64,000 nucleotides of DNA, from contig JBBIPC010000008.1 of NCBI GenBank assembly GCA_037443035.1, positions 32,001 through 96,000 on the forward strand, read 5' to 3'. Below are positions 1 to 64,000 of this stretch, piece after piece. Source of the DNA: Chthonomonadales bacterium. GTDB lineage: Bacteria; Armatimonadota; Chthonomonadetes; Chthonomonadales; CAJBBX01. Numbering within the stretch: position 1 is the first letter of the stretch; each line of letters starts with the position of its first letter. The notes under the pieces are model-generated. The model had not been told where the DNA came from and did not search any database. It worked only from the letters and a program-made list of their open reading frames with translations. The position numbers and the translations under genes are program-made.

Positions 1-748
1 CCAGGAGAACCATATCCGCAGGAATCCGCGTCCCATCCTTCAGTACAACGACCGATGCCAAAGCCTCGCCAGGTTGAACAGGATCTTCGAAGGAAGCGAC
101 GCCGTTGTTCAGGTGCAATGCTACTCCGTTGTCCCGAAGCTCACGGTGGACTAGGGACGCGAGCTCGGGATCGAGAAAGGCGGCAACCTGCGGCAGCGCC
201 TCCACGAGCGTCACGCTGAGATGGCGACGACGAAGCTGCTCGGCCATCTCCAGGCCAATGTAACCGCCTCCGACGACAACCGCGCGACACCGTGGATGCC
301 TGCCAATGTAGTTGTCCACGGCGAGGGTGTCAGGTATGTCCCTCAGGACGAAGTGACCAGGGCGATCGATACCCGGTATCGGTGGTTTCAGAGGAACCGC
401 GCCGGTGGCCAGCACGAGCGCATCGTAAGGTTCTCGGTATTCACTGCCATCCACGAGATTACGGACGACTACCTCGCGAGTGTCGCGCAGGATGTGGATT
501 ACCTCGGAGCGGACGCGGACCTCGATGTCGAAGCGGCTGTGCAACCCTTCCGGCGTCTGAACTAAGAGGTGGCTTCTATCGGGGATCTCCCCGCCCAGAT
601 AGTACGGTAGGCCGCAGTTTGCGAAGGATACGTACGGGCCGCGCTCCAGGACCAGTATGTCCGCGTCTTCTGAAAGCCTGCGGGCTCTAGCGGCCGCGCT
701 AGCTCCGCCGGCCACTCCGCCCACGATGATGATTCTGGGTTTCCTCAC
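1..748 (-). CDS. CoA-disulfide reductase / FAD-dependent pyridine nucleotide-disulfide oxidoreductase (runs off the window start)
   Basis: Not in the ORF track. Manual reverse translation from GTG at 748 gives MRKPRIIIVGGVAGGASAAARARRLSEDADILVLERGPYVSFANCGLPYYLGGEI, with a Rossmann GxxxGG motif and the SFANCGLP redox-Cys motif; GGAG RBS upstream. Confidence 0.9.
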   Translation of the reverse strand, partial: MRKPRIIIVGGVAGGASAAARARRLSEDADILVLERGPYVSFANCGLPYYLGGEIPDRSHLLVQTPEGLHSRFDIEVRVRSEVIHILRDTREVVVRNLVDGSEYREPYDALVLATGAVPLKPPIPGIDRPGHFVLRDIPDTLAVDNYIGRHPRCRAVVVGGGYIGLEMAEQLRRRHLSVTLVEALPQVAAFLDPELASLVHRELRDNGVALHLNNGVASFEDPVQPGEALASVVVLKDGTRIPADMVLL

Positions 749-921
749 AGAGTATCTCCATTCTCTTGCCTCCTTCGATGAGGCTCTGCATAGTATACGC
801 TCCAGCGATGGTGGGGTGGGAATGCAACGCTGCCAGCGAACTTTGGCGTACAGGGAAAGGATAAGAGCCTATCCATGTGAGAGGTACACTGCAACCGCCA
901 CAAACTATCAGGAAGCCCTTC

Positions 922-2853
922 ATGACAGATCTGCTCGACCACATACAGTCTCCTGCCGACCTCAAGAGGCTCACACCAGAGGAGCTGAGAAAGGTAGCTG
1001 CTGAACTCCGAGATGCTCTGGTGCGGAACCTGTCTCAGACAGGCGGCCATTTCGCCTCCAACCTTGGTGCAGTCGATCTGATCGTGGCGCTGCACGCCGT
1101 CTACGACACGCCACGCGACAGGATCATCTTCGACGTGGGCCATCAATGCTACGCTCACAAGATGCTCACAGGACGGCTCAAGGACTTTCCGATGCTGCGG
1201 CAGTACGGCGGTATCAGCGGCTTCCTCAGGCGCGACGAGAGCCCCTATGATGCGTACGGCGCAGGACATGCCAGCACCTCCATCTCTGCGGCGTTCGGTT
1301 TCGCTGTGGCCAGGGACCTTGCAGGAACGGATGAGCACGTGGTGGCGGTCATTGGCGATGCGGGTCTGACAGGCGGTCTGGCATTCGAGGGGCTCAACAA
1401 TGCCGGTCACAGCGGTCGCGATTTCACAGTTGTCCTGAATGACAACGCCATGTCCATTGCACCGAACGTGGGTGCACTGGCAAGATACCTGGCTCGGCTG
1501 CGGACGTCTGGATGGTATCAGCACCTGGAGCGACGCACACAGGAGATGCTGCGGCGCCTGCCAGCTGGTGAGGTTGCTGCTCGGGCCGCCGACGGCTTGT
1601 TCAAACACTCCATCACGAACCTCGTGGCTCCAGAGCAGACCGGCGTCATGTTCGAGCAGATGGGATTCCAGTACATAGGACCTCTGAACGGTCACGACTT
1701 GCCCCTGCTACTCGATGTGTTCCGTCAGGTACGGCAGATGAAGGGGCCAGTCCTCGTACACCTTATCACGGTGAAAGGGAAAGGCTACGAGAAGGCAGAG
1801 GACGACGCCCGGAAGTATCATGCCGTTACGCCGTTCGAGCCTGAGACGGGCGAGGCACACAAGAGATCCTCTGGCCCGACGTACACGTCCATCTTCGGCG
1901 AAACACTCGTGGCGTTGGCGGAGGCCGACCCCCGCATCGTTGGCATTACGGCTGCTATGCCGGACGGCACCGGCATTGCGAAGCTTCAGGACCGGTTCCC
2001 GGATCGAGCGTTCGACACCGGCATCGCCGAGGGACACGCTGTATGCTTCGCAGCGGGGCTTGCAGCGGCGGGCATGCGACCGGTTGTGGCGATCTACTCG
2101 ACGTTCTTGCAGCGTGCCTATGACATGATCCTCCATGACGTCGCGCTCCAGAAGCTGCCCGTGATCTTCGCCATTGACCGGGCGGGTTTGGTGGGAGAGG
2201 ATGGCGGCACGCATCATGGGGCGTTCGATCTCAGCTACCTTCGCGCTGTGCCTGGCATGGTGGTGATGGCTCCTAGCGATGGCTTCGAGCTTGCGGCTAT
2301 GCTTCGATTTGCCGTCGAGCACGTGCGCGGTCCTCATGCGTCGCCCATCGCGGTACGGTACCCGAGAGGCGCAGCTTCGCCGGTGCCCCTAGCTGCGCGG
2401 ACCGTGCCGATCCAACTCGGTCAATCCGAGCTGCTATTGGACGGCGAAGACATCGTCTTCCTTGCAGTTGGGTCTATGGTGGCTCCGGCGCTGGCCGCTG
2501 CCCGCAGTGTCTACGACGAGGGCATCCACGCGGCTGTGGTCAACGTCCGTTTCGTGAAACCCATGGACGAAGATCTCATCACTCGCTTAGCTGCTCGTAC
2601 CGGGCGTGTCATCGTATGCGAAGAGAACAGCATCATCGGGGGATTCGGCGAGGGGGTAGTCGATCTCCTGAACCGAGCAGGGCTGGGCAATGTGGAAGTC
2701 CGGCGTTTCGGCATCCCGGATCGGTTCATCGAGCACGGTTCGCAGGCAACACTGCGCAGCATCTGCCACCTCACTGCTGAGGATTTCGCCGCCGCCGCTA
2801 GGGACATGGTCCGTGCGAGCAGCGTACAAGGTGCCAGAAGCCTTAAGACGTGA
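922..2853 (+). CDS. dxs: 1-deoxy-D-xylulose-5-phosphate synthase
   Basis: Motifs GGHFASNLG, FDVGHQCYAHK, GHASTSIS, GDAG..LNDN, IAEGHAV, YSTFLQRAYD, DRAGLVGEDGGTHHG. Start at ATG 922; alternative GTG 877. Confidence 0.97.
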   Translation: MTDLLDHIQSPADLKRLTPEELRKVAAELRDALVRNLSQTGGHFASNLGAVDLIVALHAVYDTPRDRIIFDVGHQCYAHKMLTGRLKDFPMLRQYGGISGFLRRDESPYDAYGAGHASTSISAAFGFAVARDLAGTDEHVVAVIGDAGLTGGLAFEGLNNAGHSGRDFTVVLNDNAMSIAPNVGALARYLARLRTSGWYQHLERRTQEMLRRLPAGEVAARAADGLFKHSITNLVAPEQTGVMFEQMGFQYIGPLNGHDLPLLLDVFRQVRQMKGPVLVHLITVKGKGYEKAEDDARKYHAVTPFEPETGEAHKRSSGPTYTSIFGETLVALAEADPRIVGITAAMPDGTGIAKLQDRFPDRAFDTGIAEGHAVCFAAGLAAAGMRPVVAIYSTFLQRAYDMILHDVALQKLPVIFAIDRAGLVGEDGGTHHGAFDLSYLRAVPGMVVMAPSDGFELAAMLRFAVEHVRGPHASPIAVRYPRGAASPVPLAARTVPIQLGQSELLLDGEDIVFLAVGSMVAPALAAARSVYDEGIHAAVVNVRFVKPMDEDLITRLAARTGRVIVCEENSIIGGFGEGVVDLLNRAGLGNVEVRRFGIPDRFIEHGSQATLRSICHLTAEDFAAAARDMVRASSVQGARSLKT

Positions 2854-2892
2854 TACCTCTCGGCGGTGGTCAGCAGTGGCGACGCTACACGT

Positions 2893-5800
2893 CTAGCGTT
2901 CGGCCGTGATTGCCAAGACCCGCACGTCGGGTGCGTCACCCAGCGTGATGGCTACTAACGGCTTGGGTTCCTTGATTTCCACTGTGTACCAGAATACCGA
3001 GACGGGAGGTCCTACTCCGTCCGCTGTGCTGGTCCGGGAATACGGCATTGCATGGGCCACTGCTTCGGTGTTGGCTGGAGGGCCGTTCCAGGCGCTCACT
3101 GGGAACGACATGAACTGCTCGGAGCTGTCGGCGAAACGCAGCGTCACTGAGAGGCTCTGACCAGGACGCACTGCTGCAGCCAGGATGTGGACGCGCCGTG
3201 CGAGCTGCGCCTGCTTGGCGGTTGCCACGGGGATCTCCTGACCCCTGCACCGAACTGCGTTGGGGCCGGATGCCGGCAACCAAGCGAAACTGATCTGCCG
3301 GCTTCGAGCCGTGCCTGTGCGTATTTCTGGCATCCAGAGAGTAGCAGGAACCGGAAGGTTCAGCGCGTAGGGCGGGGTTAGCTCGGCTGGATAGGCGTTG
3401 CCGCTGCCATCGAAATCGGGTCGCTTGGCACCGAGGCCACCACTGGCTCCGTGTACGTCGGCTGCGGACTTGAGATCTACGAAGCGAAGCCGTCCGTTCA
3501 CGATCTGTACAAGGCTGACACGCGTTTCGTAGGTTCTGTTGCCCGGCAAGGTAGAGACCCACGTGTCGCCCACGCGGAGGTCCCACACGAGCCAGTAGGT
3601 GCCGTCATGTGGCGGAGCGGTCACTGACGCCCCGACGTCAGCGATCTCCTTTCCTGGCGTTACGTCTACCTTGATCGGGAATACTTCATCTTCCCAGACC
3701 GCTTCCAAGCCATCGAAGTAGTACCAATGGTAACCCACGGCAACCTGATCTCTTAGCCACGTCTGGGGACCGCGGTTGCGAACGCCGATGATCACAGGAA
3801 TCCGGCGCTCCCCGGGGAACCTGCCTGGCGTGTAATCGTTGAAGAACTGGACGCCCATATCGGCTTCTGCCATCTCCACTTCACGCGATGTCGTTGGCAG
3901 GGTCAGAGCGGTATCCGCAGCGAGGTCCACGTCCACTCGCACTAGGTATCGGCCGAAGGTGTCTCCGGAGAAGCGGAACGGACTACCGTCGGGCCGCGCG
4001 AAGGTCGTTGGGATGGTCAGGTCAACTTCGGATCCTGGCAAGACGTCTGACGGGATACGAACCGAGGCGTCGGCCATTTCCAACACGACTGGCTCTCCGT
4101 GGTCGTCGGGCTGTTCGAGCAGGCGTATGCGCACGGCCGTCGTTTCGCGTGGCCAAGGAGCCGGACCATCATTGCGCAGCGTTACGGCTACAGGGTAGGT
4201 GGACTGAGCCTCCACCACGCGTGTCAGAGACGAATCGACGAGCGTGGCGGCGGGGAGCAGGTCGTCGGCTGAGACGATGCGCGTAGCGAGCACGCCGAGG
4301 GCCGCACGCGTCAGCGGGGATGGTGCCAGTGGCTTGCCCTTGCGATCCAGGCGCACAATAGCGATCGTCAGCTCGTGCACCCCTTCCTGGCGCGGCAGGC
4401 TCACATTCAAGACGACCTGGGTCCTGGCGCCGGGTTCTGTGACTGCCGCCACCGGCGCTGGAGACGAAATGGCCGTGTTGCCTGCGAAAGCCACGAAGGC
4501 AGTATCCTCGGGTGACCAGGCGGACGTGCCCTGATTGCGCGCCGAAACGCGGAGCGTCACGGTTCCTCCGGCCGGACACGTAGGAGGAAGGTTCACGCTG
4601 AGGATAGAGCCCCCGAACGGACCCTTGGCGCTGAATCGCAGAGAGAATGCGCGTGTGATGTCAGTATACTCCAGCCCGAACTCGACGGTCGGCGCTATCT
4701 CCGTACCAGCCACATGGTCATTCCAACTCTCGATGAACACCCAGTCAGGGGGCTGGCTGAGCAGACGCCGCCACGCCACACGGTAGTCCTCGGAAGATCT
4801 CCTGGCGAGGGGATGTGCGTTCTGGGCGCGCCCGATGGCCCCTGCATAGATCGAGCCAATGGTGGCTATGCCACGTTCGGAGGTGGCAAAGCCTGTATCC
4901 GTCGCAGAGGGCACAAGCCCGTCGGCGCCCGGAATCTCCTTGCCTGCCGATAGGAGGACGATATCCCTTCTCAGATCCGCGCGCAGCCGGGCTCTGAGCT
5001 CGTCCATCAGCGCCTGTCCGCCTTCTGGGGACAAGCCGCTCAGCACGACAACAGAGGCAGCCCCAACGCCGTTCTGGCCAGCGAGTGGAAGCTGTGCGAT
5101 GTACTGCTCTGGTATGCACTCATGGAACTGCCGTACGGCTCTCTCGAGGCGAGCAGCTAGGTCAGCGGCCTCCTTCATTGCAGATGTGTCCAGCCAAAGG
5201 CACACGGACGGGTAGTCCATGCCGGAAGCTGCCATGCCCTGAAGTGCGGCTGCAATGGCGGTCGCCGCCAACCTGCCTTCCCGATCGGGCCGGAAGGTGA
5301 CGGCGGCGACACCTACGCCAGCCTCGCGCATGCGGGTGAACTGGATGCGATGCCAGTCCGGACGATCGTAGGTGAACCACGGACCGGTTCCGTCCATGGG
5401 ATGTGTGGCCAGTAGTGTCTGCCCGGATGCGTCGGCCACTGCCCGTAGTGGCAAGGCCTTTCGCGTGTCGCACTGATAATCCACCCTGTAGCGAGCGAAG
5501 ACGAGTCGAGGCCATTGCTGCTGCGCCAGTGCATGCTCGCGTGGCGGTGTAGGCTGTCTGACAATGCGACTCGGCATGGTGCCAGCCTTCAGGACCACAG
5601 GCGCCCGAAATCGCGCCGCGGCCGCGGTCCCCATGCCGATGCGCGCACCGCCACCGCTATCCGCGAAGCTGAATGCTGTGACCCGGGACCACTCTCCCTC
5701 GGCAATTGCACCGTCTATGACAGGACGTACATTGTAGACACGAGCACAGACGATGCCACCCGGTACACCGGCGATGGACGCCACGGGAGCGTCGGCAAAG

Positions 5801-6456
5801 ACCATCCGCCCCCAAAAGTGCGCATTCTGCACGTCGTCGCGCGTCTTCACGTCCGGTGACAGACTTGCCAACGGCGCTTCACCTTCCACGGTGTTGAGCA
5901 CCACAACGTTGAAACGCATGACTTCGCCGGGCTTGGGAGGGCCACTCAGTTCCGTCCACGGAATCGCCATCTCCACCGTGAACCCGTTATTCGTATCCGG
6001 AGGGCCATTCAGCGCGCCCCGCGGCCGGAGGCGGTACTTGAATAGAAGTCTCGTGCCGTCGGGCCCGACGCGGAAATCGTCTACGCCGCTGAGAGGTACG
6101 CGACCCTTCCCGCGATAGAGTTGCGCGCCGCCGGCTACACTGACGGCCATCTCCACGCGTGTGTCCGATTCGTCGGGTGATGTGCTGTCGGATCCCGCGG
6201 CAAGGAAAACTGCGATGCAGTCGTCCTGGTACGGATCGTGGAACGGTGCCGACACCGTGCCGCGCAGGACTGCCTTCTCGACATCCGCCGCTACGTAGAA
6301 GTAATCGGCATCGAAAGCTGTGCGGGCGTGCACACGAATGGCCGCACCAGCTCCGCTGCACGCTGTGACGATGCATGTGGCCATGATCCACGCCAGCGAG
6401 TGTCTGGCCAAGAGTACACGGGTGCGGCGCATCAGCAGGGAATAGAGCTGTGTCAT
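2893..6456 (-). CDS. large secreted multidomain protein: CBM9/DOMON-like domain, GH99/GH71-like barrel, three NBR1-Ig-like domains, C-terminal beta domain
   Basis: Signal-like N-terminus; AFDADYFYVAA and VEMAIPWTEL (CBM9-like); WHRIQFTRMREAGV and FIESWND..GTEIAP (GH99-like); repeated motif in RNQGTSAW, RNDGPAPW, RNRGPQTW. ATG 6456 has a GAGAGG RBS. Confidence 0.65.
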   Translation of the reverse strand: MTQLYSLLMRRTRVLLARHSLAWIMATCIVTACSGAGAAIRVHARTAFDADYFYVAADVEKAVLRGTVSAPFHDPYQDDCIAVFLAAGSDSTSPDESDTRVEMAVSVAGGAQLYRGKGRVPLSGVDDFRVGPDGTRLLFKYRLRPRGALNGPPDTNNGFTVEMAIPWTELSGPPKPGEVMRFNVVVLNTVEGEAPLASLSPDVKTRDDVQNAHFWGRMVFADAPVASIAGVPGGIVCARVYNVRPVIDGAIAEGEWSRVTAFSFADSGGGARIGMGTAAAARFRAPVVLKAGTMPSRIVRQPTPPREHALAQQQWPRLVFARYRVDYQCDTRKALPLRAVADASGQTLLATHPMDGTGPWFTYDRPDWHRIQFTRMREAGVGVAAVTFRPDREGRLAATAIAAALQGMAASGMDYPSVCLWLDTSAMKEAADLAARLERAVRQFHECIPEQYIAQLPLAGQNGVGAASVVVLSGLSPEGGQALMDELRARLRADLRRDIVLLSAGKEIPGADGLVPSATDTGFATSERGIATIGSIYAGAIGRAQNAHPLARRSSEDYRVAWRRLLSQPPDWVFIESWNDHVAGTEIAPTVEFGLEYTDITRAFSLRFSAKGPFGGSILSVNLPPTCPAGGTVTLRVSARNQGTSAWSPEDTAFVAFAGNTAISSPAPVAAVTEPGARTQVVLNVSLPRQEGVHELTIAIVRLDRKGKPLAPSPLTRAALGVLATRIVSADDLLPAATLVDSSLTRVVEAQSTYPVAVTLRNDGPAPWPRETTAVRIRLLEQPDDHGEPVVLEMADASVRIPSDVLPGSEVDLTIPTTFARPDGSPFRFSGDTFGRYLVRVDVDLAADTALTLPTTSREVEMAEADMGVQFFNDYTPGRFPGERRIPVIIGVRNRGPQTWLRDQVAVGYHWYYFDGLEAVWEDEVFPIKVDVTPGKEIADVGASVTAPPHDGTYWLVWDLRVGDTWVSTLPGNRTYETRVSLVQIVNGRLRFVDLKSAADVHGASGGLGAKRPDFDGSGNAYPAELTPPYALNLPVPATLWMPEIRTGTARSRQISFAWLPASGPNAVRCRGQEIPVATAKQAQLARRVHILAAAVRPGQSLSVTLRFADSSEQFMSFPVSAWNGPPANTEAVAHAMPYSRTSTADGVGPPVSVFWYTVEIKEPKPLVAITLGDAPDVRVLAITAER

Positions 6457-6604
6457 GGCATACCTCTCACCAACGCCCGGGCAGACGGAGGCTGCACGAG
6501 CCCGACGGCTACGGCGGATTATGGCACACGACAGGCGAGGCCTGACGTACCGATCCTCATGCCCCCGTACTCCGATCAGGCCAGCCACGCCCTGGGACCG
6601 TTCC

Positions 6605-6634
6605 TTGACGCCCTCCAGAGGGGACGTCTATAAT
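6605..6634 (+). promoter_or_regulatory. sigma-70 promoter upstream of the phnD-like gene
   Basis: TTGACG-N18-TATAAT. Confidence 0.7.
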
Positions 6635-6687
6635 CCGCCGAGAGCGCCACGAACGAGGTGCGCTCATGGTCTTGAGGGGGTGCAGAG

Positions 6688-7608
6688 TTGAGGCGACTTG
6701 GCAAGGCGATCATTGTCCTCATGGTGGCGGGCAGTCTTGGCGGTTGTGCGAAGCCGCGCACGACGACGTCCGATGGCCGCGGACCAGCGCTGCGGCCTCT
6801 AGGTGAAGTCCTGACGCTAACGGTGGTGCCCTACGAAGCGGCTGAACGCCTCCAAGACGAATACACGCCAATGGCCGAGTTTCTTGCCCGAGAGGCAGGC
6901 TGCAAGCAAGGCCGGTTCATCTCGGTCGTGGATTACGCGGGCGTGCTGGCGGCACTGGAGACTGGTGGAGTGGACGTAGCGTACCTCTCACCGTTCCCCT
7001 ATGCCTTGGCCACAAGCCGCATGCGGCTCAAGCCTCAGCCCCTGGCCATGCCGTGGGTGCAGGGCAGCCTGACCTACCGTGGCATCATCTTCGTTCGCGC
7101 CGACAGCCCCATACGCAACCTGGAAGATCTCCGCAACCGGACTTTCGCGTTTGGCGACGTCTCGTCCACCACTGGATATCTGCTGCCTCGCGCCATGTTG
7201 GAGTCGAAGGGGATCTTCGCGACTCTCAAATGGCGCAACGCCGGGAACGCGAATATGGTGGTGAAAGCCGTGGAGAACCGGGCTGCGGATGCTGGAGCTG
7301 CCTACGAGAGCGTGTTCCAGGTCGCCTATCGTACAGAGCCACAGAAAGCCAAGCTCATGCGCGTCATCGCCCATACAGTCGCGATCCCGAACGGCATCTA
7401 CGTGGCCCGTGGGGATATGCCCCCGGATACGATCGAGAAGTTGCGCCAAGCGTTCCTCAAGATGAATACGGATCCCGTAGGTCGTCAGGCCATGCTGAAA
7501 GCACCTAACGACAGGATTGTGCCGCCGGACGACCACCTCTTTGACCCAGTGAGGGAAACGGCCCGGGTGCTGAACCTCGACCTGGAAGCCCTGGAGAAGA
7601 AGGGCTGA
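6688..7608 (+). CDS. phnD: phosphate/phosphite/phosphonate ABC transporter substrate-binding lipoprotein (PhnD family)
   Basis: Lipobox LGGC; DYAGVLAAL..VDVAYLSPFPY; FAFGDVSSTTGYLLP; adjacent to a PhnC-like ATPase. Confidence 0.8.
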   Translation: MRRLGKAIIVLMVAGSLGGCAKPRTTTSDGRGPALRPLGEVLTLTVVPYEAAERLQDEYTPMAEFLAREAGCKQGRFISVVDYAGVLAALETGGVDVAYLSPFPYALATSRMRLKPQPLAMPWVQGSLTYRGIIFVRADSPIRNLEDLRNRTFAFGDVSSTTGYLLPRAMLESKGIFATLKWRNAGNANMVVKAVENRAADAGAAYESVFQVAYRTEPQKAKLMRVIAHTVAIPNGIYVARGDMPPDTIEKLRQAFLKMNTDPVGRQAMLKAPNDRIVPPDDHLFDPVRETARVLNLDLEALEKKG

Positions 7609-7658
7609 TGCTAAAGGACGCGGCTTGGACGAGCGTTGCGGAGCACAGGTAAGGTGGC

Positions 7659-8435
7659 ATGACGAGCTTCGGACCGGTAGTGGAGCTTCGGAACGTCAGC
7701 CATGCATTCACCGGTGAAGCGTGGGTGCTGCGCGATGTCAGCCTTAGTGTGGTTCAGGGCCAACGCCTTGCCATTGTCGGACCTTCAGGAGCGGGGAAGA
7801 GCACATTGCTCCGAACGATGAATGGGCTGGTCGTGCCAGTATCGGGCGAGGTGTGGGTTCTGGGACAGCGCATCAGTGATACGGCGGAATCGACGCGACG
7901 TGACTTGCGTCGGCAGATTGGCATGGTATTCCAGGAGTTCGCGCTTGTGGAGAGGTTGACGGTGCTGCTGAATGTGCTTATCGGGCGCCTGGGCTACGTG
8001 ACCGTCGCGCGAAGCCTCATGCGGTCGTTTCCAGAGGAAGATATCGCCCGGGCCAGAGCCGCGCTGGCGGAAGTTGGGCTGAGTGGTCTGGAGGACAGGC
8101 AGGTGCGCCATCTGTCCGGCGGTCAGAAGCAACGTGTGGGCATAGCCCGAGCTATTGTCCAGGAGCCGCGACTGATACTGGCGGACGAACCGACGGCGAA
8201 CCTCGACGTGCGTACTGCAGATGAGGTCCTCCGTCTGCTTCTAGAAGTGGGCGAACGACACAGCACGACCTTGATCCTGAATCTTCATGACGTGCGCGCT
8301 GCCCGGAAGCATTGCGACTGCATAATCGGCCTGAGAGACGGGCGCATTGTATGGAGCGGGCGTGCCACGGACTTCGGTGAGGTCGAGGTGGAGCAGGTGT
8401 TCTATGCATCATCGCCCGGTCCGCTGAGCGTATAG
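7659..8435 (+). CDS. phnC: phosphonate ABC transporter ATP-binding protein (PhnC-like)
   Basis: Walker A GPSGAGKS; IGMVFQEFALVERLTVLLNVLIGRLG (PhnC-typical); LSGGQKQRV; ILADEP. Confidence 0.8.
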   Translation: MTSFGPVVELRNVSHAFTGEAWVLRDVSLSVVQGQRLAIVGPSGAGKSTLLRTMNGLVVPVSGEVWVLGQRISDTAESTRRDLRRQIGMVFQEFALVERLTVLLNVLIGRLGYVTVARSLMRSFPEEDIARARAALAEVGLSGLEDRQVRHLSGGQKQRVGIARAIVQEPRLILADEPTANLDVRTADEVLRLLLEVGERHSTTLILNLHDVRAARKHCDCIIGLRDGRIVWSGRATDFGEVEVEQVFYASSPGPLSV

Positions 8436-8470
8436 GTTACAGACGAGCAAGGGAGGCGAGAGTCTAGGCA

Positions 8471-10117
8471 ATGGGCGTACGAACGAGGGCCGACCAGGAG
8501 CTAGAAACGCTCATCCGAGCGCGCTATCCCATCGTCTATGTCGTTTCATGGGAAGAGGATCGGGTGGAGGATGCGTTGCGGGCCATCGCCGCAGAACGCA
8601 ACAAGACGCTGCATGTGTGGACCATCACGCGGGGCTTCGGAGCTGGCACGGACAGACGTGACCCGGCGACGCGCGACCCTCTGGCGGCGCTCGAGTACGT
8701 GGCGTCGGCAGCCGACCAGGCGGTCTTCTTGCTGAAGGACTTCCACGCGTATATCAGCGACGCCAGCGTTACTCGTAGGCTGAGGGATCTGACTCCCATA
8801 CTCAAGAACAGCTACAAGAGCCTGGTGATCCTCGCACCAGCATTGAAGCTGCCTGCTGACCTGGAGAAAGAGGTCACCGTTCTCGACTACGCTCTGCCGA
8901 CCTACGAGGAGCTCGCGCGTCTTCTCGACGACATCGTGCTTACCGTCAAGGACACGCCAGGAGTCCACACCGACCTGACGCCAGAACAACGAGAGCAGGT
9001 GCTCAAGGCAGCACAGGGACTGACTGCCATGGAGGCCGAGAACGTCTTCGCCAAGTCCCTGGTCCTGACACGTACCTTCGATGTCGATGTGGTTCTGTCG
9101 GAGAAAGAACAAATCATCCGCAAGTCAGGCATCCTCGAGTACTACCCTGCGTCGGAAGCATTCAGCTCGGTTGGCGGTCTGGATCTGCTGAAGGACTGGA
9201 TGGAGAAGAGGACGTCGTCCTTTACCGACAAGGCTCGGACCTTCGGGCTACCCGAGCCGCGTGGGGTCCTCCTCATCGGCGTTCAAGGCTGCGGAAAGAG
9301 CCTTAGCGCCAAGGCGGTGGGAGCTCAGTGGCGCCTGCCCCTCCTTCGCCTCGATATCGGCAAAGTCTTCGCGGGCCTGGTCGGTGCATCGGAAGAAAAC
9401 ATGCGGAAGGCATTGCGGGTGGCCGAATCGGTCGCTCCGTGCGTTCTCTGGCTGGACGAGTTGGAGAAAGGGCTATCAGGACTGCAAAGCTCAGGGGCGT
9501 CTGACGGCGGCACAACCGCTCGAGTCTTCAGCACCTTCCTGACATGGCTGCAGGAGAAAACAGTGCCGGTCTTTGTGGTGTCGACGGCCAACCAAGTGGA
9601 GGCCCTGCCGCCAGAACTTCTTCGCAAGGGAAGGTTCGACGAGATTTTCTTCATTGATCTGCCTTCCCGCGAAGAGCGCGAGGAGATCTTCCGCATCCAT
9701 CTTCGCAAGCGAAAGCGGGATCCGTCGGAGTTCGACCTGGACCTCCTCTCGAGCGTCACGCCCGGATTCTCGGGGGCGGAGATCGAGCAGGTGGTCATCG
9801 AGGGACTGTATGAAGCCTTCGACTTAGGTGCGGAGCTCACCACCGACCACATTCTGAAGGCGGTCAGGGCCACGGTACCACTGTCCATGACCATGCGTGA
9901 GAAGATTGCGTACCTCAGGGACTGGGCTTCCACCCGCGCGCGACCAGCGTCCAGCGCGATCGCTGAGTCGTTCGAAGTACAGGCGGCCGTGTACATGAAG
10001 CTTCGCGGTACAGCGGGACAGGCTCGTGGCGCTCACGTGGATGCTGAGCCGACGGTTGTCGCCACGGAGCACCAGCCCACTCGGATTCGGCGCAGACGCA
10101 AGGGAAACGCGGCATGA
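8471..10117 (+). CDS. AAA+ ATPase, Ycf46-like
   Basis: LIRARYPIVYV..EEDR N-terminus; FLLKDFH; Walker A GVQGCGKS; Walker B LWLDELEK; PPELLRKGRFDEIFFIDLP. Confidence 0.88.
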   Translation: MGVRTRADQELETLIRARYPIVYVVSWEEDRVEDALRAIAAERNKTLHVWTITRGFGAGTDRRDPATRDPLAALEYVASAADQAVFLLKDFHAYISDASVTRRLRDLTPILKNSYKSLVILAPALKLPADLEKEVTVLDYALPTYEELARLLDDIVLTVKDTPGVHTDLTPEQREQVLKAAQGLTAMEAENVFAKSLVLTRTFDVDVVLSEKEQIIRKSGILEYYPASEAFSSVGGLDLLKDWMEKRTSSFTDKARTFGLPEPRGVLLIGVQGCGKSLSAKAVGAQWRLPLLRLDIGKVFAGLVGASEENMRKALRVAESVAPCVLWLDELEKGLSGLQSSGASDGGTTARVFSTFLTWLQEKTVPVFVVSTANQVEALPPELLRKGRFDEIFFIDLPSREEREEIFRIHLRKRKRDPSEFDLDLLSSVTPGFSGAEIEQVVIEGLYEAFDLGAELTTDHILKAVRATVPLSMTMREKIAYLRDWASTRARPASSAIAESFEVQAAVYMKLRGTAGQARGAHVDAEPTVVATEHQPTRIRRRRKGNAA

Positions 10118-11580
10118 AGGCCTCCGCGCCGCGTAGATATATGCTCGCAGGCGTCCTGGGCTTCATGCTTGCATGTCACGGACATGCTATCGCCCAGGCC
10201 ACTAGTCCGCCGGATACCGCGCATCTGTTCAATGATGCCCTGGCACGCTACAGGTCCGGCGACCTGGACGCAGCTCTGAGCCTGTTTAGGAAAGTCAGCG
10301 AAGCCACCCCGAAAGACCCCGAGATCCATAACTGGATTGGCTTTCTGCTGATGCGCATGGACAGGCACGCAGAGGCCGTCCGCTCCTTCGAGGAGGCAGT
10401 CCGTCTTCGTCCGGACTACGTAGAGGCGTGGACGAACTTGGGCACGGCATGCATGGCCGGACTCGGTGTCGAACAAGCCCTACAGGCGTTTCGTAAGGCA
10501 GCATCCCTTGCGCCGCGGAACCCGACCGTTCGCTACAACTTGGCGAACGCGCTGGCCCGTGCAGGGAAGCACGCGGAAGCCGTGGCGGAGTTCCGTGAGA
10601 CCGTGCGACTGCGACCCGAAGACTCCGCCGCGTGGAACAACCTCGGCTGTTCGCTTCAGACTCTGAAGCAGCCAGTACCTGCCGCAGACGCCTTTCGGAA
10701 GGCCGTTGCGTTGGAGCCGAAGAACGCGACGTACCAGACCAATCTCGGAGTCGCTCTCAACGAGGCTGGCAAGCCTGGCGAGGCACGGAGGGTCCTGGAA
10801 ACTGCGGTGCGACTCGACAAGCGTAACGTGGCCGCGCGGGTGGGGCTAGCCGAGGCGCTGATTCGGCTCGAGCAGTATGCGGCCGCGATTCCGCACTTGG
10901 AGGAGGCAGCACGCCTGGCACCAAGAGACTTCGCTGTGCAATACAACCTGGGTCTGGCACGTTGGCGGTCTCGCGACCTCAGAGGTGCCGTTGCTGCCTA
11001 TGAATCCGCCAGAGAGATCCTCCCGGACAACGTGGAAACGCTGACCGCCCTTGTCCAACTGTACCAGGCTGCGGGTCGCCTGGCCGACGCCATCAAGACG
11101 TGCGAGCGTTTGGTGGAACTACGGCCGGATGATGCTGGTATCCGGGTAAGGCTCGGGAATCTGAAGGCTGCGTCGGGCGACATGCCGGGCGCTGCTTCGG
11201 CGTGGGAGGATGCGACCGTCAGGGCCCCTACGAGAACCGACGTGCGGTTGCGTCTTGCGGCCTACTACCTGGAGAGGGCCAACCTGGATGCTGCAGAACG
11301 ACACTATCGGCGTGTCTTGCAGCGAGAACCCGCCAACGGTATCGCCATCAACGGTATGGGCCTCATTAGCGATCTGCGAGGCAAGCCTGGCCAGGCAGTG
11401 CAGTACTACCGACGAGCAGTTGCCGCCGCTCCCAACATGGCGGCTGCTTGGAACAACCTCGGTGTCGCGCTGGAGAAGACAGGCGATGTTGCGGGAGCAC
11501 GACGCGCGTACCGCAAGGCGCTGGCAGTGGACGCCGGGTGCACTGATGCCCGAAGAAACTTGGAGCGTCTCGGGCGCTAG
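10114..11580 (+). CDS. exported tetratricopeptide repeat protein
   Basis: Signal peptide ending AIA; many tandem TPR units (AWNNLG, YNLG, EEAVRLRP); ATGA overlap with the AAA gene. Confidence 0.88.
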   Translation: MKASAPRRYMLAGVLGFMLACHGHAIAQATSPPDTAHLFNDALARYRSGDLDAALSLFRKVSEATPKDPEIHNWIGFLLMRMDRHAEAVRSFEEAVRLRPDYVEAWTNLGTACMAGLGVEQALQAFRKAASLAPRNPTVRYNLANALARAGKHAEAVAEFRETVRLRPEDSAAWNNLGCSLQTLKQPVPAADAFRKAVALEPKNATYQTNLGVALNEAGKPGEARRVLETAVRLDKRNVAARVGLAEALIRLEQYAAAIPHLEEAARLAPRDFAVQYNLGLARWRSRDLRGAVAAYESAREILPDNVETLTALVQLYQAAGRLADAIKTCERLVELRPDDAGIRVRLGNLKAASGDMPGAASAWEDATVRAPTRTDVRLRLAAYYLERANLDAAERHYRRVLQREPANGIAINGMGLISDLRGKPGQAVQYYRRAVAAAPNMAAAWNNLGVALEKTGDVAGARRAYRKALAVDAGCTDARRNLERLGR

Positions 11581-11622
11581 GCTCGACCGGGCATTGTAAC
11601 AGGCAGGCGCAGCAAGCACCCC

Positions 11623-11652
11623 GGAAACCCAGAGCGGTGAGAAGCCGTCTAA
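11623..11652 (+). promoter_or_regulatory. putative ECF-type sigma promoter
   Basis: GGAAAC-N17-CGTCTAA, matching the general ECF pattern of AAC at -35 and CGT at -10, just before the sigma-like gene. Confidence 0.55.
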
Positions 11653-11670
11653 TCGTGTGAGACAGGCCGA

Positions 11671-13284
11671 ATGGCCGCGAATCCCGAGAAACCGCAGAAT
11701 CGCGTGTCACGAAGCCAGCAGCCAGCCGTTATGGAAGGAAGGAGCGAGGCGGTGGCGAGGACGCTGACAGAGGGGATGTCCAAGGGGGCGGCGCGTGCCG
11801 AATCCCTGCCGCTGGACGTCGTCAGCATTGCCGACGAACTGCTTTCGCTCGTTGGACCGCGGGCGATCACCCTCCTAACGACACCCCGCCAGCTCGACGA
11901 TGGACGCATCGTGAGACCCCGACTGAGTGTCAACGACTGCTACGCCGCGCTACCAGAGGCATGCCGCAAAATGGCACGAGTCGTCGTTACGCGGCGCCAG
12001 CGCATGGGACAGGCCGGTGGCAGACTCACGCTGGAGGAGATCTTCCCCGACCCGGCGGCGTACCTTGCCAGAGCCATCCGGTCGGTGATCAGCGACGAGG
12101 GTCGGGCAGCACGGCGGGAACCGGAATGCTTTTCCCTGGACGTGCCAATCGGATCCGAGGAGGGTGCCTCGAGCTTTACGCTCGCGGATACGCTGCAAGA
12201 GGAAGATACCGATAGCCTGCCGGAAGAACGGCTTCTGGCGGAAGCTGACCGGACGGAATTCAGGGCAGCATTGCGGAAGGCATTGCGCTCCGTTCCGGCG
12301 AACTATCTCGCAGCACTGGCGCGAGACATGCAGCGAGAACGTGCTCGCCAAGCGGGAAGAGCGGTCGGACCTGCTACGGACGCAGAACGGCAAACTCTTT
12401 GCCGCGCACGTGCAGCGGTCGCGGACGTCATTCGCAAAGAATGCACAGCCGACAATCCGTATGTGTGGATGTTAGGAAGACACAGGACAGCGAAGGTGCC
12501 ACGAAAGACACAGCCGTCGGCGAAGTGGACTGGAGAACGTCAGGATGCCCTCCTGAAGCGTCTGCTCGAGGTCGGCTGGGCTGAGCGGTCGCCGGATCTA
12601 GAAGCAGGGCATGTGGCCGAGGCCGTGGTGAATGACGTCACCGAACCAGGGGCTGTAGCTCCACCGAGCCCGGAGGTCCGCCAGGCCATCCGTGTCTTGG
12701 ATCTCTACACGGTCGATCGCAAGGTGCCAGCCACGGAGCCGGCACGCTCGCTGTACGAAGAGGCGCGTGCACTGCGTGCTGCGGGTCGGATCGAAGAGGC
12801 CCTGAACAGATACCGTGAATGTTACGAGGCCGAACCGGAGTTCGTCGAGGCGCTCAACGAAGTTGGCGTCATGTACAGCCAGCTGGGCAAGCTGCGAGAC
12901 GCGCTTCGGGTGTACCTGACCATCATTGATCTCGATCCCCACGGTCCCCATCGTCACATCGCTGCGACGAACGCAGCCGACATTTACCTGACGTGGTATG
13001 ACGCCGGGCGCAACCGGGATAGGAATATCGCGCTGGCCAGGCAGTATGCCGAGATGGCAATGCAGAGACCATCGCCCATGCGGGCCTGCAATCTTATCTT
13101 GGCCCTGGTGAAGGATCGGATGTACACGGAGGCGCGAGACGTACTGGAGAGGCTGATACGGGAGGACCGAGCCGAGTGTCGCGCCCAGAAACTCCTGGAG
13201 ACAATGTTCCAGATCCGCGACCCAGACTTGGTAGCATGGTGGTCGTGGCTGGAGACGTCGCTGGGTAAGGAGCAGAAACAATGA
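11671..13284 (+). CDS. divergent sigma-70-like factor fused to a C-terminal TPR domain
   Basis: AYLARAIRSVISDEGR (region 2.3/2.4-like); SLDVPIG..TLADTL..PEE (region 3.2-like); ALRKALRSVP..RQTLCRARAAV (region 4-like); TPR helices such as EALNEVGVMYSQLGKLRDALRVY. Start codon uncertain. Confidence 0.65.
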   Translation: MAANPEKPQNRVSRSQQPAVMEGRSEAVARTLTEGMSKGAARAESLPLDVVSIADELLSLVGPRAITLLTTPRQLDDGRIVRPRLSVNDCYAALPEACRKMARVVVTRRQRMGQAGGRLTLEEIFPDPAAYLARAIRSVISDEGRAARREPECFSLDVPIGSEEGASSFTLADTLQEEDTDSLPEERLLAEADRTEFRAALRKALRSVPANYLAALARDMQRERARQAGRAVGPATDAERQTLCRARAAVADVIRKECTADNPYVWMLGRHRTAKVPRKTQPSAKWTGERQDALLKRLLEVGWAERSPDLEAGHVAEAVVNDVTEPGAVAPPSPEVRQAIRVLDLYTVDRKVPATEPARSLYEEARALRAAGRIEEALNRYRECYEAEPEFVEALNEVGVMYSQLGKLRDALRVYLTIIDLDPHGPHRHIAATNAADIYLTWYDAGRNRDRNIALARQYAEMAMQRPSPMRACNLILALVKDRMYTEARDVLERLIREDRAECRAQKLLETMFQIRDPDLVAWWSWLETSLGKEQKQ

Positions 13285-13466
13285 AGCTTGCAGATGAGAT
13301 TCGGAAACTGCTGCTTGCTGCTGCGATCGCCTCGACGTTGGCGATCGCCACGGGCAGTCTCTTGAACGGGACCTCGTGCGTGGAGCGCATCGCATCGCTT
13401 GCGACCCACAGCCACTCCATCCAGGTCGCGGACAAAGGTAGCGACGGTCAAGAGACCCACGGCTAG
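13281..13466 (+). CDS. small secreted propeptide (61 aa), putative signalling peptide precursor
   Basis: AAGGAG RBS; ATGA overlap with the upstream gene; basic N-region plus hydrophobic LLLAAAIASTLAIA; polar tail IQVA-DKGSDGQETHG. Confidence 0.7.
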   Translation: MKLADEIRKLLLAAAIASTLAIATGSLLNGTSCVERIASLATHSHSIQVADKGSDGQETHG

Positions 13467-13488
13467 ATTGCGATCATTCCAGAGCTAC

Positions 13489-13530
13489 CGTTGGCCGGCC
13501 ACTTCCTCGGGGGAAGGTGGCCGGCCAACG
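13489..13530 (+). terminator. strong stem-loop after the propeptide gene
   Basis: Perfect 14-bp inverted repeat CGTTGGCCGGCCAC / GTGGCCGGCCAACG plus inner TTCC/GGAA; no clear U-tract. Confidence 0.65.
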
Positions 13531-13567
13531 TGTCTCAGGCTGCGCTAAGCAAGAGGAGACAGCAACC

Positions 13568-14611
13568 ATGCCCATTATCCGGGATGCACGCATCGAGGTC
13601 AGGGAGATCCCGTTGCGACATCCCTTCGCTACATCACGCGACGCTGCCCCACGCCATGCAACCCCGCTAGTCCGCATCACGCTCCGCACAGACGAAGGAA
13701 TCCTGGGCACAGGGGAGTGCGTTCCCGTTCCCTATGTGACCGGTGAGACACATGCGACCGTGGAAGCCACGCTGAACCGTGCCGTGCCGGACGTCCTCGG
13801 TGCCAACTGTCTACGCCCTCAGGAGGTGCTGCGGCGCGCAGAGGTGCACTTCCGCCGGCAGCCCGCGGCATTGGCCGGTCTGGAGATGGCCATCTACGAT
13901 GCGTTCTGCAAGGAGTGCGGCGTGACACTCTGGGAGCTGTGCGGGGGTGCCATCGAGGCAGTCACGACCGACGTCACACTGTCCATAGGAGCAGATGCTC
14001 CGAAGCATGCGGCTGCCCTCGCACACGAGGGGTTCCGTATCTTCAAAGTCAAGCTGGGCCGCGGCGACCTGCAGGCCGATCTCCGAGTTCTCGAGACTGT
14101 GCACGAGGCAGTGCCCAACGGCGTCCTGCGGCTCGACGCCAACCAAGCCTACGCTGCCGATGAGGCGCTCCACCTCATAGACGAGGTGGTCAGCAAGGGA
14201 CTGCCAGTGGAACTGCTGGAGCAGCCCGTAGATCGTTCGGACTTGGGCGCCCTGCATAGGGTGGCGGCAGCATCGCCAATCCCTATCTTTGCCGACGAGG
14301 CGGTGCTCACGCCTCAAGACGCCATGCGGCTAGTGGAACACACAGCAGTTCACGGTGTAAATGTCAAGCTCATGAAATCGGGGCTGCGCGGGGCTCTCGC
14401 CATTGCGGCGGTGGCCAAGGCCGCTGACCGAAAGCTCATGATGGGTTGCATGCTGGAGACGTCGCGGGGGATCGGAACTGCACTGGCGTTGGCTGCAGGT
14501 ACGGGTCTCTTCGACTACTTCGATCTCGATGCTCATCTCCTGACCGATGCGCCACCGTGGCAGGGCATGTTCGAATCGGATGGCGCGCTACTGCGCATCA
14601 ATCGGAGATAA
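13568..14611 (+). CDS. L-Ala-D/L-Glu (dipeptide) epimerase, enolase superfamily
   Basis: KVK motif; DAN, EQP and DE metal ligands; KLMK; C-terminal DLD; GAGGAG RBS before ATG 13568. Confidence 0.85.
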   Translation: MPIIRDARIEVREIPLRHPFATSRDAAPRHATPLVRITLRTDEGILGTGECVPVPYVTGETHATVEATLNRAVPDVLGANCLRPQEVLRRAEVHFRRQPAALAGLEMAIYDAFCKECGVTLWELCGGAIEAVTTDVTLSIGADAPKHAAALAHEGFRIFKVKLGRGDLQADLRVLETVHEAVPNGVLRLDANQAYAADEALHLIDEVVSKGLPVELLEQPVDRSDLGALHRVAAASPIPIFADEAVLTPQDAMRLVEHTAVHGVNVKLMKSGLRGALAIAAVAKAADRKLMMGCMLETSRGIGTALALAAGTGLFDYFDLDAHLLTDAPPWQGMFESDGALLRINRR

Positions 14612-15296
14612 CTGCGGCGTCGTTCGTGTAGGCGGCGGCATACTCTACGGGCATGTAGGCGTAACGCCCGCCGTTGCCGGAGTCTTTGAAGATGAGAACA
14701 TCGTGCGGTTCCTCTTCTCGGCCAAGGTAGAAGCCCACGAAGAGCACGCTATGGCCGTCGTACACTTCCTCGGCTGGGCACATCCCCAGCACGCCATTAT
14801 CCCAGACCGGCGCCTTGGGCCACCGCAGACCTGCGCAGACTGGCAATCCGTCCCGTATCGCCTGCAGGACCGCCTCCAGTTCGACGTCACTGAGGCCTGT
14901 GTCAATGTCCCACGTCTTGATCCAGGCAAGGTCGTAATGATCCTCGCGAAACGCATGAGCCTGCCGTTTCGCCTCCTTGGTCGGCTCCCAATGCGGGTCG
15001 AAGGTCTCGGCATAGGGCGCGAGCCTGGCCTCGCAGATACCGTGCTTTTCATAGCCTTTCCAGAGGTCCGCGAAGAATCCGCCGTCTTCGTACTCGCCTA
15101 TCGCATCGTTGGAGGCCCAGTTGAGATACTCTTCGCTCAAGATGAAACCTGCCTGCTGCCGCTGGGAGACGGCGAACTCCAGTGCAGCCGTCATGGCGAA
15201 AACGGAGCACGTAGGCCGGCCACCCTGGGACTTCAGGGGCAGCCCCCATTTCGCAAAGAGCGGGCGCAGGTCGGCGCGGCGATTCCTGATACCCAT
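14598..15296 (-). CDS. papain-like (C1 family) cysteine peptidase
   Basis: DLR..QGGRPTCSVFA, LSEEYL, GHSVLFVGF, FKDSG; start overlaps the glmM stop (TGATG). Confidence 0.75.
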   Translation of the reverse strand: MGIRNRRADLRPLFAKWGLPLKSQGGRPTCSVFAMTAALEFAVSQRQQAGFILSEEYLNWASNDAIGEYEDGGFFADLWKGYEKHGICEARLAPYAETFDPHWEPTKEAKRQAHAFREDHYDLAWIKTWDIDTGLSDVELEAVLQAIRDGLPVCAGLRWPKAPVWDNGVLGMCPAEEVYDGHSVLFVGFYLGREEEPHDVLIFKDSGNGGRYAYMPVEYAAAYTNDAAVISD

Positions 15297-16699
15297 CAGA
15301 TCGCTCCTCCGTGGCGCTCGATAAGTGTGCAAAGCCGGCTGACGACGCTCTCGACAGCGGCCGCATCCCGCCCCTGAGCCATGACACGGACCACCGGTTC
15401 CGTGCCCGACGCTCGGACCGACAACCACTCGGGCCGTTCCAGCGCACTGCGAGCCTCCCGGATGGCTGCCTGAACGGCAGGTACCTCTTGCCAACGCCTG
15501 CGATCCGCGACGGGTACGTTCCGAAGAACTTGCGGGTAGACCGGCACGTTGCCTGCAATCTCGCCCAAAGGCTTCTGCGCCTGGCGCATCTCGCGCAGGA
15601 CCTGGAGCCCAGTCACCATCCCGTCGCCCGTTCTGGTCAGGTGGGCGAAAATGACGTGTCCCGATTGTTCCCCACCCAGTACGGCGCCCGTGCGAGCCAT
15701 CTCTTCTGCGACGTATCTATCGCCGACGTCCGTGCGGCGAAGTGCAATGCCGTGGGCCTCCAAGAAGGCTTCCAGCCCGGCGTTGCTCATGATCGTCGCG
15801 ACCACTTGGTCTCCGTCCAGTTCGCCTCGCTGTTTCATGCCAACTGCGCATATGGCCATGATCCGGTCCCCATCCACCAGGCGGCCCGCCTCGTCGCACA
15901 TGATGACGCGATCTCCGTCGCCATCGAAGGCCAGGCCGGCATCAGCGCCGACCTGCCTGACGAGTTCGCACATAGCCTGGGGAGCCGTGGAACCACAATT
16001 CCGATTGATGTTAGTGCCGTCCGGGCTTGCATGCAGTACGTGGACGTCTGCGCCGAGGTCTGCGAAGAGCGCCGGTGCGAAGTACGATGTGGCGCCGTTG
16101 GCGCAGTCGAGGACTAGTCGGAAGCCGTCGAGCGGACCACCCGCCGTGGCTGCGACATGGGCAACGTAACCCATGACGGGTGCACGATGGTGGACGAGTG
16201 CGTCTTCCGCGCCGTGAACGACTGTGTCTCCCTCCGCGGCGTCGAAGATCCTACCGATGCCGGCGCCGGTAGGCCAGGGAACGTCCTGGACATTGGCGAG
16301 GACGTCTTCGATCTCGGATTCGAGGGCATCCGGAAGCTTGCATCCGTCAGGACCCAGGAACTTGATACCATTGTCTTCGTACGGGTTGTGGGATGCCGAG
16401 ATGATCGCTCCTGCCGCAGCCCGCAACCGTACGACGATATGAGACACGGCTGGCGTCGGAACCACGCCCACGTTCGTGACAGCGCACCCCGTTGCTGCCA
16501 ATCCCGCGTTCAGTGCTGCCTCCAGCATGTCGCCAGAGATACGCGTGTCCCGGCCGACGATCACATGGCGGTTGGTAGCGTGGCGCCCGAGGATGTGGGC
16601 CGCAGCGATACCTAGCTTGAGGGCGAAGGGGGCGGTGAGCTCTCGATTCGCGACGCCACGGACCCCGTCGGTACCAAACGTGGGTTCCCTGGCTGTCAT
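15296..16699 (-). CDS. glmM: phosphoglucosamine mutase
   Basis: FGTDGVRG, ISASHNP, DGDGDR, GGEQSGH, VRASGTEP. Confidence 0.95.
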   Translation of the reverse strand: MTAREPTFGTDGVRGVANRELTAPFALKLGIAAAHILGRHATNRHVIVGRDTRISGDMLEAALNAGLAATGCAVTNVGVVPTPAVSHIVVRLRAAAGAIISASHNPYEDNGIKFLGPDGCKLPDALESEIEDVLANVQDVPWPTGAGIGRIFDAAEGDTVVHGAEDALVHHRAPVMGYVAHVAATAGGPLDGFRLVLDCANGATSYFAPALFADLGADVHVLHASPDGTNINRNCGSTAPQAMCELVRQVGADAGLAFDGDGDRVIMCDEAGRLVDGDRIMAICAVGMKQRGELDGDQVVATIMSNAGLEAFLEAHGIALRRTDVGDRYVAEEMARTGAVLGGEQSGHVIFAHLTRTGDGMVTGLQVLREMRQAQKPLGEIAGNVPVYPQVLRNVPVADRRRWQEVPAVQAAIREARSALERPEWLSVRASGTEPVVRVMAQGRDAAAVESVVSRLCTLIERHGGAI

Positions 16700-17283
16700 G
16701 GACGTGTCGCTACCTTGACCATTGCGGGTCGGATCACACGACCATCCATCGTGTATCCGCGCTGAAGCTCCTCGACGACGGTGTTCTCATCGACTTCCGC
16801 ATCTTCGACACGCATGGCCGCATCATGGAGATTCGGGTCGAATGGCTGCCCAACGGCCTCGATGGGCTCCACACCGTGCTTCTGGAGCAGTTCTCGCAGT
16901 TGCCGCAAGATCAGCTCGACGCCGGCGACCAGGCCGTCGAAGCTCCGTGAATCAGCCGCTGACGCCAGAGCACGCTCGAAGTTGTCGAGTATGGGCAGCA
17001 AATCCGCTACGAACTCCTGCACAGCCCTCGACGCTGTCTCGGCCCGTTGCTCCTCGCTTCTGCGTCGGAAGTTCTGGAAGTCGGCCAGGACCCGCAACGC
17101 CTGGGTACGTTCCGCTTCGAGCTCCTTCTCCAACTCAAGTATACGGTCCTCGATGGAGGCTGCCTGCTCCTCCTCACTGAGAACCTCGGTAGGAAGTACC
17201 GCAGCGCCCTCCGGCTCTGCCTGCGGCTGCTCCGTTGTCACGCTGTCCTCTTTGGCATCTTTCTTGCGTTTCATGGCTGACAT
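16696..17283 (-). CDS. grpE: nucleotide exchange factor GrpE
   Basis: ADFQNFRRR, LLPILDNFERAL, FDPNLHDA, GY..RVIRPAMVKV; ATG 17283 preceded by GGAG. Confidence 0.95.
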   Translation of the reverse strand: MSAMKRKKDAKEDSVTTEQPQAEPEGAAVLPTEVLSEEEQAASIEDRILELEKELEAERTQALRVLADFQNFRRRSEEQRAETASRAVQEFVADLLPILDNFERALASAADSRSFDGLVAGVELILRQLRELLQKHGVEPIEAVGQPFDPNLHDAAMRVEDAEVDENTVVEELQRGYTMDGRVIRPAMVKVATRP

Positions 17284-17375
17284 TCCGTCTCCACTAGGTG
17301 GCATCTACGGCACTCGATAGCGCCTCTCGCTGGCCAAGCAGTGACTGGCCTGCCTCGATCGGTGCTTACCGTTAC

Positions 17376-18416
17376 TTACGAAAAGCTGGTGCGTGCCAGC
17401 ACCGAGGACAGTGCTCGCGCCGTTAGTTCCACGGCTGCTACCGCCCTGTCGTAGTGCATACGCGTCGGCCCCAGGACCCCGATGTGGCCCCAACCTCGCG
17501 AACCCGCCTGATACCGCCTTATGACGACGCTACATTCGTCCAGCACGGATAGATGGCTCTCCGGACCTATGAGGACTGCGACCTGGTCGGGTTCGCCGAT
17601 TAGGCGCAGGACGTAGGAGAATGCGTTACCCTCGACAAGGTCAGCGAGGATCTGCTCCATGCGCAATACATCGCGGAACTCCGGATGCCGGAACATGACG
17701 CTTGTGCCTTCGAACATCAGTTCGTCTTTGCGCACTTCCTCAGCTATCTTCCGTACCGCACTGAGGATGCGTTCCAGTGCATCGTTCCCCGTGTCCATGT
17801 CCACTTGTGGTTGGGCTCGTACTGAGCGAATCTCCGACACCGAACGGCCAGCGAGCAGCGTGTTGAGCCGCTCGCAGACATACTGAACAGTCGTTCCGCG
17901 AAGCGTGCGAGCGAGCTTCACAATCCGGCTCTCCGTATGGCCGGTCGAGAACAGCACGACGACAAGCACATGGGCCCTGTCAGCAGCGGCGAGGAACACG
18001 CGATGTACCTGGATGTCTCCCTGCGTCGGCGCTGATGCTACCGAGGGATAGTCGGTCATACGCACGAGGAACCGGCATGCATCGCGAACGATTTCGTTCA
18101 CGTCCTCGCGCACCTTCGATCCGCGACGGAGTTCCCTAAGCGCGGGACGCATCTTCAGTGGCAGCGGCTGCATGAGGTTATCCACGTAATACCGGTACCC
18201 CATCGGGGTCGGAATGCGGCCAGCTGATGTGTGGGGCTGTTTGAGGAGGCCCGCCTCGGACATCTCGCACATCTCGTTGCGCAGAGTCGCCCCGCGACAG
18301 CCAAAGTCGAAACGCGAGGCGAGCCACTGAGATCCGATGGGCTCTCCCGTTTCCACGTATCCGTGCACCACTGCCTGGAGGATGCGCTGTTTCCGTGCTG
18401 ATAGCTCTCTGAGCAT
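17376..18416 (-). CDS. hrcA: heat-inducible transcription repressor
   Basis: YVETGEPIGS, TLRNEM, QPHTSAGRIPT..GYRYYVD, GVLGPTRMHY. Confidence 0.95.
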   Translation of the reverse strand: MLRELSARKQRILQAVVHGYVETGEPIGSQWLASRFDFGCRGATLRNEMCEMSEAGLLKQPHTSAGRIPTPMGYRYYVDNLMQPLPLKMRPALRELRRGSKVREDVNEIVRDACRFLVRMTDYPSVASAPTQGDIQVHRVFLAAADRAHVLVVVLFSTGHTESRIVKLARTLRGTTVQYVCERLNTLLAGRSVSEIRSVRAQPQVDMDTGNDALERILSAVRKIAEEVRKDELMFEGTSVMFRHPEFRDVLRMEQILADLVEGNAFSYVLRLIGEPDQVAVLIGPESHLSVLDECSVVIRRYQAGSRGWGHIGVLGPTRMHYDRAVAAVELTARALSSVLARTSFS

Positions 18417-18440
18417 GGTCCGAACCTCGCGTATCGGTCC

Positions 18441-18470
18441 AGTATAGTCATGCGCCGAAACGCCTGTCAA
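18441..18470 (-). promoter_or_regulatory. sigma-70 promoter of the hrcA run
   Basis: Minus strand TTGACA-N18-TATACT; a divergent TATAAT at 18502-18507 probably serves glmU. Confidence 0.7.
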
Positions 18471-18565
18471 GCGAAGACTCTCGTGCGCAGCCTCTGTCTA
18501 CTATAATGATACGTTAACGACACGGGGTACGACGGCGTGACCGGCGACCCCTGGGGAGCAGGGAC

Positions 18566-19999
18566 TTGACGGAATCACCAACCCTTGCCGAAGCTCCGAC
18601 ACATGCCCATGCTGCGGCCATCATCTTGGCTGCGGGCAAGTCCACGCGTATGCGCTCGCGCCTACCGAAGCCGCTGCATTCGCTATGTGGACGTCCACTG
18701 ACCCGTCATGTAATTGCCGCGTGCCGCGAAGCTGGCATCAGCAGGATCGTCGTGGTGATAGGCCACGAAGCCGAGCAGGTACGTGCAGGTCTCGGCGACG
18801 ATGTGGAGTATGTGATACAGCAGGAACAGCTCGGCACTGGACACGCAACGCTGTGCGCAGAGCAGGTGCTGGTAGACCATGACGGTCCCATACTCGTGCT
18901 TGCAGGCGACGTGCCGCTCCTCCGGCCGGAGACGCTGGGCCGCCTTGTAGCGGCTGCGTCGGCAAGCGAAGTATTCGGGGCGATGCTCGTTGCCGAGCTG
19001 GACGACCCGACAGGGTATGGCCGCGTCATACTCGATGCAAGCGGCGCCGTGCGGCGCATTGTCGAACAGAAGGATGCCACGCCGGAGGAAGCCGCGATCC
19101 GCACGTGGAACCCATCCGTCTACTGTTTCCGCGGCCAGGGCCTGTGGAAGCGGTTGCGCGAGGTCCGGTCCGACAACGCGCAGCGAGAGTACTACCTGAC
19201 GGATGTAGTAGGACTCGCCGCAAGCCATGGCGAGCGAGTCGTTGGAGTGCCAGTTGCGGACGCAACCGAGGTCCTTGGAGTCAACAGTCGTATAGACCTG
19301 GCCGAGGTTGCGAAGGCTCTTCGAGATCGCGTTCTCCGCAAGTGGATGCTTGCGGGAGTGACAGTGGTCGATCCAGCCTCGACGTACGTGGACGTGGATG
19401 TCCAGATCGGAGCGGACACTGTCCTCGAGCCGCAGACGCATCTTCTCGGCAAGACCGTCATCGGGGAGGAATGCCAGATCGGTCCCATGGCCGTGATACG
19501 GGATTGCAGAGTGGGCAACGGATGCGTGGTAATTGCTTCCCACGCGGAGAACTGCACCATCGGCAACGCTGTGCGAATAGGACCTTTCGCGCGACTTCGG
19601 CCTGGCTGCGCAATCGGTGACCGAACCAAGATCGGGAACTTCGTGGAGCTGAAGAATGCTGTCATCGGGGAAGGTGTGGCCGCTTCGCACTTATCCTATC
19701 TCGGTGACGCCAGTGTCGGCGCATATACGAACATTGGTGCTGGTACCATCACGTGCAACTACGATGGCTTCGCCAAACATCGGACAGTCATCGGCGAACG
19801 TGCCTTCATCGGCACGGACAACGCTCTAGTGGCTCCCGTCTCCATCGGTAACGGAGCCATGACGGCAGCGGGAAGCACTATCACTGAGGATGTTCCCGAC
19901 GATGCCCTAGCGATCGCGCGAGCCAAGCAAGTCAATCGGGACGGGTGGGCAGCGCGCTGGCGCGAAGCACATACGAAGCGGGAGAAGAAGGATGGGTGA
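18566..19999 (+). CDS. glmU: bifunctional UDP-GlcNAc pyrophosphorylase / glucosamine-1-P acetyltransferase
   Basis: LAAGKSTRMRS..PK, QLGTGHA, GYGR, EYYLTD, hexapeptide repeats, HLSYLGD, NYDG. Confidence 0.96.
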   Translation: MTESPTLAEAPTHAHAAAIILAAGKSTRMRSRLPKPLHSLCGRPLTRHVIAACREAGISRIVVVIGHEAEQVRAGLGDDVEYVIQQEQLGTGHATLCAEQVLVDHDGPILVLAGDVPLLRPETLGRLVAAASASEVFGAMLVAELDDPTGYGRVILDASGAVRRIVEQKDATPEEAAIRTWNPSVYCFRGQGLWKRLREVRSDNAQREYYLTDVVGLAASHGERVVGVPVADATEVLGVNSRIDLAEVAKALRDRVLRKWMLAGVTVVDPASTYVDVDVQIGADTVLEPQTHLLGKTVIGEECQIGPMAVIRDCRVGNGCVVIASHAENCTIGNAVRIGPFARLRPGCAIGDRTKIGNFVELKNAVIGEGVAASHLSYLGDASVGAYTNIGAGTITCNYDGFAKHRTVIGERAFIGTDNALVAPVSIGNGAMTAAGSTITEDVPDDALAIARAKQVNRDGWAARWREAHTKREKKDG

Positions 20000-20936
20000 G
20001 CTACGTCTCTTCGGCGGCAACGCGAATCCCGAGCTGGCGGCAAACATCGCCAGAGAACTGAAGATCGGCCTCGGCCGCATGGAAGTGACCGAGTTCAGCG
20101 ATGGCGAGATCGGGGTAAAGATCGACGAGAGTGTCCGCAACCTCGATGTATTCATCATTCAGCCAACCTGCCGGCCAGTGAACCGGAACCTCATGGAACT
20201 TCTGATCATCTTGGATGCGTTCCGGCGTGCCTCTGCGGCGCGCATCACGGCTGTGATGCCCTATTACGGGTATGCCAGGCAGGACAAGAAGGTCAAGCCT
20301 CGCGAGCCTGTATCCGCGCGCCTGGTGGCGAATCTGATCCAGACGGCTGGTGCCAACCGCGCGCTGTGCGTTGACCTCCACGCGGGCCAGATCCAGGGCT
20401 TCTTCGACATTCCCGTGGATCACCTCACTGCGATTCCACTGATGGGTAAGGCGTTGCGAGAAAGAGGGATGTATGGCGACAATGTCGTCGTGGTGTCACC
20501 CGATGTGGGCGGTGTGGCCCGGGCGCGAGCGCTCGCCGAACTTGTGAATGCTCCACTGGCCATTATTGCGAAGCGTCGTCCGGAACCGAACGAGGTGGAG
20601 ATTCTGGAGGTTGTCGGCAACGTCAGGGGCCGACGGTGCATCATGGTGGACGACATCATTGACACTGGTGGGTCCATCGTGCAGGGCGCCCAGAAGCTCC
20701 ACGAACTCGGCGCGGCTGAGGTGTACGCATGCTGCACGCATGGTGTGCTATCGGGCGATGCCCTGGACCGTGTGGCTGCGTCGAAGCTGAGTTCGCTTAT
20801 CGTGACCGATACGATCCCCTTACCGGCAGGACGTCCCACCGGGAAGGTGCAGGTCATCTCGGTCGCAGAGCTGCTTGCTGAGGCGATCGCCCGCATCCAC
20901 GATGACCGGTCTGTCAGCGAGATGTTCCGGCGCTGA
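19992..20936 (+). CDS. prs: ribose-phosphate pyrophosphokinase
   Basis: FSDGE, PYYGYARQD, DLHAGQIQGFF, SPDVGG, VDDIIDTGGS. Confidence 0.97.
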   Translation: MGELRLFGGNANPELAANIARELKIGLGRMEVTEFSDGEIGVKIDESVRNLDVFIIQPTCRPVNRNLMELLIILDAFRRASAARITAVMPYYGYARQDKKVKPREPVSARLVANLIQTAGANRALCVDLHAGQIQGFFDIPVDHLTAIPLMGKALRERGMYGDNVVVVSPDVGGVARARALAELVNAPLAIIAKRRPEPNEVEILEVVGNVRGRRCIMVDDIIDTGGSIVQGAQKLHELGAAEVYACCTHGVLSGDALDRVAASKLSSLIVTDTIPLPAGRPTGKVQVISVAELLAEAIARIHDDRSVSEMFRR

Positions 20937-20967
20937 AGACAATACGAGACGGCAATACGTGGCCTCC

Positions 20968-21006
20968 GGGGTGCCTATTGAGGGGTTCCACCCCAATACG
21001 CACCCC
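20968..21006. terminator. hairpin between convergent prs and the 6S-like RNA
   Basis: Imperfect inverted repeat GGGGTGC-C-TATTG..CAATA-C-GCACCCC. Confidence 0.55.
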
Positions 21007-21025
21007 CGAAGTGTCCGGCTAGTTC

Positions 21026-21205
21026 GAGCCCCGCGGCGCCGTGTGCTCCTGAGCCCAAGAACCCGTGTAACACGGGCGGATGTACGCCGGATGTCATCGC
21101 GATTCCCCAGGATGGGGCTGCCACTCCGACAATCCGAGTCGTACTCCCTGGGACTGGCGTTGGGTATGGGCTCTTCGGTGCATCACCAACGCCTGCAGGG
21201 CTCCC
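21026..21205 (-). ncRNA. ssrS: 6S RNA (putative)
   Basis: About 180 nt. The 5' GAGCCCUGC(A)GGCGUUG pairs with 3' CGGCGCCGCGGGGCUC; central bubble, then GGAGUACG/CGUACAUCC and UCGGAUUGUC/GACAUCCGG stems; 3' bubble hairpin CCCGUG-UUA-CACGGG followed by UUC; own -10 TACAAT at 21212-21217. Confidence 0.75.
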
Positions 21206-21209
21206 GCAG

Positions 21210-22139
21210 TTATTGTACTTCGTATACGCTGTTGTCGGACGCAGAAGGTTCCAGCCAGTATTCCAGAACCTGAGATGGACGCATCCGCTCCAAGCCGCGG
21301 CCACCTACTGTCAAACCCATTAATGCTTGCTGTGGAGCCAGACCTATCAGCTCTCCGTCGCCTACCTCACCGCCAGCCGACTGGACGACGTCAGCTACAA
21401 ACGCGAATACGCCGGCGACGGGAGTGCGAAACGGCTGCGTGATATTCATAGACACCTGAGCCGACTCCTGCGAGGGGAGCAGCAGGCCGAGCGCACGGAC
21501 ACCTGCGACCGCGGCATCCCTATGTCGTGCAGTCCGTATGGCCCTAGCAGCCATGCGCGCAGCGGGTAGCCCACCCCGGACCATATAGATGTTGTAAGCC
21601 ACCAGGGGAGGGCGTGCTCCTACTACGGCGGCCCCTCGGGACGGGTGGAACGAGGCTCGAAGGTCAGGCTCCAGCAAGCCGCATTGTGGTGGAGCATAGC
21701 CCGAAGCACGCACAGCTCGGCGGATGGCGGGCAAGGTGGAGGGGCGTCCTTCGCGGGCAGCACGCTCGTACAGGTACACCGGCACCTGCATGTTGTCTGC
21801 GAGGGCCCTGGCCGTCTCTTCGGCCAACACGATGCAGTCCTGCATGGTCGTGTTTCTAATGGGAGTGAAAGGTACCACGTCCACAACACCCATTCGAGGG
21901 TGGGCGCCGTCGTGGTAACGGAGGTCCACATGATGCAGTGCCACGGCCGCGGCGGCAAGGACCGCTTCGCGCACCGCAGCAGGGGAACCAAGGAGGGACA
22001 GAACCATGCGGTTGTGATCGGCATCGGCCGAGTAGTCCGCCACGATGGCTCCGTGTCCAGAAGCCGCTTTGGCTATGGTGCGGACAATCTCTGGGCGCCG
22101 TCCTTCGCTGAAGTTGGCGGCACACTGGACAACGGGCAT
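21210..22139 (-). CDS. ftcD: stand-alone glutamate formimidoyltransferase
   Basis: CAANFSEGRR, DADHNR, HPRMGVVDVVPF, PVYLYE, GARPPLVAYN, QVSMN. Alternative start 22196 would couple to scpB. Confidence 0.88.
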   Translation of the reverse strand: MPVVQCAANFSEGRRPEIVRTIAKAASGHGAIVADYSADADHNRMVLSLLGSPAAVREAVLAAAAVALHHVDLRYHDGAHPRMGVVDVVPFTPIRNTTMQDCIVLAEETARALADNMQVPVYLYERAAREGRPSTLPAIRRAVRASGYAPPQCGLLEPDLRASFHPSRGAAVVGARPPLVAYNIYMVRGGLPAARMAARAIRTARHRDAAVAGVRALGLLLPSQESAQVSMNITQPFRTPVAGVFAFVADVVQSAGGEVGDGELIGLAPQQALMGLTVGGRGLERMRPSQVLEYWLEPSASDNSVYEVQ

Positions 22140-22195
22140 GTGGGGCGGCAGCCGTGCCGGGGGGTGCAGACTAGAGCTGGATGACCGCATGCGCA

Positions 22196-22771
22196 TCAGG
22201 GGCTTTCCGGAAGCGAGGGAGCAGACGCCTCGGACTCCTCTAGTGGCGGCAACTCCGAAAGGTCTTTCAGTGCGAAGTAGTGCAGGAAGCTTGGCGTCGT
22301 AACATAGAGGATCGGGCGGCCCACAGTCGGCTTGCGGCCGGCCTCGGCGATGAGGCTCCTGTCGAGCAGCGTCTTGAGCACCGATGAGCATCCAACTCCG
22401 CGCACTGCTTCGATCTCCGGCTGCGTGATGGGCTGCCAGTAGGCGATGATCGCGAGGGTCTCCAGCGCTGCTCGGGACAGCCTGTTGGACTCGCGCGCCA
22501 GCAGTCGTCCGATAACGGCAGCATAAGCAGGACGCGTGCAGAGGTGGTACCCGCCTGCGATTTCGACCACTTGTAGGCTGCTGCCGCGTGCGTCGAGACG
22601 TTCCTGCAGTTCGCGTATGGCGGTGGCAGCTTCGTCTTCTGGACAGTCCAGCGCGCGCGCAAGCTCCGCGATGGAGACAGGCGCACTTGCCACGAAGAGG
22701 ACCGCCTCGACCTCTGCGTCGCGGGACGTCGGAAGCTGATCGGCGCGGATCGTGGGACTATCCGACATCAT
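22196..22771 (-). CDS. scpB: SMC-Scp complex subunit ScpB
   Basis: EAVLF, LSRAALETLAIIAYWQPIT..IEAVRGV, GRPILYVTT. Confidence 0.95.
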   Translation of the reverse strand: MMSDSPTIRADQLPTSRDAEVEAVLFVASAPVSIAELARALDCPEDEAATAIRELQERLDARGSSLQVVEIAGGYHLCTRPAYAAVIGRLLARESNRLSRAALETLAIIAYWQPITQPEIEAVRGVGCSSVLKTLLDRSLIAEAGRKPTVGRPILYVTTPSFLHYFALKDLSELPPLEESEASAPSLPESP

Positions 22772-23555
22772 CGCCAACGGTCGCCTCCGGGGCGCTGTCA
22801 GTGGGCGCGACGTAGTGGATCCGAATGTCTCCGAATGCATGTCGCTGGTACACTCGAACCTTACCCGTACGAACAAGCTCCAGCAAGGCCAGGAAACAGA
22901 TGACGATCTCGGTCAGCCCCGCGCACTTTGCGCTCATGTCCTGGAAAGAAACGCCGCCAGGGGACCTGCGGGCTGAGCGAAGCAGTTCCGCCATCTTCAT
23001 GCGTAGGCTGACCCGCTGCTGCGGCACGATGGCCGATACCGGTTCAGATTGCTGCACGCCTGCCGCTTCGAGAACGCGCCTCAGAGCGCTGGCGAGGTCA
23101 GCGCCGGTCAGCTCACTGGCCGTGACAGGCAGTACATAGTCGTCCACGGTCTCCAGCGCATCTCGAAAGAAGAGCTGCGCGCGATAGTTCTCCCATTCTC
23201 GGAGCTGTTCGACCACCCCTTGGTATCGGCGATACTCGAGAAGCTTGGCCACCAGCTCGGCGCGAGGATCCGGCTCATCATCCGTTTGTGGCGGCTTCGG
23301 CAACAGCATGCGCGACTTGATCTCCAACAGCGTGGCGGCCATCACCAGATACTCGCCGGCCACAGTCAGATCCAGTGCGTGCCATTCCGCAAGCCGTTCC
23401 AGGTACTGGCGGGTGATCTCCGCGATGGGAATGTCGTAGATGTCAACTTCGTTCTCGCGAATGAGCTGCAGGAGCAGATCCAGAGGACCCTCGTAGTTGG
23501 GAAGCGTGAAGCGTGGCGCCATCGTGGAGCTCGATGCTGTCAGTTCGCGGATCAT
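22758..23555 (-). CDS. scpA: segregation and condensation protein ScpA
   Basis: YEGPLDLLLQLI, DIYDIPIAEIT, YLVMAATLLEIKSRMLLP, FLALLEL. Confidence 0.95.
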   Translation of the reverse strand: MIRELTASSSTMAPRFTLPNYEGPLDLLLQLIRENEVDIYDIPIAEITRQYLERLAEWHALDLTVAGEYLVMAATLLEIKSRMLLPKPPQTDDEPDPRAELVAKLLEYRRYQGVVEQLREWENYRAQLFFRDALETVDDYVLPVTASELTGADLASALRRVLEAAGVQQSEPVSAIVPQQRVSLRMKMAELLRSARRSPGGVSFQDMSAKCAGLTEIVICFLALLELVRTGKVRVYQRHAFGDIRIHYVAPTDSAPEATVGDDVG

Positions 23556-24217
23556 GGTCGGATGCCGTCCAGGTTGGCAAGATGGCACGTGTCGTTGGTG
23601 AACCAGATCCACGACCGCTGTGGAGTGTGCTCGACGAGACTCACGGAGCCGTTGTCGAGACGGAAGGCAAGCATCGAAGGAATTGCTGCCACTCCGAGTG
23701 CCAAGCAGAACAACACGCGGAGGCTGCCACCATGGCCAACAACGACGACTGTCTCCCCTGCGTGGCGCCGGGCGATGTCATGCATGGCTGTTGTCATGCG
23801 CTCGGCCACCTGCTCGAGGGATTCGGCGCCGGGTGGACGATAGCGTACGGGATTCGCTCGGTAGCGAGCCAGCGCCGCGCCCTCGCCCTTGGCGAGCAGC
23901 TCGGCGTCGGTCATCCCTTCCCAGCCTCCGAGGTCGGTCTCCGTAAGGAGGTCCGTTTCCAGCACCCGAAGTCCATGCGGTTCGGCGATGGCCTCCGCGG
24001 TCGCGCGGGCGCGTGAGAGCCTGGAGCTGTAGACTGCGGATACAGGCTCGCCGCTGAGCCGTTTGGCGACGGCCGCCGACTGCAACACGCCCCGTTCCGA
24101 TAGAGGAACATCGGATCGTCCCTGCATCCGGCCAGCGGCGTTCCACTCGGTTTCCCCATGACGAACGATGAAGACCCGCAGCGGACGTGGTACCGCCAGA
24201 CAAGCCAGTTCAGACAT
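23552..24217 (-). CDS. histidine phosphatase family protein (GpmB/CobC-like)
   Basis: RHGETEWN, SSRLSRA, PGAES, VGHGG. Confidence 0.9.
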   Translation of the reverse strand: MSELACLAVPRPLRVFIVRHGETEWNAAGRMQGRSDVPLSERGVLQSAAVAKRLSGEPVSAVYSSRLSRARATAEAIAEPHGLRVLETDLLTETDLGGWEGMTDAELLAKGEGAALARYRANPVRYRPPGAESLEQVAERMTTAMHDIARRHAGETVVVVGHGGSLRVLFCLALGVAAIPSMLAFRLDNGSVSLVEHTPQRSWIWFTNDTCHLANLDGIRP

Positions 24218-25289
24218 CGCCGTTCCTGTACACTGGAATGATCCGCCCGTCGGCCGCCCAACATGCCGCGCCTAGTCTGATGATGCGCACGCTATCCATT
24301 GCCGGAGCAGAAGAGGTCACTTTCAGGATCCGGCGTTCTGCGTCCAGACCCACCACCAGTCCGATTCCCACCATCGTCCGCTCTCGATCATAGAGTCCTA
24401 CGACCAGACGCTCCAGCGACGTGGATGGGATGGAGAGAACGGCCTGCGCGCCGTAGAGCCGCGAGGCGACGGCCTGTGCCGTCTCGTATGGAGGAAGCGT
24501 CCGTGCAACGATTCCGAGCCGGTTACCGATCTGCTCAGCATACTCCACCTGCACGTCCAGCGCGGCGCCTAGCTGGTCGAGTGCGCGTTTTCCCAGAGGC
24601 GCTCCACAGCCCAGCCACGAGTTCTCGATGACGACCTCCTCGAATGGCCACTCTCGCACGACCGCGTTCGCGAATGCCTCGGCGAAGCGGGCGGCACGCC
24701 GCTGGGCACGCAGGGCGGGCGTCTTGACGGTGATCGTGTCTGGCACGGGGACGTGGTGAACGATGGGCCGTGCGACACTCCGCAAGACACGTGCCAGGGC
24801 CGATACCCCTTGACGGCGTGCGAGAGCGACCACCTGGTCGGGGCGCAGAGCATCGAGCTTGCATCGCTTCAGGCGATGAGACCAACTCATGGCAGCCAGA
24901 CCTGTCGTGTCACAAATGATGAACTTGGCTCCCCGCTCCCGTGCGATGCTAACCATCTGACAGGTCTGTGCTAGGTGCTCGAGAGGTACATGCTGCGGAG
25001 TGACACTCCCGACAAAGCCGCTGGCCACGGGCTTGATATCGCTCAGGCGGGTAACGGGTTCCGTCACGAGTCCGACGCTAACGCACGTTGGCGGTCCGAT
25101 CTCAGACTGCCCGATGTCGGCGTCCACGACGCCGGTGGGGATTCCCGCTGCTACCGCACAGTTGGCCAGCTCCCTGGCGAATGTCGTCTTGCCTGTATCC
25201 ACAGCGCCCAGAATCAGCACTAACCCGCCTCGCTCGGCGACGGCCTCGATCGTCTGGGCCCATTCAGGTGGCGTGGACGGTGGCGTCAC
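24210..25289 (-). CDS. Clp1/Grc3-like polynucleotide 5'-hydroxyl kinase
   Basis: Walker A GAVDTGKTT, DADIGQSEIGPP, ICDTTG and an Arg-rich lid (RAQRR). Confidence 0.8.
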   Translation of the reverse strand: MTPPSTPPEWAQTIEAVAERGGLVLILGAVDTGKTTFARELANCAVAAGIPTGVVDADIGQSEIGPPTCVSVGLVTEPVTRLSDIKPVASGFVGSVTPQHVPLEHLAQTCQMVSIARERGAKFIICDTTGLAAMSWSHRLKRCKLDALRPDQVVALARRQGVSALARVLRSVARPIVHHVPVPDTITVKTPALRAQRRAARFAEAFANAVVREWPFEEVVIENSWLGCGAPLGKRALDQLGAALDVQVEYAEQIGNRLGIVARTLPPYETAQAVASRLYGAQAVLSIPSTSLERLVVGLYDRERTMVGIGLVVGLDAERRILKVTSSAPAMDSVRIIRLGAACWAADGRIIPVYRNGDV

Positions 25290-25302
25290 GTACGGCTCCT
25301 CA

Positions 25303-25331
25303 TTGACGAAACCGCTTCACGGCAGTATCAT
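25303..25331 (+). promoter_or_regulatory. sigma-70 promoter
   Basis: TTGACG-N17-TATCAT upstream of the 25388 ORF. Confidence 0.55.
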
Positions 25332-25387
25332 GGTGCCTGCAGTGTCCAGACGCCATATGACGAACGGGAGAGGACCTGTACCTCGAC

Positions 25388-25894
25388 ATGCAGAGGTCGA
25401 ATCGTATCATCCTGGCTGTGGCGGCAGCTCTTGGCATTCTGAGCATCGTGGTCTATTTCCTGTCTCAGGATACCCCCGCCCCGCGGCTCACCCGTGGCGT
25501 GGTGCAGAAGCTACTCGCGGACGTGGCGGTTGCTGTACACCACAGAGACGCCAGCGCAGCATTCGCCTGTACGACACCGGATGCGATTCTGTTTGGGCAG
25601 CGCCGAGCTAGGCTCGAGCGATGGGCGCAGAGGTGGACGCGGCAGGCCTCCACAGGAACGCTGGAGATTACCTGGCGCGACCTCACTGTGACGGATCTCG
25701 GTTCTACGGGGCTGGCGGACTTCTACGTAGTCGTCGGGGAGCGTTTGGGGGGCGTGAACACGGTCTACTTCGAGTCTCAGGTCACCCTGCACTTGACGAA
25801 AACCAAGCTCGCCGGACCGCTAGGGCTCGGCAGCAAGGAGAAGTGGCTCATCAGCCGCGCTGAAGCAGTGACGGACCCATTCTCAGGACAGTGA
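25388..25894 (+). CDS. membrane-anchored hypothetical protein, possible NTF2/SnoaL-like fold
   Basis: N-terminal TM helix; helices followed by beta strands ending KWLI; RBS-like GAGAGG upstream. Confidence 0.6.
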   Translation: MQRSNRIILAVAAALGILSIVVYFLSQDTPAPRLTRGVVQKLLADVAVAVHHRDASAAFACTTPDAILFGQRRARLERWAQRWTRQASTGTLEITWRDLTVTDLGSTGLADFYVVVGERLGGVNTVYFESQVTLHLTKTKLAGPLGLGSKEKWLISRAEAVTDPFSGQ

Positions 25895-25915
25895 TAGAAG
25901 TGTGGGGCAGTCGCC

Positions 25916-27073
25916 TTACCCGCTCGGTGGACCGCCAGGCCGACTACCGAGACGCACCGTAACCTCCTCCGACCCTGATCCGCGCAGGAGTCGTATTCTC
26001 ACCTTGTCGCCGATCTTCCGCCGACTCAGCGCTAGGCGCACGTCCGCTAGGCGGCGCACAGGCTGACCGTCAATGGCGAGGATTACGTCGCCGCGACGCA
26101 TGCCGGCATCGGCCGCGGGCGTCAGCGGCTTCACCTCTAGTACGATCACGCCGATACCTGGGGGCAGGTCGAGCTGGCCGGACATTTCCGGCGTCAGCGC
26201 AGCGTAGACGATCCCTAGGAAAGGTGCCGACGGCGACTCCACCACCGGCTTCTTGTGCGCAAGGATGTCCGCCAGTACCATGCGCACCGCGTTGCTCGGA
26301 ATCGCGAATCCAATGCCGACGTTCGCGCCACGCTCGCTGACAATGGCCGTGTTGATACCGACAAGCTGACCGCTCGTATTTGCCAGTGCTCCCCCGGAAT
26401 TCCCCCTGCTGATCGCAGCATCGGTCTGGATGGCTCTGCGGAGGAAGACTCCGTCGCCGACACTGAGGTCTCGGCGGTCGGTGGCTGAGACGATACCGTG
26501 GGTGACCGTCGTCCCGAGACCAAACGGGTTGCCAATGGCGATCACTTGCTCGCCCACCTCGAGTGCGTCCGAGTCCCCGAATTCGGCTGCCGGCAGTCCT
26601 GTTGCGGCAACCTTCAAGAGCGCGATGTCGTTCGTGGGATCAGCACCCACGACACGCGCCTCGAACTTAGCGCCGGACGCGGTGACGATCCGGATGAGGC
26701 TGGCTCCCTGCACGACGTGGTTGTTCGTGACAACGAATCCGTTCGGATCTATCGTCACGCCAGAAGCCTTGCCCTCGCGCGAGAGGGGAGGCCCGTAGGG
26801 GTCGCCAACTATGTCCCGATGTGGTCCGCCAAGCTCCTCCAGGGTGTCCACGTTCACCACGGCCGGCCTGATGCGCTTAGCCGCGGCGACGAGTGGGGAA
26901 GGTTCCGCGATCGGACGTGCAGGCGTGGAACGCAGGCGCTTGAGCAGTGATCTTTCGGCTGCATTACCAGATCTGGAGCCACTCCGCGCCGTGAGAAGCC
27001 ACGCAACGCTGACCGTGATGGCGCCGAGAGCAAAAACGATGGCGTAGGCACCGACATGCCGCAGCCGTGACAT
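25916..27073 (-). CDS. HtrA/DegP-family serine protease with one PDZ domain
   Basis: TNNHVV, DIALLK, IQTDAAISRGNSGG triad motifs; FLGI..GDVILAIDG PDZ; N-terminal TM. Confidence 0.92.
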   Translation of the reverse strand: MSRLRHVGAYAIVFALGAITVSVAWLLTARSGSRSGNAAERSLLKRLRSTPARPIAEPSPLVAAAKRIRPAVVNVDTLEELGGPHRDIVGDPYGPPLSREGKASGVTIDPNGFVVTNNHVVQGASLIRIVTASGAKFEARVVGADPTNDIALLKVAATGLPAAEFGDSDALEVGEQVIAIGNPFGLGTTVTHGIVSATDRRDLSVGDGVFLRRAIQTDAAISRGNSGGALANTSGQLVGINTAIVSERGANVGIGFAIPSNAVRMVLADILAHKKPVVESPSAPFLGIVYAALTPEMSGQLDLPPGIGVIVLEVKPLTPAADAGMRRGDVILAIDGQPVRRLADVRLALSRRKIGDKVRIRLLRGSGSEEVTVRLGSRPGGPPSG

Positions 27074-27092
27074 GCGTTATCCTCGATCGAGG

Positions 27093-27560
27093 TTAGGCGA
27101 GTTGCCGCAGCAGATTGGCCATCTCGATGGCCGCCATGGCCGCCTCTGCACCTTTGTTGCCGGCTTTCGAGCCAGCGCGTTCGATGGCCTGCTCCAGGTT
27201 CTCTACCGTAATGATGCCGTAGGTCACCGGCACACCGGTATCCAGCGCGATCTGGGCCAGACCCTTGGTCACCTCGGCGGCCAAGTACTCGAAGTGGGGC
27301 GTCGCACCGCGAATAAGGCAACCAACACACGCTACGGCATCGTAGCTACCAGACCGCGCCAGCCTCTGGGCCGCCAGGGGTATCTCCCACGTGCCGGGCA
27401 CGCGTACAATCTCCACGTCTTCTTCTTTGGCGCCGTGCCTGACGAGCGCGTCCGTCGCCCCGGACAGCATCCGCTCCGTGATGAACGAGTTCCAGCGGCT
27501 TACGACCACGCCGAAGCGCAGCCCTTCGGCTACCAGCTTGCCCTCGATGATCTTGCTCAT
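27093..27560 (-). CDS. ribH: 6,7-dimethyl-8-ribityllumazine synthase
   Basis: [32 protein letters not shown]. Confidence 0.96.
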
Positions 27561-27628
27561 CGCTTCTCCTTGTGCGCTGAGCGGCTCATGGTCGCCAGCA
27601 CGAAGCTGGAGGGCCGCTCCTGCCTCCT

Positions 27629-28849
27629 CTAGTCGGTGTCCGGCTCGGGTAGACGAATGACGTGCCCAAGTTTGTCGCGTTTCGTGCGCAGGTAACGCCT
27701 GTTGTACCGGTTGGGCCGAGTGACCAGCGGCAGCCACTCGACGATCTCGAGACCGTATCCTTCCAGCGCCGCTACCTTCGCCGGGTTATTGGTCATGAAT
27801 CGGAGCTTCCGAACGCCGAGGTCTGTGAGGATCTGGGCTCCGATGCCGTACTCACGTAGATCGGGTTTGAAGCCAAGGCGGAGGTTCGCTTCGACCGTGT
27901 CTGCACCGTGATCTTGCAGCGCGTACGCTCGCACCTTGTTCACCATGCCGATGCCGCGACCCTCCTGCTGAAGGTAGACTAACACCCCACGTCCTTCGTT
28001 GTGAATACGGAGAAGGGCCAGGTGAAGCTGGTCGCCACAGTCGCATCGGAGGGATTCGATGAGATCCCCAGTCAGGCAAGACGAATGTACGCGGACCAGA
28101 ACCGGCTCCTCCGTGCTTACCTCGCCCTTGACGAACGCAACAGCCGGAAACGGATCCACACTCGATTCGTAAGCGTACAACTGCCATTCGCCATAGCGCT
28201 TCGTCGGTAGGGTCGTCGTGGCGACACGGCTAACCAAGCGTTCGGTGCGCCTGCGAAACTTGATCAGGTCCGCGATGGTGACTAGCTTGCAGCCGAAGGA
28301 CTGTGCGATCTGCCATAGCTGCGGCAAGCGGGCCATGGTACCGTCTTCGTTCATGACCTCCGCCAGCACAGCCACGGGCTGAAGCCCTGCCATGCGACAG
28401 AGGTCCACGGCCGCCTCCGTGTGGCCGGACCGTTTGAGCACCCCGCCCTCTGCCGCTCGGAGTGGCACGATGTGGCCGGGGCGTGTCAGATCTTGTGGCT
28501 TAGTGCTCGGGTCTGCCAGCACGCGGACCGTTCTAGCTCGGTCAGATGCAGATACTCCGGTCGTCGTTCCTTCTCGAGCGTCCACCGTAACGGTCATGGC
28601 GGTGCCCAGCCTGGCCGTGTTATGCTCCACCATCATCGGGATGTTCAGCTCGGAAAGGCGCTGGGCTGTCATCGGCGCGCAGACGAAACCACTTCCGTAG
28701 CGGATCATGAGGTTCATGATTTCCGGCGTGCACTTCTCCGCCGCGACGATGAAGTCCCCTTCGTTCTCCCGGTCCTCGTCATCCACGACGATCAGGACCC
28801 GGCCTGCTCGGATGTCCTCGATGGCTTCAGGGATACTGGCGAACCTCAC
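27629..28849 (-). CDS. ribBA: bifunctional DHBP synthase / GTP cyclohydrolase II
   Basis: [45 protein letters not shown]. Confidence 0.96.
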
Positions 28850-29511
28850 GCGTGCACCTCGCTCCCAGGCAGCATGAAACCGGCGGCCGCGAGCTTCTCG
28901 ACCGTCAACCCGGCCTCTTGCACGTGCAGCCCGAGCAACCGATCGACGTACTTACCGAGTATGTCAGCCTCGATGTTCACGGTGTCCCCTTCGCGGTGCT
29001 CACGGAACGTCGTGTTCCTGAGCGTATGGGGGATGATGGCGACACTGAACGTCTCCGTATCCAGCTCCGCGACGGTGAGGCTGACACCGTCCACGGCTAC
29101 CGATCCCTTGTAGACCATGAGACGCATGAGTTCCGGCTCGGCGTGGATCCGGATGACGCGGTCCGCACCTCGGTCATGGACAGACACGATTCGGCCGGTA
29201 CCGTCTACGTGACCGAGAACGAAATGCCCTCCCACTCTACCACCAACGGCCAGTGCCCGTTCCAGGTTGACGTTCTCGCCAGGACGCGTGTAACGAAGGG
29301 TGGACCTCTGCAACGTCTCGGTCACCGCGTCGAACGCCATTCTCGTGCCCAGGCAAGCTGTAACGGTGAGGCAGACCCCGTTGACAGAGACGCTGTCGTT
29401 GACTTGGGTACCGGCTGCGACTTTCGGCGCATTCACCGATATGCGCGTGACAGTGCCGGTACGGCGAACTTCCGTAACCTTGCCAACTTCCTCGACGATA
29501 CCGGTGAACAA
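28846..29511 (-). CDS. ribE: riboflavin synthase (alpha chain)
   Basis: [46 protein letters not shown]. Confidence 0.96.
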
Positions 29512-29550
29512 AGATTCTCCCTCGCAGATGCGAACTGTGCTGCAGTAATC

Positions 29551-31617
29551 CTATTCTACCAGACCTTCAGTCCGTGCTTGGTTCGCGTTGCTCTCTGCCA
29601 GGGCGTGCAAGTGGAGGTAGAGACCCACGATAACCCAGACTCCGAAGATGAACAGGCCCGCAACGGTTCCAGTGTCATTGAACAGGAATGCGACGATGCT
29701 CGCGTATAGAGCCACTGGCCGCCACTGGAGCCACCATGGATACCTGGCTTCCAGCACCACTATATGCTGTCGCCCGTGCAGGGCAATGACTACGACAAAC
29801 CCTATGACGATTGCTAATGCCAGGACCGCGGGCCACGTGACCAGGATACTGAGGTTCATCAGGAGCTTCCGGGTGGCGATCTCGGCCAGGAGGTGGATGC
29901 CTTGCATCCTGGCATGCTGGAGGGAACCGCCGAGATGGGAGGCCGCAGGTCCAAAGAGGCTAGCATCCAACGTCGCGAATGCGAATGCGGCGGCCACTCC
30001 GAGCAAGGCAGAGCCCACAAACCAGCGAGCCTGCCATCGCGAGACGCGGTTCCGCTGAACCTCGCACGCACACGCAGCAACCGCAGTGACCACTCCGCCG
30101 GCGTTGGCGCCGAACACGCCAAGACCGAAGAACGCAGCGAGGACCAAACCTGCTAGAGCAAATGCCCTGCGCCTAGCACCGGTCATGTATAGCAGACTTA
30201 GCGATGCACCCACTAGAATTCCCATGTACTCGTTTCCGACGCCATAGAAGCGTATGCCGCCCATGCCACACGCAGCAAGGAGGGACATCTTCGACAGGTG
30301 CTGACCCGTGACACCGTCCAGGACGATGACAAGACACGTTGTGGCCAGGAAAATGCACAGTTCAGCCGGCCACACCTGCGAGCATCGCAGCAGCCTCGCC
30401 GACATCGCGACCAGCCAACTCAGTAAGCATGCCGCGGCAGCGACCAGGGTCCCGTAGAGCCAGGCAGGAATAGGGAATGGAGTCACGCTGACAACCCAGC
30501 CTGCGATCAGGAAAACGAGAGGGAGTGTCATGCAGAGGCGTAGGAGCAGGAGCGCAGGACCGGCCAACTCCTGACGCCTGGCCATCGCCCACAGAGCCAT
30601 GGTACCGGATACTGCGAGTACAAGGCCGCAAGCCAGAAGGACTGGGACCATGGCACTGATGTTCGATCGGGCCAACCCATCCCACCGGCCGACGACGCTC
30701 GCGGCATGCTCCTCGGCCCAAGCCTCCACGGGATGGAAGATCGAGGCAGTGCCACCTTTCACCCAGGACAGCAACGTCGACTTCACATCGGCGAACGAGA
30801 TCACGCCGGCCGTGCGCGTGGTCCGGGATAGGAGCACGCCACGAGGAATGCCAGGACCCCACAGGATCGCCAGCGTCGGCCGTACCGCGAACTCGTTTCC
30901 GTGGCCGGGAGCTCTCGTGCCGAGGATCCAGAGGCGTGTTCGCTGGCGAATGGCTGCGGCAGCGTACTGCTCCGCGAGACCGAGATCGGTGCCGACGTGC
31001 ACCACCCGTACCGCGCTCGCGTTGTACCCGCAAGGAGCGATGCCGGTCTCGTCCACCGCCAAGAGCCCAGCCAGTCGAGATTGATTGCCAGCAGCGGGGA
31101 GAATATCCGCGCCTAACGCACGTGGCGGCGATGCCGCTCCGACGAGCACTAGGGCCAGACCACGGCGCCGCAGGCTGGCGATGCCGAGGTGGACCACGTA
31201 ACAGGGTAGGTCTGGCAAGTCCGCGCCTGTGCGCCGGTGTAGAACCAGTCCAGCAGGGTCCCCCTCGACGACCTCGCCGTTGTCGTAGAGCTGACTGTCT
31301 CCGGGACAGGCTTGCGTTGCCTGCCCGGACGCCATGCTGAGAACGGCCGAAGCCTCGTCTCGTGCGACCGTTACCGGCATAGCCACCACCGCCAGCGCTC
31401 CGCCGCGCGCGGCCGTGTGCAGCGCAGGATAACGTGGGTCGGCCAAGGCGTCGAGCGTCAGCCCGGAGCATAGGACGACGGATGTGGACGGGGCTGCCTT
31501 TGCGTCCGCTGTGCTCGACATCCCTGTCAGTACGAACGCAAGGACGACTGCCTTCCGCGAGGCAACAGGATAACGAAGAAGATTACGCCACCGAATGCGA
31601 CCACTACGCAGCAGCAT
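29551..31617 (-). CDS. conserved membrane protein with N-terminal extracytoplasmic domain and multi-TM C-terminal domain
   Basis: Many TM helices; RFYGVGNEYMG, GANAGG, RKL.MN and FNDTG motifs; TTRTAGVISFADV resembles an alkaline-phosphatase-like remnant. Confidence 0.7.
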   Translation of the reverse strand: MLLRSGRIRWRNLLRYPVASRKAVVLAFVLTGMSSTADAKAAPSTSVVLCSGLTLDALADPRYPALHTAARGGALAVVAMPVTVARDEASAVLSMASGQATQACPGDSQLYDNGEVVEGDPAGLVLHRRTGADLPDLPCYVVHLGIASLRRRGLALVLVGAASPPRALGADILPAAGNQSRLAGLLAVDETGIAPCGYNASAVRVVHVGTDLGLAEQYAAAAIRQRTRLWILGTRAPGHGNEFAVRPTLAILWGPGIPRGVLLSRTTRTAGVISFADVKSTLLSWVKGGTASIFHPVEAWAEEHAASVVGRWDGLARSNISAMVPVLLACGLVLAVSGTMALWAMARRQELAGPALLLLRLCMTLPLVFLIAGWVVSVTPFPIPAWLYGTLVAAAACLLSWLVAMSARLLRCSQVWPAELCIFLATTCLVIVLDGVTGQHLSKMSLLAACGMGGIRFYGVGNEYMGILVGASLSLLYMTGARRRAFALAGLVLAAFFGLGVFGANAGGVVTAVAACACEVQRNRVSRWQARWFVGSALLGVAAAFAFATLDASLFGPAASHLGGSLQHARMQGIHLLAEIATRKLLMNLSILVTWPAVLALAIVIGFVVVIALHGRQHIVVLEARYPWWLQWRPVALYASIVAFLFNDTGTVAGLFIFGVWVIVGLYLHLHALAESNANQARTEGLVE

Positions 31618-33283
31618 CAGTGTCGCGTTTCAGCATGGAACGCACATGCTCACGCACGGCATCGGTGACCTGGGTGCCTGCCAGCATGCGGACGAGCTCT
31701 TCCACACGCTCATCCTCGTCGAGGAGGCGAACTTCGACGACGGTTCGCGAATCCCTCTCGACCTTGGAGATCGCGAAGTGCTGCCGCGCTGCCGCGGCGA
31801 TCTGCGCGAGGTGGGTGATGCAGATTACCTGGGCATGGGAGGCTAGGAGGTGCATCTTCCTGCCTATAGCCTCCGCCGTGCGGCCGCCAATGCCAGCGTC
31901 AATCTCGTCGAAGACCATGGTGGGCAGAGGAGATCGTGAAGCAGCGGCGCTCTTGATCGCCAGCATGACGCGCGAGATCTCGCCGCCTGACGCTATCCGA
32001 GCAAGGGGACGCACAGGCTCGCCAGCATTCGCTGCGAACAAGAACTCGACAGCGTCCCTGCCGTTCGGACCCTCCACGCAGTCTGCAACAGAGACTTCGA
32101 AACGGGCCTGCTCGAGTGCTACGTCTGCCAGTTCTGCCTCGACGGCGTCCTGGAATCGGACGGCAACCTCGTGGCGTAGCCGACTGAGATGCGCTGCTGA
32201 CTGGTCATAGGTCCGGCGAGCTTTTTCGATTTCGGCTCGCAGCCGTTCTGTGTTGGTGTCATACTGCTCCAGCTCCGCCAGTTCCGCTGCAGCCTGCTCT
32301 CCGTACGCAAGCACCTCGTCTACGGTGGCACCATACTTGCGTTTCAGGTCAGCTATCGTCGAGAGGCGGTGCTGGATCGCATCGAGACGATCTGGGTCGG
32401 CGTCGAGTTCTTCCAGATATCTGGTCAGAGTGCGGGTCGCTTCCTCCATGTCGTATCGTGCCGTGTGGACTGCTTGCGCGACGGGTGACAACGTGCTATC
32501 CAGGCCAGTTGTGCCGTCCAGCTCTCTCGCAGCGCATGCCAGGGCGTCTACCGCCGATGCGGGACCTGCGCTGAGCCACTGCACAGCTTCCGCTATGCCT
32601 TCGCGCAGTCGTTCGACGTTCCGCAGGCGTAGCAGCTCGGTCTGGAGCTCCTCCTCCTCTCCAGAATGCAAGGCGGCAGAGGCGATCTCCTGAACCTGGA
32701 ACCTGTAGAGATCCATCTGGCGCAGGCGCTCTCGAGCGTTCGTCTCGTGGCGCTCCAGTCGGGCTTGCAGATCGCGCATACGGTTCCATGCGGCAGCTAC
32801 GGCCATCGAAGCCTCCCGGATCGCGGATCCTCCCCACTCGTCGAGAAGCTCCCCGTGCCGCTTCACCGAAAGGAGGGATTGGTGTTCGTGTTGGCCGTGA
32901 AGGTCAACGAGCCACTCGCCGACCTCGCGCAGAGCCGAGATTGCCGCCGGACGCCCTCCAATGCGGGCTAGCGACTTGCCGTTGTCCTGCACCTCGCGTG
33001 TCAAGAGCAGTTCACCGTCTGTGGCGTCGTAGCCAAGTTCTCCCAGCGCTGTAAGGAAAGGCTCTATCCCTCCGACGTCGAAGACTGCGTCCACGACGGC
33101 TCTCGAGGTGCCAGACCGGACGATGTCCGGGGTTGTGCGGCCTCCCAGAACGATGGATAACGCGCCGACAATGATGGATTTCCCAGCACCCGTCTCGCCC
33201 GTAAGGACGTTGAGCCCGGGCCCGAACTCCAGGTCCAGCTCGTCAATGATGGCCAGATTCCGGATGGCTAGCGTGCGGAGCAA
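31604..33283 (-). CDS. recN: DNA repair protein RecN
   Basis: LTGETGAGKS, HGQHEHQ, coiled coil, ASGGEISR, FDEIDAG, ITHLAQ. Confidence 0.96.
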   Translation of the reverse strand: MLRTLAIRNLAIIDELDLEFGPGLNVLTGETGAGKSIIVGALSIVLGGRTTPDIVRSGTSRAVVDAVFDVGGIEPFLTALGELGYDATDGELLLTREVQDNGKSLARIGGRPAAISALREVGEWLVDLHGQHEHQSLLSVKRHGELLDEWGGSAIREASMAVAAAWNRMRDLQARLERHETNARERLRQMDLYRFQVQEIASAALHSGEEEELQTELLRLRNVERLREGIAEAVQWLSAGPASAVDALACAARELDGTTGLDSTLSPVAQAVHTARYDMEEATRTLTRYLEELDADPDRLDAIQHRLSTIADLKRKYGATVDEVLAYGEQAAAELAELEQYDTNTERLRAEIEKARRTYDQSAAHLSRLRHEVAVRFQDAVEAELADVALEQARFEVSVADCVEGPNGRDAVEFLFAANAGEPVRPLARIASGGEISRVMLAIKSAAASRSPLPTMVFDEIDAGIGGRTAEAIGRKMHLLASHAQVICITHLAQIAAAARQHFAISKVERDSRTVVEVRLLDEDERVEELVRMLAGTQVTDAVREHVRSMLKRDTDAAA

Positions 33284-33327
33284 GGCACGTCCTCCAAGCT
33301 ACACCATGGGGCGGCCGCCCCGAGGCG

Positions 33328-35313
33328 TCATGGCCAGAATGCGTAGGTGGGCATGTCCAGCACAATACCCACGATGGTCCACATACTGCCAATGATACAC
33401 TCACCGAGAATGACGCCGAGGAACAGGGGCAGCCAGTGTCGGTAGGCCTTTAGTCCTCCGTACCGGAGAATCACCAGTTTCAGTATCCAGGCAACCATGA
33501 GCGGTAGCCACAGGAGCGATAGGGACCATGAGCCGGATACCGCATACCCCACTGGGTGGAAGGGGAACCAGCTCAATCGGAGACGGAGCATGTTCAGCAC
33601 GAGGGTCAGGAGGAATCCAGCCGCGATGGCCAGGCGCGTGTTGAACTGCTGTTGCGGTGGTGCGGGAGACCGGACCCAGCCGCTCATGCGGTTCCAAGGC
33701 TCGCTACCAAAAATGAGGTTCACGTTGGGGGGCGCGATCTTCTCTGCGGCGCCGACCTGGTAGTTCTGGTGCAGCATGGCCCAGAACGCACTCAACGCGC
33801 CGAACGCGAGGGCGAGCAGCATGGCCCAAAACAAAGGCTGGTAGCGTCCGCCAAGTCGCTCCGCCATCTTGAATCCCTCCAGTTGGATGGGCATAGGATG
33901 AGAGCGATAGGCCCGATTGAACCCGTAGAACATGGAGAACATTGCCAGATCGGGCCGCGAGATCTGATTCGATTGGGTCACTGCCGGGATTATGCTGTCC
34001 GGACCGGCCATGTGGAGGTCATGCGCCGGCGGGCCTAGTTCCGCACGCATGCGAGTAATGGCGATGGCCAGCACGAAGTAGATGGCGAAGAAGGCGAAGA
34101 TCATCCCAGGCGTCATGCGGCACGCAACGCAGAACGCGTAGATGGCACCGGAACCGAGCACAAGACCAGCAAACGCCACGCGGTAAGGAAGCGGTTCTTG
34201 GGCATCCTGAAGGTCTACTCTCGGTCTCAACAGGTTCTGCCAGATACGCACGAAGTGCGCACGGCTTACGTATAGAGCGAAGACCGCCAGTCCCACGTAT
34301 GCACCGAACTGCTGGGCTTCCGGGTAGGGAAAGCCCGGAATGTTGCCATATCCAAAGGCTGCCGTCGCAATCCGCTCGGCACGCCAGAACCATGCGAAGA
34401 ACCACACAGAGAAGAGCAAATCAACCGGAAGCAACATGCCTAGGGCAACGCCGAAGGGATAGATGGCGATGGGCGTCCAACCCATGGCGTTCCAGGGAGG
34501 CGATGTAATGAACTGGTTCAGGTCCTGCATGGCGCCGAACCGTTTCAGGGGCAGTGCGGGGAGCGACGGATAGAGGTATGCAATGCCGTTCCAGACCTCC
34601 AGGACCGCTGCGATCGCGACACCGGACCAGAAGAGCCGGTTCCTGAACAGCTCGGTCCTCTCGTTCACCATCTCCAGCGGTAGTGCAACGAGCGGGTACG
34701 ACAGGCGCTCGCTCTCGGTCCATTGTCGCCGCAGTAGAGTGTTGATGCAGAGCATCATGAAACCGAGTAGCGTGAGAAACCCTGACCAGACCAGCACGGG
34801 ACCGAGCCACGCGCGGATGTTCCTTGCGACGTAGAATGTATTGGTTCCTTCGTAGAACTCCTTGAGAGCCTGCTGGTCGGAAACGGATAGCCACTTCGGA
34901 ATGTACGGGATGATATCCGTGAGCCAGTTGTTCTCCGGACGTGCGTAGAAATGGGCATGGGAGAGGATCGGGGTCAGGACCTCGATCATGTCGTGGCCGG
35001 CAATGGCCGAACCGAGAGCCAGCATGATATACAGCGTAATGAGTTCAGGTGGGGTGAGGGCAAGAGGACGCCAGATCTTGCGAGCAAGGGAGTTCACCGC
35101 CAGCAGCACGGCGAGCAAGAAGACGACATTGAAGAAGAGGGAGATCGTCGTCGGATGGCCGGCGTAGCGTACAACCTCCATGCGCGTTACCCAGAACGCG
35201 TTGATGGGCAGGAGGAGAAGTGCGATGAGTATGACGCGCGGAGTCACCATCCGAACACGTGTAGTGCGTCGTGCTGGCACGTTCGTGTCGGAGAAGCTGG
35301 GTTGTATCTGCAA
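33328..35313 (-). CDS. polytopic membrane protein, DUF6785/DUF6784-like (possible transporter)
   Basis: Many TM helices; RRQWTESERLSYPL, RMRAELG, WFPFHPVGY, ILRYGG..PLFLGVILG. Family name is from recognition, not a search. Confidence 0.7.
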   Translation of the reverse strand: MQIQPSFSDTNVPARRTTRVRMVTPRVILIALLLLPINAFWVTRMEVVRYAGHPTTISLFFNVVFLLAVLLAVNSLARKIWRPLALTPPELITLYIMLALGSAIAGHDMIEVLTPILSHAHFYARPENNWLTDIIPYIPKWLSVSDQQALKEFYEGTNTFYVARNIRAWLGPVLVWSGFLTLLGFMMLCINTLLRRQWTESERLSYPLVALPLEMVNERTELFRNRLFWSGVAIAAVLEVWNGIAYLYPSLPALPLKRFGAMQDLNQFITSPPWNAMGWTPIAIYPFGVALGMLLPVDLLFSVWFFAWFWRAERIATAAFGYGNIPGFPYPEAQQFGAYVGLAVFALYVSRAHFVRIWQNLLRPRVDLQDAQEPLPYRVAFAGLVLGSGAIYAFCVACRMTPGMIFAFFAIYFVLAIAITRMRAELGPPAHDLHMAGPDSIIPAVTQSNQISRPDLAMFSMFYGFNRAYRSHPMPIQLEGFKMAERLGGRYQPLFWAMLLALAFGALSAFWAMLHQNYQVGAAEKIAPPNVNLIFGSEPWNRMSGWVRSPAPPQQQFNTRLAIAAGFLLTLVLNMLRLRLSWFPFHPVGYAVSGSWSLSLLWLPLMVAWILKLVILRYGGLKAYRHWLPLFLGVILGECIIGSMWTIVGIVLDMPTYAFWP

Positions 35314-35440
35314 TGCTGGTTGCCTCAGGACCGCGGGCGGGTTCTATGCGAGTACATAACAATACCCCGTAACGCGCCCTCGGATGCATCGCTGCAGGAC
35401 GCCGAGGGGAGCTCAGTACTGCCGACGGTGCGAGGGGGTG

Positions 35441-35449
35441 TGCTACACT
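35441..35449 (+). promoter_or_regulatory. extended -10 element upstream of cysE
   Basis: TG-C-TACACT about 70 nt before the ATG. Confidence 0.4.
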
Positions 35450-35520
35450 CCAGCACGACCGCGGGATCCACCGTCACTGGCGGTCAGGCGTATCACGTGG
35501 CGGCCCGACACTTCTGAAAC

Positions 35521-36255
35521 ATGTTCGCCAGACTCCGCGAAGACATACAGACCGCTATGCGACGGGATCCGGCAGCGCGGAACGTCTGGATGGTGCTGTC
35601 GTACCCGGGTGTGCACGCGATTGTCCTGCATCGCGTTGCGCACTGGCTCTGGAACTTCCGTCTGCCACCGCGGGAATTCTGGAAAGTCATCGCTCGATGG
35701 ATCTCTCACTTCTCGCGGCTCGTCACAGGGATAGAGATCCACCCGGGCGCAAGGATCGGTCGTCGGTTCTTCATTGACCACGGTATGGGAGTAGTGATCG
35801 GCGAAACGGCCGAGATCGGTGACGATGTGCTCATGTTCCATCAAGTCACGCTTGGCGGAACACAGTTCGATCGAGCGAAGCGGCACCCCACCATAGGGAA
35901 CGGTGTGTTGATAGGCATGGGAGCCAAGATCATCGGGGCCGTGAAGATAGGAGACAATTCCAAGATCGGCGCCAATGCGGTGGTCAACCGAGATGTCCCT
36001 CCCAACTGCACAGTAGTAGGTGTGCCAGGCCGCATCGTCGTGCGTGATGGATTACGAGTTGACCCCGAGACCGAGGTCATGGACAACATTACGAATAGGG
36101 TGGATCCACAGGATGAGGTCATACGGGAGCTCAGGCAGAGACTAGAGCTGTTGGAACAGCACATCGAGAAGCTCGATGACCACCTGGCTCAGCACGAGAA
36201 GCTTTCGCGAGGGACGTCGGCGACGGACGAGATGGTCCGCACAGGAGACACGTAG
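35521..36255 (+). CDS. cysE: serine O-acetyltransferase
   Basis: [51 protein letters not shown]. Confidence 0.93.
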
Positions 36256-36260
36256 GCACC

Positions 36261-37703
36261 ATGAAGGTTCGGCATACAGTGGCTGTTTCGGTCGGGCTGG
36301 TATTCGCGCTTGCCGGCGGTGTCACAGTGGCGGTGTCGGCACGGGCCGCTCACGAACGACACGAGCTGCCCGACTGGGTGACGATCTGCGGCAAAGCGTA
36401 TCCTGGCCGCACCGCTGACGAGATCCGTTCACTGCTCTCCGGCTGGCAAACAGCGGAACGGCGACGCTCCTTCACCGTCGTCGTGACCGAGCCAGCTCGT
36501 GGGCGGCGCATGTGGACCACCATGCGAGGCGTCCTGGGTGCCGAGCCGGACCTGGAGGCCATGATACAGAAAGCATTCACGGCGGCGGACTCGGAGGGGT
36601 TCGTGGAGCGGCTCGGGCGCTGGCTGGGTCGTAAGGACCCTGTGGACATCGGGCCTCTGTGGCGCGTGGACAGCAACACCCAGGAGAATTGGCTCCGTCA
36701 CCGGGTGGCTCCACTTGTGCAGCGCAAGCCGGTTGACGCCCGTCTGCGCCTGGAGAGCGGCCGTCCGGTCGTCACGCAGGATTCGCCGGGGCAGGAGCTA
36801 GAGCTGCCAGCGGCGGTCGGTATCGTCAGCCGCGCTCTGTGTGACCCGAATGCCGAAAAGGCGGAAGTGCCTGTACGGTCGGTACCGGCTGATGTGACGG
36901 TATCCGACGCCGCCGGTATCGAGGCCGAAATCGCCTCGTTCGAGACGCACTATGCGGAAAAGGGCAACCGGAGACGCAATCTGGAACTGGCTTGCTCTCT
37001 CGTCAATGGCACCATCATCAAGCCTGGCCGTGTCTTCTCCTTCAATGAGACGGTAGGCCCTCGGGAAGCCACGAACGGCTTTCGAGTCGCCCCAGTGATC
37101 GTGCAAGGAAGAATGGAGGCCGGCATGGGAGGCGGGGTGTGCCAGGTATCCAGCACGGTTTACAATGCCGCGCTCCTTGCCGGTCTCGATGTAGTCGCTC
37201 GACACCATCACGCCTTTCCCGTGCACTACGTACCACCTGGCCGGGACGCGACAGTCGTGTACGGCGCTATAGACCTCAAACTGAAAAACAACACAGGCTC
37301 AGCGATCGGGTTCATCGCCGACGGCACGAACGGCAGGGTTCGTGTACGGGTGTTCGGCCGACCGAGGCCCGGCGTGACGATCAGCTTGGAGCGCAGCGGC
37401 ATCTCGTCATGGGCGCCGCCGGTCAAGACGCTGCGAGTGAGCTCCCTGCCCCTCGGCAAGACCGTTGTCAAGGAGCCGGGACGGGCAGGTCACCGCGTCT
37501 CGGTCTGGAGGGTGTACCGCGAGCGCGGTCGAGTGGTGAAGCGCGAAATCATCTCACGCGATCTGTATCGTGCTTTTCCTCGGATCGTCTGGGTGGGAAT
37601 CGCTCCCAAGTCCCCAGCAACAAGTGTGCAGCCAGTCGGTGAGGCAACCGTCCCGCCGTCGCGGTCCCTACCCGTAGTCGGTAGCGGACAGTCAACACCC
37701 TAG
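36261..37703 (+). CDS. VanW family protein (PG-binding, VanW and G5-like domains)
   Basis: FSFNETVGPR, GGGVCQVSSTVYNAAL, YVPPGRDATV, DLKLKN; N-terminal TM. Confidence 0.9.
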   Translation: MKVRHTVAVSVGLVFALAGGVTVAVSARAAHERHELPDWVTICGKAYPGRTADEIRSLLSGWQTAERRRSFTVVVTEPARGRRMWTTMRGVLGAEPDLEAMIQKAFTAADSEGFVERLGRWLGRKDPVDIGPLWRVDSNTQENWLRHRVAPLVQRKPVDARLRLESGRPVVTQDSPGQELELPAAVGIVSRALCDPNAEKAEVPVRSVPADVTVSDAAGIEAEIASFETHYAEKGNRRRNLELACSLVNGTIIKPGRVFSFNETVGPREATNGFRVAPVIVQGRMEAGMGGGVCQVSSTVYNAALLAGLDVVARHHHAFPVHYVPPGRDATVVYGAIDLKLKNNTGSAIGFIADGTNGRVRVRVFGRPRPGVTISLERSGISSWAPPVKTLRVSSLPLGKTVVKEPGRAGHRVSVWRVYRERGRVVKREIISRDLYRAFPRIVWVGIAPKSPATSVQPVGEATVPPSRSLPVVGSGQSTP

Positions 37704-37734
37704 CTGCACTAGCCGCGGTTCTCTAAGCCATTTA

Positions 37735-37780
37735 GCAGTCACGGGCGCTTTGCGCGCCGCGACGGTCGCGCCCGGATTGC
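37735..37780. terminator. stem-loop downstream of vanW
   Basis: GCAGTC-A-CGGGCGC ... GCGCCCG-GATTGC inverted repeat. Confidence 0.45.
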
Positions 37781-38061
37781 GATTCGCCCAACCCCTCTGC
37801 CCCCTGCCATCACCTTCCTGAGGCGTAGCTATCCTCTGTCTGCGCCACTCGATTGCGATCGTCCACACGCCCAGCGAGGAGTACTGAGTCGCGTCCGACG
37901 CAGTGTTCCCGAAGGCTTTCCATTCTCAGCGTCATAGGTCCCAGGCAGCAGTTCACATGTGGGACAAGATTCCACCGATTGTACTTGCCATGTACCGTAT
38001 AAAGCTGTCTGTTACAATACGTGATCTTCACTCAGGTGTGGTAAGAATTTCCCGCTTCCTA

Positions 38062-38091
38062 TTGACACATGGGCCAATAGAAGCGTAGAAT
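38062..38091 (+). promoter_or_regulatory. dcw cluster promoter
   Basis: TTGACA-N18-TAGAAT, overlapped by two ATGGGCC direct repeats 21 bp apart. Confidence 0.7.
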
Positions 38092-38100
38092 GGGCCTATC

Positions 38101-38568
38101 ATGAGCAGTCCAGTCCCATCGGGCTTCGTCCTCTACGGGCTCTTCGACGCTACGCTCGACAATAAGGGCCGACTGCTCCTGCCGACCGACCTCCGCGGCC
38201 TGCCTACGAAGAAGCTGGTCCTCATGCACAGGCCCGACCATGCCATTGCAGCGTTTCCTGAACAGGTCTATCAGCAAATCCTGGCTCGCCACGGTGCATC
38301 TGTTGCCGAGTCCGACAGCTTCTTGCTCAAGCGACTGCTGGGTGGGGTGCACGAGGCGCTCCTCGATCAGGCGCATCGGTTTTTTATCCCGGAGATCTTC
38401 CGGCGGTGGGCGGGTTTGGACGACTCCAGGCACGCTGTCCTTCTTGGGACGGGCAATTGCATCGAGATCTGGGAGTACTCGCGCTACCAGGCCGCAACGG
38501 AACAACAACTGACCGAGGCTGCGGTTAGGGCGGAACTTGAGAGGATTGGCCTGAAGGGGCTGGTCTAG
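38101..38568 (+). CDS. mraZ: transcriptional regulator MraZ
   Basis: Two DxxxR motifs (LDNKGRL, LDQAHRF), IEIW; first gene of the dcw cluster. Confidence 0.88.
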   Translation: MSSPVPSGFVLYGLFDATLDNKGRLLLPTDLRGLPTKKLVLMHRPDHAIAAFPEQVYQQILARHGASVAESDSFLLKRLLGGVHEALLDQAHRFFIPEIFRRWAGLDDSRHAVLLGTGNCIEIWEYSRYQAATEQQLTEAAVRAELERIGLKGLV

Positions 38569-38572
38569 GACC

Positions 38573-39529
38573 GTGGGCAGCTATCACGTGCCAGTCATGG
38601 CAGGCGAGTGCGCGGGATGGCTCGAGGCTGACAGGAAAAGAGTTCTCGTTGACGCGACGGTAGGAGGGGGCGGCCATGCTGCCGAGCTCGCGCGGCGCAT
38701 GCGCAAAGACGGGCTGCTCGTGATCGTGGATGCCCTGGACGTGGCGGTCGAAACGGCGACGGAGCGGCTCCGAGCCTATGGCGTCCAGGTGATGCCGATT
38801 GTGGGGAACTTTCGCAACCTCGCCGAGATGCTTCGCGAACGGGGACTAGAGGAAGTGGACGGGGTGCTCTACGACCAAGGCTTGAGCTCAGCGGACTTCG
38901 AAGGCGATCGCGGCTATTCCTTCCGCGGCGATGCTCCTCTCGACATGCGTCGGGATGCCACCGCCACAAGGTCGGCTGCCGATCTGGTCAACACGCTCGA
39001 CCGGCGTCAGTTGGCGCACCTCCTACGCGAGTTTGGCGACGAACGCTGGGCCGACCGGATAGCCCGGGCCGTTGTCGAGAGGCGCGCTATAGAGCCCATT
39101 ACGCGCACCGCGCAGCTTGTGAGTCTGATCGAGCAGGCCGTTCCGCGCGCTGCGTGGCCCCGGGATATCCATGTAGCGACGAGAACGATGATGGCGCTCC
39201 GGTTCGCCGTCAACGACGACGTTGGTGCGATCCAGCAGTCCATCGAGGGCATTGCGCCCATGCTCTCCGAAGGCGGCCGCATCGTCTGTCTCAGCTACTG
39301 CAGCACAGAGGATCGGGCTGTGAAGCACGTCTTCCGACGGATGGAGAATCCTTGCACCTGTCCACGCGGACTAGCGGTATGTGCCTGCGGCCGCAAGCCA
39401 CTGCTGAGGGTACTGACCAAGCGTGGCGTGCGACCCGGCAGCGAAGAGCTGCAACGTAACCGCCGGGCCCGTAGCGCGATAGCCCGTGTCGCAGAGCGCG
39501 TACGCGCGCGGGCCAACAACTCCCAGTGA
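38573..39529 (+). CDS. rsmH: 16S rRNA m4C1402 methyltransferase
   Basis: HVPVM, VDATVGGGGH, PLDMR, S.EDR.VK, RARSA. Confidence 0.92.
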   Translation: MGSYHVPVMAGECAGWLEADRKRVLVDATVGGGGHAAELARRMRKDGLLVIVDALDVAVETATERLRAYGVQVMPIVGNFRNLAEMLRERGLEEVDGVLYDQGLSSADFEGDRGYSFRGDAPLDMRRDATATRSAADLVNTLDRRQLAHLLREFGDERWADRIARAVVERRAIEPITRTAQLVSLIEQAVPRAAWPRDIHVATRTMMALRFAVNDDVGAIQQSIEGIAPMLSEGGRIVCLSYCSTEDRAVKHVFRRMENPCTCPRGLAVCACGRKPLLRVLTKRGVRPGSEELQRNRRARSAIARVAERVRARANNSQ

Positions 39530-39558
39530 ACGGAAACTGGACTTGCGGAGGGTCTGCC

Positions 39559-39939
39559 ATGGCGATTGATACACGAAGCAGGCTTGCTACTACCGGTGGA
39601 GTAGAGTTCCGGACCGCCCGCCTCGTGCGGTCGCGTAGCGAACTCGACCTGCACGCATGGCTGCTCTACCTTGCCTATGCGGTGTTGCTAGCAGCATTGC
39701 TCCTCTTGCCGCTGCTACCGTTCTTGTGCGAGTCGGCAGCGCAGGCCCGGCTTACCTCTGCCACCCGCGAGCGGGAATCCGTCGAAGCACACATTGCGGA
39801 AGCGAAGGCAGACTTCAGCCGCCTGCAGGAGGCCCTCGACGAAGCTCTCAGCTCCGCGCGGATAGCGGCCCTGGCCAAAGCTGCCGATATGGTTCCTCCC
39901 GGAGATCCCGTGCTGCTGGGTCCTGCGAAGTCACGATGA
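39559..39939 (+). CDS. FtsL-like cell division protein
   Basis: Single TM plus coiled coil between rsmH and the PBP gene; GGAGG RBS. Confidence 0.65.
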   Translation: MAIDTRSRLATTGGVEFRTARLVRSRSELDLHAWLLYLAYAVLLAALLLLPLLPFLCESAAQARLTSATRERESVEAHIAEAKADFSRLQEALDEALSSARIAALAKAADMVPPGDPVLLGPAKSR

Positions 39940-39951
39940 CCTAGGCTCACG

Positions 39952-41826
39952 ATGCCGCGCACTCCCGCCGATCCGGTAGCTAGGCGCCAGCGACAGCTTG
40001 CTGTCGCTGGGCTGCTCATGGGGCTCGCCCTTGTTGCGCGTGTGGTCTATTTCAAGACCGTCCTCGCTCCGCACTTCCGCGAGCTAAGCGACAAGATGCG
40101 GAAGCAAGCGTATATCAAGCCCACGGGACGCGGCGACGTACTGGATCGGAATGGTCGAACAGTGGCTAGGACCAAGGTCATTCGGGTGTGTGTATTCAAT
40201 CCGACGATCCCACGGTCGGCTCACAGCGACCGGATGCACGAGAACGGTGCGGCAGCGGCCGAGCTGCTAGAGGCGGTTCTGGCTGTGCCGCGAGAGACGA
40301 TTCTCCGGCGAATGTACGGCGAGTTGGGCGAAGGCGACTATGCGGCTCGTCGGCGTATAAAGATCGGTCTGACCACCGAGGAAGCGGACGCCGTGCAGTA
40401 CTTGAAGCGCCAACGTGCATTTCGCAACATCCTCGCTCGGTTCGATGTAGCCGAGGACGAGGAGCGGGAGTACCCAGGTGGCGATGCCTGTGCAACCATT
40501 CTGGGGAAGGTGATCCCGGCCCCGTTTGGCATGCTCCGCGGTATCGGCGGACTGGAGGACTGGGCTGATCCCATCCTGTCGGGAAGTCCTGGATGGTATA
40601 CGGGCCGCGTGGATGCTGCACAACGTGTGAACCCCCTCATGCCCCTGCGCGACGCTGCGCCCGTACAAGGGATGAACCTGCAGCTTACCATCGACACTAT
40701 CATCCAGCAGATCTGCGCCGAGGAGCTCGATCGCTGCATGCAAGAAAAGACACCCGTGGGAGCGACGGCGATCGTGCTCGATCCGTACACGGGTGAAGTC
40801 TTGGCCATGGTCAGCCGATCGGGTAAGCAGCCTGCAGCACCGAAGGGTGCCGCACAGGGTGATGGTCCTCCGGAGGCTTCGTACAATCGCGCTCTCATGC
40901 CCTACGAACCGGGCTCCGTAATGAAGCCGATCACGGTGGCGCTTGGACTCGAGTGGCGTGTCGTCCGCCCAGTCGAGTCGATCCCGTGCGAGTCCAACTG
41001 GATCCCCCACAAGAGGCGCGTTCGGTGCGAAGCGCACAGATCTAGCTTGCCAGCGCCAGGAACCAACACACCGCGCATGATCGTGGCGAAATCGTGCAAT
41101 GTCGCCACGGGGAAGATAGCCATACGGCTCGGGCCACGACGGCTACACGAGGGCCTCGGGCGGTTCGGGCTGCTATCGCGCACTGGCATCGAACTGCCCG
41201 GGGACGTGGGCGGCTACTCCCTGAGCGATCCGGCGCAGATTGCCAGTCGGGGCGCAGGGTGGAAGGACGATATCGCCCGGGTTGGCTTCGGGCAGGGGGT
41301 TGCCGTTACCCCTCTTGCCATGGCGGCTGCCTTCGGCGTTTTCGCCAATCAAGGCCTTCTTGTGCGACCTAGGATCCTTCGCTCCTATGGCTACCCCGGC
41401 TCACGCCCCGTGCATGTGTACGAGCGGCCCGAGCCCGAGCGCGTGATCTCTCCCGCAACAGCATCGGCCATGCGGGAGTACCTTCGGGCAGTGGTTCAGA
41501 TCGGCACGGGCAAGAATGCCGCCATCCCGGGTTATACAACCGGCGGCAAGACCGGCACAGCAATGAAGGTGAAACATGGCAGGTACGACGGGTATATTGC
41601 ATCATTCATAGGCCTCGTCCCCGTCACCAAACCCCGCGCAGTGATTGCAGTCGTCGTGGATGAGCCCCACGGTGGCTATCACGGGTCACAAGCCGCAGCG
41701 CCGACTTGGGGACGTATCGCAGCGCGGCTGATGGCGTACTGGCACGTTCCGCCTGAGCTAAGCGCCAAGGATGCTCCGCAGGGCGAGCGTCGAGGACAGA
41801 GCGGCCAAGCCCCCATAGGGGACTAG
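39952..41826 (+). CDS. ftsI: class B penicillin-binding protein (FtsI-like)
   Basis: GRGDVLDRNG, LTID, EPGSVMK (SxxK), SCN (SxN), KTGT; position in dcw. Confidence 0.88.
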   Translation: MPRTPADPVARRQRQLAVAGLLMGLALVARVVYFKTVLAPHFRELSDKMRKQAYIKPTGRGDVLDRNGRTVARTKVIRVCVFNPTIPRSAHSDRMHENGAAAAELLEAVLAVPRETILRRMYGELGEGDYAARRRIKIGLTTEEADAVQYLKRQRAFRNILARFDVAEDEEREYPGGDACATILGKVIPAPFGMLRGIGGLEDWADPILSGSPGWYTGRVDAAQRVNPLMPLRDAAPVQGMNLQLTIDTIIQQICAEELDRCMQEKTPVGATAIVLDPYTGEVLAMVSRSGKQPAAPKGAAQGDGPPEASYNRALMPYEPGSVMKPITVALGLEWRVVRPVESIPCESNWIPHKRRVRCEAHRSSLPAPGTNTPRMIVAKSCNVATGKIAIRLGPRRLHEGLGRFGLLSRTGIELPGDVGGYSLSDPAQIASRGAGWKDDIARVGFGQGVAVTPLAMAAAFGVFANQGLLVRPRILRSYGYPGSRPVHVYERPEPERVISPATASAMREYLRAVVQIGTGKNAAIPGYTTGGKTGTAMKVKHGRYDGYIASFIGLVPVTKPRAVIAVVVDEPHGGYHGSQAAAPTWGRIAARLMAYWHVPPELSAKDAPQGERRGQSGQAPIGD

Positions 41827-41844
41827 AAGCAGGATAACCATCCC

Positions 41845-43338
41845 ATGTATTCCACGAAAGGCATCACTCTCGGAGAGCTGGCTGAGCGCATAGACGGCGC
41901 CGTGCTAAGAGGGAAGCCGACTGTCAGAGTCACAGGCGTCCAGCACGACTCGCGTGAGGTGCAGCCGGGCGATCTATTTGCCTGCATCGTCGGGCAGAGA
42001 CACGATGGTCATGAGTACGCGGGCGATGCCGTAGCGCGTGGCGCCGTGGGACTGCTCGTATCGCGCGATCGCCCGACAGTCCTGCTACCGGACGTGCCGT
42101 GTCTGCTGGTCGAGGACACGCGTCTAGCGCTGCCGGCGGCAGCATCGGCCGTCTTCGGGGAACCGAGTCGATCGCTGGAAGTCGTCGGCGTGACAGGTAC
42201 CAATGGCAAGACTACGACAACAGCCATGGTGGAGGCTATTGCGCGTGCGACCGGTCGGAAGACGGGAAGGATCGGCACGCTTGGCGCGACGGCCCTGGGC
42301 GAGGACTTGCCGTGCGCCCACACCACACCAGAGGCAGATGATCTCCAGCGGCTCTTCGCTCTGATGCTGGAACGGGGCGTCACGACCGTGGCCATGGAGG
42401 TGAGTAGCCACGGTCTCGCCCTCCATCGAACAGATTGCACAGCCTTCAGAGTCGGGGTCTTCCAGAACCTCACGCAAGACCACCTGGACTACCATGGCGA
42501 TCTGAGTGCTTATTTCGCCGCGAAACTGAGACTGTTCACGGAATACCCTCGCTGGTCACCTCACGGCTTCACAGCGGTCGTCAATCTGGACGATCCTCGA
42601 GGGTCCGAGGTTGCGCAGGCGACTGTTGGGCAAGTCATCACGTTCGGAACAAGCGCGAACGCCGATATACGGGCGAATGTCATCACTGCTCGTGCGGACG
42701 AGACCCGATTCTTGGTAGATGGTCTGTGCGGCCGAATGGAGATCTGCCTACCGATTGGAGGACTGTTTCAGGTCGCCAACGCCCTGGGTGCTATTGGCGC
42801 CGCCATGGCCCTCGGGTTCTCAGCTTCTTCGATCGTGACGGGGTTGCACTCCATGCGACCCGTGCCTGGTAGGTTCGAAGCCGTGCCGACTGGCAGGCCA
42901 TGGAGCGTCATCGTGGACTTCGCTCATACGCCGGATGGCCTGCAATCGCTGCTTACCTCTGCACGTGCCCTGAAGCCGTCGAGGCTGATACTAGTCTTCG
43001 GCTGCGGTGGTAATCGCGATCGCACCAAGCGGCCCATCATGGGTCGCATCGCCGGCGAAGGAGCCGACGTGGTCGTCGTCACCTCTGACAACCCGCGACA
43101 CGAGAAGCCAGAGGACATCATTCAGGAAATCCTGCCTGGCATTAGAGGCACAGATGCGGAAGTGCATGTCGAACCAGACCGTCGGAAGGCCACTCACCTG
43201 GCCCTCAGCCTTGCCCGTGGAGGCGACCTGGTACTCCTCGCGGGAAAGGGTGGCGAGCGGGAGATGATCGTCGGCGATGAGCGGATACCCTACGACGACA
43301 CGGTCGTCGTCCGTGAACTACTGGAGCAGCTCCCGTGA
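41845..43338 (+). CDS. murE: UDP-MurNAc-L-Ala-D-Glu:meso-DAP ligase
   Basis: GTNGKTTT, MEVSSH, NLTQDHLDYH, DFAHTPD, GCGGNRD, DNPR (DAP-type motif). Confidence 0.95.
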   Translation: MYSTKGITLGELAERIDGAVLRGKPTVRVTGVQHDSREVQPGDLFACIVGQRHDGHEYAGDAVARGAVGLLVSRDRPTVLLPDVPCLLVEDTRLALPAAASAVFGEPSRSLEVVGVTGTNGKTTTTAMVEAIARATGRKTGRIGTLGATALGEDLPCAHTTPEADDLQRLFALMLERGVTTVAMEVSSHGLALHRTDCTAFRVGVFQNLTQDHLDYHGDLSAYFAAKLRLFTEYPRWSPHGFTAVVNLDDPRGSEVAQATVGQVITFGTSANADIRANVITARADETRFLVDGLCGRMEICLPIGGLFQVANALGAIGAAMALGFSASSIVTGLHSMRPVPGRFEAVPTGRPWSVIVDFAHTPDGLQSLLTSARALKPSRLILVFGCGGNRDRTKRPIMGRIAGEGADVVVVTSDNPRHEKPEDIIQEILPGIRGTDAEVHVEPDRRKATHLALSLARGGDLVLLAGKGGEREMIVGDERIPYDDTVVVRELLEQLP

Positions 43339-44330
43339 CGGTGATGGGCGGACTGAGCACGTCGCTCTTCTGCATGGTGCTCTCGATCGTCGCGACCATA
43401 GCCGCGGGCTACCCGCTGCTGCGCTCGCTGACCAAGGCTGGCATTCGGCAAAGCGTGTCTTCCGATGCACCCGGACGTCATGCCTCGAAAGAAGGTACGC
43501 CCACCATGGGGGGCCTGACCATGGCAGTTGGGCTCGTTGCGGGCGGAGCGGCGCTAGCGCTAATGGGTCGGTGGAACCGAGATGTGGCAGCCGCAGGGAT
43601 AGTCTCGTTGGCATTTGGCTGCATCGGCTTCCTCGATGATTACCTGATCGTTAGACGCGGACGCAATCTCGGTCTCACGGCGCGGCAGAAGCTTGCCCTG
43701 CAGTTCTGCGTAGCGGCCGTCTTCACCGCCTGGCTGCGTTCCGTGCGAGGTACGGAGAGCGGTACGACGGTGGCAGGGCTGGATCTTGGCGTGTGGTACT
43801 ACCTTATTGCCGTGCTTCTCGTGGTAGGCCTGAGCAACGCAACCAATCTGGCGGATGGTCTCGACGGGCTTTCGGCGGGAATGAGCGCCATCGTATTCAT
43901 CGGTCTTGGCATGCTAGGCGGAACTCCATCACCGGCAGCGTGGATACTCGCTGGTGCGTGTGCGGGCATGCTCTGGTTCAACTTGCATCCAGCTCTCGTT
44001 TTCATGGGGAACACCGGCGCGCTGGCTCTGGGGGCAGCCATGGCCACCATCGGTCTGCTAGGACGCCATGAGCTTCCACTTCAGCTAGCGGCCATCGTCT
44101 TCTGGGCGGAGACCCTTTCCGTCATGGCACAAGTCCTGGTCTTCAAATGGCGCAAGCGGGCGCATGGCGTGGAATACGCGCGGGCGCATCGGCTGTTTCG
44201 TCGGGCGCCGCTGCATCATCACCTGGAGGAGATCGGATGGCCGGAGACGAGGATCGTGGGTCGCCTGTGGCTCATCACCGGCCTGTCAACGGTGCTCGCT
44301 GTTCTGTGGGCGAGGACAGGCTGGGCATAG
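43335..44330 (+). CDS. mraY: phospho-MurNAc-pentapeptide transferase
   Basis: KEGTPTMGG, GFLDDY, NATNLADGLDGL, FMGNTG, APLHHH. Confidence 0.93.
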   Translation: MTVMGGLSTSLFCMVLSIVATIAAGYPLLRSLTKAGIRQSVSSDAPGRHASKEGTPTMGGLTMAVGLVAGGAALALMGRWNRDVAAAGIVSLAFGCIGFLDDYLIVRRGRNLGLTARQKLALQFCVAAVFTAWLRSVRGTESGTTVAGLDLGVWYYLIAVLLVVGLSNATNLADGLDGLSAGMSAIVFIGLGMLGGTPSPAAWILAGACAGMLWFNLHPALVFMGNTGALALGAAMATIGLLGRHELPLQLAAIVFWAETLSVMAQVLVFKWRKRAHGVEYARAHRLFRRAPLHHHLEEIGWPETRIVGRLWLITGLSTVLAVLWARTGWA

Positions 44331-44385
44331 CTCGGGAAGATGCGGCATAGGGACACCTGGACACGACCAATAAGGAAAGAAGTAA

Positions 44386-45813
44386 GTGACACTGGCACTT
44401 AGAACGAAGCAGTTCATGGGTCGGCGCGTTGCAGTCATCGGCGCTGCACGCACGGGCAGAGCGGTGTCTGCCGTCTTGACCAGGCTCGGCGCGACGGTGC
44501 GGCTGAGCGATGCAAAGTCCCCCGAGGAGCTGGCGGAGGATTATCGAGAGGCATCGGCACTAGCGGTGGAAGTCCTGGCGGGCGCTTCGCCGGAAGCGGC
44601 GCTGGAAGGCGTTGATCTCGTAGTCCCGTCGCCGGGCGTGCGCCGCAACTCGCCGACCCTTCGGCTCGCCATGGAGCGGAGCATTCCCATCCTTTCGGAA
44701 GTCGAGATTGCATATCGTATTGCGCGCTGCCCCATCCTCGCCGTGACCGGTACCAACGGGAAGAGCACTACCGTCGTCTGGCTGGCGCGGATGCTGCAGA
44801 CGTCGGGTTACCGCGCCCACATTGCTGGTAACATCGCCACGGACACGATCCAGCGTACGCTCATAGATGCCGCCGAAGAGGCCGAAGAGCAAGACGTCAT
44901 CGTGGCCGAAGTCAGCTCGTTCCAACTCGAGTGGGTGGAGAGATTCAGGCCGAAGATCGGAGTGCTCACGAACATCCGGCGCGACCATCTGGCAGCGCAC
45001 GGTGGTTTCGAAGCCTATGCGGCGTGCAAGGCGCGCATGTTCGCGGCACAGAGGCCGGATGACATCGCCATCCTGAACGCAGTCAACGCTCCTAGCAGGC
45101 GTGTTGCGGCCAATCTCCGGTCGCGCGTGGTCTGGTTCGACCGCGGTCACTGCGAGTCAGAGGAGTGGGCGTCTGTCCGAGATCAGTATCTGACGGTTCG
45201 TCTCAAGGGCTCCGAGTACAGACTCGTTCATGTAGACGAGCTGCAACTCCCGGGCCGACACAACGTGGAGAACGCGCTCGCTGCGTCGGCCGCAGCGTTG
45301 GCCTACGGAGCGGATCCTGAGGCAGTGGCTGTGGAGCTTCGGGCGTTCGACGGCTTGGATCATCGAATGGAGATCGTCGCCGAGCATGGGGGCGTCACAT
45401 TCATCAACAGCTCCATGACTACCAATGTGGATTCGGCTGTCCGTGTCCTGGAGACTGTGGGTCGGCACATTATCCTGATTGCTGGCGGCGCACCCAAGGG
45501 CGAGGACTTCGGTCCGCTCGGGCGTGCCATGGCGAGGTATGTGAATCACGCCATCCTCATTGGAGAAGCAGCGCCCGTCATCGAAACGGCGGCGTTCGAC
45601 GCGGATTTTCACAACGTCAGTCGGGCAGATAGCCTCGAAGACGCCGTACGTCAGGCAGCACTACGCGCACGACCCGGCGACACAGTGCTTCTCGCCCCTG
45701 CGTGTGCTAGTCACGATATGTTTCGCGATTTCCAGGAGAGGGGACGGGTCTTCCGATATGCCGTGGCCCAGTTGATGGCCGAAGAATCCGGCGGTATGGC
45801 TGACGAACCATGA
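44386..45813 (+). CDS. murD: UDP-MurNAc-L-Ala:D-Glu ligase
   Basis: SPGV, TGTNGKST, EVSSFQL, DHL, HRME, LAPACAS.D.F. Confidence 0.93.
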   Translation: MTLALRTKQFMGRRVAVIGAARTGRAVSAVLTRLGATVRLSDAKSPEELAEDYREASALAVEVLAGASPEAALEGVDLVVPSPGVRRNSPTLRLAMERSIPILSEVEIAYRIARCPILAVTGTNGKSTTVVWLARMLQTSGYRAHIAGNIATDTIQRTLIDAAEEAEEQDVIVAEVSSFQLEWVERFRPKIGVLTNIRRDHLAAHGGFEAYAACKARMFAAQRPDDIAILNAVNAPSRRVAANLRSRVVWFDRGHCESEEWASVRDQYLTVRLKGSEYRLVHVDELQLPGRHNVENALAASAAALAYGADPEAVAVELRAFDGLDHRMEIVAEHGGVTFINSSMTTNVDSAVRVLETVGRHIILIAGGAPKGEDFGPLGRAMARYVNHAILIGEAAPVIETAAFDADFHNVSRADSLEDAVRQAALRARPGDTVLLAPACASHDMFRDFQERGRVFRYAVAQLMAEESGGMADEP

Positions 45814-46955
45814 ACACGGAACGATTGCTGCAGACTACCTCGATCCTTGCATGCGTAGCGGTCGTGGTGCTGACGGGTATGGGTATTCTCATGACACAAG
45901 CAGCGAGCAACCCCGCTCAGTTGGGGGTGACCCCATGGCACACCGCACCTGTCGTCAAGCAGATCCTGGCTGCAGTCATAGGACTGGCCGTCATGTTCGT
46001 CATGTCGCGCGTTACATACGACCAGTTGCGGCAGGCAGCGTTGCCGTTTCTACTTGTCTGCGGCGTCATGCTGGTGCTTGTCTTCGTGCCGGGTGTACGC
46101 GCGCCCATTGGTACGTTCTACAGACGCATTGGCTATGCGAGTTGGACCGTCCAGCCCAGCGAATTCGCCAAGCTGGCCCTGGTACTGTTTCTTGCGAGCC
46201 ACTTGTGCGTGCGGAGGCGTGACCCGACCGCTCGGAAGACGCTGGGGGGTGCCCTCTTTGCGATACTCGCCGTAGCGCTTCTCGTAGAGCGGGAGCCGGA
46301 TCTCGGAACGGCCATCGTCATCGTCCTGACGGGCTTCACAGTACTCTACGTTGCCGGTGCAAAGACCAGGCATCTTGCGGCCGTGCTCGCGACCTTGATG
46401 GTTATCGGCTTGGCCTCGGTGGTGCTTGGCGACAGAATAGGGGCGGGGCACCGGACCAGCAGGTTCGCGGGGTGGTGGGATCCCGAAGGCCACGCGAGGG
46501 ACGCAGGATATCAAGTGCTTCAGAGCCTAATCTCGATATCGGCATCGGGTCTCCGTGGCACCGGGCTGGGAGCGGGAGAGCTGCGCTTCTACATTCCGGC
46601 ATCGAATACAGACTACGTCATGGCTGCCGTCGCTGAGGAGATGGGGATCATGGGGATCCTCGTAGTAGCGATTTGCATCGCGGTCATCGTCCTGCATGCC
46701 CACCTGATCGTCGTGCACAACAGGGATCCTTTCGTGCGATATACCGCCGCCGGGATCGGAGCGATGATCATGTGGCAGGCCATCATCAACGTGGCTGTCG
46801 TGACGAACTGTATTCCCTGCACGGGAGTCACCATGCCGTTCATCAGCTTCGGCACCTCTTCCCTCGTTGCTATGTCCGCCGCTGTTGGGATTCTTCTGCG
46901 CCCCATACCGCTGGAAGCCCTTTTCGGGCGGACAGTGGCGAGGGCTTCGTCATGA
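45810..46955 (+). CDS. ftsW: SEDS peptidoglycan polymerase FtsW
   Basis: QPSEFAK, EPDLGT, GYQ, NTDY..EEMG, TGVTMPFISFGTSS. Confidence 0.9.
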   Translation: MNTERLLQTTSILACVAVVVLTGMGILMTQAASNPAQLGVTPWHTAPVVKQILAAVIGLAVMFVMSRVTYDQLRQAALPFLLVCGVMLVLVFVPGVRAPIGTFYRRIGYASWTVQPSEFAKLALVLFLASHLCVRRRDPTARKTLGGALFAILAVALLVEREPDLGTAIVIVLTGFTVLYVAGAKTRHLAAVLATLMVIGLASVVLGDRIGAGHRTSRFAGWWDPEGHARDAGYQVLQSLISISASGLRGTGLGAGELRFYIPASNTDYVMAAVAEEMGIMGILVVAICIAVIVLHAHLIVVHNRDPFVRYTAAGIGAMIMWQAIINVAVVTNCIPCTGVTMPFISFGTSSLVAMSAAVGILLRPIPLEALFGRTVARASS

Positions 46956-48031
46956 AAGTCGCCATTACGGGCGGCGGCACGGGCGGGCATATCTACCCGG
47001 CACTCGCCGTCGGCGAGTTCCTGTCACGCACGTACCCCGACGTTCGTGTTTGCTTCATCGGCGCATCTGGAGGGATGGAGGAGCGGCTCGCGCAGTCGAG
47101 CGGTTTCCCTTTCTCGGGCGTGGTGGCACGGAAGATACGCAGGCTTATCTCGCCGGACACCGTGGTGACGCTGCTCGTCCTTGGCAGGGGATGGCTGCAG
47201 GCGCGTCGCCATCTGCGGACGATCTCGCCGAGTGTCGTGTTGGGTACGGGCGGTTACGTGGCCGCCGCCACGGTCATTGCAGCCAGCGGTCTCGGCTTGC
47301 CCGTCGTCATTCATGAGCAGAACGCCATCGGCGGTAGGACGAACCGATGGCTCGCACGCCTGGCAGCACGCGTCTGTCTAACCTACGAGGAAAGCCTGCC
47401 TAACTTCCCTCGGGAACGTGCCGTTGTCACTGGATTGCCTATTCGCGCCGATCTGGTGGGGACAGTGGAGCGAGGGGAGGCACACCGAGCGCTCGGAGTA
47501 CCGCCCGAGAGCTTCATGGTTCTTGTGCTTGGAGGGAGTCAGGGAGCACAGGCGCTGAACAAGGTAGTACGGGAGGCCATATCGCGCCTTCCGGACAACG
47601 TGTTTGTCTTGCATCAGACGGGACCGACGGACGCCGATCCTTGTGGAAGCCGAGAGCGGTACCGGCCGGTAGCCTTTCTCGACACGAAGATGCTGCGATT
47701 GGCCTACCACGCGGCGGACTTGGCCCTCAGCCGTTGCGGAGCGTCCACGCTGGCGGAACTCGCAGTAGCCGGGCTGCCAGCCATGCTCGTGCCGTATCCG
47801 GCAGCGTATGCGGACCATCAGACGGCCAATGCACGGGTTGTGGTGCGCCATGGCGCTGCCGTGCTGATACCGCAGGCAGAGCTGACCCCTGCTCGCTTCG
47901 TCGGAGAGGTCATCGCGCTCATGGAGGATCGCGAACGCCTCGAGAGCATGGCTCGCGCATCAGCAGCGCTCGCCAGACCCAACGCGGCGGAGCAGGTCGG
48001 GAGGTTGGTGATCGAGTGCGCGAAGAAGTGA
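46952..48031 (+). CDS. murG: lipid II GlcNAc transferase
   Basis: GGGTGGHIYPA, GGYV, HEQN, GGSQGA, HQTANA. Confidence 0.95.
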   Translation: MKVAITGGGTGGHIYPALAVGEFLSRTYPDVRVCFIGASGGMEERLAQSSGFPFSGVVARKIRRLISPDTVVTLLVLGRGWLQARRHLRTISPSVVLGTGGYVAAATVIAASGLGLPVVIHEQNAIGGRTNRWLARLAARVCLTYEESLPNFPRERAVVTGLPIRADLVGTVERGEAHRALGVPPESFMVLVLGGSQGAQALNKVVREAISRLPDNVFVLHQTGPTDADPCGSRERYRPVAFLDTKMLRLAYHAADLALSRCGASTLAELAVAGLPAMLVPYPAAYADHQTANARVVVRHGAAVLIPQAELTPARFVGEVIALMEDRERLESMARASAALARPNAAEQVGRLVIECAKK

Positions 48032-49428
48032 CCCGCCGGCGAGTTCACTACATCGGTATCAGCGGCATCGGCATGAGCGCGCTCGCGCAGATTGATCTGT
48101 TGCGCGGTCGGATTGTTTCTGGTTCCGACCTCATGCCAGGTGCGATGGCCGAGAAGTTGAGGGCCATGGGCGCTACCGTCTTCGTGGGCCACGACGCGAA
48201 CAATGTGCGCGCGACCAAACCCGACGTTGTGGTGTTCACCGACGCGGTTCGTGAAGACAACCCGGAGGTTCAGGAAGCGCGCCGTCGCAACGTGCCCGTC
48301 GTCCGCCGCGCAGAATACCTCGGCACGGTGATGGAAGGCTTCGCCGGGCCGCGGATCGCCGTGGCTGGCACCCATGGAAAGACGACGACGACTGCTATGC
48401 TGGCCGAAGTCCTTGTCAGTGCTGGCTTGGATCCAACGGTGCTCGTGGGCGGTGAATATGGCCCCTTTCAGGGGAACCTGCGGCTTGGTTCCGGTGAGGT
48501 GTTTGTCACCGAGGCTTGCGAGGCGTTCCGGTCGTTTCACGCCTTGCATCCCGACGTCGCCATCATCACAAACGTAGAAGCTGACCATCTCGACTGCTAC
48601 GGCACCATGGAAGGGGTCGTAGAAGGTTTCGTGACGTTCGTTCGAGGTGTCAGGCCGGAGGGCGTTGTTATCATCGGGGTGCTGAGCAGTACCGAAGATG
48701 CTGTGGCCGAGGCGGCTCGGGGCTGTGGGTTTCGGGTCGTGCGTTTCTCACTTGGCGAGGATGCTCGAGCCGATGTCTGGGCGGACGACGTTGCGTTGGA
48801 ACGAGGTGGAGCATCGTTCACGCTGCGCGGCCGTCACGTGCCCACGCCAGGGCTTCGGGCTATGCTGCACGTTCCTGGAGAGCACAACATTCGCAACGCG
48901 CTGGCGGCCTACGGCGCTGCTCTGGTCATGGGGCTGGACCTGGCGGCGGTTACGGGAGGGCTGGCACGTTTCCGGGGCGTCGGCAGAAGGTTCGAGATGC
49001 TCGGTGTGCGTAGCGGCGTGCAGGTCATTGATGACTACGCACACCATCCCACCGAGATACGGAGCACTCTGCACGCTACTCGTGCCTCCTATCCTGGTCG
49101 GCGTCTCGTCGTGGTTTTCCAGCCGCACCTTTTCAGCCGGACGCGCGACTTCCTGCGAGAATTCGCCGTGGTGCTGAGCGAGGCGGACCTGGTCATTCTG
49201 ACGGACATCTACCGCGCCCGGGAAGACCCGATAGATGGGGTGGAAATCACTTCGCTGGCTCAACAATGTGCTAGCGTGGCACCTGAATTGCAGCTTCTCG
49301 TCGAGCGCGATAAGGACCGCATTCCTGACATACTGGAGCGAATCACTCGACCCGGCGACATTGTGCTGACGGTAGGAGCCGGCGACATCCGACAGGTCGG
49401 CGAGGTCTACTTGGCGCGAGGAGCATGA
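48028..49428 (+). CDS. murC: UDP-MurNAc:L-Ala ligase
   Basis: HYIGISGIGMS, AGTHGKTTTT, DHLD, DDYAHHPTE, FQPHLFSRT; GTG start overlapping the murG stop. Confidence 0.95.
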   Translation: MTRRRVHYIGISGIGMSALAQIDLLRGRIVSGSDLMPGAMAEKLRAMGATVFVGHDANNVRATKPDVVVFTDAVREDNPEVQEARRRNVPVVRRAEYLGTVMEGFAGPRIAVAGTHGKTTTTAMLAEVLVSAGLDPTVLVGGEYGPFQGNLRLGSGEVFVTEACEAFRSFHALHPDVAIITNVEADHLDCYGTMEGVVEGFVTFVRGVRPEGVVIIGVLSSTEDAVAEAARGCGFRVVRFSLGEDARADVWADDVALERGGASFTLRGRHVPTPGLRAMLHVPGEHNIRNALAAYGAALVMGLDLAAVTGGLARFRGVGRRFEMLGVRSGVQVIDDYAHHPTEIRSTLHATRASYPGRRLVVVFQPHLFSRTRDFLREFAVVLSEADLVILTDIYRAREDPIDGVEITSLAQQCASVAPELQLLVERDKDRIPDILERITRPGDIVLTVGAGDIRQVGEVYLARGA

Positions 49429-50267
49429 GCATGAGGCGATCGGCGCGCAAGAGCGCATCGGCGGACCGGTCACGGCGTCCACCTCGTCGCTGGTGGACGG
49501 CACCGTGGCTTCACGGACGCAACATCGCGCGGACACTTGGCATCGGGGCGGTCGGCACGTGGGTGGTCGCCTTTGTAGCATCACCGGCCATGACCGTGCG
49601 AAGCATGAGCGTCCAGGTCTACGGCGCGGCGGAGCCACATGAGATCAGGGCCATCGTCCGTTCATCTGCCATACCACGACATACACGGCTGCTGCAGGTG
49701 CGCGCTGGGGATCTGGAGCGCCGCCTGGCGCAGTGGCCATGGGTCGCGGGTGCCCGTGTGCACCGCGATGTGTGGACACGCTCGATACGCCTATCCGTTA
49801 CGGTACGCGAACCAACAGTGGCACTCGAATGCAGTGGCCGACGTTGGGAGCTGGATGACGAAGGGCATGTGATCCGTCCTCTTCGACGCGGACAGAGGTT
49901 GACTGTGGTTCTTGCGGAAGTACCTGTCAAGATCGTCCAGGGACAGCAGATAAGCTCGGAAGAGATCCTGGGAGGTCTAGCAGCCGCGAGGCTGAGCCGG
50001 GCGGTACCGTGCCTGCGCGGGGCCAGAATCAACGTTGACCAAAGTGCTGCCATATGCTTTAATAGCATTGATGGCGTCGAAATCAGGGCTGGCGACGCAG
50101 GCAATCTGCCGACAAAGCTCGCTGTAGTTCAGCGCGTCTACGACCTCGCAGAGAGGGAGCATTGCCGCGTCCGAGACCGACTAGTCGCCATTGATGTTTC
50201 CGTACCGCGGCATCCAGGCGGACTACCCGTACCGCGAGAGGACCGTTTCGCGGCGCGCCGGATGTAG
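49425..50267 (+). CDS. ftsQ: FtsQ/DivIB-like cell division protein
   Basis: Basic N-terminus, one TM, POTRA-like PWVAGARVHR..VTVREP, C-terminal IDVSVP; position before ftsA. Confidence 0.7.
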   Translation: MSMRRSARKSASADRSRRPPRRWWTAPWLHGRNIARTLGIGAVGTWVVAFVASPAMTVRSMSVQVYGAAEPHEIRAIVRSSAIPRHTRLLQVRAGDLERRLAQWPWVAGARVHRDVWTRSIRLSVTVREPTVALECSGRRWELDDEGHVIRPLRRGQRLTVVLAEVPVKIVQGQQISSEEILGGLAAARLSRAVPCLRGARINVDQSAAICFNSIDGVEIRAGDAGNLPTKLAVVQRVYDLAEREHCRVRDRLVAIDVSVPRHPGGLPVPREDRFAARRM

Positions 50268-50304
50268 TCGATCGACGTGACAGCCAGCGGTCCGAGGATG
50301 CGGT

Positions 50305-51108
50305 GTGTCGTGGCAATGGGTGCCCAGAAAGGGTGCAGGGTTGTTCACATCATCGCACCGTCATCAGCCATGGCTCTGGCAGGTGACGGCGTTGTGCTTC
50401 ATACTCGGCCTCCTCGTGGCGGGATCGCTCCAGACAGTGAGTACGATCCGCCGCTCTGGCACGGCGCCAGGCCGCGTGGGCTTCGGAGGCGGGATCAGTC
50501 CAAGCATGACGGCAACTCTGCGCCAACGCGAGAAGGAGATCGCCGACCTGCGAGAGAAACAGACGGCACTGGAGAACGTACTCGCAGAGGGCAGCGGCAA
50601 GCTGCAGGCACTCAACGAAGAGCTTCAGAAAGTGAAGCTTCTGAGTGGTCTGACCGAGGTGGAGGGGCCGGGCATCTTCATGATGCTGCAAGACTCCAAA
50701 CGCCGGTCCAACAGAGCCTTCGAGTCCGAGCGCCTCATTGTCCACGACTACGACCTCCAGATGCTAGTGAATGAGTTGACCGCCAGTGGGGCCGAAGCCA
50801 TTTCGATCAACGGTCAGCGGGTCATCTCGCGGACAGCCATCCGGTGCGTTGGTCCGGCGATCATGGTGAACAGCGTGCCCGTAGTGCCCCCCTTCGAAAT
50901 ACTGGCCATCGGCGATCCTGGTACCCTGGCAGGTGGACTGAACCTACCAGGAGGGTATCTGGACGATCTGCGAGCCACCGATCCTGCCATGTTTCGCCTG
51001 GAGAGGCGCGAGCGGGTGCGCGTGCCGGCATACACAGGCAGCACGGAGGTACGATGGGCGAAGCCAGTTGTTGACAGCTCGAGAGGAAAGGAAGCGAGCA
51101 AGAAGTGA
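50305..51108 (+). CDS. DUF881 family protein
   Basis: GLTEVEGPGI, VHDYDL..VNEL..GAEAISINGQR, PPFEILAIGDP. Confidence 0.88.
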   Translation: MSWQWVPRKGAGLFTSSHRHQPWLWQVTALCFILGLLVAGSLQTVSTIRRSGTAPGRVGFGGGISPSMTATLRQREKEIADLREKQTALENVLAEGSGKLQALNEELQKVKLLSGLTEVEGPGIFMMLQDSKRRSNRAFESERLIVHDYDLQMLVNELTASGAEAISINGQRVISRTAIRCVGPAIMVNSVPVVPPFEILAIGDPGTLAGGLNLPGGYLDDLRATDPAMFRLERRERVRVPAYTGSTEVRWAKPVVDSSRGKEASKK

Positions 51109-51491
51109 CCTGGCTCTTGCCTATCGGTGCCATGTTCCTGGGCATCCTGGTCGGGTGGATCGGTTTCAGCCGCGTGAGCATTCCCGGCGAACTCGCCGGC
51201 ATCTACGCCCCCTATCTGTCGCTAGCGACGCTTGCGGGACTCGACACCTTGCTGGGAGGCATTCGCGCTGGGATCGAGGGACGGTTCCAGGACGATATTT
51301 TCGTGAGCGGCTTTGTTCTGAACACGCTGCTGGCAGCCGGGCTGGCGTATCTTGGCGATCGGATTGGGGTAGACCTATTTCTTGCCGCGGTCGTCGCGCT
51401 GGGCAGTCGCGTATTCCTCAACCTCTCCCTCATTCGGCGGTACTACCTAACGAACCTCACGCTGGCGCGCCGGAAGGAGGGTTCATCGTGA
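51105..51491 (+). CDS. small basic protein (DUF1290/Sbp family)
   Basis: YLSLATLAGLDTLLGGIRA, FVSGF..N.LLA, LGDRIGVDL. Confidence 0.88.
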   Translation: MTWLLPIGAMFLGILVGWIGFSRVSIPGELAGIYAPYLSLATLAGLDTLLGGIRAGIEGRFQDDIFVSGFVLNTLLAAGLAYLGDRIGVDLFLAAVVALGSRVFLNLSLIRRYYLTNLTLARRKEGSS

Positions 51492-51534
51492 CGCGGCTGT
51501 GTGGTGGAGCCAGGGAGCGTGATGGGAGGCAACG

Positions 51535-52788
51535 GTGCTGGACGGCTCTCTCATAGGCGGACTCGACGTCGGCAACACGAAGGTGTGTTGCGTGTTGGCC
51601 AAGTACGAGGGAACAGGTTCACCTGCGATCATCGGTGTCGGAACGAGCCGCTCCGACGGCATTCGTCGCGGAGTTGTGACCGATATCTCCAGTGCAGCGC
51701 AGGCGATCCGAACGGCCGTGGACGCCGCCTCTCGGCAGGCAGGTGAACCCATCAGCTCCGTGTACATTAGCCTGTCCGGAGATCACGTCCAGAGTGCCAT
51801 TACGCGAGGGGTTGCGGCGGTCCTCCACCCCAACCAGGAGATCACTCCCGAAGACCGCGACCGCGCCATCGAGCAGTCCCGGGGCATCATCGTCCCGCCA
51901 GAGAGGATGATCATCCATTCCATCCCGCGCATGTACTCCATCGATGGCCAAGATGGCATCCGTCAACCGGTCGGGATGTGCGGCTCGAGGCTGGAGGTCG
52001 AGACGTTCATCGCCATGGTGACTCGCTCGTCACTGCTGAACATGGAGCGCTGTATCACGCAGGCTGGGCTGGACCTCGACGGCAAGACTCTGGCATCCCT
52101 CGCGTCCGGGGCAGCGGTCCTGACCCCTGACGAGCGGCAGCAAGGAGTGGTGGTCATTGACATCGGCAGCGGTACGACCGATGTGGCGGTCTTCACTGAG
52201 GGGGAGATATGCCACGCCTACGTCAAAGCCGTCGGCAGTGAGCATGTAACCAATGATATCGCCCAGGTGCTGCGGGTAACCGTTGACGAGGCCGAACGGC
52301 TCAAGATCGAGCACGGACATGCAGTGGCTTCGGAGATAGGCGACACGGAGGCTGTGGACGTGCTCCAGATCGGACGGACCGTACCGCGACCGCTCCGCCG
52401 CCGGGCGCTCTGCGAGATTATCGAAGCCCGAATACAGGAGCTTTTCATGTTCGTGGCGAACGAACTGCAGAGGGCGAATCTTCTGGCGCGGTGTACCGCA
52501 GGGGTCGTACTGACGGGCGGTGGATCTCAGCTCTCCGGGATCGATCATTGCGCGTGTCGCGTTCTGGGTTTGCCTGCAAGGATCGCTGGCCCCGTGGGGA
52601 TTGGAAGGCTGGCACCAACGGGCTTACAGACAACTGCACTGGCGGATCGCGATAGCCCCGAGTACGCCACGGCAGTCGGTATCGTCCGATGGGCAGCAGC
52701 GAGCCTCTTGCAGGACGATGATCAGGATGCGACGGACCCGTGGTCGCGCATCGTAAGCTGGGTTCAACGGTTAGTGGGACGGCGATAG
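51535..52788 (+). CDS. ftsA: cell division protein FtsA
   Basis: GLDVGNTKV, DIGSGTTD, VTNDIA, AERLKIEHG, VLTGGGS. Confidence 0.95.
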   Translation: MLDGSLIGGLDVGNTKVCCVLAKYEGTGSPAIIGVGTSRSDGIRRGVVTDISSAAQAIRTAVDAASRQAGEPISSVYISLSGDHVQSAITRGVAAVLHPNQEITPEDRDRAIEQSRGIIVPPERMIIHSIPRMYSIDGQDGIRQPVGMCGSRLEVETFIAMVTRSSLLNMERCITQAGLDLDGKTLASLASGAAVLTPDERQQGVVVIDIGSGTTDVAVFTEGEICHAYVKAVGSEHVTNDIAQVLRVTVDEAERLKIEHGHAVASEIGDTEAVDVLQIGRTVPRPLRRRALCEIIEARIQELFMFVANELQRANLLARCTAGVVLTGGGSQLSGIDHCACRVLGLPARIAGPVGIGRLAPTGLQTTALADRDSPEYATAVGIVRWAAASLLQDDDQDATDPWSRIVSWVQRLVGRR

Positions 52789-52843
52789 TTCGAAGGTCCA
52801 GTGGGCATGGCCGCTGGCAGCGCTCACGACTGGAGAAGCGTAC

Positions 52844-54103
52844 ATGGCAACAAGCGAACACATGGACATCAGGGATGCACACGATCGTAAGCAATGCGTC
52901 CGGCTAGTTGTCGTCGGCATTGGCGGCGCAGGAGTCAACGCCGTGAATCGCATGAGTCAGGCCGGCTTGAGTGGTGTGACGCTGGTTGCCATGAACACGG
53001 ATACTGGTTCGCTGCAGCAGTCGGCTGCGCATCACCGCCTTGTCCTGGGGACTGATATGACCCGGGGACGGGGTACAGGCGGCAATGCCCAACTGGGGGA
53101 AGACGCAACGCAGGCGTCGAGGACGGAGATCCGGCAGCTTCTCAAAGGTGCGGACATGGTCTTCATAGCCGCAGGCATGGGTGGGGGCACGGGTACCGGA
53201 GGCGCGCCCGTTGTGGCCGAGATTGCTGTGGAGCTCGGGATTCTGACAGTGGCTGTTGTCAGCCGGCCATTCAGCTTCGAGGGGCCGCGAAGGGCACACG
53301 TCGCCAGCAAAGGCATCGAGGCCCTCAAGAGCCAGGCGGACACTGTCATCGTGGTTCCTAACGACCGGCTGTTCGAGCTAGACGCGACGAAGCTCACGCT
53401 GGCGCATGCGTTCGAGAAAGCCGACGATGTTCTCCGCCACGGCGTCCAGGGCATTGCAGACATCATCACGCTGCCCGGTCAGATCAATGTAGACTTCGCG
53501 GACGTGCGCGCCACCCTGAAAAGCGCGGGTACCGCCATGATGGGTATCGGCGAAGCTGAGGGCGATGGCCGGGGTATCCATGCCGCGGAACAGGCCGTCT
53601 CGAGCCCGCTGCTGGAGACCTCGATTTCCGGTGCGATGCGGGCGCTCATTAACGTCACTTCTGGGCCTGATCTCACCCTGGTGGAGCTGAATGAGTCGGT
53701 GAGTCTTGTAACAGGCAAGTGCGATCCAAGAGAAGCGAAGATCACTTTCGGATGGGTGCTCGACCCAAGCATGGAGGGCAAGGTTCGCGTCACAGTGCTG
53801 GCTACTGGCTTCGATGATGCCGCATCTTCGCGGCCGCGTCTGCTACAGTTCGAAGCACAACGGTCCACGCCGAGGGGCGCCGCGCAGCAGCCGACACAGC
53901 TAGGCGGCCAACCGAGGATGCCTGCGCCGAGTCTCGGAGAACTGCCCATCCCCGAGGTGCAGCGAGAACCGGAGGCCGACTCTCGCCCGATCCCAGTAAG
54001 CGTGCAGACGTTGCTGGCAAGCCAGACAGAAGGACCGCTGGACGCCACCGACGAATCGGAAGATGAGGACCTGGATCGCCCAGCGTTCTGGCGTCGTAGG
54101 TAG
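52844..54103 (+). CDS. ftsZ: cell division protein FtsZ (copy 1, more divergent)
   Basis: [37 protein letters not shown], tail DLDRPAFWRRR. Confidence 0.92.
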   Translation: MATSEHMDIRDAHDRKQCVRLVVVGIGGAGVNAVNRMSQAGLSGVTLVAMNTDTGSLQQSAAHHRLVLGTDMTRGRGTGGNAQLGEDATQASRTEIRQLLKGADMVFIAAGMGGGTGTGGAPVVAEIAVELGILTVAVVSRPFSFEGPRRAHVASKGIEALKSQADTVIVVPNDRLFELDATKLTLAHAFEKADDVLRHGVQGIADIITLPGQINVDFADVRATLKSAGTAMMGIGEAEGDGRGIHAAEQAVSSPLLETSISGAMRALINVTSGPDLTLVELNESVSLVTGKCDPREAKITFGWVLDPSMEGKVRVTVLATGFDDAASSRPRLLQFEAQRSTPRGAAQQPTQLGGQPRMPAPSLGELPIPEVQREPEADSRPIPVSVQTLLASQTEGPLDATDESEDEDLDRPAFWRRR

Positions 54104-54143
54104 AAACCACAGACAGCAACTCAGATAGGAGTCGACGATAATC

Positions 54144-55307
54144 ATGACCATGTCTCCGCAATGGAGTCCGGAGCTTCGTAGCATTGGCGCGGACATTCGG
54201 GTGATAGGCGTCGGGGGCGGTGGCACGAACGCCGTCAACCGCATGATCGAGGCTGGGCTGGGCGGCGTTACGTTCATCGCGATGAACACAGATGTCCAGG
54301 TCCTGGACATATCGCTTGCTCCGAAGAAACTCCAGCTCGGCGGCGGTCTGACGCGCGGCCTGGGAGCAGGGGGAAGCCCTGAGATCGGCCGCAGCGCTGC
54401 GGAGGAGAGCAAGAGCGAGATCAAGGCTGCGCTCGAGAACGCGGACATGGTCTTCATCACAGCCGGCATGGGAGGTGGAACGGGTACCGGCGCTGCGCCC
54501 GTCATTGCCGAGATCGCGCAGATGCTGGGCGCCCTGACGGTCGCCGTGGTTACGAAGCCGTTCACGTTCGAGGGGCCGCGCCGCATGCGGACGGCGGAAG
54601 AAGGGATCGAGACTCTCAAAGGTAAGGTGGATACGGTCATCGTCGTGCCGAATGATAGGCTGCTGAGTGTCGGGCAGAGGGAGATAACGCTAGTAGATGC
54701 TTTCCGCCTCGCGGACGATGTTCTGCGCCAGGGAGTCCAGGGCATCAGCGACATCGTGACCATTCCTGGTCTCATCAACGTTGACTTTGCAGACGTCCGT
54801 GCCACGATGAGCGATGCCGGTCCTGCACTGATGGGTATCGGCGTTGGGTCGGGCGACAACCGCGCCCAGGCTGCAGCCAGCGAGGCGATCGCTAGCCCAC
54901 TCCTGGAGACGTCCATAGACGGTGCTACCCGGGTCCTGATCAACCTTACTTCTGGACCGGATCTCACGCTCGCCGAGGCTAACGAAGCCGCTCAACTCAT
55001 TACCAGCATGTGCGACCTGCGCGATGCGAACATCATCGTTGGCTGGGTGCTGGATGAGAACATGACAGGAAAGCTGCGTGTGACGGTGCTCGCTGCCGGC
55101 TTCACCGGCGCGCCGGTCCACCGAACAGATCGGGTGCAGCAGCCTCCGGCAATAGGGTTCGCGCGACCGACGGAGACACCGGCGATTCTCCGTGCTAGCG
55201 GAACCGAGCATCCTCGGCACGAACCTCAGCAGCGACCGGCGCAACCATCCCTGCCTGAGAGCGATGAGGATACCGATACGCCACCGTTCCTTCGCCCTCG
55301 TCGCTGA
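54144..55307 (+). CDS. ftsZ: cell division protein FtsZ (copy 2)
   Basis: [39 protein letters not shown], tail [10 protein letters not shown]. Confidence 0.95.
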
Positions 55308-55343
55308 GCAGAAGTTTGGGGTACCGAAGCGATAGACTAGGGG

Positions 55344-56483
55344 CTACGACGACCGCGACATGACCTGACGCGCCGCCACCTCACGGTACACCCGGCGGGT
55401 CTGCTGCCCGGTTGTAGCCCACGAGAAACCACGGGCCCGCTGGAGACCAGCCTCGGAAAGCGCTGCGCGCTTCTCCGGTGATCTGCCAACCTCCGTCATC
55501 GCCTCGGCCCACGCGACAGCGTCCATGACTGGCAGCACCATAGCGCCATCACCTGCCACCTCGGGCATGGCCGGCGCATCGCTGACGAGGGTCGGCGCTC
55601 CGCAAGCCATGGCTTCGAGTGGCGGCAGGCCGAAGCCTTCGTAGAGCGAAGGAAAGGCCATCATGTCCGCAGCTGAGTAGAGCGGCGGCAGGTCCTCGTC
55701 GTCTACGTAGTCGGTGATGAGGATGCGGTCTGCCAGTCGGAGCCGCGCGATCTGGACGGCAATGTCATCGTAGCCCCAACCGCGCTTGCCGACCAATACC
55801 AGACGGTGGGGTATGCGAGCGGAATACACCGCTCGGGCGAATGCCTCGATGAGCATGGGCAGGTTCTTCCTGGGTTGCAGCACGCCTACGGACAGAATGA
55901 ACTGCGTATTCACACCGAAACGGCTGGCCACGTGTCGCCGTGCGATGTCAGGCTCGATTGGCTCGAACTCCTCCGAAACTGCCTGCGGAATCGCCTCCAC
56001 ATGGCTCGGATCGAGACGGTAGACGCGCAGGATGTCCCGCCGAGACGACATGCTCACCGTAATGACCCTGGCGGCGCGGCGCATCGCCACCGGCACGGTG
56101 AGATTCAGCAATAGCCGATGCCGGCGTGGGAACCACTCCGGATACAGGCGGAAGGAGATGTCGTGGACCGTCGTGACGACCGGGCAGGGTGCTCGAAGTG
56201 GAATGGTGTACTGGGTGTGGGCTACATCTACGCCGTCCTGACGCAGTACCTGGGGAAACGTGAGCAGCGTCCAGACACGGTCGTTACTCGCCGGGACGGC
56301 CCGCAACCTCAGCCGTTTCGATTGGCCGAACACGTTGTCCGGTAAAGGCAGGCGGGTATAGACAATGTACTCATCGTCGTATTCGGAGGCGCTGCGTACG
56401 TGATCCCGAAGCAGGTTCAGCCAGTACGTACGGTCGCCTGTGTACCTGCCCGTCAGTGCCCGGCCGTCTATACCAATCCTCAT
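55344..56483 (-). CDS. glycosyltransferase family 4
   Basis: MRIGIDGR, TVHDI, PRKN, FPSLYEGFGLPPLEAMACG. Confidence 0.92.
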   Translation of the reverse strand: MRIGIDGRALTGRYTGDRTYWLNLLRDHVRSASEYDDEYIVYTRLPLPDNVFGQSKRLRLRAVPASNDRVWTLLTFPQVLRQDGVDVAHTQYTIPLRAPCPVVTTVHDISFRLYPEWFPRRHRLLLNLTVPVAMRRAARVITVSMSSRRDILRVYRLDPSHVEAIPQAVSEEFEPIEPDIARRHVASRFGVNTQFILSVGVLQPRKNLPMLIEAFARAVYSARIPHRLVLVGKRGWGYDDIAVQIARLRLADRILITDYVDDEDLPPLYSAADMMAFPSLYEGFGLPPLEAMACGAPTLVSDAPAMPEVAGDGAMVLPVMDAVAWAEAMTEVGRSPEKRAALSEAGLQRARGFSWATTGQQTRRVYREVAARQVMSRSS

Positions 56484-57622
56484 CGTGCGTCTCTTTCCGC
56501 GACGTGCTCGTAGATACGTAGGGTGTCTTCTGCCATCCGCGCGAAGGTGAACTGACCGGCGTAGCGGAGGGCGCCCTCGGTCAAACGTGTGAGTGCCCTG
56601 GCATCGCGCTGGAGTTGGCCAACTGCGGCCGCGAGATCGGTTGCATCACCGGGTGGGACCAGCGAAACAGAGCCTGGACAGCGCCGTTGGATTTCGATGT
56701 TGGACGCGATCGCTGAGGCGACCACCGGCTTGCCGCAGGCGAATGCCATCGCCAGCGAGGCGGAGCCGCTCCCGCTTGTGAATGGCGCCAGTACCAGGTC
56801 TGTCGCTGCCATGACAGTTGCCACATCCTCCGGCTCAAGATACCCTGTAATGCGAACGCGGTCCGTCAAGTGTGCTTCCGCGAGCTTTGATTGCAGTTCC
56901 TCGGCGTATCCGGTCCGATCGTCCGGATGCCGCCCACCAGCGAGAAAAAGCCGGACATTGGACGGCAGATGCTGCATAGCTTCGATGGCGAGGAGGTGAC
57001 CCTTGCGTCGAGCGAGGAACCCAAAGATGGTGAGCACGAAGCAGTCCTCGACGCCGAGTCGCTTGCGGGCTTCCGAGCGACTGGGAAGCGGTGGACGCGG
57101 CGGTACCGGCATGGGCAGGATGTGGATGCGGTCACGGTGGACGCCAGACGAGATCAGGTTCTCCCGGTCATTCTCTGTGTGCACAATGAATGCTCGTATC
57201 GCTGGGTGACCGAACTGCGCACGATTCGTGGATGCAATGGCCATCCGGCGCGGCAATGGCCCTGCTGGAGGCACGAACTCGTGAACGGTCATGACTGCGG
57301 GCGCGGCTATCTGGTCGGCGAGACGGCTGAAATTGTTCTTCCATGGCGCCACGCCCCCGAACAGGAAGTATTGATGCTGTATGTGGATAACGTCGGCTTC
57401 GTTCATTATCGGAGCGAAGCCGTCCGGTGGGGCGACCCATGCCACCTCGACACGGTGTCTCAGGGCATCCACGAGAAGGCGGCTGTAGTCGGCCACGCCG
57501 CACTGAGGCCGCAAGGATGTGACCATGGCCAGGCGCAGCCGACGTGCACGCCTGGGCTCTTCGCCTACCACGATCTCGCCCGTCACTTCCTCCACTCTAG
57601 ACTCCCGCACGCTCTCTGTCAA
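56480..57622 (-). CDS. glycosyltransferase (GT4-like)
   Basis: CGVADYS, TVHE, FGFLARRKG, SASLAMAFACGKPVVAS. Confidence 0.85.
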   Translation of the reverse strand: MTESVRESRVEEVTGEIVVGEEPRRARRLRLAMVTSLRPQCGVADYSRLLVDALRHRVEVAWVAPPDGFAPIMNEADVIHIQHQYFLFGGVAPWKNNFSRLADQIAAPAVMTVHEFVPPAGPLPRRMAIASTNRAQFGHPAIRAFIVHTENDRENLISSGVHRDRIHILPMPVPPRPPLPSRSEARKRLGVEDCFVLTIFGFLARRKGHLLAIEAMQHLPSNVRLFLAGGRHPDDRTGYAEELQSKLAEAHLTDRVRITGYLEPEDVATVMAATDLVLAPFTSGSGSASLAMAFACGKPVVASAIASNIEIQRRCPGSVSLVPPGDATDLAAAVGQLQRDARALTRLTEGALRYAGQFTFARMAEDTLRIYEHVAERDAR

Positions 57623-57653
57623 AGTGCTCCTGGTGCTCGATTGCTGGCCATGT

Positions 57654-58631
57654 CTAAGCCGCCTGCTGCAGCGTTTCCCGGTAGAATCGGCACAACCGCC
57701 GACCGAAGGCTGAGAAGCTGTGTCTCTCAGCGTAGTTTCTTCCCCGCTCAGCCATCTCGGTCATTCCGAGCGAGTTACCCAGCACTGCTCTGATGCACGA
57801 TGCGACGTGGCCCGGCGCCTGCGGCCGTACTAAGCGTATGCCAGCGCCGCGTAGCATGGCGTCGCGGTACAGCGGACGATCGAGGGCTAGAAGCGGTTTG
57901 CCGAAGGCCAAAGGGCGCAGGCCATGAAATGCGCCGGCGTACCGCTCTGCGCAGCTTACGACGATCGTCGCTCGGCAGATGTGCTCATCGAGCACTGCAG
58001 AATCGTCCGCTATGCGAACAAGAACGCGTTCGCCGGCACCAATGGCCTTAGCAGCCGAAGTGCACCAGGAAATTGCAGTTGCGCCGCTGGGCTCCACGAG
58101 TACGTCCATGCGAGTGTCCCAAGGGAGCTCGGGAAGAGCGTAGATCGCCTGCTCGGCGACTTTCTGGTCCGCGTCGGCTGTGAGTAGCAGAAGTATGCGC
58201 GGTGGTCCCGCCTCCGAGACAGAACCGGTCATCACATGAGCGGGAACCATGCAGGGGATGATGCATATCGAGGCGGCGGGTACATCGCAACGTTGGAGGA
58301 GATCGCTTGCTGGCTCGGTGAGTACCACGTACGCACGGACTGGGAGCTGTGCCACGGATGCGTCTTGCGCCGCGTCGTCGCAGTAGAGGAATGTTCCGAC
58401 TGTGGGTACCGAAGGCTGACCGCCGCGCCACAAGTCGGCACGCTCAGTGAGACTGGTGAAGCGGTCGCCGACCAGGTGCACCATGGCGATGTCCGGGGGC
58501 ACGGCAGCGGGGTGTTCGAGGAGTACGGCGTGGCACTCCGTGCTGCTGGCGCGGAGTACTTCGACGATCGCCTGGGCAAACAGCATCGCTTGAGATCCCG
58601 CATCGCCGCATGCCACGACGCCGATGATCAT
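57654..58631 (-). CDS. divergent GT-B fold glycosyltransferase-like protein
   Basis: C-terminal LAFGKPLLALD and GRNYAERHSF resemble GT4 C-lobes; clustered with two GT4 genes. Confidence 0.55.
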   Translation of the reverse strand: MIIGVVACGDAGSQAMLFAQAIVEVLRASSTECHAVLLEHPAAVPPDIAMVHLVGDRFTSLTERADLWRGGQPSVPTVGTFLYCDDAAQDASVAQLPVRAYVVLTEPASDLLQRCDVPAASICIIPCMVPAHVMTGSVSEAGPPRILLLLTADADQKVAEQAIYALPELPWDTRMDVLVEPSGATAISWCTSAAKAIGAGERVLVRIADDSAVLDEHICRATIVVSCAERYAGAFHGLRPLAFGKPLLALDRPLYRDAMLRGAGIRLVRPQAPGHVASCIRAVLGNSLGMTEMAERGRNYAERHSFSAFGRRLCRFYRETLQQAA

Positions 58632-58786
58632 GGCAGCATTATATCCGCTAGCATGGTGCGGGTGGCTGTGGCACGTTGTGAGATTCGTGGGCGCGGTGCC
58701 GTAATGGAAGGTGGGTGCTAAGGCGGGCTGAGTATCTGCGGTATACTAGTTCCCGCTGAATACACTGGGGAAGGGTTAAGTTCGAC

Positions 58787-58996
58787 ATGAAGGAAGGCAT
58801 CCATCCGAACTACGGGCCAGCCGTGGTCACGTGTGCGTGTGGTAACACTTTCGAAACGCGTTCGACGAAGAGCACGATCCGAGTGGAGATCTGCTCGAAT
58901 TGTCATCCATTCTTCACCGGCAAGCAAAAGATAGTGGACACGGAAGGACGCGTGGAGAAATTCGAGCAGAAGTACCGGAAGCACAGACGCTCCTGA
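58787..58996 (+). CDS. rpmE: 50S ribosomal protein L31 (Zn-binding type)
   Basis: [26 protein letters not shown]. Confidence 0.97.
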
Positions 58997-59026
58997 GGCG
59001 TTGGCGTTCGCTAGTCGAGGCGTAGC

Positions 59027-59977
59027 ATGGCGGATCCGGTCGCCTACGGCGGTCAGGCTGTCATCGAAGGAGTGATGATGCGAAGCTCGCATCATTACGC
59101 CGTCGCGTGCCGGCGGCCAGATGGGAAACTCGTCATCCACGACGAACCTGTGGGCGTCACTCTACTCGGGCGCCTGGCGTGGCTGAACAAGCCGTTCCTC
59201 CGTGGCACGCTGGCCATCGTGGACGCGGTCACTCTAGGACTCAAGGCCCTCGCATTCGCCGCCAGCGTCCAGGCAACGGCTGAATCCGAGGCAGCCGCCG
59301 CAGCCGCGCGTGCAGCAGGAAAAGAACCGCGTAAGAGCGACTTGGGGGACGCGGCCATTGGTGCCACGCTTGCGCTGTCACTGGCTGTGGGTATCGCCTT
59401 GTTCGTCGTTCTACCTACGGCGTTGACGCAGGTCATGCAGCAGCGTATCGGGGTGGACTCATCCTTCGCTCGCAATGTGCTCGATGGGGTTCTGCGCATC
59501 GCGGTTTTCCTCGCCTATGTGGTCGGTATTTCTTTCATGCACCATGTCCGGCGCGTCTTCCAGTACCACGGTGCGGAGCACAAGGCCATCAACGCCCTGG
59601 AGAACGGTAGGGAGCTTACGCTGGACAGTGCGTTGCAGGAGAGTAGAATCCATCCGCGTTGCGGCACGAGCTTCGTCGTAGTCGTCCTGCTAGCCACGAT
59701 CATAGTGCATACTGTCTTCCCGCGGCCAGACAACACCCTCGTGCGGATCGGCCTTCACCTGGCCCTGCTTCCTCTGGTGGCAGGCAGTGCCTACGAGCTG
59801 ATTCGTCTGGCCGGTCGGGCCCGGAACCAGACGCTCTTGCGCCTACTGCTTGCGCCCGGACTCTGGAGCCAAAGGCTAACCACCCGGGAGCCGACTGCGG
59901 ACCAGGTCGAAGTCGCCTTGGCAGCGCTGCAGAGCGTTGTGCACAGCGAGACTAGCGAGCACGCTGCTTCCTCTTGA
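59027..59977 (+). CDS. DUF1385 membrane protein (putative metal-dependent enzyme)
   Basis: GGQAVIEGVMMR, FQYHGAEHK, HPRCGTSF, QRLTTREP. Confidence 0.9.
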   Translation: MADPVAYGGQAVIEGVMMRSSHHYAVACRRPDGKLVIHDEPVGVTLLGRLAWLNKPFLRGTLAIVDAVTLGLKALAFAASVQATAESEAAAAAARAAGKEPRKSDLGDAAIGATLALSLAVGIALFVVLPTALTQVMQQRIGVDSSFARNVLDGVLRIAVFLAYVVGISFMHHVRRVFQYHGAEHKAINALENGRELTLDSALQESRIHPRCGTSFVVVVLLATIIVHTVFPRPDNTLVRIGLHLALLPLVAGSAYELIRLAGRARNQTLLRLLLAPGLWSQRLTTREPTADQVEVALAALQSVVHSETSEHAASS

Positions 59978-60048
59978 CATCTGCATCCCACGCCACATCT
60001 CGTCGAACGAGTGACATGGTGCTCGCAGGATGAGTAGGAGGTAACTCT

Positions 60049-61152
60049 GTGTCATTGGACTTAGCCCGCCCTCGTCTGGATGAGCTGGAGCGAGAATACG
60101 TCGAGCTGGAACGTCGTATGGCTGATCCTACGGTCGTTACCGATCTGGACCAATACCGACAGGTCAGCAAAGCGTGGAGTGATCTCCAGGAACTAGTCGA
60201 GACCTACCGCAGGTACAAAGCCGTCGAGGAGGAGCTGAAGGGCGCTGAAGAGTTGTTGGCGGAGCCGGACATGCGCGAACTGGCTGAAGCCGAGCTCGAC
60301 GCGCTGCAAGGAACACTGAACGATCTCGAGGGTAAGCTACGTCTCCTCTTACTGCCAAAGGATCCGAACGACGACAAGAGCGTGATCCTGGAGATTCGGC
60401 CTGCAGCGGGCGGCGAGGAGGCGGCTCTTTTCGCAGGCGATCTCTTCCGGATGTACTCCCGCTATGCCGAGCGACGCAACTGGAAGGTCGAGGTACTCAA
60501 TGCCCAGGAGACAGGAATCGGCGGTTTCTCCGATGTCGTCATGGCCATCGAGGGGAAGGGAGCCTACAGCCAACTCAAATTCGAGAGTGGCGTGCACCGC
60601 GTCCAGCGCGTGCCAGCAACCGAATCTGGCGGCCGGATCCACACTTCCACGGCGACGGTCGCGGTGCTACCGGAGATGGAGGAGGTCGAGGTGGAGATCA
60701 ACCCAAGAGACCTCGAAGTAGATGTGTATCATTCCTCCAGTGCCGGCGGCCAGAACGTCCAGAAAGTTGCCACGGCCATCCGCATTCTGCACAAGCCAAG
60801 CGGGCTGGTGGTGACGTGTGAGGACGAACGTAGCCAGTTGCAGAATCGCGAGAAGGCCATGCGCATGTTGCGAGCACGCCTCTACGAGCGCGAGATGGAA
60901 GCACAGCGCAACGCCCGCACGGAAGCGAGAAGGTCGCAAGTCGGCACCGGCGACCGAAGCGAGAAGATCCGTACGTACAACTTCCCTGATGGGCGAGTGA
61001 CAGACCATCGCATAGGTCTGACGATCCACAACGTTCAGTCCGTCCTCGAGGGCAACATACAGCCTTTCATTGACGCACTCATCACCGCAGATCAAGCCGA
61101 GCGACTGAGGAACACCGTCAGCAGTCAGAGTGGGGATGGCACAGGAAAGTGA
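60049..61152 (+). CDS. prfA: peptide chain release factor 1
   Basis: GGEEAALF, ESGVHRVQRVPATE (PxT), GGQ, RSEKIRTYNF. Confidence 0.96.
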   Translation: MSLDLARPRLDELEREYVELERRMADPTVVTDLDQYRQVSKAWSDLQELVETYRRYKAVEEELKGAEELLAEPDMRELAEAELDALQGTLNDLEGKLRLLLLPKDPNDDKSVILEIRPAAGGEEAALFAGDLFRMYSRYAERRNWKVEVLNAQETGIGGFSDVVMAIEGKGAYSQLKFESGVHRVQRVPATESGGRIHTSTATVAVLPEMEEVEVEINPRDLEVDVYHSSSAGGQNVQKVATAIRILHKPSGLVVTCEDERSQLQNREKAMRMLRARLYEREMEAQRNARTEARRSQVGTGDRSEKIRTYNFPDGRVTDHRIGLTIHNVQSVLEGNIQPFIDALITADQAERLRNTVSSQSGDGTGK

Positions 61153-62008
61153 GCAGGCTGGTCCCACGGTGAATTCGCTTCTCGCCTGGGCAAGCAATGC
61201 TCTCCGTAGCGCTGGCATCGAGCGACCTCTCTTCGAAGCACAAGTCCTCCTGGCCCACGTGCTGCAGACGGACCGCGGGAGGCTCCTGGCCGGGCTGCAT
61301 CGGGAGCCTTCGCCCTTGGATGCGGAGCGCTTCAGGCTTCTGATCCAGCAGCGGCAGGCACGCATGCCGCTCGCCTACCTCAGGGGGTTCCAGGAGTTCT
61401 ACGGACTGGAGATGCGCGTCACCCCTGCCACACTCATCCCCAGACCGGAAACCGAGCTGCTCGTGGAACGAGTGCTGAGCGTGCTTCAGCAGAGGCACAG
61501 TCCCGTGCTCGTGGACGTGTGCACGGGAAGCGGCTGCATAGCTGTCGCGTGTGCGGTACACGTGCCAGACCTGCGTGTGCTCGCGACGGACATCAGCGAG
61601 GATGCCCTTGCAGTTGCGGCAATGAACTGCCGTTTGCACGGGGTTGCGGATCGGGTGGACCTAGCCGCAGGCGACACCCTCGATGCGGTGCGTTCGTCGG
61701 TGGCGGACGTAGTTACGGCCAACCCGGCATATATCCCCAGCGATCAAATCGGCTCTCTTCAAGCGGAGGTACGGGTATACGAACCTCGTGTGGCGCTAGA
61801 CGGGGGGCATGACGGTCTGGTGCTCCATCGCCGTATCGTGGAAGATGCGCTTCGTGTGCTCCGCACGGGGGGTATGCTTGCGGTGGAAGTGGCGTATGGC
61901 CAGGCACGCCATGTGATGGAACTCATGCAAGTGGCTGGCTTCACAGACATCGAAGCATGGAGCGATCTTGCAGGCATAGAGCGAGCCATCACGGCGCGTC
62001 GTCCCTGA
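61130..62008 (+). CDS. prmC: release factor glutamine methyltransferase
   Basis: PLAYLRG, LIPRPETE, DVCTGSGCIA, NPAY, EPRVALDGG.DGL. Confidence 0.93.
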   Translation: MGMAQESEQAGPTVNSLLAWASNALRSAGIERPLFEAQVLLAHVLQTDRGRLLAGLHREPSPLDAERFRLLIQQRQARMPLAYLRGFQEFYGLEMRVTPATLIPRPETELLVERVLSVLQQRHSPVLVDVCTGSGCIAVACAVHVPDLRVLATDISEDALAVAAMNCRLHGVADRVDLAAGDTLDAVRSSVADVVTANPAYIPSDQIGSLQAEVRVYEPRVALDGGHDGLVLHRRIVEDALRVLRTGGMLAVEVAYGQARHVMELMQVAGFTDIEAWSDLAGIERAITARRP

Positions 62009-62015
62009 TCGCAGG

Positions 62016-62834
62016 ATGGAGTGCTTGGGTCGGTCCGAGAATGGAACGCTCCCACCGCGCATGGGCATGAGCGAAGAACGACCGGCAATCGAGTGCATTG
62101 GGCTGACGAAGCGCTATGGAGCGCTGACGGCGCTCGATGGGCTGGACCTTGCAGTGTACGAGGGAGAGCTTTTCGGCTTCCTTGGACCGAATGGTGCCGG
62201 CAAGACGACAACAATCAAACTCCTGACGGGTCTGCTCCGTCCGACGGCCGGGTCTGCGAGAGTGCACGGCATTTCGGTTCAGGAACGACCTTTGGATGTC
62301 AAGCGAATCATCGGATACGTGCCCGACAATCCGTTTCTGTATGAGAAGTTGACAGGGTGGGAATTCCTCAGCTTCATGGCAGACCTCTATTCCATGCCGC
62401 TCGCGGGGCGTGCCGAGCGGATGGAGGAACTTCTCAGCACGTTCGACCTTGCCGACAAGCGGGATCAGCTCATCCAGGGATACTCGCGCGGTATGCGGCA
62501 GAAGATCGCCTTGGCAGGAGCGCTCATTCACGACCCCAAAGTGGTGTTCCTTGATGAGCCGACGGTTGGGCTGGATCCTAAGTCAGCTCGCCTCATGAAG
62601 GACGTCTTGCGAAGCCTTTGTCAGGCAGGTGGTACCGTATTCGTCTCCACGCACATCCTCGATGTGGCGGAGAGGATGTGCGACCGCTTTGGCATCATCA
62701 ACCGCGGGAAGCTCATCGCCACAGGCACCATGGAAGACCTCCGGTCCCAAGCTGCTGGAGGAGGTTCGAGCCTCGAGGACATCTTCCTGGAGCTGACGGC
62801 TACGGACGATGATATGCCTGGAGCGCTGGTGTAA
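62016..62834 (+). CDS. ABC transporter ATP-binding protein (ABC-2 exporter type)
   Basis: GPNGAGKTT, YSRGMRQK, LDEPTVGLDP, STH; true start may be 62061 or 62067. Confidence 0.9.
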   Translation: MECLGRSENGTLPPRMGMSEERPAIECIGLTKRYGALTALDGLDLAVYEGELFGFLGPNGAGKTTTIKLLTGLLRPTAGSARVHGISVQERPLDVKRIIGYVPDNPFLYEKLTGWEFLSFMADLYSMPLAGRAERMEELLSTFDLADKRDQLIQGYSRGMRQKIALAGALIHDPKVVFLDEPTVGLDPKSARLMKDVLRSLCQAGGTVFVSTHILDVAERMCDRFGIINRGKLIATGTMEDLRSQAAGGGSSLEDIFLELTATDDDMPGALV

Positions 62835-63730
62835 TGGAGAAACTGGGCGAGAAGGATCAACTAGTGCTCGCCATGATCCTGGTCGTGACGATGGCTGCAG
62901 TCCTGGTCATTGACGCTCTCCTCCTCGTAGTGTGGCTATGGGTAAGGGATGATGTGGTTGCGGGCAGGCGCAAGTCTCCGTTTGCCCCATCATGGAGCCT
63001 CGTGGATCCTTGGATCGGCGGTCAGATCGCGTTCGGTACGCTCACCGGCGTTGCTGCCTTCGTTGGTATGATCGCCACAGCCACCTCACGCGGTGCTGGA
63101 CACATCATGGACGCGGGATTCCTCGTAACTACGTTGATTGTCCAGAATGCACTGTTGGCGGCGGTGCCGCTCCATTACCTGACCTTTCGCTACCGCCTTC
63201 CGGTGAGTGCGATCGGTCTAGCATGGCCGCCTCGGCGGCGTCATCTCGCCATCGGCGTCGTATGGGGGCTCCTCATGCTCCTCGCTGGTGCCGCATTGGA
63301 GGCAGCAACCAGGTCTCTGGCAAGGTTCGTGGTGCCCACCCATGTGCTTCGCGTTCTGGAATCGCTGTCCGGGCTTACCGACGCATCGGCCATCATCGCA
63401 ACGCTGCACGGGTCCTGGATCATGCTGGGATTGGTATGCGTAGGAGTTGCAGTGGCCGTACCCCTGGGAGAGGAGCTGTTCTTCCGGGGGTTCGTGCACA
63501 ACTGCGCTCGAAGGCGACTAGGACCTCTATTCGGGAGTCTGGTCAGTGCAGGGGCATTCGCCCTGGTGCATGCAAACCCGATGACATTGCCAGCCGTGTT
63601 CGCCATGGGCATCATGATGGCAGTAGCCTACGACCGCAGCGGATCGCTCTGGGTACCCATCGTCATGCACGGTGTGAACAACGGGATGTTGACGCTCGTT
63701 CTTCTCGCGGGTTGGGGGAAGGCATCATGA
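62834..63730 (+). CDS. CPBP (CAAX/Abi) family intramembrane metalloprotease
   Basis: EELFFRG, FALVH, HGVNN motifs; multiple TM helices. Confidence 0.9.
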   Translation: MEKLGEKDQLVLAMILVVTMAAVLVIDALLLVVWLWVRDDVVAGRRKSPFAPSWSLVDPWIGGQIAFGTLTGVAAFVGMIATATSRGAGHIMDAGFLVTTLIVQNALLAAVPLHYLTFRYRLPVSAIGLAWPPRRRHLAIGVVWGLLMLLAGAALEAATRSLARFVVPTHVLRVLESLSGLTDASAIIATLHGSWIMLGLVCVGVAVAVPLGEELFFRGFVHNCARRRLGPLFGSLVSAGAFALVHANPMTLPAVFAMGIMMAVAYDRSGSLWVPIVMHGVNNGMLTLVLLAGWGKAS

Positions 63731-64000
63731 CATGGTTGCGGCTCCACAGAGCCGCCACGATCGTCTGCATCTTGCTCTCGCTGGTCGGTTGTGGTCGCGT
63801 GGAGGAGATGATGCGCGGACGTCCGGATGAGTTCGTTGCCGCGCAGGAGCAGATGCGGCGTGGCGATGTACAAGCAGCGTCGAAGTCTCTCGAGGCAGGT
63901 ATCGCAATAAGACCAAAGGACCATGCGGTCTATGCCGCTGCGGCGCAACTGTGTTTGGCTGAAGGTAGACCCGAGATTGCCATCAAGTATGCGGAGCGCG
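63727..64000 (+). CDS. TPR-like lipoprotein (runs off the window end)
   Basis: Manual translation MTWLRLHRAATIVCILLSLVGCGRVEE..GIAIRPKDHAVYAAAAQL; lipobox LVGC; ATGA overlap with the upstream gene. Confidence 0.65.
   Translation, partial: MTWLRLHRAATIVCILLSLVGCGRVEEMMRGRPDEFVAAQEQMRRGDVQAASKSLEAGIAIRPKDHAVYAAAAQLCLAEGRPEIAIKYAER

Follow-up and report, generated by a model that had tools for sequence, protein, structure and literature searches.

Can a sigma factor be governed directly by a small peptide encoded next to it? The question is raised by positions 11623 to 13530 of the window, a stretch of 64,000 nt analysed as a whole, on contig JBBIPC010000008.1 (assembly GCA_037443035.1) of a Chthonomonadales bacterium. 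An earlier note on this DNA had proposed an RRNPP-like module in which a peptide controls a sigma factor, which proposal is supported by the linkage of the two genes, by the identity of the sigma half, and by the co-variation of receptor and peptide. The two-gene unit itself, a receptor gene plus a coupled propeptide ORF (Table 1), was confirmed with corrections. The translational coupling claimed for the small ORF was present as described, with an ATGA overlap joining the receptor stop to the propeptide start and an AAGGAG at 13267-13272.

Table 1. Features of the receptor-propeptide locus, in window coordinates; residue numbers are counted from the upstream ATG (537-aa numbering) and not from the start of the 510-aa form.
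Feature	Position	Strand	Description
P1	11623..11652	+	ECF (sigmaE-like) promoter motif GGAAAC-N17-CGTCTAA
P2	11705..11730	+	Family-specific promoter motif TGTCAC-N16-CGT
RBS and start codon	11739..11754	+	AAGGAG, then GTG at 11752
Receptor gene	11752..13284	+	510 aa: sigma2-sigma4, linker, TPR domain
Sigma-70/ECF-like half	11812..12441	+	Divergent; about residues 48-257, ~210 aa
Linker	12487..12726	+	Conserved; predicted short strands 318-322 and 341-345 just before the TPRs
TPR domain	12736..13278	+	About five helix pairs plus a capping helix
Propeptide ORF	13281..13466	+	61 aa, translationally coupled; a basic N-region and a hydrophobic core, followed by a variable spacer and the conserved motif
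DGQETHG, predicted mature signal	13443..13463	+	Conserved motif near the propeptide C-terminus
GC-rich hairpin	13489..13530	+	3' of the propeptide ORF; perfect 14-bp inverted repeat 13489-13502/13517-13530

The perfect 14-bp hairpin previously described was likewise found in place; its stability (z = -3.84) was equalled by none of 200 shuffled sequences, and a stem of at least 9 bp lay downstream of the propeptide ORF in 28 of 33 loci, whereas of 205 coding control windows 33 had one. The hairpin lacks a U-tract, terminator prediction called none here, and a T-rich tail accompanied 8 of the 28 stems; it is likely to form the 3' end of the two-gene transcript, though not as a classical U-tract terminator.

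The 537-aa gene drawn in the earlier note exists as an ORF (11671-13284, read from the first ATG), but its start was probably misplaced. Since the database entry for the receptor gene and most close homologs are of about 500-530 aa, and since the conserved P2 falls inside the first 27 codons of the longer version, the GTG behind the AAGGAG is most likely the true start. The ECF-like promoter that had been noticed is also present, as P1, but is not the relevant one, the family-specific P2 having been missed. Of the 33 P2-bearing loci, 20 had the strict P1 pattern, 35-99 nt ahead of P2; the pattern also preceded 5 of the 26 other sigma-family matches of the same genome, including an ECF gene coupled to bamA. 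P1 would be an input from another ECF sigma factor. P2 lay upstream of the receptor gene in 33 of 34 loci, with a 16-nt spacer in every one and mostly A or T following the CGT, and upstream of none of those 26 matches, a distribution from which we infer an autoregulatory promoter read by the receptor's own sigma half. Of 26 loci, 23 had a second P2 site in front of a gene for a secreted protein, versus 0-2 for other spacers, and other P2 targets also encode small secreted proteins; genome-wide, P2 was not enriched (10 sites versus 11-19 with other spacers).

The receptor gene was single-copy in all 34 sampled Chthonomonadales genomes (order label from database records), and 267 further genomes of the phylum yielded no copy, the profile search of 301 genomes returning outside the order only four weak partial matches (E about 1e-7 to 1e-8). 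A propeptide ORF with the motif adjoined it in 34/34 genomes, its start lying between -14 and +9 nt relative to the stop codon of the receptor gene. The earlier note would have given up its reading had homologs lacked a conserved downstream peptide ORF; besides those 34, the ORF was carried by 54/54 evaluable genome-collection loci (52 with the strict pattern and 2 with one-letter variants), which come largely from the same genomes as the 34, and the motif was recognized by pattern in 43/47 evaluable metagenome loci, the remaining four having variant, displaced, or frame-shifted motifs. Other neighbours were not conserved, and even the commonest families reached no more than 10 and 7 loci out of 54; a downstream gene resembling L-Ala-D/L-Glu epimerase, found in only 7/54, was rejected as part of the system. 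No longer fused form scored among 8000 candidates, which result is weak evidence. Phage mimicry of the motif is not supported: among 48 viral-contig loci one passed a crude small-ORF filter, and that one was not propeptide-like.

The N-terminal half, which had been called sigma-like, is invisible to Pfam: no sigma domain was found in 32 N-halves of the family, which fall below the Pfam and NCBIfam sigma cut-offs, and family libraries overlook this sigma group altogether. The claim nevertheless gained support from profile and fold comparisons. Aligned by hhalign with 17 ECFs of the same genome, the N-half gave a probability of 93.4 (E 2.6e-7, 170 columns), with sigma2 and then sigma4 in order across the alignment. 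Because searches with the whole model (Foldseek/VIA) matched nothing but TPRs, the top rows being generic ones, the N-half was folded separately, upon which 45 of the 50 Foldseek rows were sigma chains from polymerase or sigma/anti-sigma entries, the chains being identified by the titles of the entries and by chain letter; the individual matches were weak (Foldseek E 0.039 and Z 6.3 at best). Finally, the 8 most distant matches among 1.84 billion proteins all carried sigma-70 region matches. In region 2.4, D142 and R145 are invariant, as is R240-Q241-x-x-x-R245-A246-R247 in the recognition helix of region 4.2 (R240/Q241 in 83/83 proteins). R240/Q241 align with Arg171/Ser172, the specificity positions of RpoE (PMC7776599). 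An R-Q pair stood at the recognition helix in 4 of 5 ECF41-like helices extracted, and [KR]-S in 7 of the 8 sigma4 helices listed for the same genome, a comparison that favours the reading of P2 by the receptor's sigma half. On these comparisons the N-half is supported as a divergent sigma-70/ECF-type sigma factor.

If, alternatively, the N-half were a degenerate sigma acting as a decoy or anti-activator, the peptide would still bind the TPR domain and P2 would be read by another sigma factor. This possibility would accommodate the silence of Pfam, the remodelled first helix of the sigma4 helix-turn-helix, the 26 other sigma-family matches in the genome, and the lack of profile similarity to seven ECF41-like proteins (hhalign probability 0.3); but the DNA-contact residues are invariant, P2 marks the receptor gene and none of the other 26 sigma-family matches, and ECF41 was found in just 1 of 61 genomes of the order, so that we consider it very unlikely.

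In the propeptide the consensus DG-x-E-[TS]-H-G is the only conserved part: among 34 propeptides G, E, and G are invariant and D, T, and H reach at least 90%, at a mean column identity of 21%. The pattern has three matches in the genome, two inside unrelated frames and only this one in a signal-peptide ORF. The peptide DKGSDGQETHG that had been put forward holds for DGQETHG, which is conserved, but not for DKGS, which lies outside the core, and the motif forms the very C-terminus in only 34/99 propeptides. Candidate peptide forms for the signal are DGQETHG, GQETHG, and ADKGSDGQETHG. Family-wide the propeptides measure 48-106 aa (median 65), with the motif 9-36 residues past the hydrophobic core in the 99 distinct sequences. 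The N-terminus resembles a signal peptide, as had been remarked, with a net-positive N-region in 98/99 and a hydrophobic core in 99/99 (by charge and hydropathy), a lipobox pattern in 1/99, and an Ala-x-Ala-like pattern, itself crude, in 75/99. In 10/99 propeptides 2-3 motif copies are separated by variable spacers. The propeptide is, to judge from these features, likely exported by Sec and trimmed outside the cytoplasm to a 6-7-residue peptide of the DGQETHG type. Two other roles were rejected: metal binding by the motif His, a residue for which 13/91 have N, T, or G instead, and ribosome arrest, by inference from the last-gene position and the tandem repetition.

The C-terminal half was correctly described as TPR, with Pfam matches at residues 357-426 (TPR_2, E 8.4e-9) and agreement of the model and the fold search; R369, N434, R471, N474, K481, and R516 are invariant. 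The receptor has no transmembrane helix (top 19-residue hydropathy 1.29). The linker, modelled with little confidence (pLDDT about 50-64 for a large part of it), is predicted to act as a lid of the peptide pocket.

The host has an outer membrane, BamA being present in 5/5 genomes tested. An Opp-type binding protein was found in 55/61 genomes of the order, and the source genome has OppB/C-like permeases, its Opp-like genes scoring below curated cut-offs; four cassette-bearing genomes, 92-97% complete, had no PF00496 binding protein, no POT, and no OPT transporter. Those four would fit a scheme in which the small protein stays inside the cell and binds the TPR domain there, the motif of an unexported or mis-inserted precursor reporting Sec or export stress and not an extracellular signal, which scheme needs no importer and would also draw on the 1:1 synthesis of both proteins through translational coupling and on the near-uniform motif (54/110 copies are exactly DGQETHG). 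Proteolytic release is suggested instead by the tandem copies, with their repeated hydrophobic-plus-Ala lead-ins and variable tails; the frequency of the Ala-x-Ala-like pattern also speaks against the scheme, and turning on secreted proteins under an export block is hard to rationalize, and we regard this alternative as unlikely.

Evidence for contact between peptide and receptor came from co-variation, a check that the earlier note had suggested. Peptide position 3 was concordant with S403 (codon 12877-12879) in 90 of 91 pairs (Q3 with S403 in 60/61; non-Q with non-S in 30/30), S403 being the best of 210 columns for that position with a phi of 0.98 versus 0.63 for the next. The pairing is residue-specific—S or T with M, N with N, V or I mostly with I or M—and recurs in several separate clades. 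We take S403 to be position 12 of TPR helix A, facing the groove by TPR geometry. L345 and D349 of the linker co-vary with positions 5 and 6, so that positions 3, 5, and 6 all have their strongest partner in the linker/TPR half. In an 83-protein tree built without the co-varying columns, S403 shared 6 changes with position 3, ranking first of 372 columns, with a shared-change statistic of 0.63 versus 0.14 +/- 0.10; a structurally implausible pair, peptide position 1 and D77, also reached 0.55, which value indicates that figures of that size can arise from ancestry. The underpowered sign test on independent pairs, for which well-supported branches supplied 4 pairs with almost complete concordance, was not significant (p 0.125).

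These results bear on two further alternatives. That the small ORF is a mere co-transcribed, secreted product of the regulon, the TPR domain binding something else and the co-variation reflecting ancestry, would agree with the small secreted proteins among the other P2 targets and with the sign test, but seems barely credible beside the concordance and the residue-specific pairing in separate clades, with no other column exceeding a phi of 0.63 and the partners of three positions all in the linker/TPR half. That the small protein is a membrane-anchored minimal anti-sigma factor, its cytoplasmic N-terminus holding the sigma while a periplasmic partner or protease senses the motif, would suit the coupling in the classic sigma-then-anti-sigma gene order, the single hydrophobic helix, and the 24/99 propeptides without an Ala-x-Ala-like pattern; it is nonetheless highly improbable, for the cytoplasmic N-region is short and unconserved, and the residue with which the outer motif co-varies belongs to the cytoplasmic TPR domain, out of reach for an anchored outer segment.

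The explanation that we consider probable on the sequence evidence is that an exported and re-imported peptide binds the TPR domain and switches the attached sigma half directly. An envelope-stress ECF would start the operon from P1, and the sigma half would read TGTCAC-N16-CGT, thereby controlling its own gene and a small regulon whose products are mostly secreted. The propeptide, exported and trimmed as described, would return in most species via an Opp/Dpp-type ABC transporter and might lie along TPR1-4, where its acidic residues would meet the face of invariant Arg, Lys, and Asn, position 3 would pack on residue 403, and positions 5-6 would contact the 345-349 strand, the linker relaying the signal to sigma4. 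As to direction, we lean weakly towards inhibition: the peptide, once back in the cell, would replace the missing anti-sigma factor and close a delayed negative feedback; as to purpose, cell-density sensing and self-monitoring of export or periplasm retention appear about evenly balanced. That this is an order-wide, independently evolved one-component peptide signalling system of an outer-membrane bacterium, in which a heptapeptide directly gates the promoter selection of a fused sigma, we judge somewhat likelier than otherwise. As the ligand and the promoter are named, together with one target that is conserved and one pair of specificity residues, the system is directly testable; if the explanation holds, peptide position 3 and receptor residue 403 would form a readable specificity code, natural receptor-peptide variants would be candidate orthogonal inducible switches, and there would be a clue to the possible ligands of the orphan TPR tails in ECF42-type sigma factors.

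Among known sigma factors two groups invite comparison. At E up to 1 the receptor had no match to PF20239 (DUF6596), which we take to mark ECF42-type clusters, and the 54 loci had no YCII-like conserved neighbour. ECF42 factors share an ECF core with a C-terminal TPR extension and a predicted control via a partner (PMC8999054, PMC7826278), which partner is described there as unidentified, whereas in the Chthonomonadales it would be the coupled propeptide. ECF41, whose promoter is given as TGTCACA-n16-CGTC (PMC3426412), resembles the present family in the TGTCAC(A)-N16-CGT(C) layout, the R-Q recognition helix, a fused C-terminal regulator, and a small regulon; but it has a SnoaL-like extension and a COE gene neighbour, whereas our receptor has a TPR domain, a peptide partner, and no COE, and the source genome has no TIGR02957 match.

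On the side of peptide signalling, the RRNPP(A) systems (Rap-Phr, NprR-NprX, PlcR-PapR, AimR-AimP), likewise combine a TPR receptor in the cytoplasm with a small propeptide encoded next to it, of Sec type (here by prediction), a short core that is sometimes internal or tandemly duplicated, as known in Phr propeptides (PMC11343458), and receptor-peptide co-variation. Against the published signature of a propeptide of 10-100 aa, Sec export, a receptor of about 250-500 aa, TPRs, and adjacent genes (PMC10075063), the 61-aa propeptide falls within range, the 510-aa receptor marginally exceeds it, and both the TPR match and the adjacency in 34/34 genomes agree. The output of RRNPPA receptors is described as an N-terminal HTH or three-helix bundle (PMC9765709, PMC12700828); here it is sigma2-sigma4 instead, in an outer-membrane host outside the Bacillota, with a cassette that is single-copy order-wide and a mostly uniform signal. 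No RRNPP structure was among the best 50 fold matches listed, which result does not exclude homology, and the TPR domain may thus have been independently recruited. The cassette, judged by its sequence, appears to belong to neither RRNPPA nor ECF42, and the portions of the ECF and RRNPP surveys consulted contain neither such a control of sigma factors nor such a branch of peptide communication.

Peptide signalling via cytoplasmic TPR receptors has so far been described for the Bacillota and their mobile elements, and sigma control has so far been described through anti-sigma factors, proteolysis, phosphorylation, metals, and, where a domain is fused on, partners as yet unidentified; a sigma factor that carries its own peptide receptor would join both, in a little-studied outer-membrane phylum. 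A further parallel is ComR-ComS/SigX (ComX), in which a re-imported peptide also ends up controlling an alternative sigma factor; but there the peptide activates an HTH regulator of the sigma gene, whereas here receptor and sigma are one polypeptide.

The sigma-TPR/propeptide cassette that the earlier note had proposed at 11623..13530 is real, order-wide, and previously unannotated; and for a direct control of its sigma-TPR protein (the receptor) by the encoded peptide there is good circumstantial evidence. The two ORFs, their overlap, the ribosome-binding site, the hairpin, and the upstream motif all lay where they had first been placed. The 537-aa start then assigned to the receptor gave way to the GTG at 11752 behind AAGGAG, which is most likely the true start (510 aa) because close homologs measure some 500–530 aa and a conserved promoter motif falls within the first 27 codons of the longer frame; residues are nonetheless numbered here from the 537-aa start. 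A phylum-wide search of 301 genomes returned one receptor match in each of 34—this genome and all 33 sampled members of the order—and none in the other 267; the N-half profile recovered the same 34 plus four weak partial matches, and the record titles of related loci give Chthonomonadales/Armatimonadota. The genes flanking the cassette are not conserved across loci, so that the receptor and the small ORF constitute the unit. At 28 of 33 loci a strong hairpin comes next (control windows, 33 of 205), and only 8 of these hairpins have a T-rich tail. The two genes adjoining the cassette downstream are linked to it only in close relatives, and the adjacency of the multi-TPR gene upstream is not conserved.

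Coordinates of the cassette and of associated features (G000, this genome; C, contigs; L, loci)
Feature	Position	Strand	Remarks
P1	window 11623..11652		GGAAAC-N17-CGTCTAA
P2	window 11705..11730		TGTCAC-N16-CGT
Receptor gene	window 11752..13284	+	sigma-like N-half, TPR C-half
Propeptide ORF	window 13281..13466	+	61 aa
Peptide motif	window 13443..13463		DGQETHG
Multi-TPR protein gene	window 10114-11580	+	488 aa, signal peptide; 5' of cassette, behind AAA ATPase-like gene
L-Ala-D/L-Glu epimerase-like gene	window 13517-14611	+	adjoins cassette
Papain-like gene	window 14598-15494	-	adjoins cassette; Peptidase_C1, weak, E 0.011
Secreted-protein gene	G000:C1:44804-46471; L188:10805-12472	-	555 aa; best-scoring P2 site of the genome upstream
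ECF sigma gene coupled to bamA-like gene	G000:C4:179973-182440; L368:2977-5441	-	P1-type motif upstream
Second sigma-TPR fusion	G000:C19:52304-54562; L185	-	canonical sigma2/sigma4, ~580 aa of TPRs

Pfam identified no sigma domain in the N-half, and NCBIfam gave sub-threshold sigma matches in 11 of 32 family members (best E 2.8e-5). The sigma likeness noticed earlier was nevertheless supported by the alignment of the N-half profile with 17 ECFs of this genome, which covers sigma2 through sigma4 in 170 columns (probability 93.4, E 2.6e-7; 97.2 once four profile-selected proteins were added to the ECF set), and by the predicted fold (pLDDT 82, pTM 0.47), for which Foldseek returned no match at E 0.001, with sigma chains in 45 of the best 50 rows. 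The top four VIA rows were sigma factors, the SigL sigma4 match (Z 6.3, rmsd 3.1, 70 residues) lying below that tool's trust level; and the eight most distant matches among 1.84 billion representatives all had sigma-70 region matches, two only below the cut-off. In the helix-turn-helix of sigma4 the first helix has become a long one rich in Arg, whereas the pattern R240-Q241-x-x-x-R245-A246-R247 of the recognition helix is kept in 83/83. One more divergent homolog (P0132, 498 aa, on a 22-kb contig) has S-R in place of T-x-C in that helix and several altered groove residues. The second sigma-TPR fusion of this genome has no transmembrane helix and no signal-peptide ORF after the gene.

Upstream of the receptor, P2 was present at 33 of 34 loci with an invariable 16-nt spacing, and it shares its layout with the ECF41 promoter (PMC3426412). 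R240/Q241 align with RpoE Arg171/Ser172, which positions set −35 specificity according to PMC7776599. Among ECF41-like proteins of the phylum, R-Q occupies the equivalent positions in 4 of the 5 helices extracted, and a TGTCAC-type promoter stands at 4 of the 6 loci listed; in this genome, by contrast, 7 of the 8 sigma4 helices listed have [KR]-S there. Since a search of 61 genomes of the order found ECF41 in one, the 26 other sigma-family matches of this genome all lack an upstream P2, and profile comparison ruled out that the receptor family is itself ECF41, we infer, on the strength of these together with the RpoE-aligned R-Q pair, that the receptor protein reads P2. The sole locus of the 34 without a canonical P2 (L034, G127:C171), on a long branch and in a genome without a family-5 binding protein, has possibly been rewired. 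At 20 of 33 loci P1 is found 35–99 nt before P2, and its pattern suggests an envelope-stress input because the same type precedes the ECF gene that is directly coupled to bamA—with no anti-sigma gene between the two—and that probably serves this lineage as its envelope-stress sigma. Of 11 short metagenome contigs matching P2, six start 49–56 nt before it, the expected P1 transcript start, and five of the six stop 91–147 nt past the peptide stop; these ends do no more than hint at a two-gene transcript.

P2 shows no genome-wide enrichment here. The secreted 555-aa protein behind its best-scoring site has a folded domain at its C-terminus, besides a Tyr-rich region and long repeats rich in Arg, Asp, Gly, and Pro, and matches nothing in Pfam or PDB; of the order's 61 genomes 56 have a homolog, and 23 of 26 evaluable loci have the P2 site, versus 0–2 with other spacers. 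Eighty further P2 sites, part of the matches listed, were taken from 16 genomes; 78 had an ORF, most of these being singletons, and many are probably due to chance. Nine small clusters recurred: the receptor, small secreted proteins, FecR/DUF6600-like, copper-amine-oxidase-N-domain and CarboxypepD-domain proteins, two unassigned pairs, and a soluble protein of 70–80 aa encoded 61–64 nt downstream of P2 in three genomes (L230, L239, L254), a candidate feedback regulator, with no Pfam match for the two examples scanned.

A small ORF of 48–87 aa, starting −14 to +9 nt from the receptor stop, was present in 34/34 genomes and bore [DEN]G-x-E-[TS]-x-G in all 34; the refuting condition of the earlier note, homologs without a conserved peptide ORF downstream, therefore did not hold. 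In a genome collection—many loci being from those same genomes—54 of 55 loci could be evaluated: 52 match the pattern and two differ from it by one letter; among metagenome loci (70 in all) the motif matched in 43 of the 47 with at least 330 nt downstream, the misses being two variant motifs, one ORF some 70 nt further on, and one motif in another frame. The 99 distinct propeptides hold 110 motif copies in 19 variants (DGQETHG, 54 copies), with two or three copies in 10 propeptides and a C-terminal position in 34. Outside the motif, at 21% mean column identity, almost only signal-peptide anatomy is kept: by home-made measures, not SignalP, a net-positive N-region in 98, a hydrophobic core in all 99, and a lipobox pattern in one.

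Peptide and receptor were also found to co-vary. Among the 91 of 99 pairs with at least 235 C-terminal receptor residues, Q at peptide position 3 accompanied S403 in 60/61 and non-Q accompanied non-S in 30/30 (phi 0.98, the best of 210 columns; next, 0.63), a pairing that is residue-specific and found in several separate clades. With 83 full-length receptors placed on a tree that omits the candidate columns, S403 scored highest among 372 columns in changes shared with peptide position 3 (0.63, against 0.14 ± 0.10 for similar columns); the top column was D349 for position 6 and L345 for position 5. Against co-variation count the only four independent pairs on well-supported branches (p 0.125) and the score of 0.55 of position 1 with an implausible column. 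We take S403 to be position 12 of TPR helix A, and presumably to share its concave face of the domain with the invariant R369, N434, R471, N474, K481, and R516. Six receptors (L021 and L022, from G247 and G099; L151, L113, L103, L104) carry E397N + V400N, two of them in genomes without a detectable Opp binding protein.

In the mechanism that we consider the most likely, and reasonably probable as a whole, P1 and P2 would yield a two-gene transcript; the propeptide would be exported, trimmed, re-imported, and bound in the TPR groove under a lid formed by the 345–349 strand; and the bound peptide would switch the sigma half, which would govern the cassette's own transcription and that of a few genes for secreted proteins. 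These are outer-membrane cells, since BamA was found in 5/5 genomes examined for it. A putative peptide importer—one family-5 binding protein with OppB/C-like permeases—exists in this genome, and family-5 binding proteins in 55 of 61. Four genomes of 92–97% completeness with an intact cassette, however, gave no PF00496, POT, or OPT match; this finding weighs most heavily against a loop of export and return in every species and leaves room for an intracellular sensor of export that would need no such loop. We lean slightly towards inhibition by the peptide, since a sigma that drives its own gene and lacks an anti-sigma has to be restrained somehow, and coupling supplies the peptide in a 1:1 ratio; activation, as autoinduction, is nearly as likely. 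The mostly uniform order-wide signal fits a monitoring of the cell's own periplasm as well as a counting of neighbours.

The full texts searched, few of them from subscription journals, gave no account of a peptide-pheromone-gated sigma factor or of the receptor family; the supplementary ECF group descriptions of PMC7826278 could bear on this novelty. By the criteria of the sources cited, the cassette belongs neither to ECF41 (PMC3426412), nor to ECF42 (PMC8999054, PMC7826278), nor to RRNPPA (PMC9765709, PMC12700828). It would nonetheless work like the RRNPP systems (PMC11343458). Of the five signature criteria in PMC10075063 it shares three, the length of the propeptide, the TPRs of the receptor, and the adjacency of the two genes; the receptor is marginally longer than the signature range, and Sec export is predicted from the signal-peptide anatomy described above.
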